The position numbers were made by a program, and so were the translations under genes. From Dehalococcoidia bacterium (GTDB taxonomy: Bacteria; Chloroflexota; Dehalococcoidia; UBA2979), in NCBI GenBank assembly GCA_965247925.1, contig CBDFIB010000004.1, forward strand, positions 1,701,697-1,765,696: a stretch of DNA of 64,000 nt, given 5' to 3'. Below are positions 1 through 64,000 of the stretch, one piece after another. Position 1 is the first letter of the stretch, and every line of letters begins with the position of its first letter. Under the pieces are notes generated by a model. It was not told the DNA's origin and did no database searches. It saw only the letters and a program-made list of their open reading frames with translations.

Positions 1-2
1 GC

Positions 3-734
3 GGGCGCGGCGCGGCGGAGATCGCCGCCGAGGGCGAACTGGCGGCGGCGGCCGCGCGGGCGCTCGCCGCGGCGGCAGAGCGAGAGCCGAACGTCGCCAT
101 CGAGGTCGAGAAGCGCATACCGGCGGCGGCCGGGCTGGGCGGCGGCTCCTCGGACGCGGCGGCCGTGCTGCGCGGGCTCGCGCGGCTCTGGGAGCTCGAC
201 TGGCCGATCGAGCGGCTGGGGGAGGTCGCGGCCTCGGTCGGCTCGGACGTGCCGTTCTTCCTGCACGGGGGCACGGCGCGCTGCCGCGGGCTCGGCGAGA
301 TCGTGACGCCGCTGCGCGACCTGCGCACGCTGCGGCTGCTGCTGCTGCTGCCGCCCGTCCCGCAGGCCCCGGCGAAGACCGCGCGGCGCTTCGGCGCGCT
401 GCACCCGCACGACCTGACCGACGGCGCGCGCTCGGCGCGCATCGCGCACCGCGCCGAGCGCGACGCCCCGCCCCCGGCCCGCGATCTCTGGAACGCCTTC
501 GAGGCGGTGATCGAGCGCACGGAGTCGGAGCTGCTCGCGCACTACGCCGCCTACGCCTCCGCGCTCGGCGGCGCACCGCTGCACCTCACGGGCACCGGCC
601 CCGCCGTCTTCCTGCTGGTGCACGAGCGCGCCAGGATGACCGAGCTGCGGCGCGACCTCGAGCAGCACGGCGCCGAGGCGATTCAGGCGCGCACGCTCAA
701 GCGTGCCGAGGCGCTCGCCATCACGGAGGAGTAG
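3..734 (+). CDS. ispE: 4-diphosphocytidyl-2-C-methyl-D-erythritol kinase (5'-truncated by window edge)
   Basis: The frame is open from position 3. It contains the GHMP kinase motif EKRIPAAAGLGGGSSDAAAVL, plus VGSDVPFFL..G.A...G.GE and LTGTGPAVF. Confidence 0.92.
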   Translation, partial: GRGAAEIAAEGELAAAAARALAAAAEREPNVAIEVEKRIPAAAGLGGGSSDAAAVLRGLARLWELDWPIERLGEVAASVGSDVPFFLHGGTARCRGLGEIVTPLRDLRTLRLLLLLPPVPQAPAKTARRFGALHPHDLTDGARSARIAHRAERDAPPPARDLWNAFEAVIERTESELLAHYAAYASALGGAPLHLTGTGPAVFLLVHERARMTELRRDLEQHGAEAIQARTLKRAEALAITEE

Positions 735-1132
735 TGAGCAGCGAGGTCGAGGCCGGCCGCGCGCTCTTCGCGGGCTTCGTCTCGGGAGCGGCGGCGGCGT
801 TCGTGACGATCGCGATCGCGCTCTGGAGCATGAGCCGCAGCGCCCGCTGGCGGGAGCGCGCGGCGGGACTGAAGCGGCTGCCCGCGCCGCTGGTCGGCAT
901 CGTGCTGGTGAACGGCGCGCTGATCGGCTGGACGCTGCTCGGGCTGCTGCTCGGCGCGGCCTACCTGCAGGTGGGCGATCCGCTGCGTTTCGGGACGATC
1001 GTGCATGCGATCGCGCTGATCGCGGTCCTCGCGGCGGCGTTCGTGCTGCGGCGCCTGAGCGGCGCGATCTGGGCGACGGCGATCGTCGCCGCGGTCGCCT
1101 TCGGCATCCTGCTGCCCGCGCTCGCGGGCTGA
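734..1132 (+). CDS. Small integral membrane protein (about 4 hydrophobic helices), unknown function
   Basis: The GTG start overlaps the ispE stop (TAGTG), and the protein has four long hydrophobic segments. Confidence 0.7.
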   Translation: MSSEVEAGRALFAGFVSGAAAAFVTIAIALWSMSRSARWRERAAGLKRLPAPLVGIVLVNGALIGWTLLGLLLGAAYLQVGDPLRFGTIVHAIALIAVLAAAFVLRRLSGAIWATAIVAAVAFGILLPALAG

Positions 1133-1253
1133 GCAGAGCGATCGCGCGCCGCCGCGGGTGGTGCGGCGTATTCGGGCATCTCGTACCCTTGTGCCGGGAC
1201 CGCCGGCGGCGAGGCTGTCCGCGGGCCGCGACCGCAAGCTAAGGAGACGGACG

Positions 1254-1991
1254 CTGGAGCTGACGCCTGGACTGCAGCGCAGCGTGCTCGATATGCACGT
1301 CCACTCCGCGGTCGCATCCTCGGACAGCACGCTCAACCCGCACAAGCTGCCCGCGCTCGGCCGCGCGGCCGGGCTGACGGGCGCGAACATCTGCGAGCAC
1401 GACAAGATGTGGGAGCGGCACGCGCGCGCCGAGTACCGCGAGCAGCACACGGACTTCCTCGTCAACTTCGGGATGGAGATCTCGACCGACCTCGGGCACA
1501 TGCTCGTGATCGGCCTGCCCGCCTACGTCAGCGGGATCCGCCGCGCCGAGCAGCTGCGCGAGGAGCTCGACGCCGTCGGCGGCTTCCTGATCGTCGCGCA
1601 CCCCTTCCGCCACGTCTTCGACAGCGTGACGGCGATGCGCAAGGGCAGCGTGCGCTTCGAGCTGACCCCCGCCGAGGCGGCCCGCCTGCCGGTCTTCCAG
1701 CTCGCCGACGCGATCGAGATCGCCAACGGCTGCAATACGCCTCGCGAGAACTACTTCGCCTACGAGGTCGCTCGCGAACTCGGACTGCCGACCACCGGTG
1801 GCAGCGACGTGCACTCGGAGAGCGGCATCGGCTACTACGCGACCGGCTTCGGGCGCGAGCTGCAGACCGAAGCGGAGCTGCTCGAAGAGCTCCACGCCGG
1901 CCGCTTCGAGGCGATCGTGCGCTCCGCCGACGGAGACTTCGCGCGCTTCGAGCCGGGCGTCGTCGAGGCGGTGGCGGCGGCCCGCGGCTAG
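1254..1991 (+). CDS. PHP-domain metal-dependent phosphoesterase
   Basis: PHP motifs DMHVHS, ICEHD, GMEIST..GH, AHPF, IEIANG and GGSDVH are present. The start is uncertain: the ORF track begins at 1158, but AAGGAG (1241-1246) precedes an in-frame CTG at 1254. Confidence 0.85.
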   Translation: MELTPGLQRSVLDMHVHSAVASSDSTLNPHKLPALGRAAGLTGANICEHDKMWERHARAEYREQHTDFLVNFGMEISTDLGHMLVIGLPAYVSGIRRAEQLREELDAVGGFLIVAHPFRHVFDSVTAMRKGSVRFELTPAEAARLPVFQLADAIEIANGCNTPRENYFAYEVARELGLPTTGGSDVHSESGIGYYATGFGRELQTEAELLEELHAGRFEAIVRSADGDFARFEPGVVEAVAAARG

Positions 1992-2024
1992 CGATACTCC
2001 CCCGGAGAGGGCGGCGAAGGCGTC

Positions 2025-4859
2025 ATGCCGCGCAGTCCCGACGATCCGGCAGCACACGGCGGCGACGAGTACGTCGCGGTCGACCTCGAAACGACGGGTC
2101 TGGACACGGCGGCGGATCGCATCATCGAGATCGGCGCGGTGCGCTTCGGCGCCGAGGGGCCGCGCGAGCGCTTCCGCACCTTCGTCAGCCCCGGCCGGCC
2201 GCTGCCGCCCGCGATCCGCATGCTCACGAAGATCGAGGACGCCGACCTCGTCGGCGCCCCGCCGCCATCGCTCGCGATGCATGAGTTCGCCGCCTTCGCG
2301 CGCGGCCTCCCGCTGGTCGCGCACAACGCGCCGTTCGACCTCGGATTCCTCGCCGAGGCGGGGTTGCAGCCGCAGGCGCCCGCCTTCGACAGCTACGAGC
2401 TCGCCTCGGTGCTGCTGCCGACCGCGACGCGGCTCGACCTGAGCTCGCTCGCCGGCTCGCTGGGCGTCGAGATCAGCGAGGCGCATCGCGCGCTCGCCGA
2501 CGCGGAGGCGACGGCCGAGGTGTTCCTGCGGCTGCTCGAACGCCTCGAGCGGTTGCCGGGGGCGACGCTGCGCGACCTCGTGCGGCTCGCCGAGCAGTCC
2601 GCGTGGAGCCTCGCGCCGCTGTTTGCCGGAGCGCTCGACCGGCGGGGGATCGGGGCGGCGAGCGATGCCCTCGCGCCCGGCGCGCTGGCGCGTGAAGCGC
2701 AGGCCTTGCCGCCGCCGCTGCGCCCGCTGCCGGAGTTCACGCCACTGGACGAGGACGAGGTCGAGGCGCGCTTCGCCGAGGCGCGCCGTCGCGCCGACCT
2801 GCTCCCCGGCTTCGAGGCGCGCGAGGGCCAGATCGCGATGGCGCGCGCGGTCACGGCCAACATCGGGCACGACGGCCAGCTCGCCGTCGAGGCGGGGACG
2901 GGTACCGGCAAGTCGCTCGCCTACCTCGTGCCGGCGCTCTCGCACGCGCTGCGCAGCGACGAGCGTGTCGTGATCTCGACGCACACGCTGAACCTGCAGG
3001 AGCAGCTCGCCGAGCGCGAAATGCCGGCGGCGGCGGCGCTGGCCGAGTCGGCGGCGGGCGCGCGGCCGGGCTCGCTGCGGACGGCAGTGCTGAAGGGGCG
3101 CGGCAACTACCTCTGCCTCGAGCGCTGGTCGCAGGCGATCGAGTCCGAGGAGCCGCGCAGCGCCGGTCAGGCGCGCGTGCTCGCCCGCATCGCCGTCTGG
3201 CTGGGCGAGACGGAGCGCGGCGACCGCGCCGAGCTGTACCTGCGCGGCGACGAGTGGCCGCACTGGCGCGCCCTCGCGGCCGACACGAACGACTGCCTCC
3301 AGCGGCGCTGCACGTTCGTGCGCGAGGGCAGCTGCTTCCTCCAGCGGGCGCGCGCGGAGGCGGCCGCGGCCCACGTGCTCGTCGTGAACCACGCGCTGCT
3401 GCTCGTCAACGCGACGGGCGGCGACCAGCTGCTGCCGCCCTTCCGCCACCTCGTCGTCGACGAGGTGCACCGCCTCGAGGGCGTCGCGACGAGCCAGTTC
3501 GGCGACTCCGTCGCGCTGCACGAGATCGCGCAGTTGCTGGACGAAGTGACGACCGGCGGCGGATCGCTCGCGGCCTCGCTGCGCGGCGCGGCCCGGCTCG
3601 ACCCGATGCCGCTCTCGCCCGCCGCCGGCCTCGCGCACCTCGCGGACGAGATCGCCTCGGCGGCGGTGCTGGCCCGCGCGCGGCTCCCGGACCTCGAGGC
3701 GGCGATCACCGGCTACGTCGAGGAGTTCGCGGACCGCGCCCGCGGGTCGCAACTGCAGATCACGCCGGGGCGGCGGGCGCAGCCGCTCTGGGGGGATGTC
3801 GAGGACGGGGCGCTGCACCTCGAACTCGCGCTCGACCAGCTGGCGCGGCGTCTGCTGCATGCGCAGTCGATGGTCGACTCGCTGCCCGCGGACGGGGCGC
3901 CGGCGCTCGCCACGCTGCGCGCCGCGCTCGCGAGGGCCGCCGAGACGGCGGCGGGGCAGGCGGCGACGCTGCGCGATGCGCTCCAGCGCGCCGATCCGGG
4001 GCGGATCGTCTGGCTCGACAGCAGCGGTCGCAGTCCGCGCGTGCGCACGGCCCCGCTCGACGTCGCCGACCGCCTTGAGGACGAACTGTGGGCGCGGCGC
4101 GACTCGGTGCTCGTCACCAGCGCGACGCTCACGGCGCAGCAGCGCTTCGACTTCAGCCTGCGGCGCATCGGGCTGCCCGACGCCGACGTCCTCGATGTCG
4201 GCTCGCCGTTCGACTACCGGCGCGCGGTGCTCACGCTGGTCGTCGACGATCTGCCGCCGCCGGACGCTCCGGACTACGAGGCGGCGGCGCAGTGGGTGCT
4301 GGCGGAGGCGGCGCGCGCGGCGGGCGGGCGCACGCTGGCGCTCTTCACCTCGCACGGCGCGATCCGCTCCGCCGCGGCCGCGCTGCGCGGCCCGTTGGCC
4401 AACGACGGCATCGGCGTGCTCGCGCACGATCTCGACGGCGGCCCGGCGCGACTGCTGCGTGCCCTCGCGGAGCGCCCTCGTTCGCTGGTGCTCGGCACCG
4501 CCGCGTTCTGGGAGGGCGTCGACGTGCCCGGCCCGGCGCTCTCGCAGCTCGTGCTCGCGCGCCTGCCCTTCCCCGTGCCGACCGATCCCGTCCACGCCGC
4601 CCGCGCCGCGCTCCACGAGGATTCGTTCGGCGAGTACATGCTGCCGCAGGCGGTGCTGCGCTTCCGCCAGGGCTTCGGCCGCCTGATCCGTGGCCCGCAC
4701 GACCGAGGCGTCTTCCTGATCCTCGACCGGCGCGTCAGCGCGCGCGCCTACGGCGAGGCCTTCCTCGATGCGCTGCCGGAGTGCGAGCAGCGCAAGCTCG
4801 GTGCGAACGAGGTCCCCGCGGCCGTCGCTGCGTGGCTCGGCGAGGCGCCCCGTGCCTGA
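2025..4859 (+). CDS. dinG: DinG-family helicase with N-terminal DnaQ-like 3'-5' exonuclease domain
   Basis: The DEDDh exonuclease motifs are VDLETTG, AHNAPFD and HRALADA. The helicase motifs are EAGTGTGKS, KGRGNYLC, VVDEVH, TSATL, FWEGVDVPG and QGFGRLIR. Confidence 0.92.
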   Translation: MPRSPDDPAAHGGDEYVAVDLETTGLDTAADRIIEIGAVRFGAEGPRERFRTFVSPGRPLPPAIRMLTKIEDADLVGAPPPSLAMHEFAAFARGLPLVAHNAPFDLGFLAEAGLQPQAPAFDSYELASVLLPTATRLDLSSLAGSLGVEISEAHRALADAEATAEVFLRLLERLERLPGATLRDLVRLAEQSAWSLAPLFAGALDRRGIGAASDALAPGALAREAQALPPPLRPLPEFTPLDEDEVEARFAEARRRADLLPGFEAREGQIAMARAVTANIGHDGQLAVEAGTGTGKSLAYLVPALSHALRSDERVVISTHTLNLQEQLAEREMPAAAALAESAAGARPGSLRTAVLKGRGNYLCLERWSQAIESEEPRSAGQARVLARIAVWLGETERGDRAELYLRGDEWPHWRALAADTNDCLQRRCTFVREGSCFLQRARAEAAAAHVLVVNHALLLVNATGGDQLLPPFRHLVVDEVHRLEGVATSQFGDSVALHEIAQLLDEVTTGGGSLAASLRGAARLDPMPLSPAAGLAHLADEIASAAVLARARLPDLEAAITGYVEEFADRARGSQLQITPGRRAQPLWGDVEDGALHLELALDQLARRLLHAQSMVDSLPADGAPALATLRAALARAAETAAGQAATLRDALQRADPGRIVWLDSSGRSPRVRTAPLDVADRLEDELWARRDSVLVTSATLTAQQRFDFSLRRIGLPDADVLDVGSPFDYRRAVLTLVVDDLPPPDAPDYEAAAQWVLAEAARAAGGRTLALFTSHGAIRSAAAALRGPLANDGIGVLAHDLDGGPARLLRALAERPRSLVLGTAAFWEGVDVPGPALSQLVLARLPFPVPTDPVHAARAALHEDSFGEYMLPQAVLRFRQGFGRLIRGPHDRGVFLILDRRVSARAYGEAFLDALPECEQRKLGANEVPAAVAAWLGEAPRA

Positions 4860-5331
4860 GCCGCGCAGCGAGCAGGCGCGATCGCGCCTCTGGGCGCGCG
4901 GCGAGGGCGTCGTGCTGATCGCAGCGGACGCGCCGCCGGACGACGAGGGCGTCGCGCAGGCGATCCGCGAGGGCATCGCCCGGGGCTACCGGGGGTCGGT
5001 CGAGCCGCCGCTGCCGGAAGCACGCCTCTACCACGTGCGCTCCGAGGGCGAGACCGTCGGGGTGCTGGGCATCGCGCCCGGACCGGGAGCGCGCACCGTG
5101 ACGTTCTCCGGCGTCGCAATCGCCCCCGATCGCCGTGGGCGCTCGACCGCCGCGCGCGCCGTGCGGGTCGCGGAGCGGCGGCTGCGCCGCGAGGGCGTGC
5201 GCACGTTTTACGGGCGCGCGCCGCGCGGCAACGGGCGGGGGCTCTACTTCTGGCTGCGCGCCGGATACGCCCCGCTGCGCTCGCTCCGCCCCGAGGACGA
5301 CGCGACCTGGTTCCGGCTGCCTACTCCGTAG
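4852..5331 (+). CDS. GNAT-family N-acetyltransferase
   Basis: The GTG start overlaps the 3' end of dinG. It has the acetyl-CoA motif VAIAPDRRGRSTA and a C-terminal GLYFWLRAGY. Confidence 0.7.
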   Translation: MPEPRSEQARSRLWARGEGVVLIAADAPPDDEGVAQAIREGIARGYRGSVEPPLPEARLYHVRSEGETVGVLGIAPGPGARTVTFSGVAIAPDRRGRSTAARAVRVAERRLRREGVRTFYGRAPRGNGRGLYFWLRAGYAPLRSLRPEDDATWFRLPTP

Positions 5332-5653
5332 CCTCGTCGGCGCGCTCTCCCCGGCACTCCGCGCTCGCCGCGCTACGCTGCCGCGCGGCCTGACGGGCAT
5401 CGAGGTAGCGCCGCGCGCCGCGGCGGTACCAGACGGCGAACAGCACGGCGCTGAGCAGCGCGGCGGCGATGTCCAGCACCGGCAGTGCGTCCGCCGGCAC
5501 GAACGTGGCGAAGCGCCCGATCCAGTAGCCGACGAGCAGCGTGAGCGCGACGCCGAGGCGGCTCCTGCGGCCGGTCGGGCGCGGCGCGATGGCAGCGGGC
5601 GGCGACGGCGCCTCGCTGCGCCGGGGGCGGAAGCGGCGGCGGCGCGACGCCAC
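5321..5653 (-). CDS. Small basic membrane protein (2 transmembrane helices), unknown function
   Basis: It has two hydrophobic helices flanked by Arg-rich segments and starts 6 nt after the stop of the upstream minus-strand gene. Confidence 0.55.
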   Translation of the reverse strand: MASRRRRFRPRRSEAPSPPAAIAPRPTGRRSRLGVALTLLVGYWIGRFATFVPADALPVLDIAAALLSAVLFAVWYRRGARRYLDARQAARQRSAASAECRGERADEATE

Positions 5654-5659
5654 CGCGCG

Positions 5660-6088
5660 CTAGGGGCCGTCGATGCGGCGGAAGCGGCGACGCTTCCCGC
5701 GCGCGGGCGCCGCGGCGGGCGGAGGCGCGCCGACCGCGGGCGGGGCCGCCGGAGCAGGCGGGGCCATCGGCGGCACGGGCGGAGACGCGGCAATCGTGCC
5801 CGCGTGCGCGCCGGGAGGGGCCCCCAGCGGGTCGAAGCCGGCAGGGGGCGCCTGGAAGCCCTGGGTCTGTATGGTCCCGCGGATCAAGTCGAGGCAGCGG
5901 TTGCAGAAGAACTGCAGCACCGGCTCGTCGCAGTCGCCGACCCAGACATCGCCGCAGTCGATGCCCGGGATGTCGTTGCGCGGGTTGAGGTGGAAGAGCA
6001 CGCCGCAGTTGCTGCAATCGGAGAGCAGCCCCGGGTTGCTGACGGTCACCTCGCAGATCTCGCAGGTGTCGGTGTTGGCGGCGGTCAT
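5660..6088 (-). CDS. Cys/His-rich putative zinc-finger protein (PHD-finger-like C4-H-C3 pattern) with Pro/Ala-rich and basic tail
   Basis: ATG at 6088 follows an AGGAGG RBS. The pattern is CEIC-x12-CSNC-x4-H-x11-C-x16-CNRC. Confidence 0.7.
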   Translation of the reverse strand: MTAANTDTCEICEVTVSNPGLLSDCSNCGVLFHLNPRNDIPGIDCGDVWVGDCDEPVLQFFCNRCLDLIRGTIQTQGFQAPPAGFDPLGAPPGAHAGTIAASPPVPPMAPPAPAAPPAVGAPPPAAAPARGKRRRFRRIDGP

Positions 6089-6128
6089 CGCTCGCGTGCC
6101 TCCTTGTGCGTCGCTGTTCGGGTAGCCG

Positions 6129-6416
6129 TTAGCGGACGGCCGAGCGCCAGGGGCCGCCCGTGGCGGCATCCGCCTCGTAGCGCTCGATGCAGGGGTCGCA
6201 ACTGAAGCTGAACCCGCAGAACTGGCCGAACGTCGCCGCGCCGCAGCTGCGGCCCAGCTCTTCGCGGCTGAGGTCGATGTGGAAGACCGCGCCGCATTCG
6301 GCGCAATCGGCCATCTCCTTTGGAGGTCCCTGCAGGCCGCAGACGGCGCAGTCCACCAGGGCGGGAGCCGCCGTGGCTGCGTCCGCTGGCTGGCGCCGGG
6401 CGGGCAGCGTGCTCAT
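6129..6416 (-). CDS. Cys/His-rich putative zinc-finger protein, paralog of 5660-6088
   Basis: ATG at 6416 follows GGAGG. The pattern is CAVC-x11-CAEC-x4-H-x11-C-x14-CDPC. The start overlaps (ATGA) the stop of the full-length cca frame. Confidence 0.72.
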   Translation of the reverse strand: MSTLPARRQPADAATAAPALVDCAVCGLQGPPKEMADCAECGAVFHIDLSREELGRSCGAATFGQFCGFSFSCDPCIERYEADAATGGPWRSAVR

Positions 6417-7642
6417 CGTTCCTCCGTCTCGGCGGTGCTGCGCGGGCCGGCGCGTACTGCGCGGCGCGCGCTCGCCGCGTCTCTCAGAGTGCCGAGATAA
6501 GGCTCGCGACGCAAGCGCTCGAGCCACTCGCCGAGGGCGGGACCGGGCTCGACGCCCAGCCGCAGCAGCGCCCGGGCGTCCAGCGGCGGCCGCGTGCGCT
6601 CCCAGCGGCGCAGATCTCGCTACAGCAGCAGCTGGCCCGCGGGGTCGAGCCAGCGGGCGGCGAGGCGCGCCTCGCCGGAGACTCCCTCGAGCGCCGCGAG
6701 GGTGTCCGGCGTGCGCTCGCGGGCGGTGATCAGGCGCGCCGTCTCGTCCACCGCACGGCGGGCGGATCGCGGGGCCGTCAGCCGGTCGGCGATCGCGTCG
6801 CGCCCGGCCAGCGGGGCAGTCAGCAAGGCGAACAGCAGCGAGGGGGGATGTGGGCCCGGCCGCCGGGCGAGCGCGCGCGACGCCTCGGGCGGGAGCGACC
6901 ACGCCGGATGCGCGCCACGCAGCACGCCCCAGGTGTCGAGCAGCCGGAGCGTCGCGCCGACGCGGCGGGCGGCGGCGGTGCGCTCGAACTCCGCCCAGAG
7001 GCGGCGGCCGGAGATGCGCGCGATCCAGCGCGGGGCGTCCTCGATCCAGCGCGCCGTCTCAGGCTCGGGCCGCAGCCCGAGCGCGGTGGCATAGCGCGCG
7101 CCGCGCCAGAGCCGCGTGGCGTCGTCGCGAAAGCTCCCCGCGTGCAGCGCGCGCAGCCGCCGCGCGGCCAGGTCATCGAGGCCGCCGAACGGGTCCAGCA
7201 GCTCACCGCGACGCGGACCGGCCACGCCGAGCGCCACGGCGTTCACGCTGAAGTCGCGCCGCCCGAGGTCCTCCTCGATCGTCGCGCCGCTGCGCACCTC
7301 GGGCAGCGCGCCGGGCCGCGCGTAGCGCTCGCTGCGCAGCTCGGCGAGGTCGATCCGCCGCCCGCGCAGCTCGATGCGCGCAGTGGCGAAGCGCGGCTCG
7401 CGATGCACGATGGGGGCCTCGCGGCTGCCGTTGTGCAGCCGGGCCGCCGTCGCGGCGGCGAGGGTGGCGGAGCTCTCGCCGCAGGCGAGATCCAGCTCTG
7501 CCGGCTCGATCCCTGCGGCGAGATCGCGGATCGCGCCTCCCACAGCCCACAGTTCGACGCCCAGGTCCGTTGCCGCGTCGCATGCGGCGTCGAGCAGTAC
7601 GAGCGCATCAGGGGGCAGCACGCGGCGCAGCCGCGAGAGCAT
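6413..7642 (-). CDS. cca: tRNA nucleotidyltransferase (CCA/A-adding, class II) with an in-frame TAG at 6620-6622
   Basis: Motifs AVGGAIRD, ELDL, EDLGRRDFSVNA, LLDPFGGLDDL and SFRDDATR are present. After the TAG the same frame continues with a typical tail (PPLDARALLRLGVEPGPALGEWLERLR) to TGA at 6413-6415. Confidence 0.85.
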
Positions 7643-7668
7643 AGGACGTATAAGCGGGTAATCTATTC

Positions 7669-7698
7669 TTGACACAGCGAAGTACCCGCTCCTAGGAT
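7669..7698 (+). promoter_or_regulatory. Sigma70-type promoter for the rnc-smc-ftsY operon
   Basis: TTGACA (7669-7674), an 18-nt spacer and TAGGAT (7693-7698) lie in an AT-rich divergent intergenic region. The -35 is flanked by the inverted repeat AGCGGGTA/TACCCGCT. Confidence 0.6.
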
Positions 7699-7807
7699 GA
7701 ATGAGTGCGCGGGGCGAACCCCAGCCCGTCTCGTGTTTCGAGCGGCTGGGTCTCCGGACGGTAACGTACGTGGTCGCGGATCACGTGCGCCCGGAAGGGT
7801 TTGTCGC

Positions 7808-8560
7808 TTGGTCTGCGCGCCCTGTGCTCTCCACGACGTCCAGCTCGCCCTCGGCATCCAGTTCGCCGACGAGGCGTTGCTTCGCCTTGCCCTGACCCAT
7901 TCCTCCTACACCAACGAGCACGAGGGCGCCGACGGCTCCTTCGAGCGGCTCGAATTCCTCGGCGACGCGGTGCTCGGCATGGTCATCGCGGAGCGCCTCT
8001 ACGAGCGCTTCCCCGAGGTCGAAGAGGGCACGCTCACGCTCTGGCGCGCGCACATCGTGCAGGGTCCGACGCTGTCGCAGGCGGCGAAGCGTCTCGGCCT
8101 CGGACGCTGGCTGCTACTCGGCCGCGGCGAGGAGACGACCGGCGGACGCGACCGCCCCGGGAACCTCGCCGACGCCTACGAGGCGCTGGTCGGCGCGCTC
8201 AAGCTGGACCGCGGACCGGACGGCGAACTCGAGGGCGCCCGGCGCTTCATCGAGCGCACACTGGCGCCGGAACTGGAAGCGTTGCAGACTGACCCCGCCG
8301 AACTGAACACCAAGGGCGCGCTCCAGCAATTCTGCGAGGGGCGTTTCCCCCGCCCTCAGTACGTGACCGTCGATGAGCGTGGGCCAGAGCACGCGCGCGA
8401 GTTCTCGGTCGAAGTACGAATCGACGGCGAGGCCATGGGCCGGGGGAACGGGCACACGAAACAGCAGGCGGAGAAGGAAGCGGCCCGCGAGGCCTTGATG
8501 CGACTGCGCGCCCAGGCGCCGCAGCCGGGCGAATGCGCGCCCGCGGAACAGGCGGGCTAG
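7808..8560 (+). CDS. rnc: Ribonuclease III
   Basis: It contains ALTHSSY, the signature ERLEFLGDAVL, ADAYEALVGA and a C-terminal dsRBD (KGALQQF...GPEHAREF...KQQAEKEAA). The start is uncertain; TTG at 7808 follows GGAAGGG. Confidence 0.93.
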   Translation: MVCAPCALHDVQLALGIQFADEALLRLALTHSSYTNEHEGADGSFERLEFLGDAVLGMVIAERLYERFPEVEEGTLTLWRAHIVQGPTLSQAAKRLGLGRWLLLGRGEETTGGRDRPGNLADAYEALVGALKLDRGPDGELEGARRFIERTLAPELEALQTDPAELNTKGALQQFCEGRFPRPQYVTVDERGPEHAREFSVEVRIDGEAMGRGNGHTKQQAEKEAAREALMRLRAQAPQPGECAPAEQAG

Positions 8561-8565
8561 CCCCG

Positions 8566-11500
8566 ATGTATCTGCGGCGTGTAGAGGCGTACGGGTTCAA
8601 GGCCTTCGCGGACCGCCAGGTCTTCGAGTTCGGCCCCGGCCTGACCGCCGTCGTCGGACCCAACGGTTCCGGCAAGTCCAATGTCTCCGACGCGATCCGC
8701 TGGGCCCTCGGCGAGCAGTCGGCGCGCTCGATCCGCGCCCGCAAGACCGGCGACGTGATCTTCTCCGGCTCCGATGGCCGGCGCGAGATGGGCGTCGCCG
8801 AGGTGACGCTGTACCTCGACAACTTCGAGCAGTGGATGCCGATCGACTTCGACGAGGTGAGCGTCAGCCGGCGCGCCTACCGCAGCGGCGAGAGCGAGTA
8901 CCGCATCAACGGGCAGAAGGTGCGGCTGCTGGACGTGCAGGACCTCTTCCGCCGCGCCCAGGTCGGCCAGAACTCCTACGCCATGATGTCGCAGGGCCTC
9001 GTCGACGAGATGCTCGGCCTGCGGCCGCTGGAGCGCCGCAACCTGATCGAGGAGGCCGCCGAGGTCCACGGCCACCGCATCGAACTGACGCGAGCGGATC
9101 GAAGGCTGACGCAGACGCGCGACAACCTCGGCCACGTGCGGGTGCTGATCCGCGGGCTGGCCCCGCGCCTGCGCCAGCTGGAGCGGCAGTCGAAGCGCGC
9201 GAGCCGCTTCCGCGAGCTCGACGCCCAGCTCGGCGCCGCCCTCGAAGCCTGGTACGAGACCGAACTGCGGCAGGCCAGCGAGGCGCTGGCCGCCGCGCAG
9301 TCGCGGCACGACCAGAGTTCCGAGGCGTTCGCCTCGGCGCGCCGGCAGGCCGAGGCCTTCGCCCCGGACATCGCCGTGGCCGAACGCGCCGTCGCGGCTG
9401 CGCGCTCCGAGCTGGCCGGCGCACAGCGGCGTGAGCGCGAGCTGGCGGAACGCTCGCTGGCGCTCGGCCAGCAGCGCGCCCTTGCCGAGCAGCGCCGCGA
9501 ACTGCTGCTCGTGCGCCGCGATGAGATCGACGCGGCCATCGCGGAACTGTCCGCTGCGCAGGGCGATGGCGCTCCCGAGAGCGACGCGCCGGACGGCGGC
9601 GCGCTGGTCGCCCTCGAGGCGCGGGTCGCCGAGGCCGGCGCCGAGCTGGAGGCAGCGCGTGAAGCGATGCGCGCCGCCGACGGGGCCGTGCGCGACGTGC
9701 TGCGCGAACTGGCCGAAGCCGAGGCGCGCCGCTCCCGCATTGAGGCCGCGATCCGCGATGCCGAGGCGCGACGCGCACGAGCGCAAGCCGAGCAGCAGCG
9801 CCGCGATCGCGATCGCGCGCAGGCGAGCGCGAGGCGCGAGGCGCTGAGCGACGAGCTGCGCGACTACGGACGGCGCGCGCTGGCCGCGCGCCGCGAACAG
9901 GAACGCCTCGCCCTCGAGGCCTCCGAGGCGCTGCGCCGCCGCGATGTCGCCGAACGGCGCATCGAGGAGACGCGCACGCAGGCCGAAGAGGGCCGCGAGG
10001 CGCTGCGTGCGGCAACGACGTACCGCGAGCACCTGGAGGCGCGCCGCGAGCTGCTCGCGACGCTCGTCGCGCAACTCGCGAAGCAGGGTTCGGCTGCCCA
10101 GGAAGTGCTCCGCGCGGCGCACGAGCCGGGCGACGAGCAGCCGCTCAGCGGGGTGATCGGCCTCGTCGGACGGCTGATACGCGTGCCCCAGGGCCTTGAG
10201 CACGCGATCGAGTCGGCCCTCGCGGAGCAGATCGGCGCGGTCGTCGTGGAGCGGCAGGACGAGGCGCTGGCGGCGATCGAGCACCTGCGTGCCCGGGGGG
10301 CCGGTTCCGTCTCCGTGCTGCCACTCGGCAGCATCCCGCGGCAGTACCCGCTGAACATGCTCAGCGAGCGCGGCGTGATCGGCGTCGCCTCCAGCCTGGT
10401 CAAGACCGATCGCAGGTACCGCCCGCTCGTCGACCTCCTGCTCGGGCGCACGATCGTGGTCGAAGACGTGACTACGGCGCTCAAGACCGTCTCGCGCGGC
10501 CTCGGCTCGGTCGTCACCCGCGACGGCGTGCTGGTGCGCGCCGACGGCTCGATCTTCGGCGGATCACGCGGCACGGCGTCGGAACAGTTCGTGCTGCAGG
10601 ACGAGGAGCAGTCGCTGCCCGAGGAGATCGAGGTGGCGCGCGAGACCGAGGACGCCGCCGCCGTGCAGGTCCAGCGCCTCGACGACATCGTCGCCGACGC
10701 CCGGGACGCCCTCGATGCGGCTCGCCGCGCCGTGGTCGGGGCCGAGAACGAGCAGCGCGACCACGAGCGGGCAACCGCGCGCCAGCGCCGGCGGCTGGTC
10801 GCCCTCGGAAGCGAGTTGCGCCAGGCGCACGCCGTGCTCGCCGGGGGCGACTCGCAAGCAGAGGCCGGCGACAGCGACGAATCGATCGCGAAGGAGCGCG
10901 CCGCGCTGACGGCCCTCGACGCGCGGATCGAGGAACTGCGCGATCGCTCGGAAGCCGTCGGAGCGGAACGCGACGGCGCCGGCGATCGCGTCGCGCAGCA
11001 CGCAGCCGAAGTCGCCGTGGCCGAGGGCGAACGCACGGCCGTGCGCGACCGCCGTGCGACGCTGGAGGAGGCGCGCCGGCGCAGCGCCGAGCGGCTGGCG
11101 GAGCGCAGCGATCAGTCGCTCGCGATCCGCCGCGAACTGGAAGACCTCGAGCTCACATTGCGCGATCTGCGCGAGCAGATCGCCAACGTCGAGACCGCCC
11201 GGCGCGCCGCGGAGGAGGCCGTCGCTCCGGCGCACGCGACACTGGCCGAGGCGGAGCGCGCGGAGCGCGAGCTGACGGCGACGCGCGGCGACAGCCAGGC
11301 GCGCCTCTTCGCCGCCGAGCGCGAACTGCTGGACGCGCAGTCCACGCTGCGGGAGCTCGCGAGCCGCGTCCGAAGCCTCACACAGCAGATCGCGGACGAC
11401 GGCCTCGAGCTGCGGAAGGATGGCAGCGTGCGCCGTCCGCACGCCGGGCAGGCCACGGAGGCGCCCGCGGACATCCCGGCGGAAGCGCCGGCGATGGCGA

Positions 11501-12243
11501 ACGGCAACGGCACGGACGAGGGCGCGGCTCAGCTCGCGCTCGCCGTGGTCCCGGCAAGTGGCGGCGCCGAGGTGGACACGGTGCAGCTGCGCGAGCGCAT
11601 CTCCGAGCTGCGCGGCGAGATCCGCGCCCTCGGGCCGGTCAACCTCGAAGCGCTCGACGACCTCAGCGAGGAGCGCGAGCGGCACGACTTCCTCAGCGGC
11701 CAGGTCGAGGACCTCGAGGCGGCCGAGCTGCAGCTGCGCGCGGCGATCGTGGATCTCGAGCGCGAGATCCGCGCGCGCTTCCAGGAGACGTTCGAGCTGG
11801 TCAACACGAGCTTCGGCGACTACTTCGAGCGCTTCTTCGGCGGAGGCCGGGCGGCACTCACGATCGTCGAGCCGGAGGACGAGGACGGCGAAGCGGGCGT
11901 GGACGTGCGCGCGCAACCGCCGGGCAAGCGCATCTCCTCGCTGGCGATGCTCTCGGGCGGCGAGCGCGCGCTCACCTCGGTGGCGCTGCTGTTCGCGCTG
12001 CTGGCCGTCAACCCGGCGCCGGTCTGCGTGCTGGACGAGGTCGACGCGGCGCTCGACGAGGCGAACGTGGGGCGCTTCGTCGAAACGTTGCGCGGGCTCT
12101 GCGAGCGCTCGCAGTTCATCGTGATCACCCACAACCGCGGCACCGTCGAGGCCGCCGACACCATCTACGGCGTTTCGATGGGCGACGACTCGGTCTCGCG
12201 CGTGCTCTCGCTGCGGCTGGCCGACCTCCCGCAGGCCTCGTAA
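8566..12243 (+). CDS. smc: Chromosome segregation protein SMC
   Basis: It has Walker A VGPNGSGKSN, long coiled coils with a central hinge, the signature LSGGE, Walker B/D-loop VLDEVDAALD and IVITH. Confidence 0.96.
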   Translation: MYLRRVEAYGFKAFADRQVFEFGPGLTAVVGPNGSGKSNVSDAIRWALGEQSARSIRARKTGDVIFSGSDGRREMGVAEVTLYLDNFEQWMPIDFDEVSVSRRAYRSGESEYRINGQKVRLLDVQDLFRRAQVGQNSYAMMSQGLVDEMLGLRPLERRNLIEEAAEVHGHRIELTRADRRLTQTRDNLGHVRVLIRGLAPRLRQLERQSKRASRFRELDAQLGAALEAWYETELRQASEALAAAQSRHDQSSEAFASARRQAEAFAPDIAVAERAVAAARSELAGAQRRERELAERSLALGQQRALAEQRRELLLVRRDEIDAAIAELSAAQGDGAPESDAPDGGALVALEARVAEAGAELEAAREAMRAADGAVRDVLRELAEAEARRSRIEAAIRDAEARRARAQAEQQRRDRDRAQASARREALSDELRDYGRRALAARREQERLALEASEALRRRDVAERRIEETRTQAEEGREALRAATTYREHLEARRELLATLVAQLAKQGSAAQEVLRAAHEPGDEQPLSGVIGLVGRLIRVPQGLEHAIESALAEQIGAVVVERQDEALAAIEHLRARGAGSVSVLPLGSIPRQYPLNMLSERGVIGVASSLVKTDRRYRPLVDLLLGRTIVVEDVTTALKTVSRGLGSVVTRDGVLVRADGSIFGGSRGTASEQFVLQDEEQSLPEEIEVARETEDAAAVQVQRLDDIVADARDALDAARRAVVGAENEQRDHERATARQRRRLVALGSELRQAHAVLAGGDSQAEAGDSDESIAKERAALTALDARIEELRDRSEAVGAERDGAGDRVAQHAAEVAVAEGERTAVRDRRATLEEARRRSAERLAERSDQSLAIRRELEDLELTLRDLREQIANVETARRAAEEAVAPAHATLAEAERAERELTATRGDSQARLFAAERELLDAQSTLRELASRVRSLTQQIADDGLELRKDGSVRRPHAGQATEAPADIPAEAPAMANGNGTDEGAAQLALAVVPASGGAEVDTVQLRERISELRGEIRALGPVNLEALDDLSEERERHDFLSGQVEDLEAAELQLRAAIVDLEREIRARFQETFELVNTSFGDYFERFFGGGRAALTIVEPEDEDGEAGVDVRAQPPGKRISSLAMLSGGERALTSVALLFALLAVNPAPVCVLDEVDAALDEANVGRFVETLRGLCERSQFIVITHNRGTVEAADTIYGVSMGDDSVSRVLSLRLADLPQAS

Positions 12244-12348
12244 TCGCGCCGTCGAGGCCGACTCATTCGCCAGCCACCGCACGCCTCGATACGATCGGCA
12301 GCGCGCAGCGGCGACTCGCTGCGACCGGCGTGCGGTCAGGATGATGCC

Positions 12349-13302
12349 GTGAGGCTGTTTCGAGGCAACGCCGACTCGGAAGCAGCCACGGGGCAGGCGC
12401 TGGCGCGCACCCGTCGCTCCTGGTTCGGCCGCGTCGGCGACCTGCTGCGCGGCAACGAGATCACGCCGGAACTCTGGGACTCGCTGGAAGAAGTGCTGAT
12501 CGGCTCCGACGCGGGGGTCGAGACCACCCTCGACGTGCTCGACCGGGTGCGCGCCAGCGGCCCCCGGGAGACGGCCGACCTGCACGCGGCACTGAGGCGC
12601 GAGCTGATCGCGATCCTCGAAGCGCCCGAGGGGACGGGCAGGCTCTGGGGCGCCGACGCGGACGACCCGCCCAGACCCGCGGTCGTGCTGATCGCGGGGG
12701 TCAACGGCACCGGCAAGACGACCGCCGCGGCGCGGCTCGCCTACGCCTACCAGGCCGAGGGCGAGCGAGTGATCGCGGCGGCCGGCGACACCTTCCGCGC
12801 TGCGGCGACCGAGCAACTGCGGCACTGGGGCGAGCGGGTCGGCTTCGACGTGATCGCGCACCAGCAGGGCTCGGACCCCGCCGCCGTCGCCTTCGACGCG
12901 ATCGAGGCGGCGCGGGCGCGCGGCCACGACCTCGTGCTGGTGGACACCGCCGGGAGGCTACATAACAAGCAGAACCTGATGAACGAGCTAGCCAAGATCC
13001 GGCGCGTGATTGAGCGCCAGCTCGGACGCGGACCGGACGAGGTCGCGCTCGTGCTCGACGCCACCACGGGGCAGAACGGCCTCGCACAGGCGCGCGCCTT
13101 CACCGAGGCGATCGAGGTGACCTCGGTGATCCTCACGAAGCTCGATGGCAGCGCGCGCGGCGGCATCGTCTTCGCGGTCGCCTCGGAGCTCGGGCTGCCG
13201 GTGCGCTTCATCGGGGTCGGGGACGGACCGGCGGACCTGGCGCCGTTCGACGCGGAGTCGTTCGTGGACGGCCTGCTGGCGTCCGGGACCGCGCAGGACT
13301 AG
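12349..13302 (+). CDS. ftsY: Signal recognition particle receptor FtsY
   Basis: Motifs GVNGTGKTT, DTFRAAA, DTAGR, DATTGQN and TKLDGSARGG are present, in the canonical rnc-smc-ftsY order. Confidence 0.95.
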   Translation: MRLFRGNADSEAATGQALARTRRSWFGRVGDLLRGNEITPELWDSLEEVLIGSDAGVETTLDVLDRVRASGPRETADLHAALRRELIAILEAPEGTGRLWGADADDPPRPAVVLIAGVNGTGKTTAAARLAYAYQAEGERVIAAAGDTFRAAATEQLRHWGERVGFDVIAHQQGSDPAAVAFDAIEAARARGHDLVLVDTAGRLHNKQNLMNELAKIRRVIERQLGRGPDEVALVLDATTGQNGLAQARAFTEAIEVTSVILTKLDGSARGGIVFAVASELGLPVRFIGVGDGPADLAPFDAESFVDGLLASGTAQD

Positions 13303-13314
13303 CGGACCGGCGCC

Positions 13315-15624
13315 GTGTACGAGGCGCTCACCTGGTACCTCGGGCTGGCGCTGATCGGCGCCGCGGGCCTGCTGCCGGCGACGCTGCTGTTCGGGCGGCT
13401 GCGCTCCCGCGGCGTCTGCTACGCGCGCCCGCTGGCCCTGCTGCTTGTCGCGCAGATCGCCTGGCTCAGCTCGGCCATGACCGCGATTCCCTACGGCGGC
13501 GGCCTCGTGGCGGGGGCGATCGCCGTGCTCTACGGCTGGTCGGCGTGGTTGGCCTGGCGAGAGCCGGAGCGGCTGCGCACGCTCTGGCAGGCTCGCCGCA
13601 GGCTGCTCGCCGGGGAGGCGCTCTTCCTCGTGGTGTTCGCGATCGTGCTGTTGGTGCGCGCCCAGGCGCCTGCCGCGATCAACACCGAGAAACCGATGGA
13701 CCTGATGCTGCTCACGGCGGTGCACGAGGCCGAGCGGATGCCGCCGGCGGACTCCTGGCTCGCCGGCTACGGCGTCTCCTACTACCACCTCGGCCACGTG
13801 ATGATCGATGCCAGCGGGCGGCTCGCGGGGATCGCGCCGCGCTTCGGCTTCAACCTCGGTCTCGCGGCCGCAGCCGCGCTCGCGGCGGTCGCGATCGCCG
13901 GACTCGCGAGCGACGCCGTCGCGCTCGGTCCGCGGCGGCGGCGCGCCACGCCCTGGATCGCGGCCGGCGTCGCGGTCGTGGCGCTGATCTGGCTCGCGCC
14001 GCTCGAGGGGCTGGCCGAGTTGGCAGCCGCGAACGGCCTCGGCGGCGAGGGCGTCTGGGGCCAGCTCGGCGTGAATCGCCTGCCCGGCCCCGCCGAGGCG
14101 ACCTATGGAGTGCCCGACCAGTTCTGGTGGTGGTGGCGGGCGACGCGCGTCATCCCCGGCACGATCAGCGAGTTCCCCGCCTTCTCCTACATCCTCGGCG
14201 ACCCGCACGCGCACGTGCTGGCGCTGCCGCTCGCGATCGTCGCGCTCGCCGTCGCCCTCGACACCTTCGAGGGCGGGAAGACGCTCTCGTGGCGGGGCTG
14301 GACCGCGCGGCCGGGGGCGCTGCTGCTGGTCGGCGCGCTCTTCGCCGGGCTGGCGATGACCAACGCCTGGGACGTGCTCGCCTACGGGCTGATCTGGCTC
14401 GCCGCCGCCGCCGCCGCCTTCCGCGCCGTCGGCTGGCCGCTCTCCGGCGCCCTCTTCGGCGCGGCGCGCTACCTCGCAGCGCCCGCGCTCGTCGGGCTGG
14501 CGATCGCCTGGCCGTTGCTGCAGACGCTCGATACCTCGTCCGTGGGGGCGACGCTGGTCACGGACGCGGCGAGCGATCCCGTGCGGCTGCTGCTGTTCTG
14601 GGGCGCGCCACTGCTGCCTGTCGTGCTCGCGGCGCTCCTGACCCGCCAGCGCGCCTCGAGGCGTGCGCTGGCCTGGAGCCTGACGCTGGCCGCGGCCCCG
14701 GTCGCGCTCTGGGCGCTGTGGGCGGTCGGCGGCGAGGGCGACGCGTTTGGCCAGCGCGGCGTCGGCTGGCTGACGCTCGCGGGCCTCGTGCTCGCGACCG
14801 GCGCGGCGGGCGCGGCCTCGGCGAGCCGCTACGCCGAGGGGCGGCGCGATCACGCCGCCTGGCTGGCGCTGGCGGCGACGGCGGGCGCGATCGTGCTCGC
14901 GACGGAGCTGTTCCACGTCACCGACGCGCTCGGGCACGCCCGCATGAACACTGTCTTCAAGTTCTGGTACGTCGCCTGGCCGCTGCTCGCGGCCTCGGGG
15001 GCGATCGGCCTCGCCCTCGCCTACGACGCCGCGCCGGCCCGTCCGCTCGCGGCGCTGCGAGGGCGGCTCGCATCGCCCCGGGGGGCGCTCGCGGCATTCG
15101 CCGCCCTCGCCGCGCTGCTCTGGCTCGGCTCGCTGCTGTACGCACCGGCCGCGACGATCAGCCGCGGGCGCGAGGGGCAGGCGACCGGCATCGACGCGCT
15201 CGCCCACGTCGAGCGGCGCGATCCCGGCCTCGCCGAGGCGCTGCGCTGGGTGCAGAGCGAGCTCGATCCGGACCGCCACGTCCTGCTCGAGGCCGCGAGC
15301 CGCAGCTACGGGCCGGGTAACATGATCTCAGCGGCGAGCGCCACGCCGACGCTGGTCGGCTGGCCCGGCCACCAGTTGCAGTGGCACAGCAACGTACCGT
15401 TGACGGAGCGCCTCAACGTGGTGAACACGATCTATCGCGAGGGAGCCGGACCCGACACGCTGGGGCTGGCGTTCCGGCACCGCGTGACCCACATCTACCT
15501 CGGACGCGAGGAACGCAGCCAGTTCGGCGCGGACGTCGCCGCGCGCTTCGCGGACTGGCCGACGGTGTTCGAGGCGCCCGGCGTGCGGATCGTCGCCGTG
15601 CCGGCACTGGGGGGCGGTCGATGA
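13315..15624 (+). CDS. DUF2298 (Chlor_Arch_YYY-type) polytopic membrane protein, putative GT-C-fold transferase
   Basis: It contains EKPMD, MPPADSWLAG..VSYYHLG, WWWWRATRVI..TISEFPAFSYILGDPHAH, NAWD, RMNTVFKFWY and LVGWPGHQLQW, which are characteristic of DUF2298. Confidence 0.85.
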   Translation: MYEALTWYLGLALIGAAGLLPATLLFGRLRSRGVCYARPLALLLVAQIAWLSSAMTAIPYGGGLVAGAIAVLYGWSAWLAWREPERLRTLWQARRRLLAGEALFLVVFAIVLLVRAQAPAAINTEKPMDLMLLTAVHEAERMPPADSWLAGYGVSYYHLGHVMIDASGRLAGIAPRFGFNLGLAAAAALAAVAIAGLASDAVALGPRRRRATPWIAAGVAVVALIWLAPLEGLAELAAANGLGGEGVWGQLGVNRLPGPAEATYGVPDQFWWWWRATRVIPGTISEFPAFSYILGDPHAHVLALPLAIVALAVALDTFEGGKTLSWRGWTARPGALLLVGALFAGLAMTNAWDVLAYGLIWLAAAAAAFRAVGWPLSGALFGAARYLAAPALVGLAIAWPLLQTLDTSSVGATLVTDAASDPVRLLLFWGAPLLPVVLAALLTRQRASRRALAWSLTLAAAPVALWALWAVGGEGDAFGQRGVGWLTLAGLVLATGAAGAASASRYAEGRRDHAAWLALAATAGAIVLATELFHVTDALGHARMNTVFKFWYVAWPLLAASGAIGLALAYDAAPARPLAALRGRLASPRGALAAFAALAALLWLGSLLYAPAATISRGREGQATGIDALAHVERRDPGLAEALRWVQSELDPDRHVLLEAASRSYGPGNMISAASATPTLVGWPGHQLQWHSNVPLTERLNVVNTIYREGAGPDTLGLAFRHRVTHIYLGREERSQFGADVAARFADWPTVFEAPGVRIVAVPALGGGR

Positions 15625-17567
15625 GCGCCCGCCTGCTCGCGTACCTCGATCTGCTCCGGGCGGACCGGACGCTGCTGATCCTGCTCGGCATCGCGGCCGT
15701 CGCGCTCGTGCTGCGCGTGGTCGACCTCGACGCGCGGGCGATGCACCACGACGAGTCGCTGCACGCGAAGTACGCCTGGGATCTGGCCGAGGGGCGAGGC
15801 TACGAGCACAACCCACTGATGCACGGGCCGCTGCTCTTCCACACGGTGGCCGGCGTCTTCGTGGTCGCCGGGGACAGCGAGGTGGCCTCGCGGCTACCGA
15901 TGGCGCTCGCGGGCGCCGTGCTCGTGCTCGTGCCGCTGCTGCTGCGCCGCTGGCTCGGGGACATCGGGGTGATCGTGGCGGGGGCGCTGATCGCGTTCTC
16001 GCCGGTGCTGCTCTACTACTCGCGCTTCTCGCGCAACGACGTGCCGGCGGCGATCTTTACGCTGCTGCTGTTCGCCGCGATCTGGCGCTATCGCGACGAC
16101 GGGCGGGAGCGCTGGCTGCTGATCGCGGCGGCCTCGATCGCGCTCTCGTTCGCGACGAAGGAGACGGCGTACCTCTTCTCGGGGCTGGCGCTGCTCTACA
16201 TCAACGCGACGCTCACCAGCAGCCTGCTGCGGCAGATGCGCGGAGAGAGCGCAGACTTTGCCCACACGACGCAGGCTTTCGCCTGGATCGCGCTCTTCCC
16301 CTTCGCCTGGCTGATCGCCGCGCTCTGGTATCCGCTGGGCCTGCTGAGGCGACGCCTCGGCCTCGAGACGCTGCCGCGCGAGGGCGACCTGATGGTCGTG
16401 GTCGGCACGATGACCGCGCCCTTCCTCGGCGCCGCGCTGCGCATCCCGTTCCCGGGGATCGAGACCTCGGCCTACGAGCACATCGAGACCGTGATCGTCA
16501 CGGAGTTGCTGGTGATCAGCCTGATCATCGGCGTGCTCTGGCGCCCGATGACGTGGCTGCCGCTGGCCGCCGTCGCCTGGCTGATCACGATCCCGCTGTT
16601 CACCACCGGGTTCACGAACCAGGACGGCTTCCTCTCGGCGTTCTGGGGCCAGCTCGACTACTGGCTCGACCAGCAGGGCGTAGAGCGCGGCAAGCAACCC
16701 CTCCACTACTACGTGATGATGCTCCCGACCTACGAGTTCCTCTCGCTGCTCCCGGCGCTGATCGGAGGCGCCTGGCTGCTCTGGCGCAAGGATCCGCTGA
16801 CGCGGCTGCTGGCCTGGTGGCTGATCGGGATCTTCGTCCTGCTCTCGCTGGCGGGCGAGAAGATGCCGTGGCTCAACGTGCACTTCGCGCTGCCGCTGGC
16901 GCTGCTTGCCGGGCGTGCGCTCGGCCTCGCGCTGCCCTCCGCCTGGCGCGCGCTTCGAGGGGTCCGCGAGGAATTCGTCGCGCCGGCAGGCGCCCCGCGG
17001 CCGGCTTTGCTCTGGGCGGGCGGAGCGGCCGTCCTCGCGCTGCTCGCAGCGCTGTCGCTGTGGACGGCCTTCGGCGTCACCTACGGCCACCCCGACACGC
17101 CCGTCGAGCCGCTGATCTACACCCAGACCTCGCCGCAGGTGCCCCTGCTGGCGCGGGAGATCGAGGAGTTCGTGCGCGCGCAAGCGACGCCGACTCCGGT
17201 GATCGTCGACACCACGGCGTCGCTGACCTGGCCCTGGGCCTGGTACCTGCGCGACGTGCCCAACGTCGGCTACCTCGGGGCGGACGCGATTCGCGAGCAC
17301 GGGCCGGGCGACGGCGCGGTGCTGATCAGCGCGAGCAGCACGGTGGGGCCGAACTGGGAGCGGCGCGACCAATTCGAGTCGCCCCGGCCCTACGTCCACC
17401 GCTGGTGGTTCCGGGAGGAGGGCTACCGCGCGGCCACGCTGAGCGGCGTCCTCGGCGAGATCGCCAGCGGCGAGCTGCTCGCCGACTGGGTGAGCTTCGT
17501 CGCCTCGCGCACCGAGGAGGACTCGCTCGGGGCGCTGCGCGGCCACGTCTGGTTCCCGCTGCGCTGA
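15621..17567 (+). CDS. TIGR03663/Agl23-like PMT-type (GT-C) membrane glycosyltransferase
   Basis: The start overlaps the previous gene (ATGA). Motifs are RAMHHDESLH, PLMHGPL, LYYSRFSRND, ATKET, EKMPW, LIYTQT and WPWAWYLR. Confidence 0.8.
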   Translation: MSARLLAYLDLLRADRTLLILLGIAAVALVLRVVDLDARAMHHDESLHAKYAWDLAEGRGYEHNPLMHGPLLFHTVAGVFVVAGDSEVASRLPMALAGAVLVLVPLLLRRWLGDIGVIVAGALIAFSPVLLYYSRFSRNDVPAAIFTLLLFAAIWRYRDDGRERWLLIAAASIALSFATKETAYLFSGLALLYINATLTSSLLRQMRGESADFAHTTQAFAWIALFPFAWLIAALWYPLGLLRRRLGLETLPREGDLMVVVGTMTAPFLGAALRIPFPGIETSAYEHIETVIVTELLVISLIIGVLWRPMTWLPLAAVAWLITIPLFTTGFTNQDGFLSAFWGQLDYWLDQQGVERGKQPLHYYVMMLPTYEFLSLLPALIGGAWLLWRKDPLTRLLAWWLIGIFVLLSLAGEKMPWLNVHFALPLALLAGRALGLALPSAWRALRGVREEFVAPAGAPRPALLWAGGAAVLALLAALSLWTAFGVTYGHPDTPVEPLIYTQTSPQVPLLAREIEEFVRAQATPTPVIVDTTASLTWPWAWYLRDVPNVGYLGADAIREHGPGDGAVLISASSTVGPNWERRDQFESPRPYVHRWWFREEGYRAATLSGVLGEIASGELLADWVSFVASRTEEDSLGALRGHVWFPLR

Positions 17568-17684
17568 CCGACACCGCCGGCCGTCGCGCCCGACGACGCG
17601 ATCGCCGAACATAGAGGGCAGATCGAGACGCAGGGACGGTTCGCTGCAACACGGCCGGAAGCGGCCACGCGAGGGGACGACAGC

Positions 17685-18698
17685 GTGAAGTGGCGGCGCT
17701 CGCTGATCGGTCTCGCCGTCAGCGCGATCTTCATCGTGCTGCTGCTGCGTCAGGTCAGCGGACCGGAGCTGCGCGACGCCTTCACCGCAGCCTCGCCGGG
17801 CTGGCTCGCCGCCGCCTTCGCTATCTACCTCGGCGCGCTCTGGCTGCGAGGGCTGCGCTGGAAACTGGTGCTGCGCGGCGCGACGCCAATCAGCACCAGC
17901 GACGCGACGGCGCTCGTGGTGATCGGCTACGCGGCGAACAACGTGCTGCCCGTGCGCGCCGGCGAGCTGGTGCGCGCGCAGCTGCTGCACGAGCGCCACG
18001 GCGCGGACCGCGTCGCCGCGCTCGGCACGATTCTCGTCGAGCGCGTCTTCGACGGCCTGGTGCTGGCGCTCTTCCTTGCCGGCACGATCGCGCTGGCGGG
18101 CGGGAGCGGCGTGCTGCGCCTGCTCGCCGCGGCCACGGGCGCGGCCTTCGTCGCGCTCGCCCTCGCGCTGCTGTTCGGCGGGCCGCGGCTGGCGGACAAC
18201 CCGGGAGCGGCGCATCGCTTGCTGCGGCCCATGCCGGCGCGGCTCCAGCACCTCGTGGCGCCGCGCCTCGATCGCTTCATCGAGGGCCTGACGACCATCC
18301 GCAGCACGGGTGCCTGGAGCGCGATCTTCGTGGTCTCCGCCGCCTCCTGGGCGATCGAGGCGGCGATGTACTGGCTGGCCGGCATCGGGCTCGGTCTTGA
18401 GCTGGACCCCCTGCTCTACCTCGGCGTCTGCGCGGCGGCGAACCTCGCGATCGCCGCGCCGAGCACCTCCGGCGGCATCGGGCCGTTCGAGTTCTTTGCC
18501 CGCGAGGTCGCCGTCGTCTTCGGGGCGACGGCCGCGGCGGGCACCGCCTACGCGATCGCGCTGCACGCGCTGCTGCTGATACCCGTCGCGGCGCTCGGGC
18601 TGCTGCTGCTCTGGCGGCGGCACATCGGCGTGCGCGGCCTGCTGCGCACCGCGCCCGAGGACGCACCGGCTGCCTCGACGCTGCGGGGGAGCGGCTAG
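17685..18698 (+). CDS. Lysylphosphatidylglycerol-synthase TM-domain / UPF0104 flippase-like protein
   Basis: It has LRGLRW, IGYAANNVLPVRAGELVRA, ERVFD and PSTSGGIGPFE, with about 8 TM segments. Confidence 0.85.
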   Translation: MKWRRSLIGLAVSAIFIVLLLRQVSGPELRDAFTAASPGWLAAAFAIYLGALWLRGLRWKLVLRGATPISTSDATALVVIGYAANNVLPVRAGELVRAQLLHERHGADRVAALGTILVERVFDGLVLALFLAGTIALAGGSGVLRLLAAATGAAFVALALALLFGGPRLADNPGAAHRLLRPMPARLQHLVAPRLDRFIEGLTTIRSTGAWSAIFVVSAASWAIEAAMYWLAGIGLGLELDPLLYLGVCAAANLAIAAPSTSGGIGPFEFFAREVAVVFGATAAAGTAYAIALHALLLIPVAALGLLLLWRRHIGVRGLLRTAPEDAPAASTLRGSG

Positions 18699-20071
18699 TG
18701 CGCGCGGTCGTCGTCGGTGGCGGCGTCGGTGGACTCGCCGCCGCCTGGGAGCTGGCGAAGGCAGGGCACGAGGTCACCCTCGTCGAGGCCGGACCGGTGC
18801 TCGGCGGCCAGGTCCGCACCTTCGAGATCGGCGGCGGTCGGATCGAGTCCTTCTACCACCACCTCTTCCGCTCCGACACGGTGATCGCGGAGATCATCGA
18901 GGAGATCGGGCTCGGCGAGGACCTCGAGTGGGTGGACTCGCGCGTCGGGATGTTCGGCGACGAGCGCGTCTACCCGTTCACGAGCGCGGGCGACCTGCTG
19001 CGCTTCGACCGCGTCTCGCTGCTCACGCGGCTGCGCCTCGGCCTGACCGCGCTCTGGCTGCGCCGCGTCGCCGACTGGCGGCGCTACGAGGGCATGAAGG
19101 CGAAGGACTGGATCACCTCGAAGGTCGGCGCGGAGGGCTACGAGCGCGTCTGGGGCCCGCTGCTGCGCGCCAAGTTCGGCCGGCACGCGCCCGAGGTCGC
19201 GATGGTCTGGTTCTGGGGCAAGATCTACCTGCGTTTCGCCTCGCGGAAGGGCGGGCCGCTGGCGAAGGAGCAGCTCGGCTACCTGCGCGGCTCCTTCGGC
19301 CGCATGGTCGACGCGCTCGCCGAGGCGATCCGCGCGCGCGGCGGCTCGGTGCAGGCGGGGCGGCCGGTGCAGCGCATCGTCAGCGAGGACGGCCGCGTGC
19401 GCGGCGTCGAACTCGCTCCCGCCGAGGACGGCGGCGAGCCGGAGTTCCTCGAGGCCGACACGGTGATTGCGACCGTGCACTCGGGCGTGCTGCCGCGCAT
19501 CGCGCCCGATCTGCCGGAGGACTACCAGGCGCTGCTCGGGCAGGTGGAGTACCAGTGGGCGACGGTGCTGCTGCTGGCGCTCGACCGCCCGCTCTCCGAG
19601 ATCTACTGGCTGACGATCACCGACGACGACTGCCCCTTCGTGGTGGCGGTCGAGCAGACGAACTTTCGCGACCCCTCGGAGTACGGCGGGCAGCACATCG
19701 TCTACTTCTCGAACTACGCCGATCCCGGCGACCCGGTGGTCGAGGAGGACGTGGAGCAGGTGCTGGAGCGCTATGAGCCGTACATCCGGCGCATCAATCC
19801 GGCGTTCGAGCGCAGCTGGATCCGCGACAAGTGGCTGTTCAAGGACCGCGCCGGCCAGCCGATCGTGCACTGGCGCTACCACGAGACGATTCCGCCGCAC
19901 CGCACCGGCATCGAGGGCTTCTACCTGGCCAACAACACCCAGATCTACCCCGAGGACCGCGGCCAGAACTACACGATGCGCATGGGCATTGAGGTCGCGC
20001 GGCTGGCGATGGCGGACGCCGATCGCACCACGGCAGCCGGAGCAGGGGACCGGCAGGCGGGCGGGGCGTGA
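18698..20071 (+). CDS. FAD-dependent oxidoreductase (protoporphyrinogen-oxidase-like fold, of the type found in glycosylation clusters)
   Basis: It has an N-terminal Rossmann motif VVGGGVGGLAAA..L...G..V.LVE, ESFYHHLFRSD and the C-terminal QIYPEDRGQNY. Confidence 0.85.
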   Translation: MRAVVVGGGVGGLAAAWELAKAGHEVTLVEAGPVLGGQVRTFEIGGGRIESFYHHLFRSDTVIAEIIEEIGLGEDLEWVDSRVGMFGDERVYPFTSAGDLLRFDRVSLLTRLRLGLTALWLRRVADWRRYEGMKAKDWITSKVGAEGYERVWGPLLRAKFGRHAPEVAMVWFWGKIYLRFASRKGGPLAKEQLGYLRGSFGRMVDALAEAIRARGGSVQAGRPVQRIVSEDGRVRGVELAPAEDGGEPEFLEADTVIATVHSGVLPRIAPDLPEDYQALLGQVEYQWATVLLLALDRPLSEIYWLTITDDDCPFVVAVEQTNFRDPSEYGGQHIVYFSNYADPGDPVVEEDVEQVLERYEPYIRRINPAFERSWIRDKWLFKDRAGQPIVHWRYHETIPPHRTGIEGFYLANNTQIYPEDRGQNYTMRMGIEVARLAMADADRTTAAGAGDRQAGGA

Positions 20072-20484
20072 GCCGGAAGAAGCCGCCGGACGAACCCGGC
20101 CAGGATGTCGAGTCCGCAGCGATTGCCTGCATGATGATCAGCGACGTGCTCCTGGACATCGCCGATCGGGCGTTCGAGCGTAAGCGGGACGGCGCGGAGG
20201 CCGCGGAGTTCGCCGCGTGGCTGGCTGAATGCTACGAGGAAATGGCCACGGGCGCGTCGGGCAGCGAACTCGAAGGCGTGGCCATGCAGGAGCTGCTCGG
20301 CGGCGAACCCGCCGCCGAGGCGATCGCATGGGTCGCCGAGCAACTCGATCACGAAGCCGCCTACTTGCGTGGGCGTGCGCTGACGCCCGGCGCCGAGGCG
20401 GAGCGTCTGGCCGCACGCGGCGCTGAGAAGCTGGTCGAGTTGCTGCGCAAGACCGTCGCCAAGCTCGAGGGGGAGGGCGCGTGA
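20068..20484 (+). CDS. Hypothetical acidic helical protein
   Basis: The start overlaps the upstream stop (GTGA), and codon usage is coding-like. Confidence 0.55.
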   Translation: MSRKKPPDEPGQDVESAAIACMMISDVLLDIADRAFERKRDGAEAAEFAAWLAECYEEMATGASGSELEGVAMQELLGGEPAAEAIAWVAEQLDHEAAYLRGRALTPGAEAERLAARGAEKLVELLRKTVAKLEGEGA

Positions 20485-20631
20485 CGCCGGTCCAGCGAGC
20501 ACGCGGCTGCAGCTCGCCGCGAGGCGGCGGCGTAGCCGCGGCGGCCGCCCTCGCGTTGACAGCCGCGCCGCTCCGTCCGTAGCCTCTTCTGGATCGCAGA
20601 GTCCGGCGTACGCGCCGGGAGCGTGCGATGT

Positions 20632-20716
20632 GCCGCCGGGGGAGCCGCAAGGCTGAGATCCGTCGAGGACAACCCCAGGAACCTGATCTCGGTAATGCGA
20701 GCGTAGGGAACGCGGT
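20632..20716 (+). promoter_or_regulatory. TPP (THI-box) riboswitch
   Basis: The consensus elements GGGGAGCC-GCAA-GGCTGAGA, CCC..GAACCTGATC, GGTAATGC and GCGTAGGGA lie directly upstream of a thiamine-related operon. Confidence 0.9.
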
Positions 20717-20835
20717 GATGACGAACCTGACCGGCCTCGTCGGGGCCGCCCGGTAACGTATCCCCGGCTGATCCTCCCACTCGCGATCCGTGTCGCTCGG
20801 CGCATCCTCGCACGCTATGGAGGAGGAGGCGCCGC

Positions 20836-21147
20836 GTGATCGTGGAAATCGAGTGTCTGCCAACGCCGCCCGGCACAGCCGACATCCAGTTCGAGCATGT
20901 CGAGGCGGCGATCGCCGTCATCCAGAACTCCGGCCTCAAGTACGAGGTCGGCGCGCTCGGCTCAACCGTCGAGGGGGATCCCGACGAGCTGTGGCCGCTC
21001 ATGCGCCGGGTCCACGAGGCCTGTCTTGAGTCCGGGGCCGGCAGCCTGGTCTCGGTGATCAAGGTCGGCCAGCGGGCCGCCGACGACGGCACGCCGTGGA
21101 TGGAGGGGCTGACGGCTCCGTTCCGGAACGGCGAGCCTGGCTCGTGA
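20836..21147 (+). CDS. Thiamine-binding protein (MTH1187/YkoF-like family)
   Basis: It has a strong GGAGGAGG RBS and the motif VEAAIAVIQNSGLKYEVGALGSTVEGD, and is the first gene after the TPP riboswitch. Confidence 0.85.
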   Translation: MIVEIECLPTPPGTADIQFEHVEAAIAVIQNSGLKYEVGALGSTVEGDPDELWPLMRRVHEACLESGAGSLVSVIKVGQRAADDGTPWMEGLTAPFRNGEPGS

Positions 21148-21926
21148 CGACGGCCCTGAGGGCGGCGTGGCACTACCTGCCGGCGGCGTTGTTCCTCGCG
21201 GCGCTGATCGTCGTCTGGGATGTCTGGGTGCGGGTCGCCGGGACGCCGTCCTACCTGATGCCGCCGCCGGGCTCGCTGCTGGACGCGTTCCTCGACCAGC
21301 GCGCGGTGCTGCCGGGGCACATCCGCACGACGCTCAGCGAGGCGCTGCTGGGGCTCGCGTTCGCGGCGCTGCTCGGCGTGGGGGCGGCGGCGCTGATCGC
21401 CAGCCTGCCGCTGGCGCGGCGCGTGCTCTACCCGCTGCTGGTGGTCAGCCAGAACGTCCCGGTGCTGGTGCTCGCGCCGCTGCTCGCCGTCTGGTTCGGC
21501 TTCGGCCTCACCCCGAAGGTCCTGATCGTCGTGCTGATCGGCTTCTTCCCGATCGCCGTGAACACGGCCGACGGGCTGATGAACGCGGACCGCGAGATGG
21601 TGGCGCTGGTGCGCAGCATGGGGGCCGACCGCCTCAAGGTGCTGCGTCTCGTGCTCATCCCCTCGGCGGTGCCCTCGTTCTTCGCGGGCCTGCAGATCGG
21701 GGCCGCCTACGCGGTGATCGCCGCGGTGATCGCCGAGTGGATGGGCGCCAGCGCCGGCCTCGGGCTCTTCATCGTGCGCTCGCAGCGGGCGTTCCGCACG
21801 GACCAGATCTTCATGGCCGTGGTGCTGATCGCGCTGATCAGCATCACGCTCTTCGTCTGCGTGCACTTGCTCGCGAGGTATGCAATGCCGTGGCGCCACG
21901 CCGGCGCCCCGACGGAAGGAAACTGA
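21144..21926 (+). CDS. ABC transporter permease (NitT/TauT, ThiX-like)
   Basis: The start overlaps the previous stop (GTGA). Motifs are SQNVPVLVLAPLL..WFGFG..PK, FFPIAVNT and IAEWMGASAGLG. Confidence 0.88.
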   Translation: MTTALRAAWHYLPAALFLAALIVVWDVWVRVAGTPSYLMPPPGSLLDAFLDQRAVLPGHIRTTLSEALLGLAFAALLGVGAAALIASLPLARRVLYPLLVVSQNVPVLVLAPLLAVWFGFGLTPKVLIVVLIGFFPIAVNTADGLMNADREMVALVRSMGADRLKVLRLVLIPSAVPSFFAGLQIGAAYAVIAAVIAEWMGASAGLGLFIVRSQRAFRTDQIFMAVVLIALISITLFVCVHLLARYAMPWRHAGAPTEGN

Positions 21927-21927
21927 G

Positions 21928-22908
21928 ATGAGAAGACTGCTGATCGTCGCTGCCGCGCTCGCCGCGCTGCTGCTCGCCGCCTGCGGGGGCGACGAGGAGC
22001 TGCGCCCGGTGACGCTGATGCTGAACTGGACGCCGAACAACCACCATGCCGGCATCTACGCCGCCCTGCAGAACGGCTGGTACGAGGAGGAGGGCATCGA
22101 CCTCACGATCATCGAACCGGCGCTGGCCGGGGCGGACGCCGTCGTCGCGTCCGGGTCGGCCGACTTCGGCATCTCGCAGGCGGAGAGCCTGCTTCCCGCC
22201 CGCCTCGGCGGCGCGGACGTCGTCGCGATCGCGACCCTGCTGCACTACAACGACTCGAGCCTGATGGCGCTCGCCGACGAGGGCATCACGCGCCCGAAGG
22301 ACCTCGAGGGCAAGACCTACGGCGGCTACGGCGGCTCGCTCGAGAAGGAGCTGATCGACACGCTCGTCGCCTGCGACGGCGGCGATCCGTCGCTCGTCGA
22401 GTTCGTCGAGGTCGGGAACATCGACTACCTCGGCGGGATGGACCAGGACCGCTTCGACTTCGTCTGGGTGTTCGAGGGCTGGGACGCGCTGCGCGCCAGC
22501 GAGCTCCAGGGCCGCGCGCTGGGCAACCTGCTGTTCATCGACCACACGAACTGCATCCCGGACTGGTACACGCCGATCCTGATCGCGAGCCGGGAGCTGA
22601 TCGAGGACGACCCGGACCTCGTGCGTGACTTCCTGAAGGCGACGACGCGCGGCTACGAGCACGCGATCGCGAACCCGCAGGAGGCCGCCGAGCTGCTGCT
22701 CGAGGCAGCTCCGGAGCTCGACGAGGCGCTGGTACGGGCGAGCGCGGACTACCACGCGACGCGCTACCGCGCGCAGGGCCGCGCCTGGGGCCACCAGGAG
22801 CAGGCCGTGTGGGAGCGCTTCGAGGCGTTCCTGCGCGAATCCGGCCTGATCGACGCGCCGGTCGACGTGAGCGAGGCGTTCACGAACGAGTTCCTGCCCG
22901 AGCCGTAG
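21928..22908 (+). CDS. ABC transporter substrate-binding lipoprotein (NMT1/THI5, ThiY-like)
   Basis: It has the lipobox LLAAC and the motifs LNWTPNNHHAGIY, PKDLEGKTYG and PDWYTPILI. Confidence 0.88.
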   Translation: MRRLLIVAAALAALLLAACGGDEELRPVTLMLNWTPNNHHAGIYAALQNGWYEEEGIDLTIIEPALAGADAVVASGSADFGISQAESLLPARLGGADVVAIATLLHYNDSSLMALADEGITRPKDLEGKTYGGYGGSLEKELIDTLVACDGGDPSLVEFVEVGNIDYLGGMDQDRFDFVWVFEGWDALRASELQGRALGNLLFIDHTNCIPDWYTPILIASRELIEDDPDLVRDFLKATTRGYEHAIANPQEAAELLLEAAPELDEALVRASADYHATRYRAQGRAWGHQEQAVWERFEAFLRESGLIDAPVDVSEAFTNEFLPEP

Positions 22909-22933
22909 CGGCGGGCATGGCGGAGCATCGCCG

Positions 22934-23719
22934 GTGACGAACGCCGCCGAGCCCGAGCTGCGGGTGCGCTCGCTGGGGCACAGCTACCCCGGCGACCCGC
23001 CCGTGGCCGCGATCGAGGGCGTCGACCTGGAGGCGGCGCGCGGCGCGTTCGTCGGCCTGCTCGGCCCGAGCGGCTGCGGGAAGAGCACGATCCTGCAGGT
23101 GCTGGCCGGGCTGCTCGTGCCCTCGCGGGGCGAGGCCAGTGTCGGCGGAACCAGCACGATCGGCGAGCCGGGGCTGACCGCCTACATGCCGCAGCGCGAC
23201 CTGCTGCTGCCCTGGCGGCGCGTCGAGGGCAACGCGACGCTCGGCGCGGAGGTCGCCGGCGTCGCGCGCGACGAGGCGCGGACGCGGGCGCGCGAGCTCT
23301 ACGGGCGGTTCGGGCTGGAGGGCTTCGAGCGCTCGTGGCCGGCCCAGCTCTCGGGCGGGATGCGCCAGCGGCTCGCGCTGCTGCGCACCTTCCTGATGCC
23401 GCGCGACACGCTGCTGCTCGACGAGCCGTTCGGCGCGCTCGACGCGTATACGCGGCGCGGGATGCAGGGCTGGCTGCAGGACGTCTGGGGCCGAGACGGC
23501 CGCACGGTGCTGCTGGTGACGCACGACGTCGACGAGGCGCTGCTGCTCTCCGACGTCGTCTACGTGATGTCGCCGCGCCCCGGGCGGATCGTCGAGCGTA
23601 TCGAGGTGCCGCTGGCGCGCCCGCGCCGCAGCGCCGACGTCACGGCCGAGGTCTTCGTCGCGCTCAAGGCGCGCGTGCTCGCCGCGCTCGAGGCGCCGGC
23701 GGGGCCGGACGCGGCGTGA
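22934..23719 (+). CDS. ABC transporter ATP-binding protein (ThiZ-like)
   Basis: Motifs GPSGCGKST, LSGGMRQR, LLLDEPFGALD and VTHDVDEA are present. Confidence 0.92.
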   Translation: MTNAAEPELRVRSLGHSYPGDPPVAAIEGVDLEAARGAFVGLLGPSGCGKSTILQVLAGLLVPSRGEASVGGTSTIGEPGLTAYMPQRDLLLPWRRVEGNATLGAEVAGVARDEARTRARELYGRFGLEGFERSWPAQLSGGMRQRLALLRTFLMPRDTLLLDEPFGALDAYTRRGMQGWLQDVWGRDGRTVLLVTHDVDEALLLSDVVYVMSPRPGRIVERIEVPLARPRRSADVTAEVFVALKARVLAALEAPAGPDAA

Positions 23720-23884
23720 GGGGCGCCGACTCTCCGCCTCGATTTGCACCGCTGCTGCCCGCCGCTACGCCGCGCTCCAGCGACCACTCCCGCCGCAATG
23801 CATCATAAATGGGTGCTACTGAGGATATCCCTCTGTGCATCAGAACCTGTTGCCGAGGATCTGTGCGTTGGGGACTCGATCTTG

Positions 23885-24049
23885 CGGCGTGATCTGGGGC
23901 AGCGCTGGCCGCTCAGGAGCTGCGAGAGATAGCCGGGTGCGATGTCGGCGCGGCGTGCGATCTCCCAGGCTCATATTGAGGCGGTTGATGAGTTCCTAAA
24001 CCGCACCCGCGTTGAGCAGCACGCGCGACGCGCGTTGCTTGCGGGTCAT
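23885..24049 (-). pseudogene. Degraded XRE-family helix-turn-helix regulator
   Basis: The reading is MTRKQRASRVLLNAGAV*ELINRLNMS, then a frameshift, then WEIARRADIAPGYLSQLLSGQRCP (HTH core). The TAG is at 23996-23998 and the indel is near 23967. Confidence 0.65.
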
Positions 24050-24093
24050 GAAGCATCGCCACCAGCCGAGGGCGTCTTGCGCACGAGCGCGGC

Positions 24094-25011
24094 TCACTCG
24101 GCTGCGGCGATCACCACCGGCACGACGCTGCGCGGTGGCGGGAAGCCCTCGCCCTCCGACACGTCCTCCTCGTACACCTCGAGGTGCGCGAGCTGGCGCT
24201 CGGCGGCTTCGTACGCGACCGCGAAGGTGAAGGGCGCCGGGCCGTCCACCCCACCGCCCATCGCGAAGCCGCTCGCCAGCACCTCGCCCGCGCGGCCGAG
24301 CAGCCGCCACTGCACGTTCGACTCGAACGTGCGCGAGCAGCCGCGGACCGTGAACCCGTTCGCGACCTCCTCGCCGCCGGCAGGCGAGAGCACGACGACG
24401 AGCGCCGCGTCGGGCAGGCTGTCGTCACACGCGAACGCGTCAGCACTGCTGATGCCCCCGATCTCCTCGAACATATCGCCCGCGAGGCGGAACTGGCGAA
24501 GCACGAGGATTGAGGGGGCCTCGGAGTACGGCGCGTCCGGCGGCCGGTCGACGGTAGCCACCGTGATGACGCCCTCGTGGATGGAGAGGCCCGCGACGCG
24601 GATGCGGTCACCGAGGAAGACGGCGTCGGCGTCGCGGAGCTCACCTTCCTCGTTGAGCAGCGCGTGCAGGTAGCGGAAGTTCCCGCTGCCGCCCGGGTTC
24701 TCGATCGTGATCGCGGCGGCGTCCGGGATGCCGTTGCCGTCGAGGTCGCCGACGGCCGACTGGGAGAGGCGGATCACGAGATCGCTGGCCGAGCCGGGCG
24801 CGACCGGCGCCCGGAACTCGCCGTCCTCGAGCGTGGCCGTGCCCGCGTCGGTGTTCTCGGTCAGGATGGTGGCCCCCTCGAGGGACACTCCGTCCGGCGG
24901 TGCCAGATCGTTGTCGGCTATCCCGTCGCAGGACGCCAGCAGCGTAGCTGCGAAGAGCAGTGCGCCCACGGCCGTCACGCGTCGAGCAGCACGCCGGGTC
25001 CAGACTCGCAT
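24094..25011 (-). CDS. Lipoprotein with C-terminal Gmad2-type immunoglobulin-like domain
   Basis: It has the lipobox LLASC, a central GDLDGNG..DAA....PGGSG.F.YL...LGDRI segment, and a C-terminal SP..GE.V..GFTVRG.SRTFESNVQWRL...G.VLA.GFA typical of Gmad2. Confidence 0.7.
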   Translation of the reverse strand: MRVWTRRAARRVTAVGALLFAATLLASCDGIADNDLAPPDGVSLEGATILTENTDAGTATLEDGEFRAPVAPGSASDLVIRLSQSAVGDLDGNGIPDAAAITIENPGGSGNFRYLHALLNEEGELRDADAVFLGDRIRVAGLSIHEGVITVATVDRPPDAPYSEAPSILVLRQFRLAGDMFEEIGGISSADAFACDDSLPDAALVVVLSPAGGEEVANGFTVRGCSRTFESNVQWRLLGRAGEVLASGFAMGGGVDGPAPFTFAVAYEAAERQLAHLEVYEEDVSEGEGFPPPRSVVPVVIAAAE

Positions 25012-25049
25012 CGACGTATCGGCTCCCTCGCGGTCGGGTGGGCTGCAGA

Positions 25050-25256
25050 TCAGCTACAGAGCAGGCCGAAGGCGTACCCACGCCCGGTCAGCCCGTCGAG
25101 CACGGTATCGAGGGCGGCCACGGTCTGCGAGTGTTCGCCGCCACCGTCGTGCATCAGGACGATCGCACCGGGGCGCACGTTGGAGAGCACGTGCGAGGCG
25201 ATCTGGTCCTCGCCCGGCCGCCGCCAGTCCTGCGTGTCCACGCTCCACAGCACAAT
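25050..25256 (-). pseudogene. C-terminal fragment of a NodB-type polysaccharide deacetylase
   Basis: [12 protein letters not shown]...I...VL....[12 protein letters not shown]...QTV.AL corresponds to motifs 4-5. No N-terminal TFDDGP or HxxxH motif was seen in frame. Confidence 0.75.
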
Positions 25257-25680
25257 TGGCGAAGGCGCTGCTCACGCCACGCCCGAAGCCCAAGCGCGAG
25301 TAAAACGCGCCGTCATCCCAAGTATATAGCCCGCATTTATTGGACAGCTATCGCTGCACTGGATCATGTCCGTCCACGGCGCGGCGTTCGCTCACATCGT
25401 GGTTGCTGCGGAGATGGCGCACCACATCACGGCGGTTGCGAGGTCGTCGCCGCGTTCGGCGGAACCACGGCATCACACTCGGCCACATCTCGCTGAGCCC
25501 GAGCGGTCACACGACCATCGAACGGAACTCGGCCCGCTCGCGCATGACGGGGGCAGTAGCTGTGCAGGTCCTTTCTCGACCCCCGCATCGACTCGCCTGC
25601 GGCCACGGTCATTTCGGTAACAGCAGTCTGATGCACGCGCCGGGATTTCGGTAACAGGGGTTGCGATGCGATCCGCCCGA

Positions 25681-25722
25681 TTGATACACATGATGAGTCA
25701 ACTGATACTCATGCCATGAGTA
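25681..25722 (+). promoter_or_regulatory. vapBC promoter and palindromic operator (likely leaderless transcript)
   Basis: TTGATA (25681-86), 17 nt and GATACT (25704-09) lie 6 nt before ATG 25716. The perfect palindrome TACTCATG-C-CATGAGTA spans 25706-25722, with an extra ATGAGT half-site at 25693. Confidence 0.6.
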
Positions 25723-25964
25723 AGCGGCTCCAGGTCATCATGCCCGACGACGAGTACCGCGCGGTCGCCGATATCGCGAGGCGCCAGGGGAAGCCCCTGT
25801 CGCGGATCGTGCGCGACAGCCTGCGCCGCACGGTGGCCGAGGAGCAGCAGGTGGCGCCGGAGCAGCGCATCGCCGCGGTCTTGCGCTTCGCGCGCTTTGC
25901 AGGCCCGACCGGGGACATCGATCAGTTGCTCGGTGAGATCGAGCGCGGCCGTGCGCTCGCATGA
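25716..25964 (+). CDS. vapB: Ribbon-helix-helix (CopG-type) antitoxin
   Basis: MSKRLQVIMPDDEY.....IARRQG..LSRIVRD.LR is an RHH pattern, and the tail is PTGDIDQLL.EIERG. The gene is coupled to a PIN gene. Confidence 0.8.
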   Translation: MSKRLQVIMPDDEYRAVADIARRQGKPLSRIVRDSLRRTVAEEQQVAPEQRIAAVLRFARFAGPTGDIDQLLGEIERGRALA

Positions 25965-26356
25965 TCTAAGTCGATTCGAACGTGCCGACGTACCTCGTCG
26001 GCGCCGAACACCCGCACAAGCGGCGCGTCGTGGCCCTCGTCCCGCAGCTCCTTTCGGCGCGCGACCAACTCGTCACGAGCGCCGAGACGTTCCAGGAACT
26101 GCTGCATCGCTACGGGGCGCTCGCCGACCCTGAACACCTCAGCGCCGCGTACGACGCGCTCGAGGCGCTGATCTCGATGGTTGCCGATGTAACCAGGGAC
26201 GACGTCGATCAGGCGCGCGCCCACTCAGGGCGGTACCCCCCGCTCTCCTCCCGCGACTGTCTGCACCTCGCGGTGATGCAGCGTATCGGTTGCAACAGCA
26301 TATGGAGCTACGACAAGGGGTTCGATGCCGTGGGCGCGATCCAGCGCATCGCTTGA
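25961..26356 (+). pseudogene. vapC: PIN-domain toxin VapC with nonsense codon at position 3
   Basis: The ATG overlaps the antitoxin stop and reads ATG ATC TAA GTC GAT TCG AAC GTG CCG (MI*VDSNVP). PIN motifs TSAETFQE, SSRDCLHLAVM and SYDKGFD follow. Confidence 0.85.
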
Positions 26357-26470
26357 GCGGCGGCCGGGCGGGGCGCGTTCCTTGTTCGGACCATGGCGCG
26401 CTCATATAGTCGGGGCGGACGAACGGGACGGGCGCGGGCTACGTCGCCGCGCGGGCGTGAGGGAGCGAGC

Positions 26471-26998
26471 GTGCCGCTCGAAACCGAGGCGAAGGCCGCA
26501 ATCCGCGCGCTGCTCGATGGACTCGTGCCGGGCGACGGCGACCTGCTCGAGGCGCTGCACCGCGTGCACCACCGCTACGGCTACATCTCGCGCGAGGCGA
26601 TGGAGGTGATCGCACAGCAGTTGCGGCTCACTGCGGCCCACGTCTACGGCGCGACCACCTACTACTCGGACTTCCGCACCACGCCGCCGCCGCCGGTCTC
26701 GCTCGCCTGGTGCTCGGGCCCGGCCTGCCGGCTGCGCAACGGCAGCGGCATCCGCGGCGCGATCGAGGCCGTGCTCGGCTGCGAGCTGGGCGAGGACAGC
26801 CCCGACGGGCGCGTCGCCTTCACGCTCGGCCAGTGCGTCGGCACTTGCGAGCAGGCGCCGCAGATCTGGCTGCAGGGTCGCGTGGTCGGCAAGCTCAACG
26901 CCGCGCGCGCGGTCGAACTGGCGCGCTCGCTGGCCGCGGGCGATGACCCGGAGACGCTGGGGCTGCCCGACGGCGAGTCCGCAGCGGGACAGGGCTAG
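26471..26998 (+). CDS. NuoE/HydC-like [2Fe-2S] subunit
   Basis: It has LLEALH.V...YGYIS, VYG..TYY..F, and the ligands CSGPAC and CVGTCEQAP. Confidence 0.87.
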   Translation: MPLETEAKAAIRALLDGLVPGDGDLLEALHRVHHRYGYISREAMEVIAQQLRLTAAHVYGATTYYSDFRTTPPPPVSLAWCSGPACRLRNGSGIRGAIEAVLGCELGEDSPDGRVAFTLGQCVGTCEQAPQIWLQGRVVGKLNAARAVELARSLAAGDDPETLGLPDGESAAGQG

Positions 26999-27002
26999 CG
27001 CG

Positions 27003-28904
27003 ATGCTCGACGCCTACGCTGCGCTGCGCGAACCGGCCGACGCCGCTTACGCCGAATGGCAGCGGCCCATACGGCCGCGTATCGACCTCGCCTGGGATAC
27101 CTCGGCGCTGGCCGCGGGCGCGGGCCGCACGCGCGCGGCGCTCGAGGCCGAGGCGGAGGCGCGCGGCGCGGCGGTCGACCTCGGCCGCGTGCACGGCTAC
27201 GGGCTGCAGTGGCTGCAGCCGCTGGCGCAAATCACCTGGCCGGACGGCGCCTCGGTGCTCTACGGCCCGGTCACGCCGGACAAGGTCGGCCTGCTGCTCG
27301 ACGAAGCGACGGGACGCGCGGGCGCGGCGGCGGAGCTTGCGCTCGGCGTGATCGCGGGCGAGCGCCCGGGGCTGCCGCCGATCGGGCAGCACCCGTTCCT
27401 CGCCTGCGAGGGCGAGCGGCGGCTGCTCGGGCGGATCGGGCGCAGCGATCCGGAGTCGCTCGACCACTACCTCGCGACGGGCGGCTACCGCGCGCTGGCT
27501 CGCATGCTGGACCGCCACCACGGCGCGGAGGCGGTGCGCCAGCTGCAGCAGGACGCCGGACTGATCGGGCGCGGCGGCGCCTTCTTCCCCGCCGGCGTGA
27601 AGTGGAACTTCCTCGCCGGCGCGCCCGACGCCGAGCGCTACCTGGTCTGCAACGCCGACGAGGGCGACCCGGGCGCCTGGGTGAACCGCGTGCTGATGGA
27701 GGGCGACCCGCACCTGATCATCGAGGGCATGCTGATCGCCGCCTACGCGACCGCCGCGATCCACGGCTTCATCTACATCCGCGGCGAGTACCCGCTCGCC
27801 GTCGAGCGCGTGCGCGACGCGATCGCGCAGGCCGAGCAGGCCGGGCTGCTCGGCGAGCACGTTCTCGGCGGCGACTTCTCCTGCACGCTCGAGGTGATCG
27901 TCGGCGCGGGCGCCTACGTCTGTGGCGAGGAGACGGGGCTGATCGCCTCGATCCAGGACGACCGCGGGATGCCGCGCGTCAAGCCGCCGTTCCCGGCGCA
28001 GGCGGGCGTCTTCTACAAGCCGACCAACGTCAACAACGTCGAGACCTACGCGCACGCCGCGCTGATCCTGGCGCACGGCGCCGACTGGTATCGCGAGCAG
28101 GGCACCGAACGTAACAGCGGCACGAAGATCTTCTCGTTCTCGGGTGACATCGCGCGCACCGGCTTCATGGAGCTGCCCTGGGGCACCCCGCTGCGCGAGG
28201 TGCTGACGGCGCTCGGCGGCGCGACGCGCAGCAGCGGCGCGCCGGGACCGCTCAAGGCGATCCAGCCGGGCGGGCCGCTCGCCGGCTACCTGCCCGCCGC
28301 GATCGCCGACGGGCTGAACCTCGAGAAGGAGGACTTCGCCGCGCGGGGCACGCTGATCGGCGCCGGCGGCATCGTCTTCGTCGGCGAGGACGCGAACTCG
28401 ATCGACCTGAACGTGATGTTCTCCGAGTTCCTCGAAGAGGAGTCGTGCGGGCGCTGCACCAGCTGCCACCACGGCAACCAGCGCATGACCGAGGTCTTCA
28501 AGCGCGTGCTCTCGGGCGGCGGCCGGGCCGAGGACCGCTACAACCTCGAGCAGCTCGGCCAGGCGTTGCAGTACTCGAACTGCGTGCACGGCTCGGCCAG
28601 CCCGACGATCATGCGCAACACGCTGCGCTACTTCAGCGAGGAGTTCGACGCGCACATCGAGGCGGCCGATCCGGGGCTCGGGGGACGCGGCTTCCTGCGC
28701 TTCAGGGTGGCCGACCAGAGCGACCCGCGGCTGGAGTCGGCACGCCTGATCTGCCCGGTCGAGGCGATCCGCGGATCGCCACGCGGCGGCTACTCGCTCG
28801 ACGACGATCTCTGCATCCGCTGCGGCGCCTGCCACGACCTCGCGCCGCGCGGCATCGCCCGCGACGACCTCGTCGCGCTCGCGGCGGCGCGGGCGGTGAC
28901 GTAG
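27003..28904 (+). CDS. NuoF/HydB-like NADH/FMN-binding Fe-S subunit (long form)
   Basis: Motifs GRGGAFFP, CNADEGDPG, YIRGEYP, GAGAYVCGEETGL, KPPFP, NNVET and ESCGRCTSC are present, with a C-terminal CIRCGAC ferredoxin segment. Confidence 0.9.
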   Translation: MLDAYAALREPADAAYAEWQRPIRPRIDLAWDTSALAAGAGRTRAALEAEAEARGAAVDLGRVHGYGLQWLQPLAQITWPDGASVLYGPVTPDKVGLLLDEATGRAGAAAELALGVIAGERPGLPPIGQHPFLACEGERRLLGRIGRSDPESLDHYLATGGYRALARMLDRHHGAEAVRQLQQDAGLIGRGGAFFPAGVKWNFLAGAPDAERYLVCNADEGDPGAWVNRVLMEGDPHLIIEGMLIAAYATAAIHGFIYIRGEYPLAVERVRDAIAQAEQAGLLGEHVLGGDFSCTLEVIVGAGAYVCGEETGLIASIQDDRGMPRVKPPFPAQAGVFYKPTNVNNVETYAHAALILAHGADWYREQGTERNSGTKIFSFSGDIARTGFMELPWGTPLREVLTALGGATRSSGAPGPLKAIQPGGPLAGYLPAAIADGLNLEKEDFAARGTLIGAGGIVFVGEDANSIDLNVMFSEFLEEESCGRCTSCHHGNQRMTEVFKRVLSGGGRAEDRYNLEQLGQALQYSNCVHGSASPTIMRNTLRYFSEEFDAHIEAADPGLGGRGFLRFRVADQSDPRLESARLICPVEAIRGSPRGGYSLDDDLCIRCGACHDLAPRGIARDDLVALAAARAVT

Positions 28905-28922
28905 GGGCGGCGCAAGAGCCGC

Positions 28923-29792
28923 ATGCCCCTGAAGCTCTCGACATGCCTGCTCGCGGCCATCGTCGTGCTCGCGACGGCAATCGAGGCGCCGAGGGCGCGT
29001 GCACAGGCACCGCCCAACGTGATGACGCTCAACCTCGGCGACGCGCGGGCGGTCTGGGTCCAGGACGCCGCCGGTGGATTCCACCCGTACATCTTCGGGG
29101 CGCCCGCGTTCGTCAACGCATCGTTCGTCAGCCGTTGGGTCAGCGACGGAACGCAGCCCGCGACAGGGGTGGCTCTCAACCTCGGCGGCGCGCGGTCGGT
29201 GTGGGTTCAGGACACGGCCCGTGAATTCCACTCCTACATCATTGGCGCGCCTGCATTCGTCAACGCGTCGTTCGCCGAGCACTGGATCATTGACGGGCCG
29301 TTCTTCGTGCAACCACCGACGACCCCGGTCGACCTGAGGCTCGCGAAAGTCGACATCCCGTTCGACTTTGACGACATCTGGGTCACGTGGGATGCGGTGC
29401 CGGGCGCGACCTGGTACGAGGTCTATCACTCAACGGGCGGGGAGTTCGACTTCGAGCACAGCGTCACGGACACTGGCTACCTCGACCAATACCCCAATAT
29501 CGTGCCCGGGCTCCTCGACTCCTACAAAGTTCGAGCATGCAATGCTGCTGGCTGCTCGGACCTTAGCTCGAGTGCCACGGAGACCGCGGGCAGCCTCATT
29601 TCGGCCCTCTCGATCGTCGGCGAAACCTTGGCGGACCTCGTCGGGTTCGACCTCAACGAAGCCTGCGGCCAGTTGCTTCGCGGTGCCGTCGACCTCTTCA
29701 TCACAAGTTTCCTGCCGCCCTTGGCGCCACTCCCTGGATTGATCGGTGAACTGATTGGGCCAACGGTCGCGGAAGAGCTAGCAGGCTGCTGA
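28923..29792 (+). CDS. Secreted protein with two tandem ~45-aa repeats and a fibronectin type III domain
   Basis: It has a signal peptide ending ARA-Q, two copies of LNLG.AR.VWVQD....FH.YI.GAPAFVNASF...W, and the FN3 pattern VTWDAVPGATWYEVY...Y.D......YKVRACNAAGCSDLS. The stop codon lies inside the MITE terminal repeat. Confidence 0.75.
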   Translation: MPLKLSTCLLAAIVVLATAIEAPRARAQAPPNVMTLNLGDARAVWVQDAAGGFHPYIFGAPAFVNASFVSRWVSDGTQPATGVALNLGGARSVWVQDTAREFHSYIIGAPAFVNASFAEHWIIDGPFFVQPPTTPVDLRLAKVDIPFDFDDIWVTWDAVPGATWYEVYHSTGGEFDFEHSVTDTGYLDQYPNIVPGLLDSYKVRACNAAGCSDLSSSATETAGSLISALSIVGETLADLVGFDLNEACGQLLRGAVDLFITSFLPPLAPLPGLIGELIGPTVAEELAGC

Positions 29793-30032
29793 AAAAGTCC
29801 GCGGCGGCGCTTTTGGGCTGAAATCGCGCTGGCCGCGACATCAAGAAACCCAATGTTTCTGGGCTCTACGCCAGCCCACCGAATGGCCAGTGAGACCCTA
29901 CGGCTCAGGATCAGGACTTTTTCAGATGGGATGAGGGCTGGTCTCCTCCTCAAGGGGATACTCGTCCCCGGTAAGCGGCCTCGAATCGGGCCCAGAACGG
30001 CTTCTCAGAGCCAGAGAGGTAGAAGACCAGCC

Positions 30033-31127
30033 ATGCAGCAGCATATCGCAACGGCAGAGCGCGTTGAACGGGAGGAAGCCAGCGGAGTCACCTGGGGCCT
30101 CGATGTGAGCGACCGTCACACCCAGATCTGCGTGCTCGGCCCCGCCGGGGACGTGCAGCGCGAGCAGCGCGTCCGCACGACGGCCCTCGCGCTGAGGCGA
30201 GCGCTCGGGGAGCTGCCGGCGGCACGGGCGGTGCTGGAGGCGGGACGGCACTCGCCGTGGCTGAGCCGGCTGCTGACCGAACTCGGTCACGAGGTGATTG
30301 TCGCCAACCCCCGCCAGGTAGCGCTGATCGCACGCAGCCACCGCAAGGACGACCGCAGCGACGCCGAGCAACTGGCACGGCTGGGTCGCCTCGACCCCAA
30401 GCTGCTCGCCCCGATCCGTCACCGCAGCGCGCAGGCCCAGCAGGATCTCGCGGTCGTGCGCGGCCGCGACGCGCTCGTGCGCTCGCGGACGCAGCTCATC
30501 AACCACGTGCGCGGCGCCGTCAAGGCGTGGGGCGCCGCGCTGCCGAAGGTGACCGCGCCAGCCTTCCATCGCAAGGCAGCGGAGCACATCCCGGCTGAAC
30601 TGCGCACCGCACTGCTGCCGCTGCTCGAGGTGATTGGCGAGCTCAGCGCCCGCATCGCCGCCGCCGGCCGGGAGGTCGAGGCGCTGTGCGCGGCCTACCC
30701 CGAGACCGCCGCGCTCCGCCAGGTCGCAGGCGTCGGTCCCATCACCGCCCTCACCTTCGTGCTGACGATCGAGGATCCCGCGCGCTTTCCCCGCAGCCGC
30801 GAGGTCGCACCCTACCTCGGCCTCGTGCCCAGGCGTCGCGACTCCGGCGGCCGCCACACGCAACTGGGGATCACCAAACGTGGCGACTCCCACCTGAGGC
30901 GGCTGCTCGTGCAGGCCGCGCAGTACGTCCTCGGACCGTTCGGACCAGACTGCGACTTGCGCCGCTGGGGCGAGCGCTACATGGCCTCGGGAGCGGGGAA
31001 CGCGAAGAAGCGCGCGGTCGTCGCCGTGGCGCGACGCCTCGCAGTGTTGCTGCACGCGCTCTGGCGCAGCGGCGAGGTCTATGAGCCGCTGCGCCAGGCC
31101 GCCACGGCGGAGGGGGAGGCTGCGTAG
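30033..31127 (+). CDS. IS110-family DEDD transposase/recombinase
   Basis: The RuvC-like DEDD motifs are GLDVS, VLEAG and KDDRSDA. The C-terminal domain has VAGVGPITA, YLGLVPRRRDSGG (catalytic Ser), GITKRGD..LR.LL and AVVAVARRL. Confidence 0.95.
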   Translation: MQQHIATAERVEREEASGVTWGLDVSDRHTQICVLGPAGDVQREQRVRTTALALRRALGELPAARAVLEAGRHSPWLSRLLTELGHEVIVANPRQVALIARSHRKDDRSDAEQLARLGRLDPKLLAPIRHRSAQAQQDLAVVRGRDALVRSRTQLINHVRGAVKAWGAALPKVTAPAFHRKAAEHIPAELRTALLPLLEVIGELSARIAAAGREVEALCAAYPETAALRQVAGVGPITALTFVLTIEDPARFPRSREVAPYLGLVPRRRDSGGRHTQLGITKRGDSHLRRLLVQAAQYVLGPFGPDCDLRRWGERYMASGAGNAKKRAVVAVARRLAVLLHALWRSGEVYEPLRQAATAEGEAA

Positions 31128-31173
31128 CGGGCGACGGGAAGACGGCGAACCACCACCAGACGACCACCAACGG

Positions 31174-31354
31174 CTGCACCGTGATGCTGAAGACCGGGCG
31201 ACTGCGACAGGCTGCTGGTCCACCCAAGGACGCTTTTCAGCTGGCAGCGCCCCCTGCAAGCAGGTTCCCCATCATGCACCGGGTCCAGAAGCGCGACCCC
31301 TCGGCGAGTGCGGATAGAAGCGGGGCACAGGTCACCATCCGGCATGGCGTGCAG
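31174..31354 (+). ncRNA. Predicted bridge/seek RNA of the IS1111-type element
   Basis: A closing stem (CTGCAC/GTGCAG, ATGCTG/CGGCAT, GACC/GGTC) encloses two internal loops. The target loop carries CAGGCTGCT (31208-16) and TTTTCAG (31234-40). The donor loop carries CCCATC (31268-73) and ATAGAAG (31314-20). Boundaries are approximate. Confidence 0.8.
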
Positions 31355-31513
31355 ACGGAGCGGCCACCACGTTGGCCGACTTGCAGATCGGACCAGCCCT
31401 CATAGAAGCAGCCTGCTAGGCTGCCAGTAGACTCCCTCGCCTGTGGACGGCCTGTTGAACGGGGGCGCGGGGGGCTACACTGGGGCACATCCCCGGAGAG
31501 GCGCGCTGACGCC

Positions 31514-34138
31514 CTGACCACCCCCGTCCGACGGCAGTACCTGGCGCTCAAGGCGCAGCATCGCGATGCGTTGCTGCTGTTCCGCATGGGCGACTTCTAC
31601 GAGGCGTTCGACGACGATGCGGCGCGGCTGGCGGAGACGCTCGGCATCGCGCTCACCTCGCGGCCGCTCGGCAAGGGCGAGGCGCGCGTGCCGATGGCCG
31701 GGATCCCGCACCACGCGCTCGAACGCTACCTCGATCAGCTCGTGACGGCGGGGCTGCGCGTCGCGCTCGCCGAGCAGGTCGAGCGCGCCGGCCGCGGGCT
31801 CGTCGAGCGGCGCGTGCTGCGCGTCGTCACGCCCGGCACCGTCGAGGGCGGCGCGCTGCTGCCGGAGGGCAGCCACAACTGGCTGGTGGCGCTCGCGCCG
31901 GAGGCGGCGGCGCGGCGGCGCGGCGGGGACGTCGAGCGGCGCTGGGGCCTCGCCGCCTGCGACGCGACCACCGGCGAGCTGGAATGCCAGCTCGTCGCCG
32001 AGGGCGCGCTGGGCGGGGAGCTGGCGCGGCTGGCGGCGCGCGAGCTGCTGCTGCCCGAGGGCGCGGCCGGGGCGCTGCCCGAGGACCTCGCGCCCGAGGC
32101 GCGGCGCACGGCGCGACCGGCGCGGGCGTTCGCGCCCGCCACGGCGGCGCGCGCGCTCTGCGAGCGCTACGGCGTCGCCAGCCTCGACGGCTTCGGGCTG
32201 GCGGGTCTGGATGCCGCCGTGGGGGCGGCGGGGGCGCTGCTCGGCTACCTCGAGGAGTCGTGGCCGCAGGCGCTGCGCCAACTGCGCACGCCGCGCACGC
32301 CGCGGCCCGGCGAGTTCGTCGCGCTCGATGCGCAGACGCGGCGCACGCTGGAGCTGTTCGAGAGCACGGGCGGGCCCGAGAGCACGCTGCTGGGGACGCT
32401 CGATCGCACGCTGACGGGGCCCGGCGCGCGGCTGCTGCGCGAGCGGCTGGGGCGTCCGCTGCGCGACGCGGCGGCGGCCGAGGCGCGGCTCGACGAGCTC
32501 GCGGCCTGGCTCGAGGCGCCGCTGGCGCGCTCGGCGCTGCGGCGCGCGCTGCGCGGGCTGCCGGATCTGGAGCGGCTGCTGGGGCGCGTGCGCGCGGGCA
32601 GCGCGGGGCCTCGCCAGTTGCTGCAGCTGCGGCGCGGTCTGGAGCGGCTGCCGGAGCTGGCCGCGCAGGCCCGCGCGGCCGGCGGCGCGGCGGCGCCGAT
32701 CGCCGCCGATCTCGGCGGCACGGGCGAGGCCGCCGAGGCGCTGGCGGCGGCGCTGGCCGACGATCCGCCGGAGGCCGGCGAGGGCGAGTCGCTGCGGCCG
32801 GGCGCGGACGCGGAGCTCGACGCGCTGCGCGCGGTCGCCGCCGATGCGCGCGGGGCGCTCGCGGCGCTGGAGACGGCGGAGCGCGAGCGCAGCGGGCTGC
32901 GCAGCCTCAAGGTCGGCTACCACCGCGTCTTCGGCTACTACCTCGAGCTGCCGCGCTCGCAGGCCTCGCAGGCGCCGCCGGAGTACGAGCCGCGCCAGAC
33001 GCTGGCGAACGCGCAGCGCTTCCGCTACCGCCCGCTGAGCGAGCTCGAGGACCGCATCCTCGGCGCGAAGGAGCGGCTGGTCGAGGCCGAGCAGGCGGCG
33101 CTGGCGCGGCTCTGCGAGCAGGTCGCGGCGGCCGGGCCCGCGATCGAGCGGGCGGCGGCGGGCGTCGCGCGGCTCGATGTGGCTGCGGCGCTGGCGGAGG
33201 TCGCCGCCGACGGCGGCTACGCGCGGCCGCTGTTGCGCCCGGCGGGGCCGATCGTGATCGAGGACGGGCGTCACCCGGTGGTCGAGCGGCGGCTCGATCC
33301 GGGCGCGTTCGTGCCCAACGACCTGAGCCTCGGCGACGGGACCGAGATCGTGCTGCTGACCGGGCCGAACATGGGCGGCAAGTCCACCTACCTGCGGCAG
33401 GCGGCGCTGATGGTGCTGCTCGCGCAGTGCGGCAGCTACGTGCCGGCCGCGCGCGCCGAGGTCGGGATGGTCGACGCGATCTTCACGCGCGTCGGGGCGC
33501 ACGACGATCTCGCGGGGGGGCGCTCGACATTCATGCTGGAGATGGTGGAGACGGCGCAGATCCTGCACCGCGCGACGGAGCGATCGCTGGTGCTGCTCGA
33601 CGAGATCGGGCGGGGCACCTCGACGCGCGACGGGCTGGCGATCGCGCGCGCGGTGGTGGAGGCGCTGCACCACCGCCCGGGCGGCGCGCCGCGCACGCTG
33701 TTCGCGACGCACTACCGCGAGCTGACGGCGCTGGCGGGCGTGCTGCCGCGCGTGACGAACCGCGCCGTGGCGGTCGCCGAGCAGGGCGGCGAGCTGGTCT
33801 TCCTGCATCGCATCGAGGACGGCGCGTCGGACCGCGCTTACGGGGTGCACGTCGCCGCGCTGGCGGGGCTGCCGCGCGCCGTGGTCTCGCGGGCGCGCGA
33901 GCTGCTCGCACAGCTCGAGGCGGAGCCGCAGGGCGCGGGCTGGGCCGAGCGTCCGGCTGCCGCGGCGGCGGACGCGCTGCCGGGCGACGGGCAGCTATCG
34001 CTGCTGGCCGCGCCGCCGGACGCGCTGACCGAGGAGCTGGCGCGGCTCGATCCGGACGAGCTGAGCCCGCTGGAGGCGCTGCAGCGCCTCTACGAGCTGC
34101 GCGCCGCGGCGCGGGCGCGCCTCGGCGTGGAGGGCTGA
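31514..34138 (+). CDS. mutS: DNA mismatch repair protein MutS
   Basis: Motifs are TPVRRQYL.LK, FRMGDFYE, MAGIPHHA, GRHPVVE, TGPNMGGKSTYLRQ, STFMLEM, DEIGRGTS and FATHY. The conserved N-terminus extends upstream of the tracked TTG to an in-frame CTG at 31514. Confidence 0.96.
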   Translation: MTTPVRRQYLALKAQHRDALLLFRMGDFYEAFDDDAARLAETLGIALTSRPLGKGEARVPMAGIPHHALERYLDQLVTAGLRVALAEQVERAGRGLVERRVLRVVTPGTVEGGALLPEGSHNWLVALAPEAAARRRGGDVERRWGLAACDATTGELECQLVAEGALGGELARLAARELLLPEGAAGALPEDLAPEARRTARPARAFAPATAARALCERYGVASLDGFGLAGLDAAVGAAGALLGYLEESWPQALRQLRTPRTPRPGEFVALDAQTRRTLELFESTGGPESTLLGTLDRTLTGPGARLLRERLGRPLRDAAAAEARLDELAAWLEAPLARSALRRALRGLPDLERLLGRVRAGSAGPRQLLQLRRGLERLPELAAQARAAGGAAAPIAADLGGTGEAAEALAAALADDPPEAGEGESLRPGADAELDALRAVAADARGALAALETAERERSGLRSLKVGYHRVFGYYLELPRSQASQAPPEYEPRQTLANAQRFRYRPLSELEDRILGAKERLVEAEQAALARLCEQVAAAGPAIERAAAGVARLDVAAALAEVAADGGYARPLLRPAGPIVIEDGRHPVVERRLDPGAFVPNDLSLGDGTEIVLLTGPNMGGKSTYLRQAALMVLLAQCGSYVPAARAEVGMVDAIFTRVGAHDDLAGGRSTFMLEMVETAQILHRATERSLVLLDEIGRGTSTRDGLAIARAVVEALHHRPGGAPRTLFATHYRELTALAGVLPRVTNRAVAVAEQGGELVFLHRIEDGASDRAYGVHVAALAGLPRAVVSRARELLAQLEAEPQGAGWAERPAAAAADALPGDGQLSLLAAPPDALTEELARLDPDELSPLEALQRLYELRAAARARLGVEG

Positions 34139-34142
34139 GCCG

Positions 34143-35924
34143 GTGACGACCGAGGCCGCCGAGCGCCGAGCGCCGATCCGCCTGCTGCCGCCGGAGGCGG
34201 CGGCGCGGATCGCGGCCGGCGAGGTGATCGAGCGCCCCGCCTCGATCGTCAAGGAGCTGATCGAGAACGCGCTCGACGCCGGGGCGCGGCGTATCGAGGT
34301 CGCCGTCGAGAGCGGCGGGATCGACCGCATCCGCGTGCGCGACGACGGCTGCGGGATTCCCGCCGAGCAGCTCGCCGACGCCTTCGAGCGGCACGCGACC
34401 TCGAAGCTGCGCAGCGCCGAGGAGCTGTTCGCGGTGCGATCGCTCGGCTTCCGCGGCGAGGCGCTGGCGGCGATCGTCGCGGCCGCCGAGGTCGACTGCA
34501 CGACGCGCGTGGCGGGGGAGTCGGCTGCGGCGACGGCGCGCTTCCGCGGCGGGCGGCCGGCGGCGCAGGGCAGCGCGGCGGGCGCACCGGGGACGAGCAT
34601 CGAGGCGCGCGATCTGTTCGCGGGGCTGCCGGCGCGGCGCGCCTTCCTGCGCTCGCCGCGCGCCGAGGCGCGGGCGGTCGCGCGCGTGCTCGAGGACTAC
34701 GCGCTCGCCTACCCGGCGGTCGCCTTCCGGCTGGAACTGGACGGCCGGGCCGCGCTCGCCAGCCCCGGCGACGGCGCGGCGCGCTCGGCCTGGGCGGCCG
34801 TCTACGACGCGCAGTCGGCACAGGCACTGCTGTCGCTCGACCATCGGGAGCCGACCGAGGGCGGGCTGTTGCGGGTGAGCGGGCTGGCCGGGCCGCCCTC
34901 GCTGCACCGCGGCAACCGCGGGGCGCTGCACCTCGTGGCCAACGGGCGCGCGATCGACGATCGCGCGCTGACGTTCGCGGTCGAGCGCGCCTACGAGGGG
35001 CTGCTGCCGGCGGGCCGCCACCCGCTCGGGCTGCTGCGCATCGATCTGCCCCCGGAGCTGATCGACGTCAACGTGCACCCGACGAAGGCCGAGGTGCGCT
35101 TCCGCGAGGAGCGCGCGGTGGCGCGCGCCGTGGGCGCGGCGCTGCGGGCCGCGCTCTCCGGCGCACCCGCGCCCGAGGCGCCGCCGATCGGCGCGAGCAC
35201 GAACTGGCCTTGGACGGCACCGTCCGATCCGGCGGCCGCGCCGACGGCGCAGTCCTCGGCGGCCGCGCTGTTGCGCTCGGCGCAGCCCGCAGAGCCGCGC
35301 GAGCCCGCGCCAGAGGCGCCAGAACTGCCGCTCGGCGAGCGGCTGCCGGCGCTGCGCCCGCTCGGGCAGGTGGACGAGACCTTCCTCGTGGCCGAGGCGC
35401 CAGACGGGCTCTGCCTCGTCGACCAGCACGCGGCGCACGAGCGCGTGCTCTACGAGCGCGTGCGGGCGCAGCTCGCGGCCGGCGAGGCCGCCTCGCAGCC
35501 ACTGCTGCAGGCGGTGGTGGCGCCGCTCAGCGCCTCGCAGGCGGCGCTCGCGGCCGTCGAGGCGGAGACGCTGGCCGCGCTCGGCTGGGTGCTGGAGGCG
35601 ACCGACGACGCGGCGCTGATCGTGCGCGCGCTGCCGGCGTTGCTCGGGGACGTGGAGCCGGGCACGGCGCTGGCGGAGCTGCTCGACCGCATGGAGGCGG
35701 AGGAGCGGCTCTCGGGGCCGGACCGCACGGCGGCGAGCCTCGCCTGCCGGGCGGCGATCCGCGCGGGCGACCGCGTGAGCGAGGCGCAGCAGCGCGAGCT
35801 GCTGGCCGCGCTCGAGCGCTGCGCGCTGCCGCAGACCTGCCCGCACGGCCGCCCGACGCTGCTGCACCTCAGCCGCGAGCAGCTGCGCCGCTCCTTCGGG
35901 CGCTCGGCCAGGCCGACGCTGTAG
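34143..35924 (+). CDS. mutL: DNA mismatch repair endonuclease MutL
   Basis: Motifs are IAAGEVIERPASIVKELIENALDAGA, HATSK, LGFRGEAL, DVNVHPTK, the endonuclease motif DQHAAHERVLYE, ACR and CPHGRP. Confidence 0.96.
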   Translation: MTTEAAERRAPIRLLPPEAAARIAAGEVIERPASIVKELIENALDAGARRIEVAVESGGIDRIRVRDDGCGIPAEQLADAFERHATSKLRSAEELFAVRSLGFRGEALAAIVAAAEVDCTTRVAGESAAATARFRGGRPAAQGSAAGAPGTSIEARDLFAGLPARRAFLRSPRAEARAVARVLEDYALAYPAVAFRLELDGRAALASPGDGAARSAWAAVYDAQSAQALLSLDHREPTEGGLLRVSGLAGPPSLHRGNRGALHLVANGRAIDDRALTFAVERAYEGLLPAGRHPLGLLRIDLPPELIDVNVHPTKAEVRFREERAVARAVGAALRAALSGAPAPEAPPIGASTNWPWTAPSDPAAAPTAQSSAAALLRSAQPAEPREPAPEAPELPLGERLPALRPLGQVDETFLVAEAPDGLCLVDQHAAHERVLYERVRAQLAAGEAASQPLLQAVVAPLSASQAALAAVEAETLAALGWVLEATDDAALIVRALPALLGDVEPGTALAELLDRMEAEERLSGPDRTAASLACRAAIRAGDRVSEAQQRELLAALERCALPQTCPHGRPTLLHLSREQLRRSFGRSARPTL

Positions 35925-36839
35925 TCATTCGAAGAGCAACGACCAGGCGCGATCGAGGTCCGGGTCCGTCGTGACGAGCGACGCGTCCGGCCGCGGCGGC
36001 GGCTCTCCGCGCGCGGATGCGCGGGCGGCGGCGTGCAGCCAGCGTCCGGCGCGGTCGCCGGGCGGCGGCCCGGCGCAGGCGGCGGCGACGAGCAGCGAGG
36101 GCTGTTCGAGCGGGCCGATCAGCGCCTCGACGCCCGCGCCGCAGGCGACGGCGGCGTAGAGCGCACGCAGGGCGTCGCGGAGCGACGGCGCAGCGTCGGC
36201 GACATAACCGGCGTTCCCGGCGGCCAGCAGCGGGCGCAGCCTCGGCGTCCCGTCGGCGGCGGCGAGCGCGCGCACGAGGCCGAGCGCGCGGCCGGGCGGG
36301 GCAGGCGGGGGCGCGGCGAGGCAGTCGAACCAGGCCTCGCCGATGCCCGACTCCGCGAGCAGCTCGCGGGCGTGCGCGGCGGCGCGCAGGAGGGCGTCGA
36401 GGTCCGCGCCGGCGCGGTCGGCGGGGGAGACGACGACGCCCGCTCCCGCCTCGGCGGCAACGGCGAGCAGATCGCGCGCGCCGGGGCGATCGAGGAAGAC
36501 CGCGTTCACCGTAAGCGGCGGGGGGATCTCCGCCAGCGCGGCCGTCAGCGCCGCGTGGCTGCCGCAGTCGAGCCAGATCGCGACCCCCGGCGCGGCCCTA
36601 CGGATCGCCGAGGCTGCCCAGACGAGGTCGTTCGCGATCTGAGCGGGCGCCACGCCCTCGCCGAGGCCGAGATTGAGGTCGAGGGCGACACGCGCGAGTC
36701 CCGCCGCGCGGGCGGCCTCGAGCTGGCGGCGGGCGCGCGCGACCAGCGGGCCGGGTTCGCGCCGGCGCAGCGCCTCGGAGAGCGGCGGACGCCACAGCTC
36801 GAGCGACTGGCCGACGAGCAGCGGGGCGCCTTCGATCAT
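35925..36839 (-). CDS. Divergent pterin-binding TIM-barrel protein (AcsE/methyltetrahydrofolate methyltransferase-like)
   Basis: LLVGQSL..., ARRQLEA, ALDLNLG, IWLDCGS..AL.AAL, VNAV, WFDCL and AAGNAG correspond positionally to the AcsE-type GERIN, LDLN, LDST, INS, DPL and GLSN motifs. Confidence 0.55.
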   Translation of the reverse strand: MIEGAPLLVGQSLELWRPPLSEALRRREPGPLVARARRQLEAARAAGLARVALDLNLGLGEGVAPAQIANDLVWAASAIRRAAPGVAIWLDCGSHAALTAALAEIPPPLTVNAVFLDRPGARDLLAVAAEAGAGVVVSPADRAGADLDALLRAAAHARELLAESGIGEAWFDCLAAPPPAPPGRALGLVRALAAADGTPRLRPLLAAGNAGYVADAAPSLRDALRALYAAVACGAGVEALIGPLEQPSLLVAAACAGPPPGDRAGRWLHAAARASARGEPPPRPDASLVTTDPDLDRAWSLLFE

Positions 36840-36876
36840 CGGAGGGAGGCCGCGCGGGAGGAGTCGCCCAGGGCGA

Positions 36877-38394
36877 TCAGAACAGCTCCGGGAGGCCCTC
36901 GCGGCGTGCGCGCCATTCGAGCAGGCGGCCGACCGTGCGGGCGGCGCGCGGCACCGAGGGGAAGACGGCGAGACCGTGCTGGTAGGCCAGCTCCAGCACC
37001 TCGTCGGTCAGCCAGCGCTCGACGCCGCGGGCGCGGCGGACGCCGATCACGGGCCGCTCGGCCTCGTTCTGCATGTCGATCAGATCCTGCATCGCCTGCT
37101 TCTCGGCGAGCAGGCGGCGCTCCTCGCGGCGTCGCTCGCGCTCCGGATCGGGCTTGGAGCCCGGCGCGGGCGGGTCGATCCAGCTCGGCGCGCTGCCGGT
37201 GGTGACGAACAGCGCGTCGATGCCCGGCGCGTGGGCGGCGACGCGCAGCAGCTCGCGCAGCGAGTCCTCGCGCGCGTCGCCGGAGTGGAAGTGGCTGGCG
37301 TCGATCGGATTGCGGATGCTGTTGCCGGCGACGGGCATGAGCCGCCGCAGCTCGGCCGTTGTCTCCTCGGCCAGTTCCGGGAGATCGACGCCGACGTTGG
37401 CCATCGCGTCGGCGGCGAGCACGGAGAAGCCGCCGCCACCGCCGACCATCATCGCGCGCGGGCCCTGCACGTGGCGCAGGTTGGTGGTAACGCCGATCAG
37501 CAGGTCGTGCAGCTCGAACATCGTCTCGGCGCGGATCGCTCCGGTCTGGCGGCACATCGCCTCGAAGATGTCGCGCGAGCCGGCGAGCGACCCGGTGTGC
37601 GAGTTGGCGGCGCGCGCGCCTGCGGCGGTGAGGCCGCCCTTGAGGATGATCGTCGGCTTGACGCGCGCGCAGCGCCGCACCGCCTCGAACAGCGCGCGCC
37701 CGCCGTCGGCGCCCTCGAGGTAGGAGACCACGGCCTCGGTCGCGGGGTCGCTGGCGGCGTAGTCGAACAGCTCGGGTGCGGCGACGTCGGCGGCGTTGCC
37801 GAAGGAGACGAGCTTGGAGAAGCGCACGCCGCGCATCGCGAGGCCGAAGACGATGTCCATGGCGTTGCCGCCGGACTGGGAGATCGCCATCACGTTGCCG
37901 GACTCGGAGGGGAACCCGTTCTGGAAGGCGATCCGCTCGCCGGGAATGTAGAGGCCCATGCAGTTGGGGCCGATCACGCGGATCCCGGCGTCGATCGCCC
38001 TCGCCATCAACTGGTCCTGGAGCCGCGCCAGTTCCGGGTCGCCGATCTCCGCGAATCCGGCGGTGAAGAAGTGGATCGAGCGCACGCCCTTCTCGATCGA
38101 CTGCTCGATCAGCCCCTCGACGGCGCGCGCCGGGACGCTCGAGATCACGTGATCGACGGGGCCGGGCGTCTCGAGCAGCGAGGGGTAGCAGGGCAGCCCG
38201 CCAATCTCCTCGGCGTTGGGGTTGACGAGGTAGAGCGGCTTCTCCTTGTCGAAGCCCTGCTCCTGCAGGGCGCGCAGGAAGCCGCCGCCGCGCGGAGCAC
38301 TTACCTCGCGCGGGACGCCGACGATCGCGATCGAACGCGGGTGGAAGATCGGTTCAAGCGGGTGCTGGGAGGTGCTCGCGGGCGCGTCGCTCAT
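36877..38394 (-). CDS. CoA-binding protein, acyl-CoA synthetase (NDP-forming) alpha-subunit family
   Basis: It has FHPRSIAIVG, VNP, AGFAEIG, RVIGPNCMG, SQSGG, VSFGNAADV, the phospho-His motif SHTGSLAG, and NPID. Confidence 0.88.
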   Translation of the reverse strand: MSDAPASTSQHPLEPIFHPRSIAIVGVPREVSAPRGGGFLRALQEQGFDKEKPLYLVNPNAEEIGGLPCYPSLLETPGPVDHVISSVPARAVEGLIEQSIEKGVRSIHFFTAGFAEIGDPELARLQDQLMARAIDAGIRVIGPNCMGLYIPGERIAFQNGFPSESGNVMAISQSGGNAMDIVFGLAMRGVRFSKLVSFGNAADVAAPELFDYAASDPATEAVVSYLEGADGGRALFEAVRRCARVKPTIILKGGLTAAGARAANSHTGSLAGSRDIFEAMCRQTGAIRAETMFELHDLLIGVTTNLRHVQGPRAMMVGGGGGFSVLAADAMANVGVDLPELAEETTAELRRLMPVAGNSIRNPIDASHFHSGDAREDSLRELLRVAAHAPGIDALFVTTGSAPSWIDPPAPGSKPDPERERRREERRLLAEKQAMQDLIDMQNEAERPVIGVRRARGVERWLTDEVLELAYQHGLAVFPSVPRAARTVGRLLEWRARREGLPELF

Positions 38395-38506
38395 CGGCTC
38401 ACTTTCGCTGCCCGCCGGGCTGTGTGCGTCTGCGGGGGGCGCGCGTGACGCGCGCAACGCGCCCGATTGTAGCGCGCGGGCGCTTACGGGGGAGCGGCGG
38501 CGCCCG

Positions 38507-39337
38507 TCAGCCCGGGGAGGACGTCGCTGCCGTGGCGTGCGAGGCGTCGGGGACGCGGTAGCGCGACCAGCCGAGATCCTCGACGCGCGGCGCGCCGCCG
38601 GGCGTCGTGATCTGGCGCAGCGTGCGCGCGGACAGCAGGCCCGCCTGCTGCGCGGGTGGCTGCTGCACCTCGATCACGACGCCGGGGAGGTCGGCTGTGG
38701 GTGCGCGGAAGGCGGCGACAACCTGCGAGTCGTCCGCCGAGATCTCGAGCAGCACCGGCCAGGAGTGGGGATTGCGGAGGCGGACATCGAGCACGCCGTA
38801 CTCGATCGTCGCGTCGCGCCCGAGCTCGAAGTAGCGCGCCTCGCCGTAGATGTCCGCGGAGTGCGCGTGCCGCTCCACGATCTCGAGCGCGGCGAGCAGC
38901 CCGGCGTTGTAGAGCACGGTGGAGAGCAGGCAGACGGCGCCGCCGGCCTCGGCGGTGATCCGGCCGTCGACGATCGCCGAGCCTTCCAGGTAGCCGCGCC
39001 GCGCGCTCGGCCGGCCGCTCAGGCGCCAGAGCGAGAGCACCTCGCCGGGCTCGACGCGCGCGCCGTGCAGCGCCGAGGCCATCAGCCGCTGGTTGTGGCG
39101 CTTGCCCTCGGCGAGGTGCTCCTGGTCGGGGTAGATCCGCAACGGCAGGCGGTAGCCCTCGAAGCGGTGCGGGAAGGCGTCCGGGGAGTCGCGCCCGCCG
39201 GCGAAGAGGATGCCGCTGCGGCGGTCGCGGAGGTGACGGCGGGCGATCGCCGCCTCGGCGCGCAGGCGGCGCGGGATCCAGCGCCGCGCGAGGCGGCGCG
39301 AGGCGTGGACGGCGGCCGCGGCAGGCGGGTTCGGCAT
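38507..39337 (-). CDS. VanW-family protein
   Basis: Motifs K.HN.RL, PGEV.SL, RGYLEG..I..G, GGAVCLLSTVLYNA, IVERHAHS and GRDATIEYG.LD.RLRN are present. Confidence 0.8.
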   Translation of the reverse strand: MPNPPAAAAVHASRRLARRWIPRRLRAEAAIARRHLRDRRSGILFAGGRDSPDAFPHRFEGYRLPLRIYPDQEHLAEGKRHNQRLMASALHGARVEPGEVLSLWRLSGRPSARRGYLEGSAIVDGRITAEAGGAVCLLSTVLYNAGLLAALEIVERHAHSADIYGEARYFELGRDATIEYGVLDVRLRNPHSWPVLLEISADDSQVVAAFRAPTADLPGVVIEVQQPPAQQAGLLSARTLRQITTPGGAPRVEDLGWSRYRVPDASHATAATSSPG

Positions 39338-39431
39338 CACTATCGAGTATAGGTCCGCGGAGCGCCGTCCGCGGACACAGAAACGCCGGGCGGCTCAGCC
39401 GCCCGGCGTGCTGTTCGGATCTTGCGAAGGC

Positions 39432-40214
39432 CTAGCGGCCGTGGAAGACCGGCTTGCGCTTCTCGGCGAAGGCAGCCGCCGCCTCGGACGTGTCCTCGAG
39501 CTTCATCAGGCCCTGCATGGACTGCGGGAACGCGACGTTGAACTGGTAGGCGACCGGACGCGGGCGCGCCATCATCAGCTGCTGCTTGGTGACCTGGACG
39601 TGGACCGGCGGCAGGCCGGCGATCTCCTGGGCGAGCTCCATCGCGGTGCTCATCACGTCCTCGGGCGCCGTTACGTGGTTGACGAGGCCGAGCTCGTAGG
39701 CGCGCTGCGCCGTGACCTGGTGGCCACGCAGCACGATCTCGGAGCCGGGCAGCCACGGCAGGTTGTTGAGAATCGGCACGAACGCCGGGCCGATGATGCC
39801 GGTCGGCAGCTCGGACATGGCGAAGCGGGCGTTGTCCGCGGAGACGACGATGTCGGAGCCGCAGCACATGTACCAGCCGGCGCCCCAGGCACCGCCCTGC
39901 ACGGCGGAGATGATCGGCTTGTCGGTCTCGGGGACCAGGTAGATGCCGAAGATGTCGGCACGGGAGGGGCCACTGCGGCCGAGCGCGCCCGTTTCGGCCT
40001 GCTCGCGAATGTCGCGGCCGGCGCAGAAGATGCGGCCCTCGCCGGTGAGGACGATGCAGCGCACCTCGTCGTCGCCCATCGCTTCCATCCAGGCGCCGCC
40101 GAGCTCGTCGCCCATCTTCGCGCCGAAGGCGTTGAGCCGCTCGGGCCGGTTCAGGGTGATAGTGGCGACGTGACCGTCCACCTCGTACTTAACGTACTCT
40201 GCCTCGTAGGCCAT
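39432..40214 (-). CDS. Enoyl-CoA hydratase/isomerase (crotonase) family protein
   Basis: Motifs are ITLNRPERLNA, LTGEGRIFCAGRDI, KPIISAVQGGAWGAG, FAMSE and AFAEKRKPVF.GR. The ATG at 40214 follows AAGGAG. Confidence 0.9.
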   Translation of the reverse strand: MAYEAEYVKYEVDGHVATITLNRPERLNAFGAKMGDELGGAWMEAMGDDEVRCIVLTGEGRIFCAGRDIREQAETGALGRSGPSRADIFGIYLVPETDKPIISAVQGGAWGAGWYMCCGSDIVVSADNARFAMSELPTGIIGPAFVPILNNLPWLPGSEIVLRGHQVTAQRAYELGLVNHVTAPEDVMSTAMELAQEIAGLPPVHVQVTKQQLMMARPRPVAYQFNVAFPQSMQGLMKLEDTSEAAAAFAEKRKPVFHGR

Positions 40215-40496
40215 CTGGGCTCCTTCGCCGTCTCCTGAGTGTCGTTCGATGCGCACTCGCTGTGTGTCTCGCCGCGCGGAAGCGGGATCGCCGCACGCCA
40301 GCAGGCGCGACGGCGTGTCCGACACTCCGCGATGCGGCTTGAACCGTACAACACGATCCGGGGTTAGGCAACGCGAGCGAGCACGCTCCCCGACCGTACC
40401 GCCTGCCCCTACCGGGCCGCATCGTGCTATACCGGCTTGCGCCGTCCGATACCTCTCATCCGGCGCGGCAGGAACAGCGCGAAGAGGAGCCACGAC

Positions 40497-41588
40497 ATGC
40501 AGTCGAAAGCCGCGATCTTCACCGAGCCGGGCCAGCCTCTCGTCGTCGAGGATGTCGAGTACGGCGAGCCGGGGCCGGGCGAGGTGCTGGTGCGCAACTT
40601 CGCCTCCGGCATCTGCCACTCGCAGCTGCACCAGATGCACGGCCCGCGCGCCGTGCCCGGCCCCTTCATGCTCGGCCACGAGGCCACCGGGGAGGTCGTC
40701 GCGACCGGCGAGGGCGTCAACCACGTCGCGATCGGCGACACGGTCTTCCTCACCTGGATTCCGCGCGACGCCGCGCCCGGCGATGGTCAGCCGCCGCCGC
40801 TCACGGGCGAGATCCGCTGGCGCGGCGAGAACATCGCGCGCGGGATCTACTGCTGGTCCGAACACACCCTCGCCCGCCACGAGTACGTCGTGCGCGTCCC
40901 GGACGACGTGGCCCGCGACGTGACCAGCATCATCGGCTGCGCCGTGATGACGGGCGCCGGCGCGGTGTTGAACACCGCGAACGTGCAGCGCGGGCAGTCT
41001 GCCGCCGTCTTCGGCGTCGGCGGCGTCGGCCTCTCCGCGATCGCCGCCCTCGCCGTGCGCGAGGCGAACCCGATCATCGCCATCGACCTCGACGACGCGA
41101 AGCTGGAATTGGCGAAGCGCTTCGGCGCGACCGTGGGCATCAACGCCGCCGAGCGCGATGCGGTCACGGCGATCGGCGAGCTGACGGGGCCGGGCACCGT
41201 GAACTGGTTCAACCAGCCGACGAGCGGCCTCGAATTCGCCTTCGACTGCATCGGCAAGGAGATCACGATGCACCAGATCGCCGAGGCGGTGCGGCCCGGC
41301 GACATCACGAACACGCGCGGCGGCACGGCAGTGCTCGTCGGCGTGCCGGACGGCGAGGCCTCGCTCAACATGCTGGACATCCTGCGCGGCGAGAAGCGCT
41401 TCATCGGCTCCTACGGCGGATCCTGCCGCCCCGATCGCGACTTCCCGGAGTTCATCCGCTGGCACAAGGAGGGCATGCTCGACCTCGACACGCTCGTCAC
41501 CGAGCGCGTCAGCCTCGACGACATCAACGACGCCACGGAGCGCCTGCGCCGGGGCGAGATCGCCGGCCGCTCGATCATCGAGTTCTAG
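40497..41588 (+). CDS. Zinc-binding alcohol dehydrogenase (MDR superfamily)
   Basis: It has GICHSQ, LGHEATG, IGCAVMTG.GAV.NTA, VFGVGGVGLS and GSYGG. The four-Cys structural-zinc lobe is absent. Confidence 0.88.
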   Translation: MQSKAAIFTEPGQPLVVEDVEYGEPGPGEVLVRNFASGICHSQLHQMHGPRAVPGPFMLGHEATGEVVATGEGVNHVAIGDTVFLTWIPRDAAPGDGQPPPLTGEIRWRGENIARGIYCWSEHTLARHEYVVRVPDDVARDVTSIIGCAVMTGAGAVLNTANVQRGQSAAVFGVGGVGLSAIAALAVREANPIIAIDLDDAKLELAKRFGATVGINAAERDAVTAIGELTGPGTVNWFNQPTSGLEFAFDCIGKEITMHQIAEAVRPGDITNTRGGTAVLVGVPDGEASLNMLDILRGEKRFIGSYGGSCRPDRDFPEFIRWHKEGMLDLDTLVTERVSLDDINDATERLRRGEIAGRSIIEF

Positions 41589-42599
41589 CCGCGGCTGCGC
41601 GGTCGTTCGCCTACTGTGGTGGGTCGGCGCGGGCCCCTGGATCACCGTTCGGGGATTGAGACGAGTATCCGTGGCACGCAATCAATTCATCGCTGCCGGA
41701 CTTGTACTCGGCCTGATCGCCGTACTCTCCCCTGTCGCCGTTCTCTTCCTCATGCAGGACGAGGGCGAGCAGGCGGGCGAGCGCCGCACCGCCGCGTCAG
41801 CCCCCTCCCCCGCCTCAGCACCCGCTCCGACCTCCTTCAGCTCCGTCAGCGCCGGCCGCGAATCCACCTGTGCCCTGCGGACGGATGGTGCCGTCGTGTG
41901 TTGGGGTAGTAACGGCGTTGGCGGGGCGTCGCCGCCTCCAGGTGCCTTTACGTCCGTCAGCACCGGCAGTGGCCACGCCTGCGGCGTGCGGACGGACGGC
42001 TCCGTCGCGTGCTGGGGGCGTTCCCACGGTAGCTCGTCGCCGCCGTCCGGCGCCTTTACGTCCGTCAGTGCCCAAAACGTCCACACCTGCGGAGTCAGGA
42101 CGGACGATTCCGTGGCGTGCTGGGGCGGTGATGATGCTGGGCAGGCGTCACCCCCCGACGGCTCCTTCACCTCCGTCAGCGCTGGGGCACTCCACAATTG
42201 CGGAGTCAGGACGGACGGTTCCGCGACGTGCTGGGGCTACGATAAACAAGGGCAAGCGTCACCTCCCGGCGGCTCCTTTACTTCCGTTAGCGCAGGGTCG
42301 TGGCACACCTGCGGCGTGCGCACGGATGGCTCCGTGGCGTGCTGGGGCTACGATGGTCGGCGAGCGTCACCGCCCGACAGCTCCTTCACCTCCGTCAGCG
42401 CCGGGAATACGCACACCTGCGGAGTCAGGACGGACGGTTCCGTGGCTTGCTGGGGCCGGGACCTTTCCGGTGACTCGAGACCGCCCGACGGCTCCTTCAC
42501 CTTCGTCAGCGCAGGGGGATCACACACCTGCGGAGTCAGGACGGACGGTTCCGTGGCTTGCTGGGGCAGTGACGACTACGGGCAAGCGTCACCTCCCGG

Positions 42600-43966
42600 A
42601 GTAGCGTCCCAGCAAGTGGTGTCAGAGAGGTGGACGTAGGAGACCACCGCGCCATCCTTCACACAGGAGTTAGTCACGTGAAGGAGGACTACGGTGGTCA
42701 GGGAGAGCGTGGACTTGTTGGAGTTGCTCCGCAAGCAGGCGGCCGGGGGCGACCTCGACTTCCTGCGTGAAGCGGTGGCCGTCCTTGCCGAGGCGGTGAT
42801 GGAGGCCGAGGTCGCAGCGCAAATCGGCGCCGGCCACGGCGAGCGCAGTCCGGAACGCATCACGCGGCGCAACGGCTACCGGCCGCGGCGCTGGGACACG
42901 CGCGCCGGCAGCATCGAGCTACAGATCCCGAAGCTCCGCCAGGGCAGCTACTTCCCCGCCCTGCTCGAACCCAGACGCCGTGCCGAGCGCGCGCTGCTGT
43001 CGGTTGTGCAGCAGGCCTACGTCGAGGGCGTCTCGACCCGCCGCGTCGACGACCTCGTGCGCTCGCTCGGCTGCGAGGGCATCTCCAAGAGCCAGGTCTC
43101 GCGCATCTGCACCGAGCTCGACGCGGTCGTGAGCTCCTTCCTCGAGCGGCCGCTCGACGGCGGTCCCTACCGCTACCTTTGGCTCGACGCACTCACCCAG
43201 CGCGTGCGCGAGGAGGGCCGCATCGCCCAGGTCAGCGTTGTGGCCGCCACCGCCGTCAACGGCGACGGCAAGCGCGAGGTGCTGGGCATCGACGTCGGCA
43301 CGAGCGAGGACGGGGCGTTCTGGCTCTCATTTCTCCGCGGCCTGGTGGCGCGCGGGCTCTCCGGCGTGGAGCTGGTGACCTCCGACGCCCACCAGGGACT
43401 GCGGGCGGCGATCGCGACCGTCTTCGGCGGCGCCTCGTGGCAGCGCTGCCGGGCGCACTTCATGCGGAACCTGCTGACGCGCGTGCCGAAGAGCGCGGAG
43501 GCGCTGGTGGCGACGACCGTACGCACGATCTTCCAGCAGCCCTCGGCGGAGGCGGTGCACGCCCAGCACGCCCGCGTGGTGGAGCAACTGGAAGCGCGCT
43601 TCCCCGAGGCCGCGGCGATGCTCGCAGAGGCGGCGCCGGAGGTCCTGGCCTTCACGGCCTGCCCGCTCGCGCACTGGAAGCAGGTCTGGTCGAACAACCC
43701 GCTCGAGCGCCTCAACCGCGAGATTCGCCGGCGTACCGACGTGGTCGGCATCTTCCCCAACCGCGCCGCGGTGGTCCGGCTGGTCGGCGCGGTGCTCGCC
43801 GAGCAGCACGACGAGTGGGCGGTGGCGAGGCGCTACATGACGATGGTGACGCTGCTACCCTCGCCCGGGCGCGAGCTCACGTCAGGCGAGGAGGTGCTGC
43901 TGCAGGCTGCCAGCTAGCAATTGATCAGGATGGTGCACTCTGACACCACCTTGCGGGACGTGACCT
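42600..43966 (+). mobile_element. IS256-family insertion sequence
   Basis: The imperfect terminal IRs share CGTCCC and GTGGTGTCAGAG (left 42600-42627, right 43938-43965). A flanking direct repeat CTCCCGG lies at 42593-99 and 43967-73. Exact ends are uncertain by 1-2 nt. Confidence 0.9.
42694..43917 (+). CDS. IS256-family (mutator-type DDE) transposase
   Basis: Motifs are RNGYRPR.WDTRAG.I.L.IPKLRQGSYFP, YVEGVSTRRV, YLWLDA, LVTSDAHQGL, WQRCRAHF.RN and SNNPLERLNREIRRRTDVVGIFPN. Confidence 0.96.
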   Translation: MVRESVDLLELLRKQAAGGDLDFLREAVAVLAEAVMEAEVAAQIGAGHGERSPERITRRNGYRPRRWDTRAGSIELQIPKLRQGSYFPALLEPRRRAERALLSVVQQAYVEGVSTRRVDDLVRSLGCEGISKSQVSRICTELDAVVSSFLERPLDGGPYRYLWLDALTQRVREEGRIAQVSVVAATAVNGDGKREVLGIDVGTSEDGAFWLSFLRGLVARGLSGVELVTSDAHQGLRAAIATVFGGASWQRCRAHFMRNLLTRVPKSAEALVATTVRTIFQQPSAEAVHAQHARVVEQLEARFPEAAAMLAEAAPEVLAFTACPLAHWKQVWSNNPLERLNREIRRRTDVVGIFPNRAAVVRLVGAVLAEQHDEWAVARRYMTMVTLLPSPGRELTSGEEVLLQAAS

Positions 43967-44728
43967 CTCCCGGCGGCTCCTTTACTTCCGTCAGCGCAGG
44001 GTCGTGGCACACCTGCGGCGTGCGAGCGGACGGCTCCGTTGCGTGTTGGGGTCGCAGCGATTAAGGGCAGGCTTCGCCGCCTTCCGGGGCCTTCACTTCC
44101 GTGAGTGCCTACTTTGTCCGCACCTGTGGCTTGCGAGCGGACGGCTCCGTTGCGTGTTGGGGTCGCAGCGATTACGGCGAGGGTTCGCCGCCCGACGGCT
44201 CCTTCACCTTCGTCAGCGCAGGGGGATCACACACCTGCGGAGTCAGGTCGGACGGTTCCGTGGCTTGCTGGGGCAATGACGACTACGGGCGAGCGTCACC
44301 TCCCGGCGGCTCCTTTACTTCCGTTAGCGCAGGGTCGTGGCACACCTGCGGCGTGCGCACGGATCGCTCCGTTGCGTGTTGGGGTGACAGCGATTACGGG
44401 GAGGCTTCGCCACCTTCCGGGGCCTTCACTTCCGTCAGTGCCGGCGGTGGCTTCACCTGTGGCGTGCGGACGGGCGGCGCTGTCGCTTGCTGGGGGAGGT
44501 GGGTATACGGGCTGGAGTAAGCGTACTCGCCGAACCTGGCGTTGCCGCACGGCTTATCGTGATGCAGCGCCGAGCGGATCCGAGGCCCCGGCCAGTCGCG
44601 AGCATCCGCTCATACCGGAGCAGCACGCCACGCTGCCTCAGCGGCAGACGTTCGTCCCGGACGCGAAGGCCCGGAAGCGCGATGACCCTTGGTCAAGCGG
44701 GCCGCGCTCCCTCCCCCGCCGGCGCGCG

Positions 44729-45676
44729 CTACGCCTCGCCGGTGAGGAACCTCCGAGGCACCTCGATCGTCATCAGGTCGATCGTCTCCTGCGGGATGCC
44801 GTCCTGCAGCATCGCGGGGATCGCGGTGGTGGAGAGGAACGTGTAGCCGTTGGGGCCCGTCGGGTCGTGCGGGACCTCCGTCTCGCCGACGCGCAGCAGC
44901 GGCGTCAAGCCGTCGTGGCCGAGCATCAGCTTGTCCGCCCAGCCGCGCTCGATCAGCGTCTTCACGCTCGCGTTGCGCTCCTGCCAGTTCGCGCGCCCCG
45001 GGCGGCCCGGGTAACGGTCCATCGAGAGGTAGACGCCGGCCTTGAGCAGGTCCTCGAGGTAGTCGACGTCCGTCGTGTCGGCGGAGTGGCCGATCGCGAT
45101 GCGGTCCATCGGCGCGCCCTCCTCCTGGAAGATCTCGACCTGGCGGCGGCCGACCTCGGTGAGCGCCCAGTGGTGCGTCGAGATCGGGGTGCCGGTGCGC
45201 TTGCAGGCGCGCGCCGCGCCGCGAATCGTCGAGTCGTATGCCTCGGTGACGCCTTCCATGTCGTTGGCGACCTTGATCACGCCGGCCTTGATGCCGGTGT
45301 CGCCGATGCCGACCTCAATCTCGCGCACGAAGATGTCGGCGACCTCGTCGGGGTCGCGGTTGGTGAAGGACATCGGCGGTACGCGCCACATGCCCGTCGC
45401 GCAGATCACGTGCATGCCGGACTGCTCCGACATCTCGCGCACCAGCGCCGCGTCGCGGCCGAGGTCCGGCGTCGTGAGGTCGATCAGCGTCTGCACGCCG
45501 ACGGCGCGCGCCGCGGCGAGTCGCTCGAGGATCACGCGGCGGCTGGCGTCGAAGTCATACAGCCACGGGTACCAGTGGTTGTCCCCGCTGTTCGCCGTAA
45601 AGACGTGCTCATGGCTGAGCGTGAATCCCAGCTCGCTGTCGTCCATAGGTCCGAGTGCGGTCTCAACCTGCGCCAT
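44729..45676 (-). CDS. Phosphotriesterase-family (PTE/PLL) amidohydrolase
   Basis: Motifs are LGFTLSHEH, DLTTPDLGRD, ICATG, AGVIKVA (carboxy-Lys), PISTH, IGHS and LGHD. The ATG at 45676 follows GGAGGA. Confidence 0.9.
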   Translation of the reverse strand: MAQVETALGPMDDSELGFTLSHEHVFTANSGDNHWYPWLYDFDASRRVILERLAAARAVGVQTLIDLTTPDLGRDAALVREMSEQSGMHVICATGMWRVPPMSFTNRDPDEVADIFVREIEVGIGDTGIKAGVIKVANDMEGVTEAYDSTIRGAARACKRTGTPISTHHWALTEVGRRQVEIFQEEGAPMDRIAIGHSADTTDVDYLEDLLKAGVYLSMDRYPGRPGRANWQERNASVKTLIERGWADKLMLGHDGLTPLLRVGETEVPHDPTGPNGYTFLSTTAIPAMLQDGIPQETIDLMTIEVPRRFLTGEA

Positions 45677-45785
45677 CGCGTCCTCCGATTCTCCGCCGCA
45701 CGCTGCGGCGCCCTCGCGTCGCGTGCGCCTGCGCGGCGGCAGCGTCAGGATATGCTCTCGGCGCGAATCTTGCGGGAGGGTCCAG

Positions 45786-47503
45786 ATGGCGGTCGAGCGA
45801 GTGCTGGTCGAAAAGCACGTCACGGTGACGCTGCGCGACGGCGTCGAGACCCGCGGCGATCTCTACCGGCCCGCCGAGGGACCGCCCGTCCCCGGCATCG
45901 TCTGCCGCACGCCCTACGAAAGGAGGCGATCGGCGCCACCCGGGTGCTGCCCTCGCCGCTCAAGTTCGCCGAGGCAGGCTACGCCGTGCTCGTCGTCGAC
46001 GTGCGCGGCCGCTACTCCTCGGACGGCGCGTTCACGCCCTTCCACAACGAGGGGCGCGACGGCTATGACACGGTCGAGTGGATGGCCGCGCAGCCGTTCT
46101 GCAACGGCGAGGTCGGCATCTTCGGGCTCTCCTACTACGGGGCGACGACGCTGCTGGCGACGCGCGAGCGTCCGCCCTCGCTGCGCTGCGCTGCGGCGGT
46201 CATCACCGCCAGCGACTACTTCGACGACTGGACGCACTACGGCGGGGCGCTGCAGCTCGGCTTCAGCGGCACCTGGGGGATGGGCCTCGCGGCGGCGCAG
46301 CTGCTGCGCGAGGGCCACGGCATCCCGGGCGAGCACGTCGAAGCGCTTGGCCTCGCGATGGCCTCGCCGCTGCAGACGCTGAGCCACCGCCCGCTGAGCG
46401 AGCTGCCCGGCATGTCGCTGCCCGGCGTCGCGCCCTTCTGGGCGGAGTGGCTCGAGCACGACCGCCGCGACGAGCACTGGGAGGCGCTGCGCCTCTCGAG
46501 GGACTACGCGGACTTCGAGGTCCCCGTGATGCACGTCGGCGGCTGGTTCGACCTCTTCACGCTCGGGACCGTGCGCAACTTCCAGGGAATGCACGCGGCG
46601 GGCGTGGCCCCGCAGCGGCTCTGGATGGGGCCCTGGTCGCACACCTCGTACGAGCGCTACCACGGCGACGTGGACTTCGGCGGGACGGCTCCCGTGGGGC
46701 TGTGCGGGATCGCCGACGCCTACCTCGCGTTCTTCGACGAGTACCTGCGCGAGCAGCCGCCTGAGGAGCCGCAGCCGGCCGTCCGCTACTTCCTGATGGG
46801 GCAGAACGAGTGGCGCGACGCCTCGGCCTGGCCGCCCCCGGAGGCGTGCCGGCAGTCCCTCTACCTGCGCTCCGGCGGCGAGGCGAACAGCGCGCGCGGC
46901 GACGGCCGCCTCGAGGGCGGCGCCCCCGAGGGCGACGAGCCGGCCGATCGCTACCTCTACGACCCGGAGCGGCCCGTGCCGACCGAGGGCGGTTCGCTGC
47001 TCCAGCAGTCGGTCGGGCAGCCCGGCACGCGCGAGCAGTCGGCGATCGAGGCGCGCGATGACGTGCTCTGCTACACGACCGCGCCGTTCGAGCAGCCGCT
47101 GACCGTCGCCGGTCCGGTCACGGTCGAGCTGTGGGCCGTGACCGACGCGCCGGACACGGACTGGACGGCGAAGCTCGTCGCCGTCGATCCGGACGGGCGC
47201 GCGATCTCGCTCTGCGACGGCATCCGCCGCGCCAGCTTCCGCGAGTCGCTGACCGACCCCTCGCCGGTCACGCCGGGCCAGGCCTACCGTTACGAGATCG
47301 AGCTGGGCAGCACGGCCTACCGCTTCGGCGTCGGCCAGCGGCTGCGGCTGCAGGTCTCGAGCTCGAACTTCCCGCGCTTCGACGCCAACCCGAACACCGG
47401 CGAGCCCTCGTGGAGCGCCGTCGAGACGCGCCCCGCGGTGCAGCAGGTGCTGCACGACGCCGGGCGCCCCTCGGCGCTGCGGCTCTGGCTGCTGGACGAG
47501 TAA
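45786..47503 (+). pseudogene. CocE/NonD-family (Xaa-Pro dipeptidyl-peptidase-like) hydrolase with a 1-nt frameshift near 45920
   Basis: The N-terminus LRDGV....DLYRP.....P.IV.RTPY is in one frame. It continues in another frame as KEA...DVRGRYSSDG, DGYDTVEW, GLSYYG (nucleophile), GGWFD, GPWSH and VSSSNFPRFD.NPNTG. Confidence 0.85.
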
Positions 47504-47523
47504 GCCGGTCCGCCCGCCCGCCG

Positions 47524-48402
47524 TCAGGCCTGCGTGCGCTTCCCGATCTCGCGCGGCGGCATGCCGAGGATCGCGCGCGCCTCGTCGGGCGTCGCGACCT
47601 CGCGGCCGGCCATGTGGGCCATCTCGACGGCCATCTCGACATGGTCGACGTTCGTGTAGGCCTCGCTGCCGCGCTTGCCGTCGAGCATAGGGTTCTCGCC
47701 GATGCCGGTGCGGATGTGGCCGCCGCTGGCGGCGGCGAGCATGCTCGTGCGGCGCAGCGTCGGCTCGCCTGGGAGGCCGTCGTAGACGGTGTTGAACCAC
47801 TGGCAGTTCAGGCCCGGCGGCAGCAGGTCGAGGTACATCTTCAGGCCGTCCATGCCGGGAGGCGGACCCAGCGAGAACTCGTTCCAGAAGATCTTCATGA
47901 TCAGCGTGTCACCGATCAGCCCCTGCTCATGGAAACGGGCGAGGTGCCGCATGTGGCCGGTGTGGCGCACACCGATGCTGTAGCTGATGTTGAGTGCCCG
48001 AAGATCCTCGAGCAGCTTCGCCACAAAGCTGCCGTCGTGTCCGGTTATGCCTTCCTCCGGGAAGATGTCGACCGTCGCGAGTTCGAGGCCCTCTTCCTCG
48101 TTGTGCGCCAGCTCGAAGAGGTGCGGCGTGTTCTCCCGATGGGCGCCGCGCTGTGTCGGGTAAACGAGCACGTCCGGACACTCCGCGCGGATCAGCCGGT
48201 AGCACTCGAGGTACATCTCCGTGCCGAGGTGCCAGAGGTTCTGGCCGTCCTCGTCGCGCGTGTGGTAGTGGATGATCGCCGCGCCCGCCTTCGCGGCGGC
48301 GATGCCGTCGCGCGCGCCTTCCTCGGGGCCGTAGGGGACGTGCGGGTTGTCTTCCTTGCGCGCCGACTCGTTGATCGAGGCCTCGATGATCAGCTTTTCC
48401 AT
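47524..48402 (-). CDS. Beta-keto acid cleavage enzyme family (BKACE/DUF849, Kce-like)
   Basis: Motifs are KLIIEASINE, NPHVPYGPEE, AGAAIIHYHTR, GGHIRTGIGEN and GREVATPDEARAILG. Confidence 0.87.
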   Translation of the reverse strand: MEKLIIEASINESARKEDNPHVPYGPEEGARDGIAAAKAGAAIIHYHTRDEDGQNLWHLGTEMYLECYRLIRAECPDVLVYPTQRGAHRENTPHLFELAHNEEEGLELATVDIFPEEGITGHDGSFVAKLLEDLRALNISYSIGVRHTGHMRHLARFHEQGLIGDTLIMKIFWNEFSLGPPPGMDGLKMYLDLLPPGLNCQWFNTVYDGLPGEPTLRRTSMLAAASGGHIRTGIGENPMLDGKRGSEAYTNVDHVEMAVEMAHMAGREVATPDEARAILGMPPREIGKRTQA

Positions 48403-48444
48403 CGTTCTGTCCTCTCCTGGGTGCGACGCCGCCGCGCGCGGCGC

Positions 48445-49641
48445 TCAGCGTGCCGCGGTGACGCCGCGGTCGTGCAGCTGCTCGATGTCCGACCAGTCGT
48501 AGCCGAGGTCGAGCAGGATTTCCTCGGTGTGTTGTCCAAGCTCCGGCGCGGGCCCCTGCACGCCGCCCGGCGTCTCGCTGAGCTGCACCGGCATCCCGAT
48601 CGTGCGGTGGCCGGGGAAGGTCGGGTGCTCGAGGTTGACGAGGTAGCCGTTCTGCCAGTGCTGCGGCTCGGCGGCCACACCCGCGTAGTCGTAGACCGGC
48701 CCGCAGGGGACCTCCGCCTCGACGAGGGCGTGCAGCCACTCCTCGCGCGTCTTCGTGGCGAAGACCGCGCGGAACTCCTTGAGCAGCCACGGCCCGTTCT
48801 CGAAGCGCGCGAAGGGGTCTGCCGAGCGCGGGTCGTCGATCAGATCCTCGCGCTCCAGCGCGCGACAGATCCGCGGCCAGAACTTCGGGTCGAGGCCCGC
48901 GATCGTGAACCACTCGCCGTCGGAGGCCTCGTACCAGCTGAACGCCGCGTTACGCGAGACCCCAGGGTCCCGCCGCTCCTGCTTGCCCGTGTGCAGATAG
49001 GTCAGCAGCGAGAAGCCCTGGAGCGAGATCATCGCGCCGAGCTGGGAGACGTCGACCTTCTGGCCCACGCCGAAGCGCTCGCGGGCGAGCAGCGCCGTCA
49101 TCACGCCGTAGGCGAGGGTCATCCCGCCGACCTGGTCGGCGAGCCCCCAGGCGACCGAGGTGGGCACGCCGCCCGGTCCGCCGCCCTGCCCGACGAGCGC
49201 CCCGCTCATACCCTGCGCGACGTGATCGAAGGAGCCGCGCGTGCTCCATTCGCCCTCCGGCCCGAAGCCGCTGTTGACCGCGTAGATCAGCTTCGGATTC
49301 AGCTTGACCGACTCGTCGTAGCCGATGCCGAGCCTGTCCATGACGCCGGGACGGAAGTTCTCCACCATCACGTCGACGTCCGGCACGAGCTTCTGGATCA
49401 CCTCGCGCCCCTCCTCGGTGCGCAGTTCGAGCGTGATGCTGCGCTTGCCGCGGTTGAGCGCCTCGAAGTAGGCGGAGAAGCCGTCGGGCAGCCGCATGAC
49501 CGAGCGGCCCGGGTCGCCGTCGCCGGGCAGCTCCACCTTCAGCACCTCGGCGCCCATGTCGGCCAGCAGCTGCGTGCCGTGCGGTCCGTTCTGGTAGCGG
49601 GTGAAGTCGAGGATGCGGATCCCCTCGAGTGGTGACGTCAT
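48445..49641 (-). CDS. Family III CoA-transferase (CaiB/BaiF)
   Basis: Motifs are PLEGIRILDFT, LLADMGAEVLKVE, NRGKRSITL, ENFRPGVMDRLG, SGFG..G, LAD (catalytic Asp) and APELGQHT. Confidence 0.93.
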   Translation of the reverse strand: MTSPLEGIRILDFTRYQNGPHGTQLLADMGAEVLKVELPGDGDPGRSVMRLPDGFSAYFEALNRGKRSITLELRTEEGREVIQKLVPDVDVMVENFRPGVMDRLGIGYDESVKLNPKLIYAVNSGFGPEGEWSTRGSFDHVAQGMSGALVGQGGGPGGVPTSVAWGLADQVGGMTLAYGVMTALLARERFGVGQKVDVSQLGAMISLQGFSLLTYLHTGKQERRDPGVSRNAAFSWYEASDGEWFTIAGLDPKFWPRICRALEREDLIDDPRSADPFARFENGPWLLKEFRAVFATKTREEWLHALVEAEVPCGPVYDYAGVAAEPQHWQNGYLVNLEHPTFPGHRTIGMPVQLSETPGGVQGPAPELGQHTEEILLDLGYDWSDIEQLHDRGVTAAR

Positions 49642-49853
49642 GGCGTGCTCCTTCCGCACCGCGATCGAGGCTGATCCGGTGCGCGTCGCTGCTCGTCTCC
49701 GGGGCCAGACTTAGCACAAGCGGAGATAGCCTGTCGCGTTCCGGGTGTCCGGACGCGGGCGGGCATCGTCGCTGCGGGTGGATTCGCTACAATGCACGGC
49801 AGATCGCGCCGCAGACGCCGCGAACGCCAACGCCCGAAGAAGGAGTGCCGCGC

Positions 49854-52157
49854 ATGGTCGCCACAGACAAGCCCTACCAGGTGATCGGAACCCGCCCCGT
49901 CCGCCACGACGGAGCCGACAAGGTAACCGGACGGGCACGGTACGGTGCCGACGTGCGGCTGCCGCGGATGCTCTTCGGACGCGTCAAGCGCAGCCCCGTC
50001 GCCCACGCGCGCCTGATCAGCGTCGACACCTCGAAGGCGGAGGCGCTCGACGGCGTGCTCGCCGTGCTCACTGCGGCGGACCTGCCGGACCCCGGCGACC
50101 GTATCGTCCCGACGATCCGCGGCCTGACGCCGCTGCGCTGGCTGCGCGGCTTCCTGCTCGCCAACGAGAAGCTGGTCTTCCGCGGCCACCCGATCGCCGC
50201 CGTCTGCGCGACCGACCCGCACATCGCCGAGGACGCCCTCGACCTGATCGAGGTCGAGTACGAGGAGCTGCCCCCGGTGCTGGACGTGCAGGAGGCGATG
50301 TCCGACGCGGCCCCGGTGCTGCACCCCGACCTGCGCACCGAGGAGCTGGCGCAGGCCGCCTACAACGCCGAGGGCGACAAGCCGGCGGATCAGCAGACCA
50401 ACATCGCCAAGCACCTGGTGATGGCGCTCGGCGACACCGAGGCGGGCTTCGCCGAGGCGGAGATCATCGTCGAGGGCGAATTCGGCACCACGATGGCGCA
50501 CCAGGGCTACATCGAGCCGCACGCCTCGACGGCGATGTGGCAGCAGGACGGCGAGCTGATCGTCTGGACCTCGACGCAGGGCGCGTTCGGCATCCGCGAC
50601 AACCTGGCGATGATCCTCGAACTGCCGGTCTCGCAGATCAAGGTGATCCCGACGGAGATCGGGGGCGGCTTCGGCGGCAAGCTGAAGCTCTACTACGAGC
50701 CGCTCGCGGCGCTGCTCTCCCGCAAGACCGGCCACCCGGTGAAGATGCAAATGACGCGCACGGAGGTGCTGGAGGCGAGCGGCCCCACCTCCGGGACGCA
50801 CCACCGCGTCAGGATCGGCGCGAAGAACGACGGCACGATCGTCGCCGCCGAGGGCCACTTCGCCTACGAGGCGGGCGCCTACCCCGGCTCCCCCTACGTC
50901 GCCGGCGCGCGCTGCGCCTTCGGCCCGTACGACATCCCCAACCAGTTCGTCGAGGCCTGGGACGTCGTGCTGAACAAGCCGCAGGTCTCCGCCTACCGCG
51001 CGCCCGGCGCGCCGTCCTCGGAGTTCGCGGTCGAGTCGCTGGTGGACGAGCTGGCCGCGCGGCTCGAGATGGACCCGATGGAGCTGCGGCTCATGAACAG
51101 CGCTGTCGAGGGCACGCGTCGCACGGACGGCGCCGCCTTCGGCTCGATCGGCGCGAAAGAGGTGATGGAGGAGATCCGCAACAGCGAGCACTACCGCTCC
51201 GAGCTGCAGGGTGAGAACCGCGGACGCGGCGTCGCGATGGGCTTCTGGTTCAACGGCGGCAACGAGTCCAGCGCCTACGCCAACGTCAACGCCGACGGCA
51301 CGGTCAGCCTCGTCACCGGCTCGGTCGACATCGGCGGGCAGCGGGCGGCGCTGGCGATGACGCTCGCGGAGACGCTCGGCCTCGAGGCCGCGGACGTGCA
51401 CCCCTCGGTGGCGGCGGACACGGACTCGATCGGCTTCACCGGCAACACCGGCGGCAGCCGCACCACCTTCGCCACGGGCTGGGCCGCCTACGAGGCGGCG
51501 ATGGACATCCGCCGCCAGTTGGAGGAGCGCGCCGCCGCGATCTGGGAGGTCGAGCGCGACCAGGTGAGCTACGGCGACGACGGCATGCTCCACGGCCCCG
51601 CGGACGATGACGGCAACGAGCGTGCGCTGGGCTTCAAGGAGATCGCCGGCCGGCTCGGCAGGACCGGCGGCATGATCCAGGGCCGCGCGAACGTCAAGCC
51701 GACCACCGTCGGCCCGGCCTTCGCCGGCCACATCGTGGATGTCGAGGTCGACCCCGAGACCGGCAAGGTCGATGTGCTGCGCTACACCGCGGTGCAGGAC
51801 GTCGGAACGGCCGTGCACCCCTCGTACGTCGAGGGGCAGATCCAGGGTGGGGTCCAGCAGGGCGTCGGCATGGCGCTGAGCGAGGGCTACGACTTCGACG
51901 AGACCGGCCGGATGCGCAACTCGAGCCTGCTCGACTACCGCATGCCGACGGCGCTTGACCTGCCGATGATCGAGACGGTGCTCGTCGAGGTGCCGAACCC
52001 GGGCCACCCCTACGGCGTGCGCGGCGTCGGCGAGGTGCCGATCGTGCCGCCGCTGGCGGCGGTCGCGAACGCGATCGAGGACGCCATCGGCGTGCGCGTG
52101 CGCAAGCTGCCCGCCACCCCGGACGTGATCCTCGCCGAGCTGTACCCGGAGGAATAA
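49854..52157 (+). CDS. Xanthine dehydrogenase/aldehyde oxidoreductase family molybdopterin-binding large subunit
   Basis: Motifs are KVTGRARYGAD, HQGYIEPH, IGGGFGGK, AYRAPG, GQIQGG, DYRMPT and GVRGVGE. Confidence 0.92.
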   Translation: MVATDKPYQVIGTRPVRHDGADKVTGRARYGADVRLPRMLFGRVKRSPVAHARLISVDTSKAEALDGVLAVLTAADLPDPGDRIVPTIRGLTPLRWLRGFLLANEKLVFRGHPIAAVCATDPHIAEDALDLIEVEYEELPPVLDVQEAMSDAAPVLHPDLRTEELAQAAYNAEGDKPADQQTNIAKHLVMALGDTEAGFAEAEIIVEGEFGTTMAHQGYIEPHASTAMWQQDGELIVWTSTQGAFGIRDNLAMILELPVSQIKVIPTEIGGGFGGKLKLYYEPLAALLSRKTGHPVKMQMTRTEVLEASGPTSGTHHRVRIGAKNDGTIVAAEGHFAYEAGAYPGSPYVAGARCAFGPYDIPNQFVEAWDVVLNKPQVSAYRAPGAPSSEFAVESLVDELAARLEMDPMELRLMNSAVEGTRRTDGAAFGSIGAKEVMEEIRNSEHYRSELQGENRGRGVAMGFWFNGGNESSAYANVNADGTVSLVTGSVDIGGQRAALAMTLAETLGLEAADVHPSVAADTDSIGFTGNTGGSRTTFATGWAAYEAAMDIRRQLEERAAAIWEVERDQVSYGDDGMLHGPADDDGNERALGFKEIAGRLGRTGGMIQGRANVKPTTVGPAFAGHIVDVEVDPETGKVDVLRYTAVQDVGTAVHPSYVEGQIQGGVQQGVGMALSEGYDFDETGRMRNSSLLDYRMPTALDLPMIETVLVEVPNPGHPYGVRGVGEVPIVPPLAAVANAIEDAIGVRVRKLPATPDVILAELYPEE

Positions 52158-52221
52158 CCGCCGGCCGCTGATCGCGGCCGCGATGAGCCAACGTCGGCGC
52201 AAGCCGACCGGCGGAGGTGCG

Positions 52222-53181
52222 ATGTATCTGAACGAGTTCGCGCAGGACCTCGATGCGCTCGACATGACGGATGCCGAGGAGTTCCGCAGCCTGCTGCAGA
52301 GCGCAAGCGATCTCGCCATCCCGCACCAGGCGGGCGTGCGCTACGTCTCGCGCAATACCGTGGTGCAACGGCAGCGCTTCCACTTCCTGGAGTGGGGCGA
52401 TCCCGCCGCAGCGCCGCTGGTGTTGCTCCATGGGGGCAACCAGTCCGCGCACTCCTGGGACCTCGTCAGCCTTCACCTGGCGGGGCGCTACCGCGTGCTG
52501 GCGCTCGACCAGCGCGGACACGGCGACAGCGAATGGGCGCGCGACGCCGCGTACGGCATCGGCGAGATGGCCGAGGACGCGATCGCCTTCATCGGGCAGC
52601 TGGGCCTTGAGCGCCCGATCGTGATGGGGCACTCGATGGGCGGGCGCGTCACGATGGAGGTGCTGAAGCGCCGGCCGGGCATCGCGCGTGCCGCCGTCTT
52701 CGTCGACGTCGGCCCGGAGATCAGCGGCGAGGGCACGCGCGCGATCCGCGACTTCATCCAGCGCAACATCGAGTTCGACGACCTCGACGAGTTCATCGAG
52801 CGGGTCGTGGAGTACGACCCGTACCGCACGCGCGAGCACATCACGCGGACCGTGCGCTACAACCTGATCCAGCGCGCCGACGGCAAGTACATCACGAAGT
52901 CCGACCGCATCCTGAAAGATCCCGCCTTCCGCCGCGCCCGCGATAACGACGGCGTTCCGCTCAGCATCGGCCTCGATGTGGTGCGCGACTTCGACCTGCC
53001 TGCGCTGGTGATCCGCGGCGGCGACTCGAACGTGCTCACCGAGCAGGGGGCCGACGACTTCGCTGCGGCGATGCCGCAGGGGCAGTTGCGGACCGTGCCG
53101 GACTGTGGACATAACGTCCACTCGCAGAACACCTCCGGCTTCCTCGACGCCGTCACGCCGTTCCTCGACGCCCTGACGTAG
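52222..53181 (+). CDS. Alpha/beta-fold hydrolase
   Basis: It has LLHGG, LDQRGHGDS, the nucleophile elbow GHSMGG and a C-terminal GHNVH. The ATG follows GGAGG. Confidence 0.9.
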   Translation: MYLNEFAQDLDALDMTDAEEFRSLLQSASDLAIPHQAGVRYVSRNTVVQRQRFHFLEWGDPAAAPLVLLHGGNQSAHSWDLVSLHLAGRYRVLALDQRGHGDSEWARDAAYGIGEMAEDAIAFIGQLGLERPIVMGHSMGGRVTMEVLKRRPGIARAAVFVDVGPEISGEGTRAIRDFIQRNIEFDDLDEFIERVVEYDPYRTREHITRTVRYNLIQRADGKYITKSDRILKDPAFRRARDNDGVPLSIGLDVVRDFDLPALVIRGGDSNVLTEQGADDFAAAMPQGQLRTVPDCGHNVHSQNTSGFLDAVTPFLDALT

Positions 53182-53226
53182 CCAGCCACGAGGCGGCCGG
53201 GCGCGCCCGGCTGCGGACCCCGGACA

Positions 53227-53259
53227 GCAAGAAGGCCGCCCGAAGGCGGCCTTCTTTGC
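53227..53259. terminator. Bidirectional intrinsic terminator
   Basis: The hairpin AAGAAGGCCGCC-CGAA-GGCGGCCTTCTT lies between convergent genes. Confidence 0.8.
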
Positions 53260-53275
53260 GAGTCTGCGAGGGGCC

Positions 53276-54466
53276 TTAGCGCGCGTCCGGGTCGAACTCG
53301 GGGATGAGCTCGCCGGTGAGGCGGATGCTCTCCATGATCGCCTCGTGCGGAATCGCGCCGACCTGGTGGAAGGACATCAGGCGGTCGATCCCGGCCTCCT
53401 GGTAGACCTTCATGCCCTCGCGCACCTGGTCCTGGCTGCCGACGATCAGGGAGTGCTGCTTGGAGAGCACCTCCCAGACCTCCTCGGGGGTGACTTCCTC
53501 ACCCTCCATGACCTTGGCGACGATCAGCTGCGCCTCGGTCACCGTGTCGTCGGCGTGGTCGCGCAGGAACTGGCCGGTGAGGCCGCCGCCCGCGGGGTCG
53601 GCCGCCGCCGCCTCCAGCTCCCTGGCGGTGAGCACGAAGGCTTCCTTAGCCTCGAAGAAGGTGAAGGCGCCGTTGGTGTACCAGGCGGCCGCGTCGGCGG
53701 CGCCGTTCTCCATCGCCTGCTGCTCGCTCTCGGCGGCGTGCACGAAGGTGAAGAAGGCAACCTGGTCGTTGACCTCCTCGCCCACCGGGTCGCAGTCCTT
53801 GATCGCATCGCGGTAGAGGCCGATCCACTCGGCGACCTGGTCGAGCGAGGCCCAGAGGGTGACGCCGAGGGCGCCGACGCCGTTGCGGCCCGCCTGCTCG
53901 AAGGAGGTGGGACTGGAGCAGGCCTGCCAGAGCTTCGGGTGCGGCTTCTGGTAGGGCTTCGGGATCACGGAGACGTTGTTGATGTCGTAGAAGTCGCTCT
54001 TCCAGGAGAAGTCGTCGGTGGTCCACATCTTCGGGATCATCTCGAAGGCTTGCTGCATCTGGTCGCGCGTCTCGTCCGCGTCGATGTTGAAGGTGCGCCA
54101 CTCAGGGATAGTGGACCGGGCGAGGCCGAGTTCGAAGCGGCCGTTGCTCACGTGGTCCAGGAAGGCGGCGCGCTCCGCGACCCGCATCGGGTGGTTGAAG
54201 CGGAAGGGGGAGAGCACGGCGGAGTGGCCGACTCGCAGGTTCTTGGTGTTGGCGGCGATGTTGGTGAGCATGATCTCCGGCGCCGAGCTGTAGCTGAACT
54301 CGACGGCGGTGTGGTGCTCCACCTCCCACCAGATCCCGTAGCCCATCTCGTCGGCGAGCTTCGCCTGCGCGAGGGTCTCCTCGAACAGCCGGTGCTCATG
54401 GTTCTCGACGTCGGGACCCCAAAGTTCCTTCGGTTGCTGCATCTCCGAGAAGATGTCGACCTTCAC
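53276..54466 (-). CDS. LLM-class (luciferase-like) flavin-dependent oxidoreductase
   Basis: Motifs are AKLADEMGY..WWEVEHH, SSAPE, NHPMRVAERAAFLD.VSNGRFELG and PKPYQKPHP.LWQA. The GTG at 54466 follows GAGGAG. Confidence 0.92.
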   Translation of the reverse strand: MKVDIFSEMQQPKELWGPDVENHEHRLFEETLAQAKLADEMGYGIWWEVEHHTAVEFSYSSAPEIMLTNIAANTKNLRVGHSAVLSPFRFNHPMRVAERAAFLDHVSNGRFELGLARSTIPEWRTFNIDADETRDQMQQAFEMIPKMWTTDDFSWKSDFYDINNVSVIPKPYQKPHPKLWQACSSPTSFEQAGRNGVGALGVTLWASLDQVAEWIGLYRDAIKDCDPVGEEVNDQVAFFTFVHAAESEQQAMENGAADAAAWYTNGAFTFFEAKEAFVLTARELEAAAADPAGGGLTGQFLRDHADDTVTEAQLIVAKVMEGEEVTPEEVWEVLSKQHSLIVGSQDQVREGMKVYQEAGIDRLMSFHQVGAIPHEAIMESIRLTGELIPEFDPDAR

Positions 54467-54634
54467 AAGCTGCTCCTCTTCCCTCTCGCAATCGCTGCGT
54501 GCGCGCCCTCGGCGGGCGCAACCGCGCCGGCGAGCCGTGTACCGCAGGCCAGCATCCCGACGAACTCCGCGAGTGTCAAACAGCGCCCGCGGCGAGTGGC
54601 GGCAGTGACCGCTGGAGCCGGATCGGGCGCATAG

Positions 54635-54665
54635 CAAAGGGCCGGCCCACTGGGCCGGCCCTTTG
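54635..54665 (-). terminator. Intrinsic terminator-like hairpin downstream of the crotonase gene
   Basis: The perfect inverted repeat CAAAGGGCCGGCCCA-C-TGGGCCGGCCCTTTG lies about 20 nt past the stop codon. Confidence 0.72.
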
Positions 54666-54686
54666 GTGCTCTCGCGCTCGGGATTG

Positions 54687-55463
54687 CTAGCGGCCCTGGA
54701 AGATCGGGGTGCGCTTCTCGGCGAAGGCAATCGCCGCCTCGCGCGTGTCCTCGAGCTGCATCAGGCCCGCCATTGCCTGCGGGAAGGCGATCTCGGCCTG
54801 GTAGGCGGTTGGTCGCGGGCGAGCCATCATCAGCTGCTGCTTCGTGACCTGAACATGCACCGGGGGAAGCGCGGCGATCTCCTCGGCGATGTCCATCGCC
54901 GTCGACATCAACTGCTCGGCCGGCACGACGTGGTTGATGATGCCCAGCTCGTAGGCGCGCTGCGCGTCGAACTGGTGGCCGCGGATCACGATCTCGGAGC
55001 CCGGCAGCCAGTAGAGGTTCTGCAGGATGACGAACAGCGCCGGGCCGATGATGCCCGTCGGAATCTCCGACATCGCGAAGCGCGCGCCCTCGGCGGCGAC
55101 GCAGATGTCGGAGCCGCAGACGATGTAGAAGCCCGCCCCCCAGGCGCCGCCCTGGACGGCGGTGATGATCGGCTTGTCGGTGTCGGGGACGCCGTAGAAG
55201 CCTGTCTTGGAGACGGGGGCGTCGGGGTTGCTGATGTCAGGGCGGCCCCCGGCCTGCTCCCGGATGTCGCGGCCCGCGGAGAAGATGCGACCCTCGCCGC
55301 TGACGACGGCGATGCGCAACTCAGGGTCGTTCTCGAACTCGTACCAGGCCTGGCCGAGGTCGTGACGGATCTGCGCGCCGATGGCGTTGAGGCGCTCCGG
55401 GCGGTTCAGGCGGATGTGGTAGATGTGGCCGAGCTTCTCGGTGATGACGTGCTGCAGGTCCAA
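54687..55463 (-). CDS. Enoyl-CoA hydratase/isomerase family protein, paralog of 39432-40214
   Basis: Motifs are LNRPERLNA, GEGRIFSAGRDI, KPIITAVQGGAWGAG and FAMSE. The TTG start follows GAGGAG. Confidence 0.9.
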   Translation of the reverse strand: MDLQHVITEKLGHIYHIRLNRPERLNAIGAQIRHDLGQAWYEFENDPELRIAVVSGEGRIFSAGRDIREQAGGRPDISNPDAPVSKTGFYGVPDTDKPIITAVQGGAWGAGFYIVCGSDICVAAEGARFAMSEIPTGIIGPALFVILQNLYWLPGSEIVIRGHQFDAQRAYELGIINHVVPAEQLMSTAMDIAEEIAALPPVHVQVTKQQLMMARPRPTAYQAEIAFPQAMAGLMQLEDTREAAIAFAEKRTPIFQGR

Positions 55464-55669
55464 GGTTGGCTCCTCGATGTTCGATTCGTTGCTGGGGCGG
55501 ACTCTAGCACATCGTTCCCTTGCGGGGCGGCGCCGGGGACTGCGCTTGCGTTATTCGCGATGGTGCCGACAATAGGCAGCGCCGGTCTGCGACGGCGAAT
55601 GCCGCATCGGCCACATGTACGGAAGCTGTTGGGCGCACACACGGTGCGCCCGTGAAGGGAGCCCCCCAC

Positions 55670-56116
55670 ATGCACCTCCTGTCCGCTCTGTTGCGCCCTC
55701 GGCGCGTCGCCGAGGCCCACTGCGACGGCCCTTGCGGCATCTACGACCCCGCGTCGGCGCGCATCGCCGCCGAGGCGGTGCTCTCGATGGCGCAGAAGAT
55801 CGTCGCCCTCGGCGACGCCGACGACGCGGCGACGAACAACACGCGATCGCGCTTCACCGCGATCAAGGAGGAGCAGTCGGAGCTGGCCAAGCGCGAGCTC
55901 AACATCCTCTGGACGGACTACTTCAACCCGGAGCGCACCGCGGCCACCCCGGACCTCTGGCAGACGTTCTGGAACGCCGCCAAGCTCTGCTCCCGCAACA
56001 AGACGGAACTGAGCGTCGAGGCCGGCGAGGAGCTGCTCGCCACAATCGAGGAGATCCACAACGTCTTCTGGGCCTCCAAGGGCCGCGACGACGTCCCGTT
56101 CTACCGGGCCGCGTAG
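55670..56116 (+). CDS. sodN: Nickel superoxide dismutase precursor
   Basis: A 16-aa leader is followed by the Ni-hook HCDGPCGIYDPA, plus IKEEQ..LAK.EL.ILWTDYF and FWASK. Confidence 0.96.
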   Translation: MHLLSALLRPRRVAEAHCDGPCGIYDPASARIAAEAVLSMAQKIVALGDADDAATNNTRSRFTAIKEEQSELAKRELNILWTDYFNPERTAATPDLWQTFWNAAKLCSRNKTELSVEAGEELLATIEEIHNVFWASKGRDDVPFYRAA

Positions 56117-56162
56117 CCGGGCGGGCAACCCGACGGCCGGCCGGTCGCCCTGGCGCGGCCTC

Positions 56163-56588
56163 GTGCTCGCGCTCGCCTGCTGCACAGCGGCGGGAGCGAT
56201 CGCCTGGCTCGCGCTGCGCCTCGCGCGGCGCTTCGCGCGCTACGAGATCGCGGGCGAGAGCATGCTGCCGGCCCTGCGGCCGCGCGACTGGGTGATCGTC
56301 GACCGGCGCGCCTACGCGTATCGAGAGCCGCGCGAGGACGAGATCGCGCTGGTGCGCGATCCCCGCGATCCGCGACGCACGCTGGTCAAGCGGATCCGTG
56401 TCCGCGAGCCCGGCGGCGACCTCTGGCTGCTCGGCGACAACTCCGGGACGAGCACGGACAGCCGCACGCTCGGCCCCTTCCCGCCGGAGGCGCTGCTCGG
56501 GCGCGTACGCTGGCGCTACTGGCCGCCCCCGCCGGACATCGCGTGCCCGCCGCCCACCGAGTGGGAGATGGCAACGGAGCAGGCGTGA
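56163..56588 (+). CDS. sodX: Nickel-SOD maturation protease (S26-like)
   Basis: It has GESMLPAL (Ser), LVKRI (Lys) and GDN...STDSR..GP, and lies directly downstream of sodN. Confidence 0.87.
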   Translation: MLALACCTAAGAIAWLALRLARRFARYEIAGESMLPALRPRDWVIVDRRAYAYREPREDEIALVRDPRDPRRTLVKRIRVREPGGDLWLLGDNSGTSTDSRTLGPFPPEALLGRVRWRYWPPPPDIACPPPTEWEMATEQA

Positions 56589-57355
56589 AACTCGCGACCT
56601 GGAACGTGAACTCGGTGCGGGCGCGGATGCCGCGCCTGCTCGAGTTCCTCGCGGTCCACCGACCCGACGTCGTCTGCCTGCAGGAGACGAAGACCGCCCC
56701 CGGCGAGTTCCCCGCCGGGGCCTTGCGCGAGGCGGGCTACGCCGCCGCCGATGAGTCCGGCGGGCGCTGGGCCGGCGTGGCGATCCTCGCCCGCGACGAC
56801 CACGCCATCGAGGATGTCGCGCACGGACTGCCGGGCAGCCCGCTCCCGGAGGACGCGCGCTGGATCGAGGCGACCGTCGCCGGGCTGCGCGCGGTCAGCG
56901 TCTACGTCGTCAACGGCCGCGCGCTCGACGATCCGATGTACGAGGCGAAGCTCGCCTTCCTCGACGCGATGGCCGAACGCGTGTCGCAGCTCGCGGGCCA
57001 GCCGCTGGTGGTCGCCGGCGACTACAACATCGCACCCGCGGACATCGACATCTGGGACCCGGCTACCCTCGAGGGCGCGACGCACGCGAGCGCGCCGGAG
57101 CGGGAGCGCCTCGGCGCGCTGCTCGGGACGGGGCTGGCGGACGCCTTCCGCGTCGTCGAGCCGGAGACGGTGCAGCACACCTGGTGGGACTACCGGCAGG
57201 GGCACTTCCACCGCGGCATGGGCATGCGCATCGACCTCGCGCTGGTAAGTCCGGACCTCGCCGGGCGGCTGCGAGCGGCGGGCATCGATCGTGACTTCCG
57301 CAAGGGCCCGAAGCCCTCCGACCACGCACCCGTGCTGTTCGAGTTCGAGGACTGA
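56585..57355 (+). CDS. xth: Exodeoxyribonuclease III (AP endonuclease)
   Basis: Motifs are ATWNVNSVRAR, CLQETK, SVYVVNG, GDYNIAP, TWWDYR, GMRID and PSDHAPV. The start overlaps the sodX stop (GTGA). Confidence 0.93.
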   Translation: MKLATWNVNSVRARMPRLLEFLAVHRPDVVCLQETKTAPGEFPAGALREAGYAAADESGGRWAGVAILARDDHAIEDVAHGLPGSPLPEDARWIEATVAGLRAVSVYVVNGRALDDPMYEAKLAFLDAMAERVSQLAGQPLVVAGDYNIAPADIDIWDPATLEGATHASAPERERLGALLGTGLADAFRVVEPETVQHTWWDYRQGHFHRGMGMRIDLALVSPDLAGRLRAAGIDRDFRKGPKPSDHAPVLFEFED

Positions 57356-57461
57356 GCGCCGCTCCGAGGCGCGTCCCGTTCCTTACTGGTACGGCCTCGG
57401 CGCCGGGCCGTATCCTGAGAACCGGACCGAGCGGCAGCCCTGAAGTGATCGGATGTGAGCG

Positions 57462-58565
57462 ATGAACGACGACGCGCTGCGCACGCGGCTCTGCGAGGAG
57501 TACGGCTGCGAATACCCGATCGTCGCCTTCTGCCACACAAAGGAGGTCGTCGCCGCCGTGACGAACGCCGGAGGCATCGGCGTGCTCGGCACCACCCAGC
57601 TCCTGAAGGACGAGTTCCGCCGCGACGTGCGCTGGATCCGCGACCAGGTCGGCGACAAGCCGTTCGGCATCGACACCCTGCTTCCGGCCACCTTCCAGGA
57701 GGGCAACGTCGAGGACCTCGAGGCGATGATCCCGCAGGAGCATCGCGACTTCGTGGAGCGGCTGCAGCTCGACAACGAGATCCCGGACCCGATCACGCCG
57801 CCGCCGTGGCAGCCCTCGGTCGGCGCGGACCTGCTGCAGCGCGCCCGCGACCACATCGACGTGACCCTCGAGGAGCGCGTTCCGATCTTCGCCTCGGGCC
57901 TCGGCAGCCCCGCCGTGATCCTCGATCGCGCGCACGCGGCCGGCACGAAGGTCTGGGGCCTGATCGGCATGACGCGGCAGGCGCGCCGCGAGTTCGAGGC
58001 GGGCGTCGATCTGGTGATCGCGCAGGGCGGCGACTCGGGCGCCCACTCCGGGCGCATCGGCACTTTCTCGCTCGTCCCGGCGGTGACGAGGATGGCGCGC
58101 GAGTACGACACGCCGGTCCTCGCGGCGGGGGGTGTGACGCGCGGTGAGCACCTCGTCGCCGCGCTCGCCCTTGGTGCGGTGGGTGTCTGGTGCGGCACGA
58201 TCTGGCAGGCGACGACGGAGTCGCATATCGACCCCTACCTCAAGGAGAAACTGGTCAAGGCCGCGACCGAGGACTCGACCAAGAGCCGCGCACTGACCGG
58301 CAAGCCCGCCGCTCGCCTGCGCTCGAAGATGATCGATGCCTGGGAGCAGCCCGACGCGCCCGAGCCGCTCGGCATGCCACTGCAGCCGATGCTGATGGCG
58401 AAGCTCATGCAGGCGGTCGACGACCACCACGTCGAGGAGTTCATGAATGTCGCTGCCGGCCAGGGTGTCGGCCTGATCGACGAGATCCGCCCGACCAGCC
58501 AGGTGATCGCCGACATGGTCGCCGAGGCGCGCGCGATCCTCGCAGGCGAGCCGCTGCGGGCCTGA
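57462..58565 (+). CDS. Nitronate monooxygenase / FabK-like FMN-dependent oxidoreductase
   Basis: Motifs are VAAVTNAGGIGVLG, KPFGID, IAQGGDSGAHSG, PVLAAGG, ALALGA.GVWCGT and AGQGVG. Confidence 0.88.
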   Translation: MNDDALRTRLCEEYGCEYPIVAFCHTKEVVAAVTNAGGIGVLGTTQLLKDEFRRDVRWIRDQVGDKPFGIDTLLPATFQEGNVEDLEAMIPQEHRDFVERLQLDNEIPDPITPPPWQPSVGADLLQRARDHIDVTLEERVPIFASGLGSPAVILDRAHAAGTKVWGLIGMTRQARREFEAGVDLVIAQGGDSGAHSGRIGTFSLVPAVTRMAREYDTPVLAAGGVTRGEHLVAALALGAVGVWCGTIWQATTESHIDPYLKEKLVKAATEDSTKSRALTGKPAARLRSKMIDAWEQPDAPEPLGMPLQPMLMAKLMQAVDDHHVEEFMNVAAGQGVGLIDEIRPTSQVIADMVAEARAILAGEPLRA

Positions 58566-58578
58566 GCCTCGCTGCGCG

Positions 58579-59979
58579 CTACAGCGGTGGGCGGCGCGGC
58601 CAGCCCGTCGCCCGCTCGTAGGCGTGGGCGGCGCGGCAGACGCTCGCCTCGGCGAAGGGGCGGCCCGCGATCATCAGCCCGATTGGCAGCCCGTTGCCAT
58701 CGAGGCCACAGGGCACGCTGATCGCCGGCAGGCCGCTGATGTTGTACGCCCGCGTGTAGCTCGCGAGGCGCGAGCCGGGGTCGCCCTCGGCGACCGTCGG
58801 TACGGTGCGCGGCAGCGTCGGCGAGACCAGCAGATCGACCGTCCCGAGGACGGCCAGCACCTCGCGCTCGATCGCCAGGCGCGTTTCCAGGTCGCGGATG
58901 TAGTCGATCGCCAGGCGGGTGAGGCCGGGCTCGATCTTGCCTCGGATCTCGTCGCTGTAGCGCTCGGGATGCTCGCGCAGCCACTGCTCGTGGAAGGCGG
59001 CGCCCTCGACCTGGCTGATCAGCAGCCGCCCGGCGGCGGCGTACTGCGGCAGTTCCACCTCGATGGTCTCGCCGCCGAGCGCGCGCAGCTCGTCGAGCGC
59101 GGCTTCGCAGGCCTCGGCGACCTCGTCGTCGCAGTCCGCCCAGAGCGGGTGGCGCGGCACGCCGACGCGCAGCCCGGTGAGATCGCGGCCGAGCTCGCGC
59201 GTGAAGTCCTCGGGCGGGCGGTCGAGCGACTGCGGGTCGGTCGGGTCGTATCCGGCGATCGCGTTGAGGATCAGCGCGGAGTCCTCGACGGTCTTCGTGA
59301 GCGGACCGGCGTGGTCGAGCGTGTGCGAGAGGGGCACGACGCCGCTGCGGCTGACGAGGCCGCGCGTCGGCTTCAGCCCGGCGACGCCGCAGATCGCGGC
59401 GGGCATGCGGATCGACCCGCCGGTGTCGCTGCCGAGCGTGCCGAGGGCGGACCCGGCCGCCGCCGCCGCCCCGCTGCCGCCGCTGCTGCCGCCCGGCGTG
59501 TAGTCCGGGTTCCACGGATTGCGGACCGCGCCGAAGTGGGCGTTGTCGCTGGTGGTGCCGAAGGCGAACTCGTGCATCCCGAGCTTGCCCGTGAGCGCGA
59601 TGCCCGCCTCGTGCAGCTTCGCGACGACGAAGGCGTCCTGCTCGGGCACGCGGTCGCGGAGGAAGTCGGAGCCGCCCGTCGTCACGATCCCGGCGGTGTC
59701 GAACAGGTCCTTGAGCGCGAACGGGATGCCGTGCAGCGGCCCGCGATCGAGGCCGCTCGCCAACTCCTCGTCGGCACGGGCGGCCTGCTCCCGCGCGAGG
59801 TCGGCGGTGACGAGCATGTAGGCGTTGAGCGCCGGCTCGGTCTCCTCGATGCGCGCGAGGACGGACTCGGTCAGCGCGAGCGCGCTCAGCGAGCCGTCGC
59901 GCAGCGCCGCGGCCGCCTCGGCGATGGTCAGGTCGTAGGGCTGGCGGCCGGGGGCCTCGAGGTCAGCTGGCAGCGGCAT
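58579..59979 (-). CDS. Amidase-signature family protein (GatA-like amidase)
   Basis: Motifs are GPLHGIPFALKDL, HEFAFG, NPWN...TPGGSSGGS and GSDTGGSIRMPAA.CG..GLKPT.G (Lys-cisSer-Ser triad). Confidence 0.92.
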   Translation of the reverse strand: MPLPADLEAPGRQPYDLTIAEAAAALRDGSLSALALTESVLARIEETEPALNAYMLVTADLAREQAARADEELASGLDRGPLHGIPFALKDLFDTAGIVTTGGSDFLRDRVPEQDAFVVAKLHEAGIALTGKLGMHEFAFGTTSDNAHFGAVRNPWNPDYTPGGSSGGSGAAAAAGSALGTLGSDTGGSIRMPAAICGVAGLKPTRGLVSRSGVVPLSHTLDHAGPLTKTVEDSALILNAIAGYDPTDPQSLDRPPEDFTRELGRDLTGLRVGVPRHPLWADCDDEVAEACEAALDELRALGGETIEVELPQYAAAGRLLISQVEGAAFHEQWLREHPERYSDEIRGKIEPGLTRLAIDYIRDLETRLAIEREVLAVLGTVDLLVSPTLPRTVPTVAEGDPGSRLASYTRAYNISGLPAISVPCGLDGNGLPIGLMIAGRPFAEASVCRAAHAYERATGWPRRPPL

Positions 59980-59998
59980 GACGTTGTCCTCCTCGCCG

Positions 59999-61315
59999 TC
60001 AGCGCAGGCGGCTGATCGGCGTGCGTGCGATGAGCTGGGCGGCGGTGATCGCGAGCAGCGCGATGGACGCAAGACCGACGGCGATCTGCGGGCCGATCGC
60101 GTTCGCGACGAGGCTGACGAGGAGCGTGCCGAGCGACATCAGCCCGTACTGCATCATGTAAACGCTGAGCGCGCGCCCCCGGTACTCGTCTTCCGTGTAG
60201 GCCTGCAGCAGCACGCTCCCAAGCGAGAGGTAGCCGGCCTGCCCCGCGCCGATCAGGACGGCGCATCCGAGGGCCACCCAGTAGGTGCTGTTCACGGAGA
60301 ACGCGAGCATCGCCACGCCGATCAGCGTGACGCTCAGCATCCAGACGCGCCCACGCTGCCCTCCCGGGATCGAGGCCACGATCAAGGAGCCGACGACCGC
60401 GCCGAGGCCGCCCATGCTGAGCAGCACGCCGAGCGCGCTCGCGCCGACGCCGAGCACCTCCTTCGCGTAGCCGGGCAGCAGCGTCATGTAGGTCATCCAG
60501 AAGAGCCCGACCGAGGCGTTGTAGATCAGCAGCGGACGCAACACAGTGTCGCGCGCCACGTAGCGCAGCCCGTCGGCGACCTGGCTGATGGCGCGCGCGG
60601 GCCCGGCGGACGCCCTCGCGCCGATCTCGACCGGGAGCAGCAGCAGCAGCGCGCCGACGTAGAGGGCGGACATCAGGTAGTAGACATACTGCGTGCCCTC
60701 GATGCTGCCGGCCGGTCCGAGCGCGCCGATCATCCAGCCCGCGAGGGCGGGCATGAGCAGGAACGAGGCGTTTTGCCCCGTGGTATAGAGCGCCATCGCG
60801 TTCGTCAGCTGCTTCATTCCGACGACCGAGGGCGTCAGCGCCTGCCGCGCCGGCATCGTGAGCGAGTGCGCCGCGGAAATCATCGAGGCGCCCACGACGA
60901 TCTGCCAGAACTCCAGGTTGCCGCTCGTCACGAGCAGCCCCATCACGAGCGAGGCGAGTGCGCCCGCGGCCTGCCCTGTCTGGATGAACCGCTTGCGGTG
61001 CCTGACCTTGTCGGCGAGTACGCCCCCCGGGATCGAGGCGGCCAGGCTCGACATGCCTCCGGCGAGGTGCAGCACGCCGAGCGCCGCGAACGAGCCGGTC
61101 AGCTCGAAGGTCAGCCAGCCGGCCACGAACATCTGGATGCCGATCGCCGCGAAGCCCGAGAACATCGACGTAAAGAACCAGCGGAAGCTGACGATCCTGA
61201 AGGAATCGAACGTGCGGAAGCGTCGCGTCCCGCCCGCGACTGCTTCGTCGACGGGGATCGGCGGTGGCGTCCGGGCGCGTTCGCGTGTCTGCGTCACACG
61301 CGCATCGTGACGCAT
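59999..61315 (-). CDS. MFS transporter (DHA3/H+ antiporter-like)
   Basis: It has about 12 TM helices, GGVLADK..HRK, MPARQAL.P.VVG and RGRALSVY. The start could instead be GTG 61297. Confidence 0.88.
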   Translation of the reverse strand: MRHDARVTQTRERARTPPPIPVDEAVAGGTRRFRTFDSFRIVSFRWFFTSMFSGFAAIGIQMFVAGWLTFELTGSFAALGVLHLAGGMSSLAASIPGGVLADKVRHRKRFIQTGQAAGALASLVMGLLVTSGNLEFWQIVVGASMISAAHSLTMPARQALTPSVVGMKQLTNAMALYTTGQNASFLLMPALAGWMIGALGPAGSIEGTQYVYYLMSALYVGALLLLLPVEIGARASAGPARAISQVADGLRYVARDTVLRPLLIYNASVGLFWMTYMTLLPGYAKEVLGVGASALGVLLSMGGLGAVVGSLIVASIPGGQRGRVWMLSVTLIGVAMLAFSVNSTYWVALGCAVLIGAGQAGYLSLGSVLLQAYTEDEYRGRALSVYMMQYGLMSLGTLLVSLVANAIGPQIAVGLASIALLAITAAQLIARTPISRLR

Positions 61316-61349
61316 CGGCGGCGAGGCGCATAGCGCCGCCGCGAGGGCG

Positions 61350-62240
61350 TCAGCGGGGTGGCGGCGCCCAACTCACGACGGCGGTCTGGCTGAAGGGCAA
61401 CGGCAGCGCCACGAGGCCGTCGGCACCGGCGTAGCGCTCCGCCAGCAGCTCGCGCATGCGCCCCTCGCGCGCCGTTCCGCGGCCGACGAAGTAGCGGTGG
61501 CGGTTCGAGTCGATGACCTCGTCGAGGGAGAGCGGCGGCTCGGGCGGGGGCGGCGTCGTGCGCAGCTCGAAGGCGCGTCCGCGCGCGCCGAGCACCGCGA
61601 GGAACTCGCGCAGCGCGGGCAGCTCGTCCGGCGGCTCGTCGTACAGCCCCGACCAGAGCGGCTCCAGCGGCGTCCCCGGCATCCGATCCATCAGCACGAT
61701 CACGCAGAGCCGCCGCGCATGACGTTCGAGCGCATCGAGGAAGGCGCCGACCTCCTCGACGAAGAAGAGCACGCTCGCCGACAGCGCCACGTCGACGATC
61801 GGCGCGGACTCGCCGGGCGCCCCCGGCGGCGGCCAGGCCGTGGCAGGCAGCACCTCGATATTGTCGAGGCCGGAAGCGGCGGCCTCCTCGCGCAGCCGCG
61901 CCGTCATGCCCGGCGAGCGGTCGATGGCGCTCATGCGACGGACGCGGCGGGCGAGCGGGATCGCGAGCCGTCCCGCTCCCGCGCCGACCTCGAGCCAGTG
62001 GTCGCCGGGCCTCGCCAGCGCCTCAAGCAGCGGCAGCTCGGGCGCGGGGTAGGCGTCCGGGCCGGGCGCGAAGATGTCGGCCATCGCGCCCCACTCATCG
62101 GCGGGCGGCGCCTGCTCGCGCATCCGCTCGCCCTGCTCGTTGGCGGTGCGCTGGAGCCCGCGCCAGGCGTCGAGCGCCTCCGCCTCGGTGGGGCGCAGCG
62201 TGCGGCGGGCCTCGTCTGCGTCGGGCGTGGGGTCTGGCAT
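61350..62240 (-). CDS. Class I SAM-dependent methyltransferase
   Basis: Motifs are WLEVGAGAGRLAIPLA, AIDRSPGM and VDVALSASVLFFV. Confidence 0.83.
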   Translation of the reverse strand: MPDPTPDADEARRTLRPTEAEALDAWRGLQRTANEQGERMREQAPPADEWGAMADIFAPGPDAYPAPELPLLEALARPGDHWLEVGAGAGRLAIPLARRVRRMSAIDRSPGMTARLREEAAASGLDNIEVLPATAWPPPGAPGESAPIVDVALSASVLFFVEEVGAFLDALERHARRLCVIVLMDRMPGTPLEPLWSGLYDEPPDELPALREFLAVLGARGRAFELRTTPPPPEPPLSLDEVIDSNRHRYFVGRGTAREGRMRELLAERYAGADGLVALPLPFSQTAVVSWAPPPR

Positions 62241-62356
62241 CGGAGTCACGGTACCACTGGGCGGGAGCGCGGGTGGCGCTGGGCTACGATAGTGACACGG
62301 TAGTGTCTCTATTTCGGGTGATCGGATAGACTCCGATCAGGAAGCGACGGTCCACG

Positions 62357-62683
62357 ATGGCAGCACCGACCTTCGACACGCACGACGCAGTCCGCAAGCT
62401 GCGCGGAGCAGGTATCGACGAGCAGGCCGCTGAGGGTATCGTGGAAGTCGTGGAAGAAGCTACGAGCCCACTCGTCACGCGCGACATCCTCCGTCTGGAG
62501 CTCGGCGAGTTTCGTTCGGAGCTTCGTTCGGAGATTCGCTCGGAGCTGCATGAGCTTCGCTCGGAGCAGCACGAGTTTCGTTCAGAGATGTATCGGGCTC
62601 TCTGGATCCAGGGCGCGGGCGTCGTCGCTGCGATCAGTGGCCTCGCCGCTACGGCGGTGGCCGTTGCGGCCCTCCTCGGGTGA
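62357..62683 (+). CDS. DUF1640/CCDC90-like coiled-coil protein with C-terminal membrane anchor
   Basis: It has the head FDTHDAVRKLRGAGIDEQAAEGIV, the neck LVTRDIL, an (E-L/F/I-R-S)n stalk and a hydrophobic C-terminus. Confidence 0.75.
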   Translation: MAAPTFDTHDAVRKLRGAGIDEQAAEGIVEVVEEATSPLVTRDILRLELGEFRSELRSEIRSELHELRSEQHEFRSEMYRALWIQGAGVVAAISGLAATAVAVAALLG

Positions 62684-62865
62684 GCTGCTCACCGGGAGGT
62701 AACGAGTCCACGAGCCCGCTCGCAACGCGTGAAATCTTCCACTTGACGTTTCAGGAGCTTCGGTCGGACTTGCATCGGGCGCTCTGGATCCACGGGGCTG
62801 CGATCGTCGTGGCCCTGAGCGCCATCGCTGCCGTGGCGGTCGCCGCCGCCACGGCTGCCGGCTGA
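62680..62865 (+). pseudogene. Headless partial duplicate of the DUF1640-like gene
   Basis: TSPLATREIF...ELRSDLHRALWIHGAAIV aligns with TSPLVTRDIL...EFRSEMYRALWIQGAGVV. The N-terminal head is missing. Confidence 0.6.
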
Positions 62866-62932
62866 CTCGCCACCTCGCGTTGACCGTCGCCGCGCCCGTG
62901 CCTACGCTCGCCGCGCTGCAAGGAGGCGACGC

Positions 62933-64000
62933 GTGGACTTCGAACCTGCCTACACGCCGGAGCAGCGCGCCTTCCGCACCGAGGTGCGCGAGTGGCTCGA
63001 TGAGCACGTCCCGAAGGTCGAGGGCGACCAGGACTCGGACGAGAACTACGGGAAGTACCGCCAGCTCGGACGCGACCTCGGCGGGCAAGGCTGGCTGCGC
63101 CCGACCGCGCCGCTCGAGTACGGCGGCGGCGGACTCTCCGTCGACCACGCGATCGTGCTCGCCGAGGAGATGGACCGCCACGACCTGACGAGCCCGCCCT
63201 ACTACGACAGCGGCGGCAGCCTCGGCGGCGCGAGCATCCTCGTCTGGGGCAGCGAGGAGCAGAAGCGCCGCCTGCTGCCCCCGATCTTCCGTGGCGAGAC
63301 CGTCACCTGGCAGCTGCTGACCGGCCCCGAGGCCGGCTCCGACCTCGCCTCGACCGAGACCGACGCCGTGCGCGACGGCGACGAGTACGTGATCAACGGC
63401 ACCAAGATCTTCATCGGCGGCTCGCACGGGGCCGACTCGTTCTGGACGATCGTGCGCACCGACCCCGAAGGGGCGCGCCACCAGAACGTGAGCTGGTTCA
63501 TGATCCCCTCGGATCTGCCGGGCATCACCGTCGAGCGCATGTACCTGCTCAGCGACGGCCGCGAGGGCATCGGCCGCGGCTACAAGAACACGATCTACTT
63601 CGACAACGTGCGCGTCCCCGCGGAGAACCTCGTCGGCGGCGAGAACAACGGCTGGCGGGTCGCAAGCACCCACCTCGAGCTGGAGCACGGCTCGGGAGGG
63701 CGCATCGCGCGCAACGTCTGGTTCGAGCGCACGCGCGATCGCCTGCGCTCGCTGCCCGCGAACGGCGCACACCCGCTCGAGGACGACGAGACGCGCGGGC
63801 TGCTCGCCGATCTGTTCATGGAGACCGAGGTGCAGCGGCTGTTCGAGCTGCGCAACTTCTGGATGAACCGCACCCACCAGGAGATGAGCTACGAGGGTCC
63901 GCAGGCCTCGTACTACCGCAAGATGAGCGGCCTCCGCGCCTCGCAGATCATGCTCGAGCTGCTCGGCCCCTACGCGCTGCTCGACGACGCCGAGTTCGAC
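62933..64000 (+). CDS. Acyl-CoA dehydrogenase family protein (3'-truncated by window edge)
   Basis: The GTG follows AAGGAGG. It reads MDFEPAYTPEQRAFRTEVREWL, EYGGGG, GSEEQKRRLLP.I..G, QLLTGPEAGSDLAS, YVINGTKIF, FDNVRVP.ENLVGGENNGW. The frame is open to the window end and absent from the ORF track. Confidence 0.9.
   Translation, partial: MDFEPAYTPEQRAFRTEVREWLDEHVPKVEGDQDSDENYGKYRQLGRDLGGQGWLRPTAPLEYGGGGLSVDHAIVLAEEMDRHDLTSPPYYDSGGSLGGASILVWGSEEQKRRLLPPIFRGETVTWQLLTGPEAGSDLASTETDAVRDGDEYVINGTKIFIGGSHGADSFWTIVRTDPEGARHQNVSWFMIPSDLPGITVERMYLLSDGREGIGRGYKNTIYFDNVRVPAENLVGGENNGWRVASTHLELEHGSGGRIARNVWFERTRDRLRSLPANGAHPLEDDETRGLLADLFMETEVQRLFELRNFWMNRTHQEMSYEGPQASYYRKMSGLRASQIMLELLGPYALLDDAEFD

Follow-up and report, generated by a model that had tools for sequence, protein, structure and literature searches.

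How does an insertion sequence come to lie inside the terminal inverted repeat (TIR) of a much smaller mobile element, and is its position there a matter of chance? The question is raised by a locus in a stretch of 64,000 nucleotides from a Dehalococcoidia bacterium (contig CBDFIB010000004.1, positions 1,701,697 to 1,765,696), which is called the window in the following. As read from the sequence, an insertion sequence of 1483 bp (IS1) splits the right TIR of a small, non-coding, CTAG-flanked MITE of 151 bp at 29778-31419 (Table 1). Judged from the sequence comparisons described below, it is highly likely that IS1 is an IS1111-family element which is directed by a guide RNA specified in the 3' non-coding region (NCR) of the element, and which inserts site- and orientation-specifically at the TIR tip common to the MITE and to an IS5-family element, IS-A.

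Once IS1 is taken out, and with it the AG copy that it carries, what is left is an element of 151 bp whose 19-bp TIRs are perfect, exactly as the original prediction had it. Because the 2-bp AG core is shared, the two possible readings of the IS1 boundaries are equivalent; under the IS1111 convention, which assigns the AG to the left end, the element spans 29924-31406. The left TIR of the MITE, when read on the minus strand, holds an intact TTTTCAGCAGCCTG target.

Table 1. Features of the MITE and of the inserted element IS1 (positions within the window).
Feature	Positions	Strand	Sequence or remark	Support
CTAG, left copy of MITE target-site duplication	29778..29781	.		CTAG/CTAG around 41/61 empty copies
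MITE, first 144 bp	29782..29925	+		sequence; 61 empty and 27 IS-occupied genome copies
Left TIR of MITE	29782-29800		CAGGCTGCTGAAAAAGTCC	
Right TIR of MITE, inner 12 bp	29914-29925		GGACTTTTTCAG	
IS1, IS1111-family insertion sequence	29926..31408	+	1483 bp, ATGGGATGAGGG...CCCTCATAGAAG	27 genome copies
Left subterminal inverted repeat	29931..29943	+	ATGAGGGCTGGTC	13/13 reverse complement of 31391-31403
DEDD transposase gene	30033..31127	+	364 aa from first ATG, motif GLVPRRRDSG	Pfam, NCBIfam
Predicted target-binding module of seekRNA/bridge RNA	31196..31252	+		consensus structure of 10 relatives (A1)
Predicted stem of that module	31196-31205 with 31244-31252		GGGCGACUGC pairs with GCAGCGCCC, closing the internal loop	
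Candidate 5' guide	31208..31217	+	CAGGCTGCTG	reverse-complementary to CAGCAGCCTG (target top strand)
Predicted hairpin atop the internal loop	31218-31231			
Candidate 3' guide	31234..31241	+	TTTTCAGC	same as target top strand
Candidate donor-end module	31268..31320	+	two end-matching segments around a conserved stem	
Right subterminal inverted repeat	31391..31403	+	GACCAGCCCTCAT	
MITE right TIR, outer 7 bp, cut off by IS1	31409..31415	+	CAGCCTG	follows 27/27 IS1 copies
CTAG, right copy of MITE target-site duplication	31416..31419	.		

The IS1 transposase comprises an N-terminal, RuvC-like DEDD domain (PF01548 DEDD_Tnp_IS110, residues 22-164, 66.7 bits, E 2.6e-18) and a C-terminal PF02371 domain (82.6 bits, E 2.6e-23). 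The available text of PMC11187229 describes a motif GL-P----S(t)G in the latter domain of IS1111-family transposases, and the stretch GLVPRRRDSG in the IS1 translation agrees with it. The NCBIfam model NF033542, named 'IS110 family RNA-guided transposase', is matched with 234.8 bits (cutoff 140), and the recombinase structures of ISCro4 and IS621 are matched weakly and over the C-terminal domain only (E 3e-7 and 4e-6, respectively). The protein exceeds the 330-350 aa given for the family in the same text (PMC11187229); since NF033542 covers residues 22-348, the true start may lie downstream of the first ATG. Members of the IS1111 family have perfect or almost perfect subterminal inverted repeats of about 11-13 bp and asymmetric terminal extensions of 7 bp on the left and 3 bp on the right. 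The extensions in IS1 are AGATGGG and AGA, with the shared AG counted to the left, and those of sibling elements measure 7-8 bp and 3 bp. The non-coding sequence amounts to 281 nt 3' of the transposase gene versus 107 nt 5' of it. By these sequence characters, that is the domains, the 13-bp subterminal repeats, the extensions, the 3' NCR and the order of the guide segments, IS1 is of the IS1111 type, which bears out the assignment made originally.

A BLAST search of the bacterium's own 3.48-Mb genome revealed 27 copies of IS1 with at least 95.8% identity, most of them 100% identical. Every one lies at TTTTTCAG|IS|CAGCCTG in a single orientation and none at an unrelated site, and the claim of a precise insertion into the MITE TIR holds for all 27 copies. 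No true target duplication is made by IS1; only the 2-bp AG core is found at both junctions in all 27 copies. Such uniform junctions and near-uniform copies would also be expected from a historical association, in which a single MITE::IS composite arose once and later multiplied as a whole, through the IS5-family transposase or through duplication. It fits with this that an IS1182-family element, IS-B, forms a further common flank of nine of the 27 copies. However, the 144-nt MITE flanks distinguish 26 MITE variants among the 27 copies, and the insertions are therefore independent. Both ends of the MITE were used (20 right, 7 left), 18 copies have unique, ordinary flanks beyond the CTAG, and a composite with a split TIR should be no substrate. 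In addition, IS1 contains matches to either strand of its site, and relatives whose guides differ lie at other sites. Amplification of one composite as a unit is largely refuted, being ruled out by the 26 distinct flanks, and we regard it as very improbable.

The host of these insertions is an abundant element. We counted 61 full-length empty MITE copies, 27 that hold IS1 and two that hold IS2-type elements, about 90 in total, whereas five sister genomes have only one to three matches apiece. The empty copies are flanked by CTAG/CTAG in 41 cases, by CTAA/CTAA in two and by TTAG/TTAG in one; the multicopy MITE with YTAR duplications that had been foreseen does exist. The MITE is mobile, as seen from an allele without MITE and IS in contigs of two other studies, X5 and X6, which join across the locus and leave a single CTAG. 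The X6 allele is represented by one contig of low depth (3.8), in which exactly 1638 bp are missing, and the X5 allele by one contig that is likewise of low depth (20). Among these assembled contigs neither a junction of abutted IS1 ends, the mark of a circular intermediate, nor a MITE allele lacking only the IS at this locus was seen.

The perfect TIRs of the window copy (19/19) are atypical, as the common form of the MITE has 17/19. Its usual left TIR is CAGGGTGATGAAAAAGTCC, found in 69 copies, and its usual right TIR is CAGGCTGCTGAAAAAC[TC]CC, found in 62 copies. The competent target form reads TTTTTCAGCAGCCTG, in contrast to the variant form TTTTCATCACCCTG. Only six left ends in the genome, that of the window copy included, carry a perfect target of this kind. 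The original prediction had called the left TIR a second, empty target; this is true for the window copy, but most copies differ from the target at two positions, one of them inside the core. Of the 103 competent sites 27 are occupied by IS1, versus none of the 76 variant sites (Fisher p = 6.7e-8). The genome amounts to a natural specificity experiment: next to the 27 independent insertions, 76 perfect sites have stayed empty, and the 76 near-miss sites have no insertion at all.

A candidate for the cognate IS5-family element that had been postulated was found as well. IS-A is about 1.28 kb long (1.3 kb when rounded), is present in 12 copies, one of which is fragmented, and agrees with the MITE over the initial 12-16 nt of its TIR. 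The transposase sequence of IS-A is read as two ORFs (246 and 115 aa), and the one copy that was inspected has TTAG and CTAG flanks. An intact IS2 lies in one IS-A copy and a decayed IS1-like relic in another, while ten of the 12 are unoccupied; in this genome no intact IS1 is found at any of the six IS-A ends with a perfect target. Elements with the same guides as IS1 occur in related genomes too, in a MITE TIR in G013 and, as two copies of the same IS, in an IS-A-like TIR of the sister genome G015. A truncated copy in G012 adjoins CACCCTG, which is one mismatch to the guide that was tolerated.

We also considered whether the variant left TIR CAGGGTGATG represents an escape from the IS. This is unsupported, as the variant is present in sister genomes without an IS1-type element, namely at both ends of two MITE copies in G004 and at the right end, the only one recovered, of one copy in G016. 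Because of this occurrence the variant looks ancestral, although the copies are few.

How could the transposase find the TIR tip? Two segments of the 3' NCR match the target, one of 10 nt as its reverse complement and one of 8 nt in the same sense; they are 16 nt apart and overlap by CAGC in the target. Because the 8-nt segment is identical to the top strand, it is complementary to the bottom strand. The top-strand complement comes first in IS1, which is the order published for the seekRNAs of IS1111 elements, where according to the available text of PMC11187229 the top-strand complement lies 5' of the bottom-strand complement. In the proposed mechanism, an RNA produced from the 3' NCR would fold into a conserved stem around an internal loop whose two sides vary. 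The first of these would base-pair with CAGCAGCCTG on the top strand and the second with the bottom strand across from TTTTCAGC, and the two pairings would overlap at the AG core, the presumed point of strand exchange. The sequence around the insertion point, TTTTTC^AGCAGCCTG, is the TIR tip that IS-A has in common with its putative 151-bp MITE derivative.

A second, candidate RNA module matches the ends of IS1 itself. Its segment CCCATC (31268-31273) is reverse-complementary to the GATGGG of the left end, and ATAGAAG (31314-31320) equals the final 7 nt of the right end. In the relatives L016 and L050 the 3' donor-end segment reads AUGGAAG and the right ends read CTCATGGAAG. Judged by eye, covariation of CCCATC with the left ends of the relatives was unconvincing, and the 5' donor-end segment is weakly backed.

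The alignment of ten relatives indicates that the module stems are invariant and that both loop segments are variable columns. Compensatory changes occur in only five of the 31 consensus pairs, with a covariation term of -0.16 kcal/mol, and the single-sequence fold of 31190-31335 is no better than that of shuffled sequences (z = 0.28; 110 of 200 shuffles at least equal). Because of this shuffle-like fold and the little covariation, the RNA structure is argued from conservation in the alignment. A search of 29700-31500 against Rfam 15 with a permissive threshold gave no bridge RNA or seekRNA family, and its two matches are at chance level (E 1.9 and 9.9).

The unremarkable fold would suit a recognition of the TIR by the transposase protein alone, with the matches in the 3' NCR being remnants of targets carried along, or coincidence. 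Against this stands the comparison with relatives, in which near-identical proteins and scaffolds with differing loop segments sit at differing sites that match those segments. In nine lineages compared, guide segments and insertion site change together; the match between the guides and the element's own site has a mean of 14.2 nt, versus 7.2 nt with a maximum of 12 for non-cognate pairs. Element ends in the relatives were set by motif, as an exact inverted-repeat search missed most of them, and the covariation count covers elements for which both ends were found (L007, L008, L014, L018, L021, L022, L023, L045, L049, L050 and L059 were left out on this ground). Further cases of covariation are the sibling IS2 as well as L009, L011 and L066. 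Poor fits are L015 with 6+4 nt, L006 with a T guide of 5 nt, and L019, whose B guide requires a G:U wobble. Moreover, NCR-derived RNA is, by experiment, essential and reprogrammable in the family members treated in the available text of PMC11187229, and the NCBIfam family itself bears the name 'RNA-guided transposase'. Recognition by protein alone is hardly credible on this evidence. In agreement with the original prediction, the targeting of IS1 is very probably RNA-guided, judged from the guide matches, their order and their covariation with the sites. Throughout the genus, a series of sibling elements combines one RNA scaffold with differing guide segments and correspondingly differing sites.

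Insertion of IS1111-type elements into the end-repeats of other transposons or into MITEs was already described between 2001 and 2018, and the RNA-guided mechanism in 2024. The conceptual novelty of the locus is accordingly limited, and it represents a clean new example of a known behaviour of the IS1111 family. To go by the title, Partridge and Hall reportedly described in 2003 an insertion of IS1111-family elements into the TIRs of another transposon. IS1383 of Pseudomonas putida H, from the IS110/IS1111 lineage, is said by the title of a 2001 paper by Müller, Lauf and Herrmann to integrate into the inverted repeats of IS1384, much as IS1 does with the MITE.

IS4321 and IS5075 resemble IS1 as IS1111-family elements with subterminal repeats that occupy one position and orientation in a transposon TIR, that of Tn21 (PMC8269217, compared in outline). 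Their host is a Tn3-family transposon of Enterobacterales, whereas IS1 uses an IS5-family IS and a 151-bp MITE in Dehalococcoidia; the target sequences are unrelated, and IS1 has 27 copies in one chromosome set. The founding IS1111 of Coxiella burnetii likewise has a multicopy target and lies in the MITE QMITE2 in 20 of 21 copies. As far as the available text goes, it uses a GTAG REP-like palindrome that lies within the MITE at 10-20 bp from one of its ends, and the hosts are mostly decayed (PMC5896051). In contrast, IS1 targets the very tip of the TIR, which is also carried by an IS5-family element that looks live and autonomous, and its hosts show good preservation. With the seekRNAs of ISEc11, ISKpn4 and ISPa11 and the bridge RNA of IS621, the predicted IS1 RNA shares its location in the non-coding end and the top- and bottom-strand segments overlapping at the core. 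The seekRNAs of IS1111 types are also encoded downstream of the transposase gene, with the top-strand complement first. A second module matching the element ends is likewise shared. Unlike these experimentally studied RNAs, that of IS1 is predicted from sequence, and the similarity of its protein to those of ISCro4 and IS621 is weak. The value of the locus lies in a natural data set from an uncultured Dehalococcoidia lineage, and in the ready supply of guide/target pairs that this high-GC organism offers for tests of IS1111-type recombinases.

What the insertions mean for the MITE is a separate matter. By analogy with known DDE transposases and with excision in the IS110 family, an occupied MITE would be immobile and would be restored if IS1 were excised precisely. 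The original prediction had seen in this an RNA-guided brake on another transposon family, reversible by precise excision. That such a brake acts on the IS5/MITE family, as a form of regulation relevant to the host or the transposon community, we consider quite unlikely. The insertion does move the outermost 7 bp of the TIR 1.5 kb away from the remainder, which should block end recognition or cleavage by a DDE transposase, and 27 of about 90 MITE copies are affected. The putatively autonomous IS-A is also struck, by IS2 in one TIR and by the decayed IS1-like relic in another, and IS-A-like TIRs of G015 carry two IS1 copies. However, with 61 of about 90 MITE copies and ten of 12 IS-A copies intact, the transposase source is barely affected. 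The high MITE number in this genome compared to the one to three matches in each of the sister genomes is the reverse of what a visible brake would produce, and known relatives treat REP, attC and TIR sites simply as neutral repeats. In the preferred reading of a guide-directed insertion, a burst of the MITE would have produced about 100 target copies, of which IS1 filled about a quarter. The TIR would serve IS1 as a multicopy, mostly harmless landing site, and by splitting the TIR the insertion probably also disables, incidentally, the MITE copy in which it lies.

A wider version of the idea, in which IS1 is a hyperparasite with a guide RNA tuned to the IS5-family/MITE TIR that measurably and reversibly limits the family, and in which this RNA may be shared in trans with IS2, is in our view unlikely. 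If it were true, target choice would be set by the pool of guide RNAs and not by each element singly. The 5' guide position of IS2 reads GCGACCTGCT, fitting its own sites AGCAGGTCG, and the 3' guide position reads GGCAGAGA, fitting its own sites GGCAG^AG. IS2 is present in five 100%-identical copies with guides for GGCAG^AGCAGGTCG. Two of these five copies lie in TIR sites, where the match to their own guides is only at background level (6+4 nt). That IS2 occurs at the target of IS1 as well as at the one predicted for itself hints at a guide RNA acting in trans between co-resident elements. A degenerate sixth IS2 copy likewise lies at a non-cognate TIR site.

The element order given in the original prediction, a 1483-bp IS1111-type element (IS1) nested in the right terminal inverted repeat (TIR) of a small MITE, was confirmed when the positions were re-checked in the sequence. 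Removal of IS1, which includes one of the two AG copies, rebuilds a MITE of 151 bp with perfect 19-bp TIRs, and the left TIR is indeed a perfect, unoccupied target. The 19-mer of the TIR occurs once in the window, where chance would predict none. By family convention IS1 would cover 29924-31406 (AGATGGG...AGA), which is equivalent to the boundaries listed in the table because the AG is common to both junctions.

Positions of the nested locus in the window and of related copies on contigs C3 and C4 of the same genome
Feature	Position	Strand	Remark
289-aa ORF	28923-29792	+	runs into the MITE, stop codon within left TIR
Left CTAG	29778-29781		target duplication of the MITE
Left MITE TIR	29782-29800		CAGGCTGCTGAAAAAGTCC
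Right MITE TIR, inner part	29914-29925		GGACTTTTTCAG
IS1	29926-31408		1483 bp, start ATGGGATGAGGG, end CCCTCATAGAAG
Transposase ORF	30033-31127		364 aa, PF01548 and PF02371
Predicted 5' guide	31208-31217		CAGGCTGCTG, reverse complement of target CAGCAGCCTG
Predicted 3' guide	31234-31241		TTTTCAGC, same as target top strand
Candidate left-end match	31268-31273		CCCATC, weak
Second-module segment	31314-31320		ATAGAAG, equals IS1 right end
Right MITE TIR, outer part	31409-31415		CAGCCTG
Right CTAG	31416-31419
IS2 at IS1 target	C3:1007319-1008742		MITE end
IS2 at IS1 target	C4:1050846-1052269		IS-A end
Degenerate sixth IS2 copy	C4:998210-999516		at IS1 target
IS2 copies for comparison	C4:504202, 1090261, 1882003 (L003)
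IS1-like relic	C4:2131779-2132884		at other kind of IS-A end
IS-B	C4:2130173-2131778 (L002)		about 29 other copies

The transposase matches NF033542, "IS110 family RNA-guided transposase", with 234.8 bits (cutoff 140) and carries GLVPRRRDSG, which corresponds to the GL-P----SG motif named for the IS1111 family. Its domains and motif, the perfect 13-bp subterminal repeats, the terminal extensions of 7 and 3 bp and the long non-coding region at the 3' side (281 nt versus 107 nt at the 5' side) are all features of that family as described in PMC11187229. The transposase resembles the recombinases of known structure, ISCro4 and IS621, only weakly and in the C-terminal domain alone.

The locus without MITE and IS1, with a single CTAG, is bridged by contigs from two other studies. 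One contig of depth 3.8 skips exactly 1638 bp (4 + 151 + 1483); the other, of depth 20, continues past the joint with 22 letters that match window positions 31420-31441 at 19 of 22 by our count. The 289-aa ORF, for which no Pfam match was found, had just its final few codons replaced by the MITE. By our reading it ends in ...ELAGC with the MITE and would end in ...ELGCQ without it, and the insertion is therefore nearly neutral.

The genome (3.48 Mb, 70% G+C, 4 contigs) yielded 33 long BLAST matches to IS1. These comprise 27 IS1 copies at 95.8-100% identity, five copies of a 1532-bp sibling that is 75.7% identical (IS2), and one degenerate IS2-like copy. Each of the 27 IS1 copies occupies the same TIR position, with TTTTTCAG to its left and CAGCCTG to its right, and the insertion affects a right MITE end in 20 cases and a left one in 7. 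Their 144-nt inner flanks comprise 26 different sequences. The insertions are therefore separate rather than descended from a single MITE::IS1 composite.

Empty full-length MITE copies number 61. Their flanks (CTAG/CTAG in 41, CTAA/CTAA in two, TTAG/TTAG in one) fit a 4-bp YTAR duplication. The commonest left end is CAGGGTGATGAAAAAGTCC (69 copies) and the commonest right end, read inward, is CAGGCTGCTGAAAAAC[TC]CC (62 copies), so that perfect TIRs as in the window copy are the exception; only six left ends that are intact belong to the CAGGCTGCTG type, the one in the window among them. The 76 intact TTTTCAGCAGCCTG sites are distributed over MITE right ends (62), MITE left ends (6), ends of the IS5-family element IS-A (6) and other places (2). 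The variant TTTTCATCACCCTG, which differs at the core G and one flank base, is likewise present in 76 copies. IS1 occupies 27 of 103 competent sites versus none of the 76 variant sites (p = 6.7e-8). A further 13 sites are altered at one base only, to CACCCTG, and all of them are empty in this genome (p = 0.04). One guide-target mismatch may nevertheless be tolerated, since in another genome a near-identical but truncated copy adjoins CACCCTG.

It could be asked whether the variant left TIR arose as an escape from IS1. This was rejected, as the variant stands at both ends of two MITE copies in the sister genome G004, which is without IS1-type DNA. The single MITE copy of sister genome G016 has it at the right end, the sole end recovered. 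Due to its presence in these MITEs the variant looks ancestral, albeit on few copies.

The guide matches of IS1 lie in the 3' non-coding region and share a CAGC overlap in the target. The complement of the top strand comes first, which is the order published for IS1111-family seekRNAs (PMC11187229). In the consensus of ten aligned relatives the GGGCGACUGC/GCAGCGCCC stem and a short hairpin, GUCC...GGAC, do not vary, and the variable columns are the two guide segments that lie between them. IS2 has GCGACCTGCT and GGCAGAGA at the aligned positions, which agree with the sites of three of the five copies (two at GGCAG^AGCAGGTCG and one at GGCAG^AGAGGTCGC, ^ marking the insertion point). The same pattern with other sequences is seen at loci of other genomes (L009/L010, L011-L013, L016, L017, L019 and L066). 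Over nine lineages the summed longest guide matches average 14.2 nt at the own site and 7.2 nt, with a maximum of 12, at sites of other lineages; the off-diagonal scores of 12 nt are pairs with a common target half or guide. Poor fits are found for L015, for the guide of L006 complementary to the top strand and for that of L019 complementary to the bottom strand. L016 and L050, with right ends ...CATGGAAG, carry ATGGAAG as second-module segment. The single-sequence RNA fold is not better than that of shuffled sequences, compensatory changes occur in only 5 of 31 consensus pairs, and no Rfam family matches the predicted RNA. The idea that such a guide RNA directs IS1 to its target is very probably right.

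The five complete IS2 copies are 100% identical; three occupy the sites matching their guides and two the TIR target of IS1. To the latter sites the own guides of IS2 match at background level (6+4 nt). IS1 and IS2 have the same final 12 nt at the right end and slightly different left ends. The presence of IS2 at both kinds of site suggests that IS2 used the guide RNA of IS1 in trans, which would be the simplest explanation. SeekRNAs are described as not strictly bound to closely related transposases (PMC11187229).

IS-A measures about 1.26-1.31 kb and has the TIRs CAGGCTGCTGAAGAAGCGC and CAGG[CG]TGCTGAAAAAGGGG. It is present with nine clean TIR pairs (12 BLAST matches, one fragment among them), codes for DUF772 and DDE_Tnp_1 with a pair of ORFs (246 and 115 aa), and matches best the IS5 family model NF033581 (153.9 bits, cutoff 140). 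IS-A and the MITE have the TIR tip alone in common. In this genome the GAAGAAGCGC end of one IS-A copy holds an IS2 copy, and the decayed relic is 85% identical to IS1 over most of its length and 96% in its left-end part. Sister genome G015 has two IS1 copies, 96% identical and with the same guides, inside an IS-A-like end (at GCGCTTCTTC^AGCAGCC), and G013 has one copy in a MITE end. Because of these insertions in IS-A ends and in the G013 MITE, the cognate target of IS1 is the TIR tip of an IS5-type family, of which the MITE merely supplies most copies here. Of 18 congeners searched, three (G012, G013, G015) contain IS1-type DNA at 96% identity or more, and five (G004, G012, G013, G015, G016) have 1-3 matches each to the MITE, which are not copy numbers.

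The relic is wedged between IS-A and a 1.6-kb IS1182-family element, IS-B; its left tip and the inner IS-A TIR are deleted. IS-B has the TIR C[AT]GAGGCTGTCGCAC, a 460-aa transposase and, when standing alone, CTAG flanks; no copy lies within 29778-31419. In 13 left and about 12 right ends IS-B is joined straight to the tip of a MITE TIR, at either MITE end and without an intervening CTAG (…CAGCCTG|CTGAGGCTG…), and it forms the outer flank of 9 of the 27 IS1 copies. The junction types are too many for one amplified composite. In G015 another repeat (CTGATATGGAGTGCC…) is found directly next to the same MITE tip.

The original prediction, right in anatomy, family, target and, very probably, RNA guidance, further saw IS1 as a brake on the IS5/MITE family. 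Given how DDE transposases use their ends, a split TIR very probably disables that MITE copy, and precise excision of IS1 would restore it, although no restored allele was seen at this locus; elements of the IS110 family produce circles in which the two ends abut (PMC11187229). Evidence for a population effect is thin: 61 of about 90 MITE copies and 10 of 12 IS-A copies are intact, and the MITE is far commoner here, where IS1 is also abundant, than in the sister genomes. We consider a braking role very unlikely, any such effect being a by-product, and this part of the interpretation overstated. We rather see in the MITE/IS-A TIR a landing site that is available in many copies and at low cost, resembling the REP, attC and Tn21 TIR sites used by relatives of IS1.

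IS4321 and IS5075 are known to target Tn21-family TIRs (PMC8269217), IS1383 the inverted repeats of IS1384, and IS1111 of Coxiella burnetii lies within QMITE2 in 20 of 21 copies (PMC5896051); target choice is explained by seekRNA and bridge RNA (PMC11187229). IS1 in the MITE TIR is a fresh instance of behaviour already described for relatives. Among the titles and abstracts listed for IS1111 with MITE, or for IS110 family with MITE and inverted repeat, none concerns Chloroflexota.

A parallel nesting of an IS1111-type element in MITE-like DNA is found in another phylum, in a Bryobacterales MAG (L019/L020, about 620-2570). This relative, whose protein is 52% identical, is inserted within a small element with IS5-like ends (CAGGATGCTGAAAAAGGCC … TTTTTCAGCACCTG plus CTAG in L019), or close to one end of it, about 45 nt from that end and outside the TIR, and its guide complementary to the top strand matches the site GCCGCGACC. 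Two sibling loci, L006 (2305-2760) and L066 (1717-1850), show two or three tandem right-end repeats (…GACCGTCCCTCATAGAAG) 60-320 nt apart, which may have been left behind when elements inserted repeatedly into or beside an existing copy.

Follow-up and report, generated by a model that had tools for sequence, protein, structure and literature searches.

The window, a stretch of 64,000 nucleotides from the genome of a Dehalococcoidia bacterium, contains a complete insertion sequence, here called IS-A, that splits the right terminal inverted repeat (TIR) of a MITE. IS-A carries a transposase gene and, downstream of it, a 3' non-coding region (NCR) that is predicted to encode an RNA (Table 1). 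The transposase matched the domain models PF01548 (66.7 bits, cut-off 29) and PF02371 (82.6 bits, cut-off 21.3) as well as the NCBIfam model NF033542, "IS110 family RNA-guided transposase" (234.8 bits, cut-off 140). Residues 263–272 in the C-terminal domain read GLVPRRRDSG and represent the GL-P----S(t)G motif, which is given as a mark of IS1111 transposases in excerpts of Siddiquee et al. (2024, PMC11187229); G263, P266, S271, and G272 were invariant across 17 homologues. By reading of the sequence, the two subterminal repeats are a perfect 13-bp pair of reverse complements, with the extensions ATGGG on the left and AGA plus the core AG on the right, which fits the subterminal inverted repeats of 7–17 bp with short terminal extensions by which the IS1111 group is recognized. 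The non-coding ends are unequal, with 107 nt on the left (29926–30032) versus 281 nt on the right (31128–31408), the longer side lying downstream of the transposase gene. Judged by domains, motif, ends, NCR, and insertion pattern, the element at 29926–31408 is a member of the IS1111 group of the IS110 family. A consensus scan of the linear IS-A DNA yielded neither a sigma-70-like promoter nor an intrinsic terminator. Near the right end, an outward-facing −35-like hexamer was seen by eye that reads TTGACA in most homologues (also by eye); it is a candidate for one half of a putative promoter at the circle junction.

Table 1. Features of IS-A, the interrupted MITE, and the predicted RNA (positions in the window; tnp, transposase gene)
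Feature	Position	Strand	Remarks
MITE left part, 148 bp	29778..29925	.	Through target core AG (29924-25); sequence, genome BLAST
IS-A, whole insertion sequence	29926..31408	+	1483 bp, one AG core (31407-08) counted in
Left subterminal inverted repeat ATGAGGGCTGGTC	29931..29943	+	5 nt (ATGGG) in from left end
Transposase, 364 aa	30033..31127	+	DEDD/RuvC-like N-terminal domain, Transposase_20 C-terminal domain
3' NCR, predicted RNA-encoding	31128..31408	+	281 nt
Bridge/seek RNA core, predicted	31195..31330	+	Covariance-model match, 103.2 bits, covariation; RNA proper may end elsewhere
Target-binding loop, predicted	31196..31252	+	Sequence, alignment, covariation
Target loop outer stem GGGCG-A-CTGC / GCAG-CGCCC	31196-31205 / 31244-31252	+	
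Left target guide CAGGCTG+CT (CAGGCTGCT)	31208-16	+	
Target loop inner hairpin, GTCC/GGAC	31218-31231 (31218-21 / 31228-31)	+	
Right target guide TTTTC+AG	31234-40	+	
Candidate handshake position CU	31241-42	+	Concept from Hiraizumi et al. 2024
Linker hairpin CCTG-CAAG-CAGG, short	31253..31264	+	Kept in closest relatives only
Donor-binding loop, predicted	31267..31325	+	Sequence, fold, covariation
Left donor guide (C)CCCAT+C	31267-73	+	
Donor loop stem GCACC / G-GTGC	31276-80 / 31306-11	+	
Donor loop hairpin GGGTC/GACCC	31281-85 / 31295-99	+	
Right donor guide ATAGA+AG	31314-20	+	
Donor loop closing pairing, possible, CCCC with GGGG	31267-70 / 31322-25	+	
TTGCAG, outward-facing -35-like hexamer	31381..31386	+	Near right end; seen by eye
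Right subterminal inverted repeat GACCAGCCCTCAT	31391..31403	+	Then AGA + core AG
MITE last 11 bp, cagcctgctag	31409..31419	.	Outer part of IS-split right TIR; sequence, genome BLAST

The host genome contains 27 copies of IS-A, 25 of them complete (1483 bp), and 18 of the complete ones match the copy in the window letter for letter; the element apparently is active, and recently so. All 27 copies have one orientation relative to the TIR, with the flanks TTTTC-AG/IS/CAGCCTG (tttttcAG/IS/cagcctgct). Insertion is specific for sequence and orientation and leaves no target duplication except for the shared core. In the window, the junctions are ggactttttcAG followed by atgggATGAGGGCTGGTC on the left and GACCAGCCCTCATagaAG followed by cagcctgctag on the right. 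From this reading, the minus strand of the empty site is CAGGCTG-CT-GAAAA, and joining of the ends would give the circle junction ...ATCCCAT-CT-TCTAT.... The exact 14-mer is present in unoccupied form 76 times in the host genome, each time with a single core. The MITE is 159 bp long with a perfect 23-bp TIR; BLAST against the genome gave about 89 pieces, of which 60 cover its whole length. Its left TIR in the window (29778–29800) is intact and has an unoccupied target 14-mer, CAGGCTGCTGAAAA, at 29782–29795. The first-pass annotation, which had been made from the sequence of the window alone, had proposed that the target guides in the NCR spell out the terminal repeat of the MITE in which the element sits; the junctions, the empty 14-mer in the left TIR, and the existence of a real 159-bp MITE all bear this out. 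A search for sequencing runs with IS-A gave no RNA run. In the contigs of four metagenome runs, compared with the region 29300–32000, IS-A and the MITE were collapsed as repeats, and no piece spanned the element.

By direct reading, every stem and guide string of the proposed RNA was located where the first-pass annotation had put it, including CCCATC (31268–31273) and ATAGAAG (31314–31320). In the minimum free energy (MFE) structure computed with RNAfold for the plus strand, both stems of loop 1 as well as the donor stems GCAC/GTGC and GGGTC/GACCC come out, as had been predicted, but neither the plus strand (z = +1.79) nor the minus strand (z = +1.51) folds with a better energy than shuffled sequences. 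Therefore, homologues were used to settle both the strand and the structure, and it is this comparison that provides the evidence beyond chance. The MFE structure also contains the pairing of CCCC with GGGG that could close the donor loop, so that, in the free RNA, some bases of the left donor guide may be tied up in this helix. A scan of the region 29700–31600 against Rfam 15 (E up to 10) gave nothing relevant and one spurious lncRNA match, a result that says no more than that all 4227 models miss the predicted IS-A RNA.

A protein search of 401 genomes of the same phylum (E up to 1e-40) gave transposase matches in the window's own genome only. Relatives surfaced in larger collections, 570 of them in one search and others in metagenomes, the closest in Dehalococcoidia MAGs, and the hosts of the clade are MAGs labelled Dehalococcoidia, Acidobacteriota, Gemmatimonadota, Actinomycetota, Planctomycetota, and others; no plasmid-borne IS110-family gene found exceeds 37% identity to the clade. 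A covariance model built from homologues (R1) gave 55 matches in 52 of the 55 sources, all of them on the transposase strand and all downstream of the gene. RNAalifold, applied to 19 sequences, yielded 21 base pairs, 9 of them with compensatory changes. Among 53 distinct sequences, in an alignment that was fitted to the model structure and thus favours it, 97.5% of the pair cells are standard pairs, compared to 88.5% in shuffles, and compensatory changes on both sides were found at 12 of the 21 base pairs. None of 500 shuffles equalled any of the five covariation measures, and slid controls were 29–46% paired. The stems of the second loop (helices 3 and 4) are among those with compensatory changes. 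Altogether, these comparisons support an NCR scaffold that is kept by compensatory changes and is laid out in two loops like a bridge/seek RNA. An RNA read from the minus strand was ruled out: none of the 55 R1 matches falls on the strand opposite the transposase gene, and the layout is the published IS1111 order.

The guides of the homologues were then compared with their own flanks in a sample of 82 sequences (81 loci, L026–L106, and the window), of which 72 passed the parser. Ten were dropped because they had no anchor motif, no recognizable right end, or less than 10 nt of flank, and a further eight had no definable left boundary, so that 64 were available for the left flank. A match of the 5' guide had to be anchored and exact over at least 4 nt plus the core C against the element's own right flank; for the 3' guide, at least 4 nt plus AG were required against its own left flank. 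The 5' guide fits the own right flank in 50 of the 72 insertions (45 guide types), compared to 5.8% of 3168 non-self pairings, and the 3' guide fits the own left flank in 40 of 64, compared to 1.9% of 2816 non-self pairings; 22 of 72 and 24 of 64, respectively, are below the match threshold. Moreover, pairs of near-identical elements, for example L049/L065, L089/L100, and L060/L070, have matched single changes in guide and flank. Throughout the 45 guide types, which come from several phyla, each half-match always keeps its fixed place in the scaffold; the two are on opposite strands and overlap at the core, and they shift with the flanks while the stems remain paired. These results, together with the differing guides of a sister IS described below, support co-variation of the predicted target guide positions with the flanks, as the first-pass annotation would have it.

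For the second loop, the evidence differs between its two sides. In 68 of the 72 insertions, the right donor guide and the right end of the element have the same 7-mer; this includes the A/G switch between ATAGAAG and ATGGAAG, which are part of a repertoire with just two main forms. In 18 of 26 combinations, the left donor guide fits the left end in register at four or more of five positions, versus 28.8% of the non-self combinations; the left extension varies little, and the guide follows its rarer types (CTCA, CCTTA, TCAT, and GCC). The proposed match of the donor guides to the circle junction is clear for the right guide and modest for the left, which is the weakest part of the reading, with modest covariation and possible internal pairing. 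The same two features, weak covariation on the left and two main forms on the right, leave some room for the alternative that the target loop alone guides, according to a short seekRNA model, and that the second loop does not bind the donor. Its likeness to the IS ends would then reflect conserved end sequence or another role, and the ends would be recognized by other means, namely the protein, the subterminal repeats, and the target halves on either side. Consistent with this alternative, excerpts of Siddiquee et al. (2024, PMC11187229) give mostly short RNAs (82–96 nt) bound to IS1111 transposases, describe only target matches in them, and report an effect of the flanking target halves on circle formation. 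However, the guides of the second loop track the A/G difference at the right end and the rarer extensions at the left end, and its stems are maintained by compensatory changes; in addition, donor loops in IS1111 bridge RNAs are described in passages of Durrant et al. (2024, PMC11208160). We therefore regard guidance by the target loop alone as unlikely, and prefer an RNA with a target-binding and a donor-binding loop.

A sister element in the same genome, IS-B, is 76% identical to IS-A and has the same stems but other guides, GCGACCTG-CT and GGCAG-AG. Three of the five full IS-B copies are located in sites of the type ggcagAG/IS/caggtcg, as predicted by these guides. The predicted target is CGACCTG-CT-CTGCC, and the sole exact empty copy lies in an IS21-family istB gene, in the block coding for Walker B (FDLLCLDE). 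The other two full copies and one partial copy occupy the MITE-TIR site, which is specified by the IS-A guides only; insertion there via the IS-B guides was ruled out, because the 7-nt and the 5-nt guide agree with that target at 4 and 0 positions, respectively (by eye). In register, the left end of IS-B fits the IS-A left donor guide at 4 of 5 positions (by eye), versus 2 of 5 for its own guide. Among the IS-A copies, the sole recurrent polymorphism is an A-to-C change at the first base (29926 in the window), present in 3 of 27. With this change, the left end becomes able to pair with the two nucleotides of the RNA that directly follow the right target guide on its 3' side and correspond to the handshake position defined for IS621 (Hiraizumi et al., 2024); the C is also the target base at that position. 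We tentatively suggest that an abundant complex of IS-A RNA and transposase mobilizes IS-B in trans and that the first-base change is a footprint of IS1111 strand exchange, a combination for which the odds are somewhat below even.

That the matches between NCR and target are DNA-level relics (captured fragments of the MITE or the target, or recombination scars) and that the protein picks the site is very hard to maintain: one decayed IS-A copy, in which a MITE end replaces the target-loop region, demonstrates that DNA exchange between this region and the MITEs does occur, but relics would not account for 45 guide types at fixed positions of a paired scaffold that change with the flanks, nor for targets unrelated to any MITE that act alike, such as that of IS-B in istB.

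Taken together, it is highly probable (about 0.88, on the evidence of sequence comparison) that IS-A is an IS1111-group element guided by a bispecific bridge/seek RNA. The steps of transcription, RNA-protein binding, circular intermediate, and chemistry are drawn by analogy from the work on IS621 and ISEc11. The DEDD transposase would be produced, probably from a promoter formed by joining of the ends in the circular intermediate, and the 3' NCR would be transcribed from the same strand to give the bispecific RNA. The target loop would recognize the 14-bp CAGGCTG-CT-GAAAA in the TIR of the abundant MITE, with the strand opposite the transposase gene as the "top" strand, while CCCAU-C and AUAGA-AG of the donor loop would pair with the joined IS ends (...CCCAT-CT-TCTAT...). 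Insertion in a single orientation without target duplication would then follow from recombination at the CT core.

IS-A is a clean further example of the known IS110/IS1111 mechanism, not a new mechanism, and it opens no new question because that mechanism is already known. Its value is as material: a high copy number, directly readable guides, and a host genome of 70% GC. Within the clade, a single scaffold carries dozens of guides with their natural targets, a set from which the guide rules of the IS1111 group could be learned, and the clade adds orthologues for testing as insertion tools from the less studied IS1111 branch. The two elements also illustrate that mobile elements prey on mobile elements, IS-A on the terminal repeat of a MITE and IS-B on the helper gene of an IS21 element. 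Among the literature matches listed, no title or beginning of an abstract describes an IS110/IS1111 element that targets the TIR of a MITE.

Comparison with IS621 reveals a shared architecture and several differences. Like the predicted IS-A RNA, the IS621 bridge RNA has two internal loops, in which the 5' side represents the left half plus core (Hiraizumi et al., 2024; passages of Durrant et al., 2024, PMC11208160) and the 3' side is complementary to the core plus right half; the CT core and the DEDD and serine chemistry domains are also common to both. However, the IS621 RNA lies upstream of the transposase gene with the core on the transposase strand, whereas in IS-A it lies downstream with the core on the opposite strand, and the targets are REP sequences and a MITE TIR, respectively. 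Only the C-terminal domains of the two proteins align (residues 227–355, E 3.6e-6 to 8wt6); the alignment with ISCro4 (9t56, E 2.8e-7) is likewise confined to the C-terminal domain. The first-pass annotation had singled out the position of the CT core opposite the transposase gene; the observation is correct, but it is no peculiarity, being the norm for the IS1111 group according to excerpts of Siddiquee et al. (2024, PMC11187229). In the same excerpts, IS1111 seekRNAs have the top-strand match first, on the 5' side, and the bottom-strand match after it, whereas the IS110 order is the opposite. The IS-A guides have the IS1111 order, because the 5' guide corresponds to the minus strand and the 3' guide to the plus strand of the target.

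ISEc11, ISPa11, and ISKpn4 share with IS-A the NCR downstream of the transposase gene, the GL-P----S(t)G motif, and this guide order, the two matches overlapping where the element inserts (Siddiquee et al., 2024, PMC11187229, in excerpts). Their seekRNAs co-purify with the transposase and are reprogrammable, whereas the IS-A RNA is predicted from sequence. With 364 aa, the IS-A transposase is slightly longer than the 330–350 aa given there for IS1111 transposases. Bridge RNAs have been predicted in 93.0% of IS1111 elements (passages of Durrant et al., 2024, PMC11208160). For IS-B, the closest parallel is ISEc21, an IS110-group element whose target is a block of conserved codons in transposase genes of the IS3 family (excerpts of Siddiquee et al., 2024, PMC11187229). 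Both are RNA-guided elements that land in a conserved gene of another IS, but their prey elements differ, and the NCR is upstream in ISEc21 and downstream in IS-B, in line with their different groups.

IS4321, a classical member of the IS1111 group, resembles IS-A in its subterminal inverted repeats, long 3' NCR, fixed orientation, and a target in the terminal inverted repeat of another element. The targeted repeat is a 38-bp transposon IR for IS4321 and a MITE TIR for IS-A. The IS4321 core, read from the flanks, is TT/AA instead of AG/CT, its hosts are Enterobacterales plasmids instead of a 70% GC genome, and its transposase is 28.7% identical to that of IS-A over 64% of the query, with IS-A residues 68–300 aligned. 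Nevertheless, R1 gave a full-length match in the IS4321 3' NCR (23.3 bits, E 1.5e-5), and by eye the same loop positions as in IS-A match its own flanks and ends: the aligned loops read AAAACGGAAA and ATTTTC and fit the flanks in the terminal repeat of the interrupted transposon.

The non-coding region (NCR) 3' of the transposase gene of IS-A, an IS1111-type insertion sequence in the window, probably encodes a bridge/seek-type guide RNA; this interpretation is supported by comparison of related loci, and we put its probability at about 0.88. The putative RNA comprises a target loop (guides 31208-16 and 31234-40) and a second loop (guides 31267-73 and 31314-20). The strings and coordinates in the first-pass annotation were all correct on direct reading, and its observation is confirmed. 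The junctions of the element read ggactttttcAG against ATGGG-ATGAGGGCTGGTC on the left and GACCAGCCCTCAT-AGA-AG against cagcctgctag on the right. The transposase contains the motif GLVPRRRDSG and scores 234.8 bits (cut-off 140) against NCBIfam NF033542, 'IS110 family RNA-guided transposase', so that a standard annotation pipeline would already assign it that name. A scan of the linear IS-A DNA for a consensus promoter or terminator found neither. A look for RNA sequencing runs containing the sequence gave none; the runs that do contain it are contig sets, and in these the repeat is collapsed. Most homologues have an outward TTGACA; the window copy has TTGCAG at 31381-86, a position compatible with a candidate junction promoter of the type published for the family. 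Directly downstream of the MITE and IS-A, the ORF list includes an 855-aa reading frame (31571-34138, +), a candidate DNA mismatch repair gene on its appearance by eye.

Features of IS-A and of its sister element IS-B in the same host genome (window positions unless a contig is named; G000, host genome; C4, contig)
Feature	Position	Strand	Details
IS-A, whole element	29926-31408	+	1483 bp, junctions read directly
IS-A subterminal inverted repeat	29931-43 / 31391-403		13 bp, perfect
IS-A non-coding ends			left 107 nt, right 281 nt (right directly after ORF)
IS-A transposase ORF	30033-31127		364 aa; Pfam DEDD_Tnp_IS110 and Transposase_20
IS-B copies	G000 C4:504205-505730 (locus L106)		four other full copies; partial copy ends near C4:999516
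IstB_IS21 gene with empty IS-B target	L107 (G000 C4:1059455-1061254), ORF 624-1406	-	PF01695, 193 bits

Relatives of the transposase number in the thousands: among 8000 scored candidates, at least 7949 have E <= 1e-20, and the best of these candidates (60-88% identity) come nearly all from metagenome assemblies. No transposase match with E <= 1e-40 was found outside the window's own genome in 401 genomes sampled from its phylum. A scan of species-representative genomes yielded 570 confirmed relatives, from which 80 loci with 53-74% identity were retained, labelled Dehalococcoidia, Acidobacteriota, Gemmatimonadota, Actinomycetota, Thermoleophilia, Chloroflexia, Planctomycetota, Eremiobacterota and others. 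All retained loci have a common scaffold downstream of the transposase gene. Its first part consists of GGGyGACUGCG, a hairpin set between two variable segments, the second with AG at its end, and nnGCAGCrCC; a linker leads to a further segment, then GCACC and GUGCG on either side of a hairpin, and (G/A)AU(G/A)GAAGC. Roughly 70-200 nt beyond the scaffold lies the right subterminal repeat and then, at the element end, CAT(G/A)GAAG.

The minimum free energy (MFE) fold of the + strand recovers the stems that had been proposed for the NCR, but its stability does not exceed that of shuffled sequence (z = +1.79 for the + strand, +1.51 for the minus strand). Because this fold also pairs CCCC 31267-70 with GGGG 31322-25, part of the left donor guide may already be paired in the free RNA. 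RNAalifold gave 21 pairs for 19 sequences, with compensatory changes in 9, and R1, a covariance model of the scaffold built from this set, matched 52 of the 55 sources searched, 55 times in total and without exception on the transposase strand. Its only match in the 64-kb window is at 31195-31330. In the R1 alignment (53 distinct rows), which was fitted to R1's own structure, standard pairs fill 97.5% of pair cells versus 88.5% in shuffles, and changes on both sides occur in 12 of the 21 pairs; none of 500 shuffles reaches any of five measures, and pairing falls to 29-46% when partners are slid by 1-3 columns. No Rfam 15 model catches the RNA.

The variable segments of the target loop track the insertion sites. 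Among 82 sequences (81 related loci and the window), 72 could be parsed, ten being dropped by the parser, and these represent 45 guide types. We scored how many flank bases adjoining the junction, together with the core, reappear without mismatch in the guide segment of the same element. The 5' guide matches the right flank over at least 4 nt plus the core C in 50 of 72 insertions and over at least 6 in 27 of 72; the corresponding values for non-self pairings of different guide types (n = 3168) are 5.8% and 1.0%. For the 3' guide and the left flank, at least 4 nt plus AG match in 40 of 64 cases, compared with 1.9% of 2816 non-self pairs. This control is conservative because related guide types have common targets. 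The guide/target co-variation that the first-pass annotation had named as a check is present, with 22/72 (5' guide) and 24/64 (3' guide) remaining below the threshold. Near-identical element pairs also show matched single changes in guide and flank: guide AAGACCTG with flank caggtctt versus ACGACCTG with caggtcgt (L049, L065), GTAATGGC with gccattac versus GTAATCGC with gcgattac (L089, L100), and AAGTC with gactt versus AACTC with gagtt (L060, L070).

Four of the related loci (L026, L027, L034, L035) look rearranged. L026 (2592-3654) carries tandem duplications of the NCR, whose periods are 322, 294 and 119 nt (99-100% matches), and R1 accordingly matches it three times. The 119-nt unit extends between the DNA that specifies the right donor guide and the true right end, each of which reads ATAGAAG. 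The duplication looks like recombination of the right end with the element's own guide-encoding DNA, used as a pseudo-end, or else it is an assembly artefact.

Rejoining the flanks without IS-A yields GGACTTTTTC-AG-CAGCCTGCTAG, the right terminal inverted repeat of a 159-bp MITE, with the target reading CAGGCTG-CT-GAAAA on the minus strand. The exact 14-mer has 76 unoccupied occurrences in the 3.48-Mb genome, where BLAST retrieved about 89 MITE pieces, 60 of them full length (93-98% identity). IS-A itself is present in 27 copies with both ends, 25 of which are full length and 18 of those letter-identical to the window copy. All 27 lie between tttttcAG and cagcctgct(a/g)ag, in constant orientation relative to the repeat. 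The many near-identical copies and the many free sites argue for recent activity of IS-A. The flank is typical of the MITE right end in 20 copies and of the other end in seven; in these seven a left-end-type repeat continues on its right into a different sequence (…cagcctgctgaggctgtcgcac…), which may be the end of another element. Across the MITE copies of the genome, inward-facing pairs of exact 14-mers are spaced by at least about 1.9 kb, so no unoccupied MITE has the exact target word at both ends; one other left end examined reads CAGGGTGATGAAAA. The window MITE has two perfect 23-bp repeats, the left one (29778-29800) intact, and a free target remains beside the inserted IS-A.

In a decayed IS-A remnant (G000 C4:1353834-1354147, minus), about 56 nt of MITE end replace the target-loop region and are joined at the linker hairpin; the second loop and the right end are intact. 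The only polymorphism common to more than one IS-A copy is an A-to-C change at position 1 (equivalent to window 29926), found in 3 of 27 copies on contigs C3 (+) and C4 (-). These three share no other change, and every other difference among the copies is private. With the C, the left end becomes complementary to CU 31241-42, directly 3' of the right target guide; the C matches RNA base 31241 and is also the target's own base at the equivalent position beside the core. The change may be the footprint of a handshake or of a crossover; descent of the three copies as a single sub-lineage would account for it equally well.

IS-B, with 76% DNA identity to IS-A, serves as a control within the same genome. 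Its stems are the same, and the letters differ at exactly the two proposed target-guide positions: GCGACCTG-CT instead of CAGGCTG-CT, and GGCAG-AG instead of TTTTC-AG. Three of the five full copies lie between (g)g(c/a)agAG and (c)aggtcg, the site predicted by these guides. The predicted 14-mer has just one exact unoccupied copy, which falls within the codons FDLLCLDE (Walker B) of an IstB_IS21 gene, and one of the occupied sites shares this context. IS-B thus appears to exploit IS21-family elements in much the way that ISEc21 exploits IS3 transposase genes. The remaining two full copies and the partial copy occupy the IS-A-type site in the MITE terminal repeat despite their IS-B guides, which suggests that IS-A RNA may mobilise IS-B in trans. 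The right ends of the two elements are identical, and the IS-B left end matches the left donor guide of IS-A in register at 4/5 positions (by eye) and its own at 2/5.

The second loop is probably the donor loop. In 68 of 72 cases its 3'-strand 7-mer is identical to the final 7 bases of the element, and it follows the ATAGAAG/ATGGAAG switch of the right end. This agrees with the right half of the donor loop proposed earlier; the left half follows the left extension only loosely, with at least 4/5 in register in 18 of 26 distinct combinations versus 28.8% of non-self pairs, and the extension ATGGG common to 13 of the 26. Most relatives have a mismatch at the core-adjacent base, elements with a 6-nt left extension fit better with one donor base skipped, and IS-A is the only case with 5/5 plus the core C. 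Because of this loose tracking we keep the alternative that the target loop alone guides, although the right-end matches make it improbable.

In IS1111 elements, according to Durrant et al. (2024; PMC11208160), the right end is long and the subterminal repeats are longer, and in 93.0% of these elements a bridge RNA is predicted by covariance models within the right end; the loop geometry that they describe for the IS621 bridge RNA equals that of IS-A (9 and 7 nt) if 'top' denotes the strand opposite the transposase gene. Siddiquee et al. (2024; PMC11187229) showed that a seekRNA derived from the NCR co-purifies with IS1111 transposases and has its top-strand match placed 5' of the bottom-strand one, whereas IS110 members have the opposite order. 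IS-A follows the IS1111 order, its 5' guide being complementary to the transposase-sense strand and its 3' guide to the opposite one; the core on the strand opposite the transposase ORF, which had been singled out, is therefore real, but it is the family rule rather than a peculiarity. The 'handshake guides' of IS621, which pair with the incoming donor strand after exchange according to Hiraizumi et al. (2024; PMC11208158), are the equivalent of CU 31241-42. The solved structures of ISCro4 and IS621 align with the C-terminal domain of the IS-A transposase only (E 2.8e-7 and 3.6e-6). Use of another transposon's terminal repeat as a target is reportedly already known from IS4321 and IS5075. The transposase of an IS4321 copy taken from a plasmid has 28.7% identity to that of IS-A over 64% of the query, and R1 matches the 3' NCR of this copy over the full length (23.3 bits; E 1.5e-5 in 3.1 kb). 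Within the aligned loops, read by eye, AAAACGGAAA and ATTTTC match the IS4321 flanks and GGATAGATTC its right end. By these matches, the predicted IS-A RNA is the same kind of object as in this classical IS1111 member. The kind of mechanism is already known and IS-A is a new example of it, of practical value as an orthologue from the IS1111 branch that is well documented and comes with many natural guide/target pairs.
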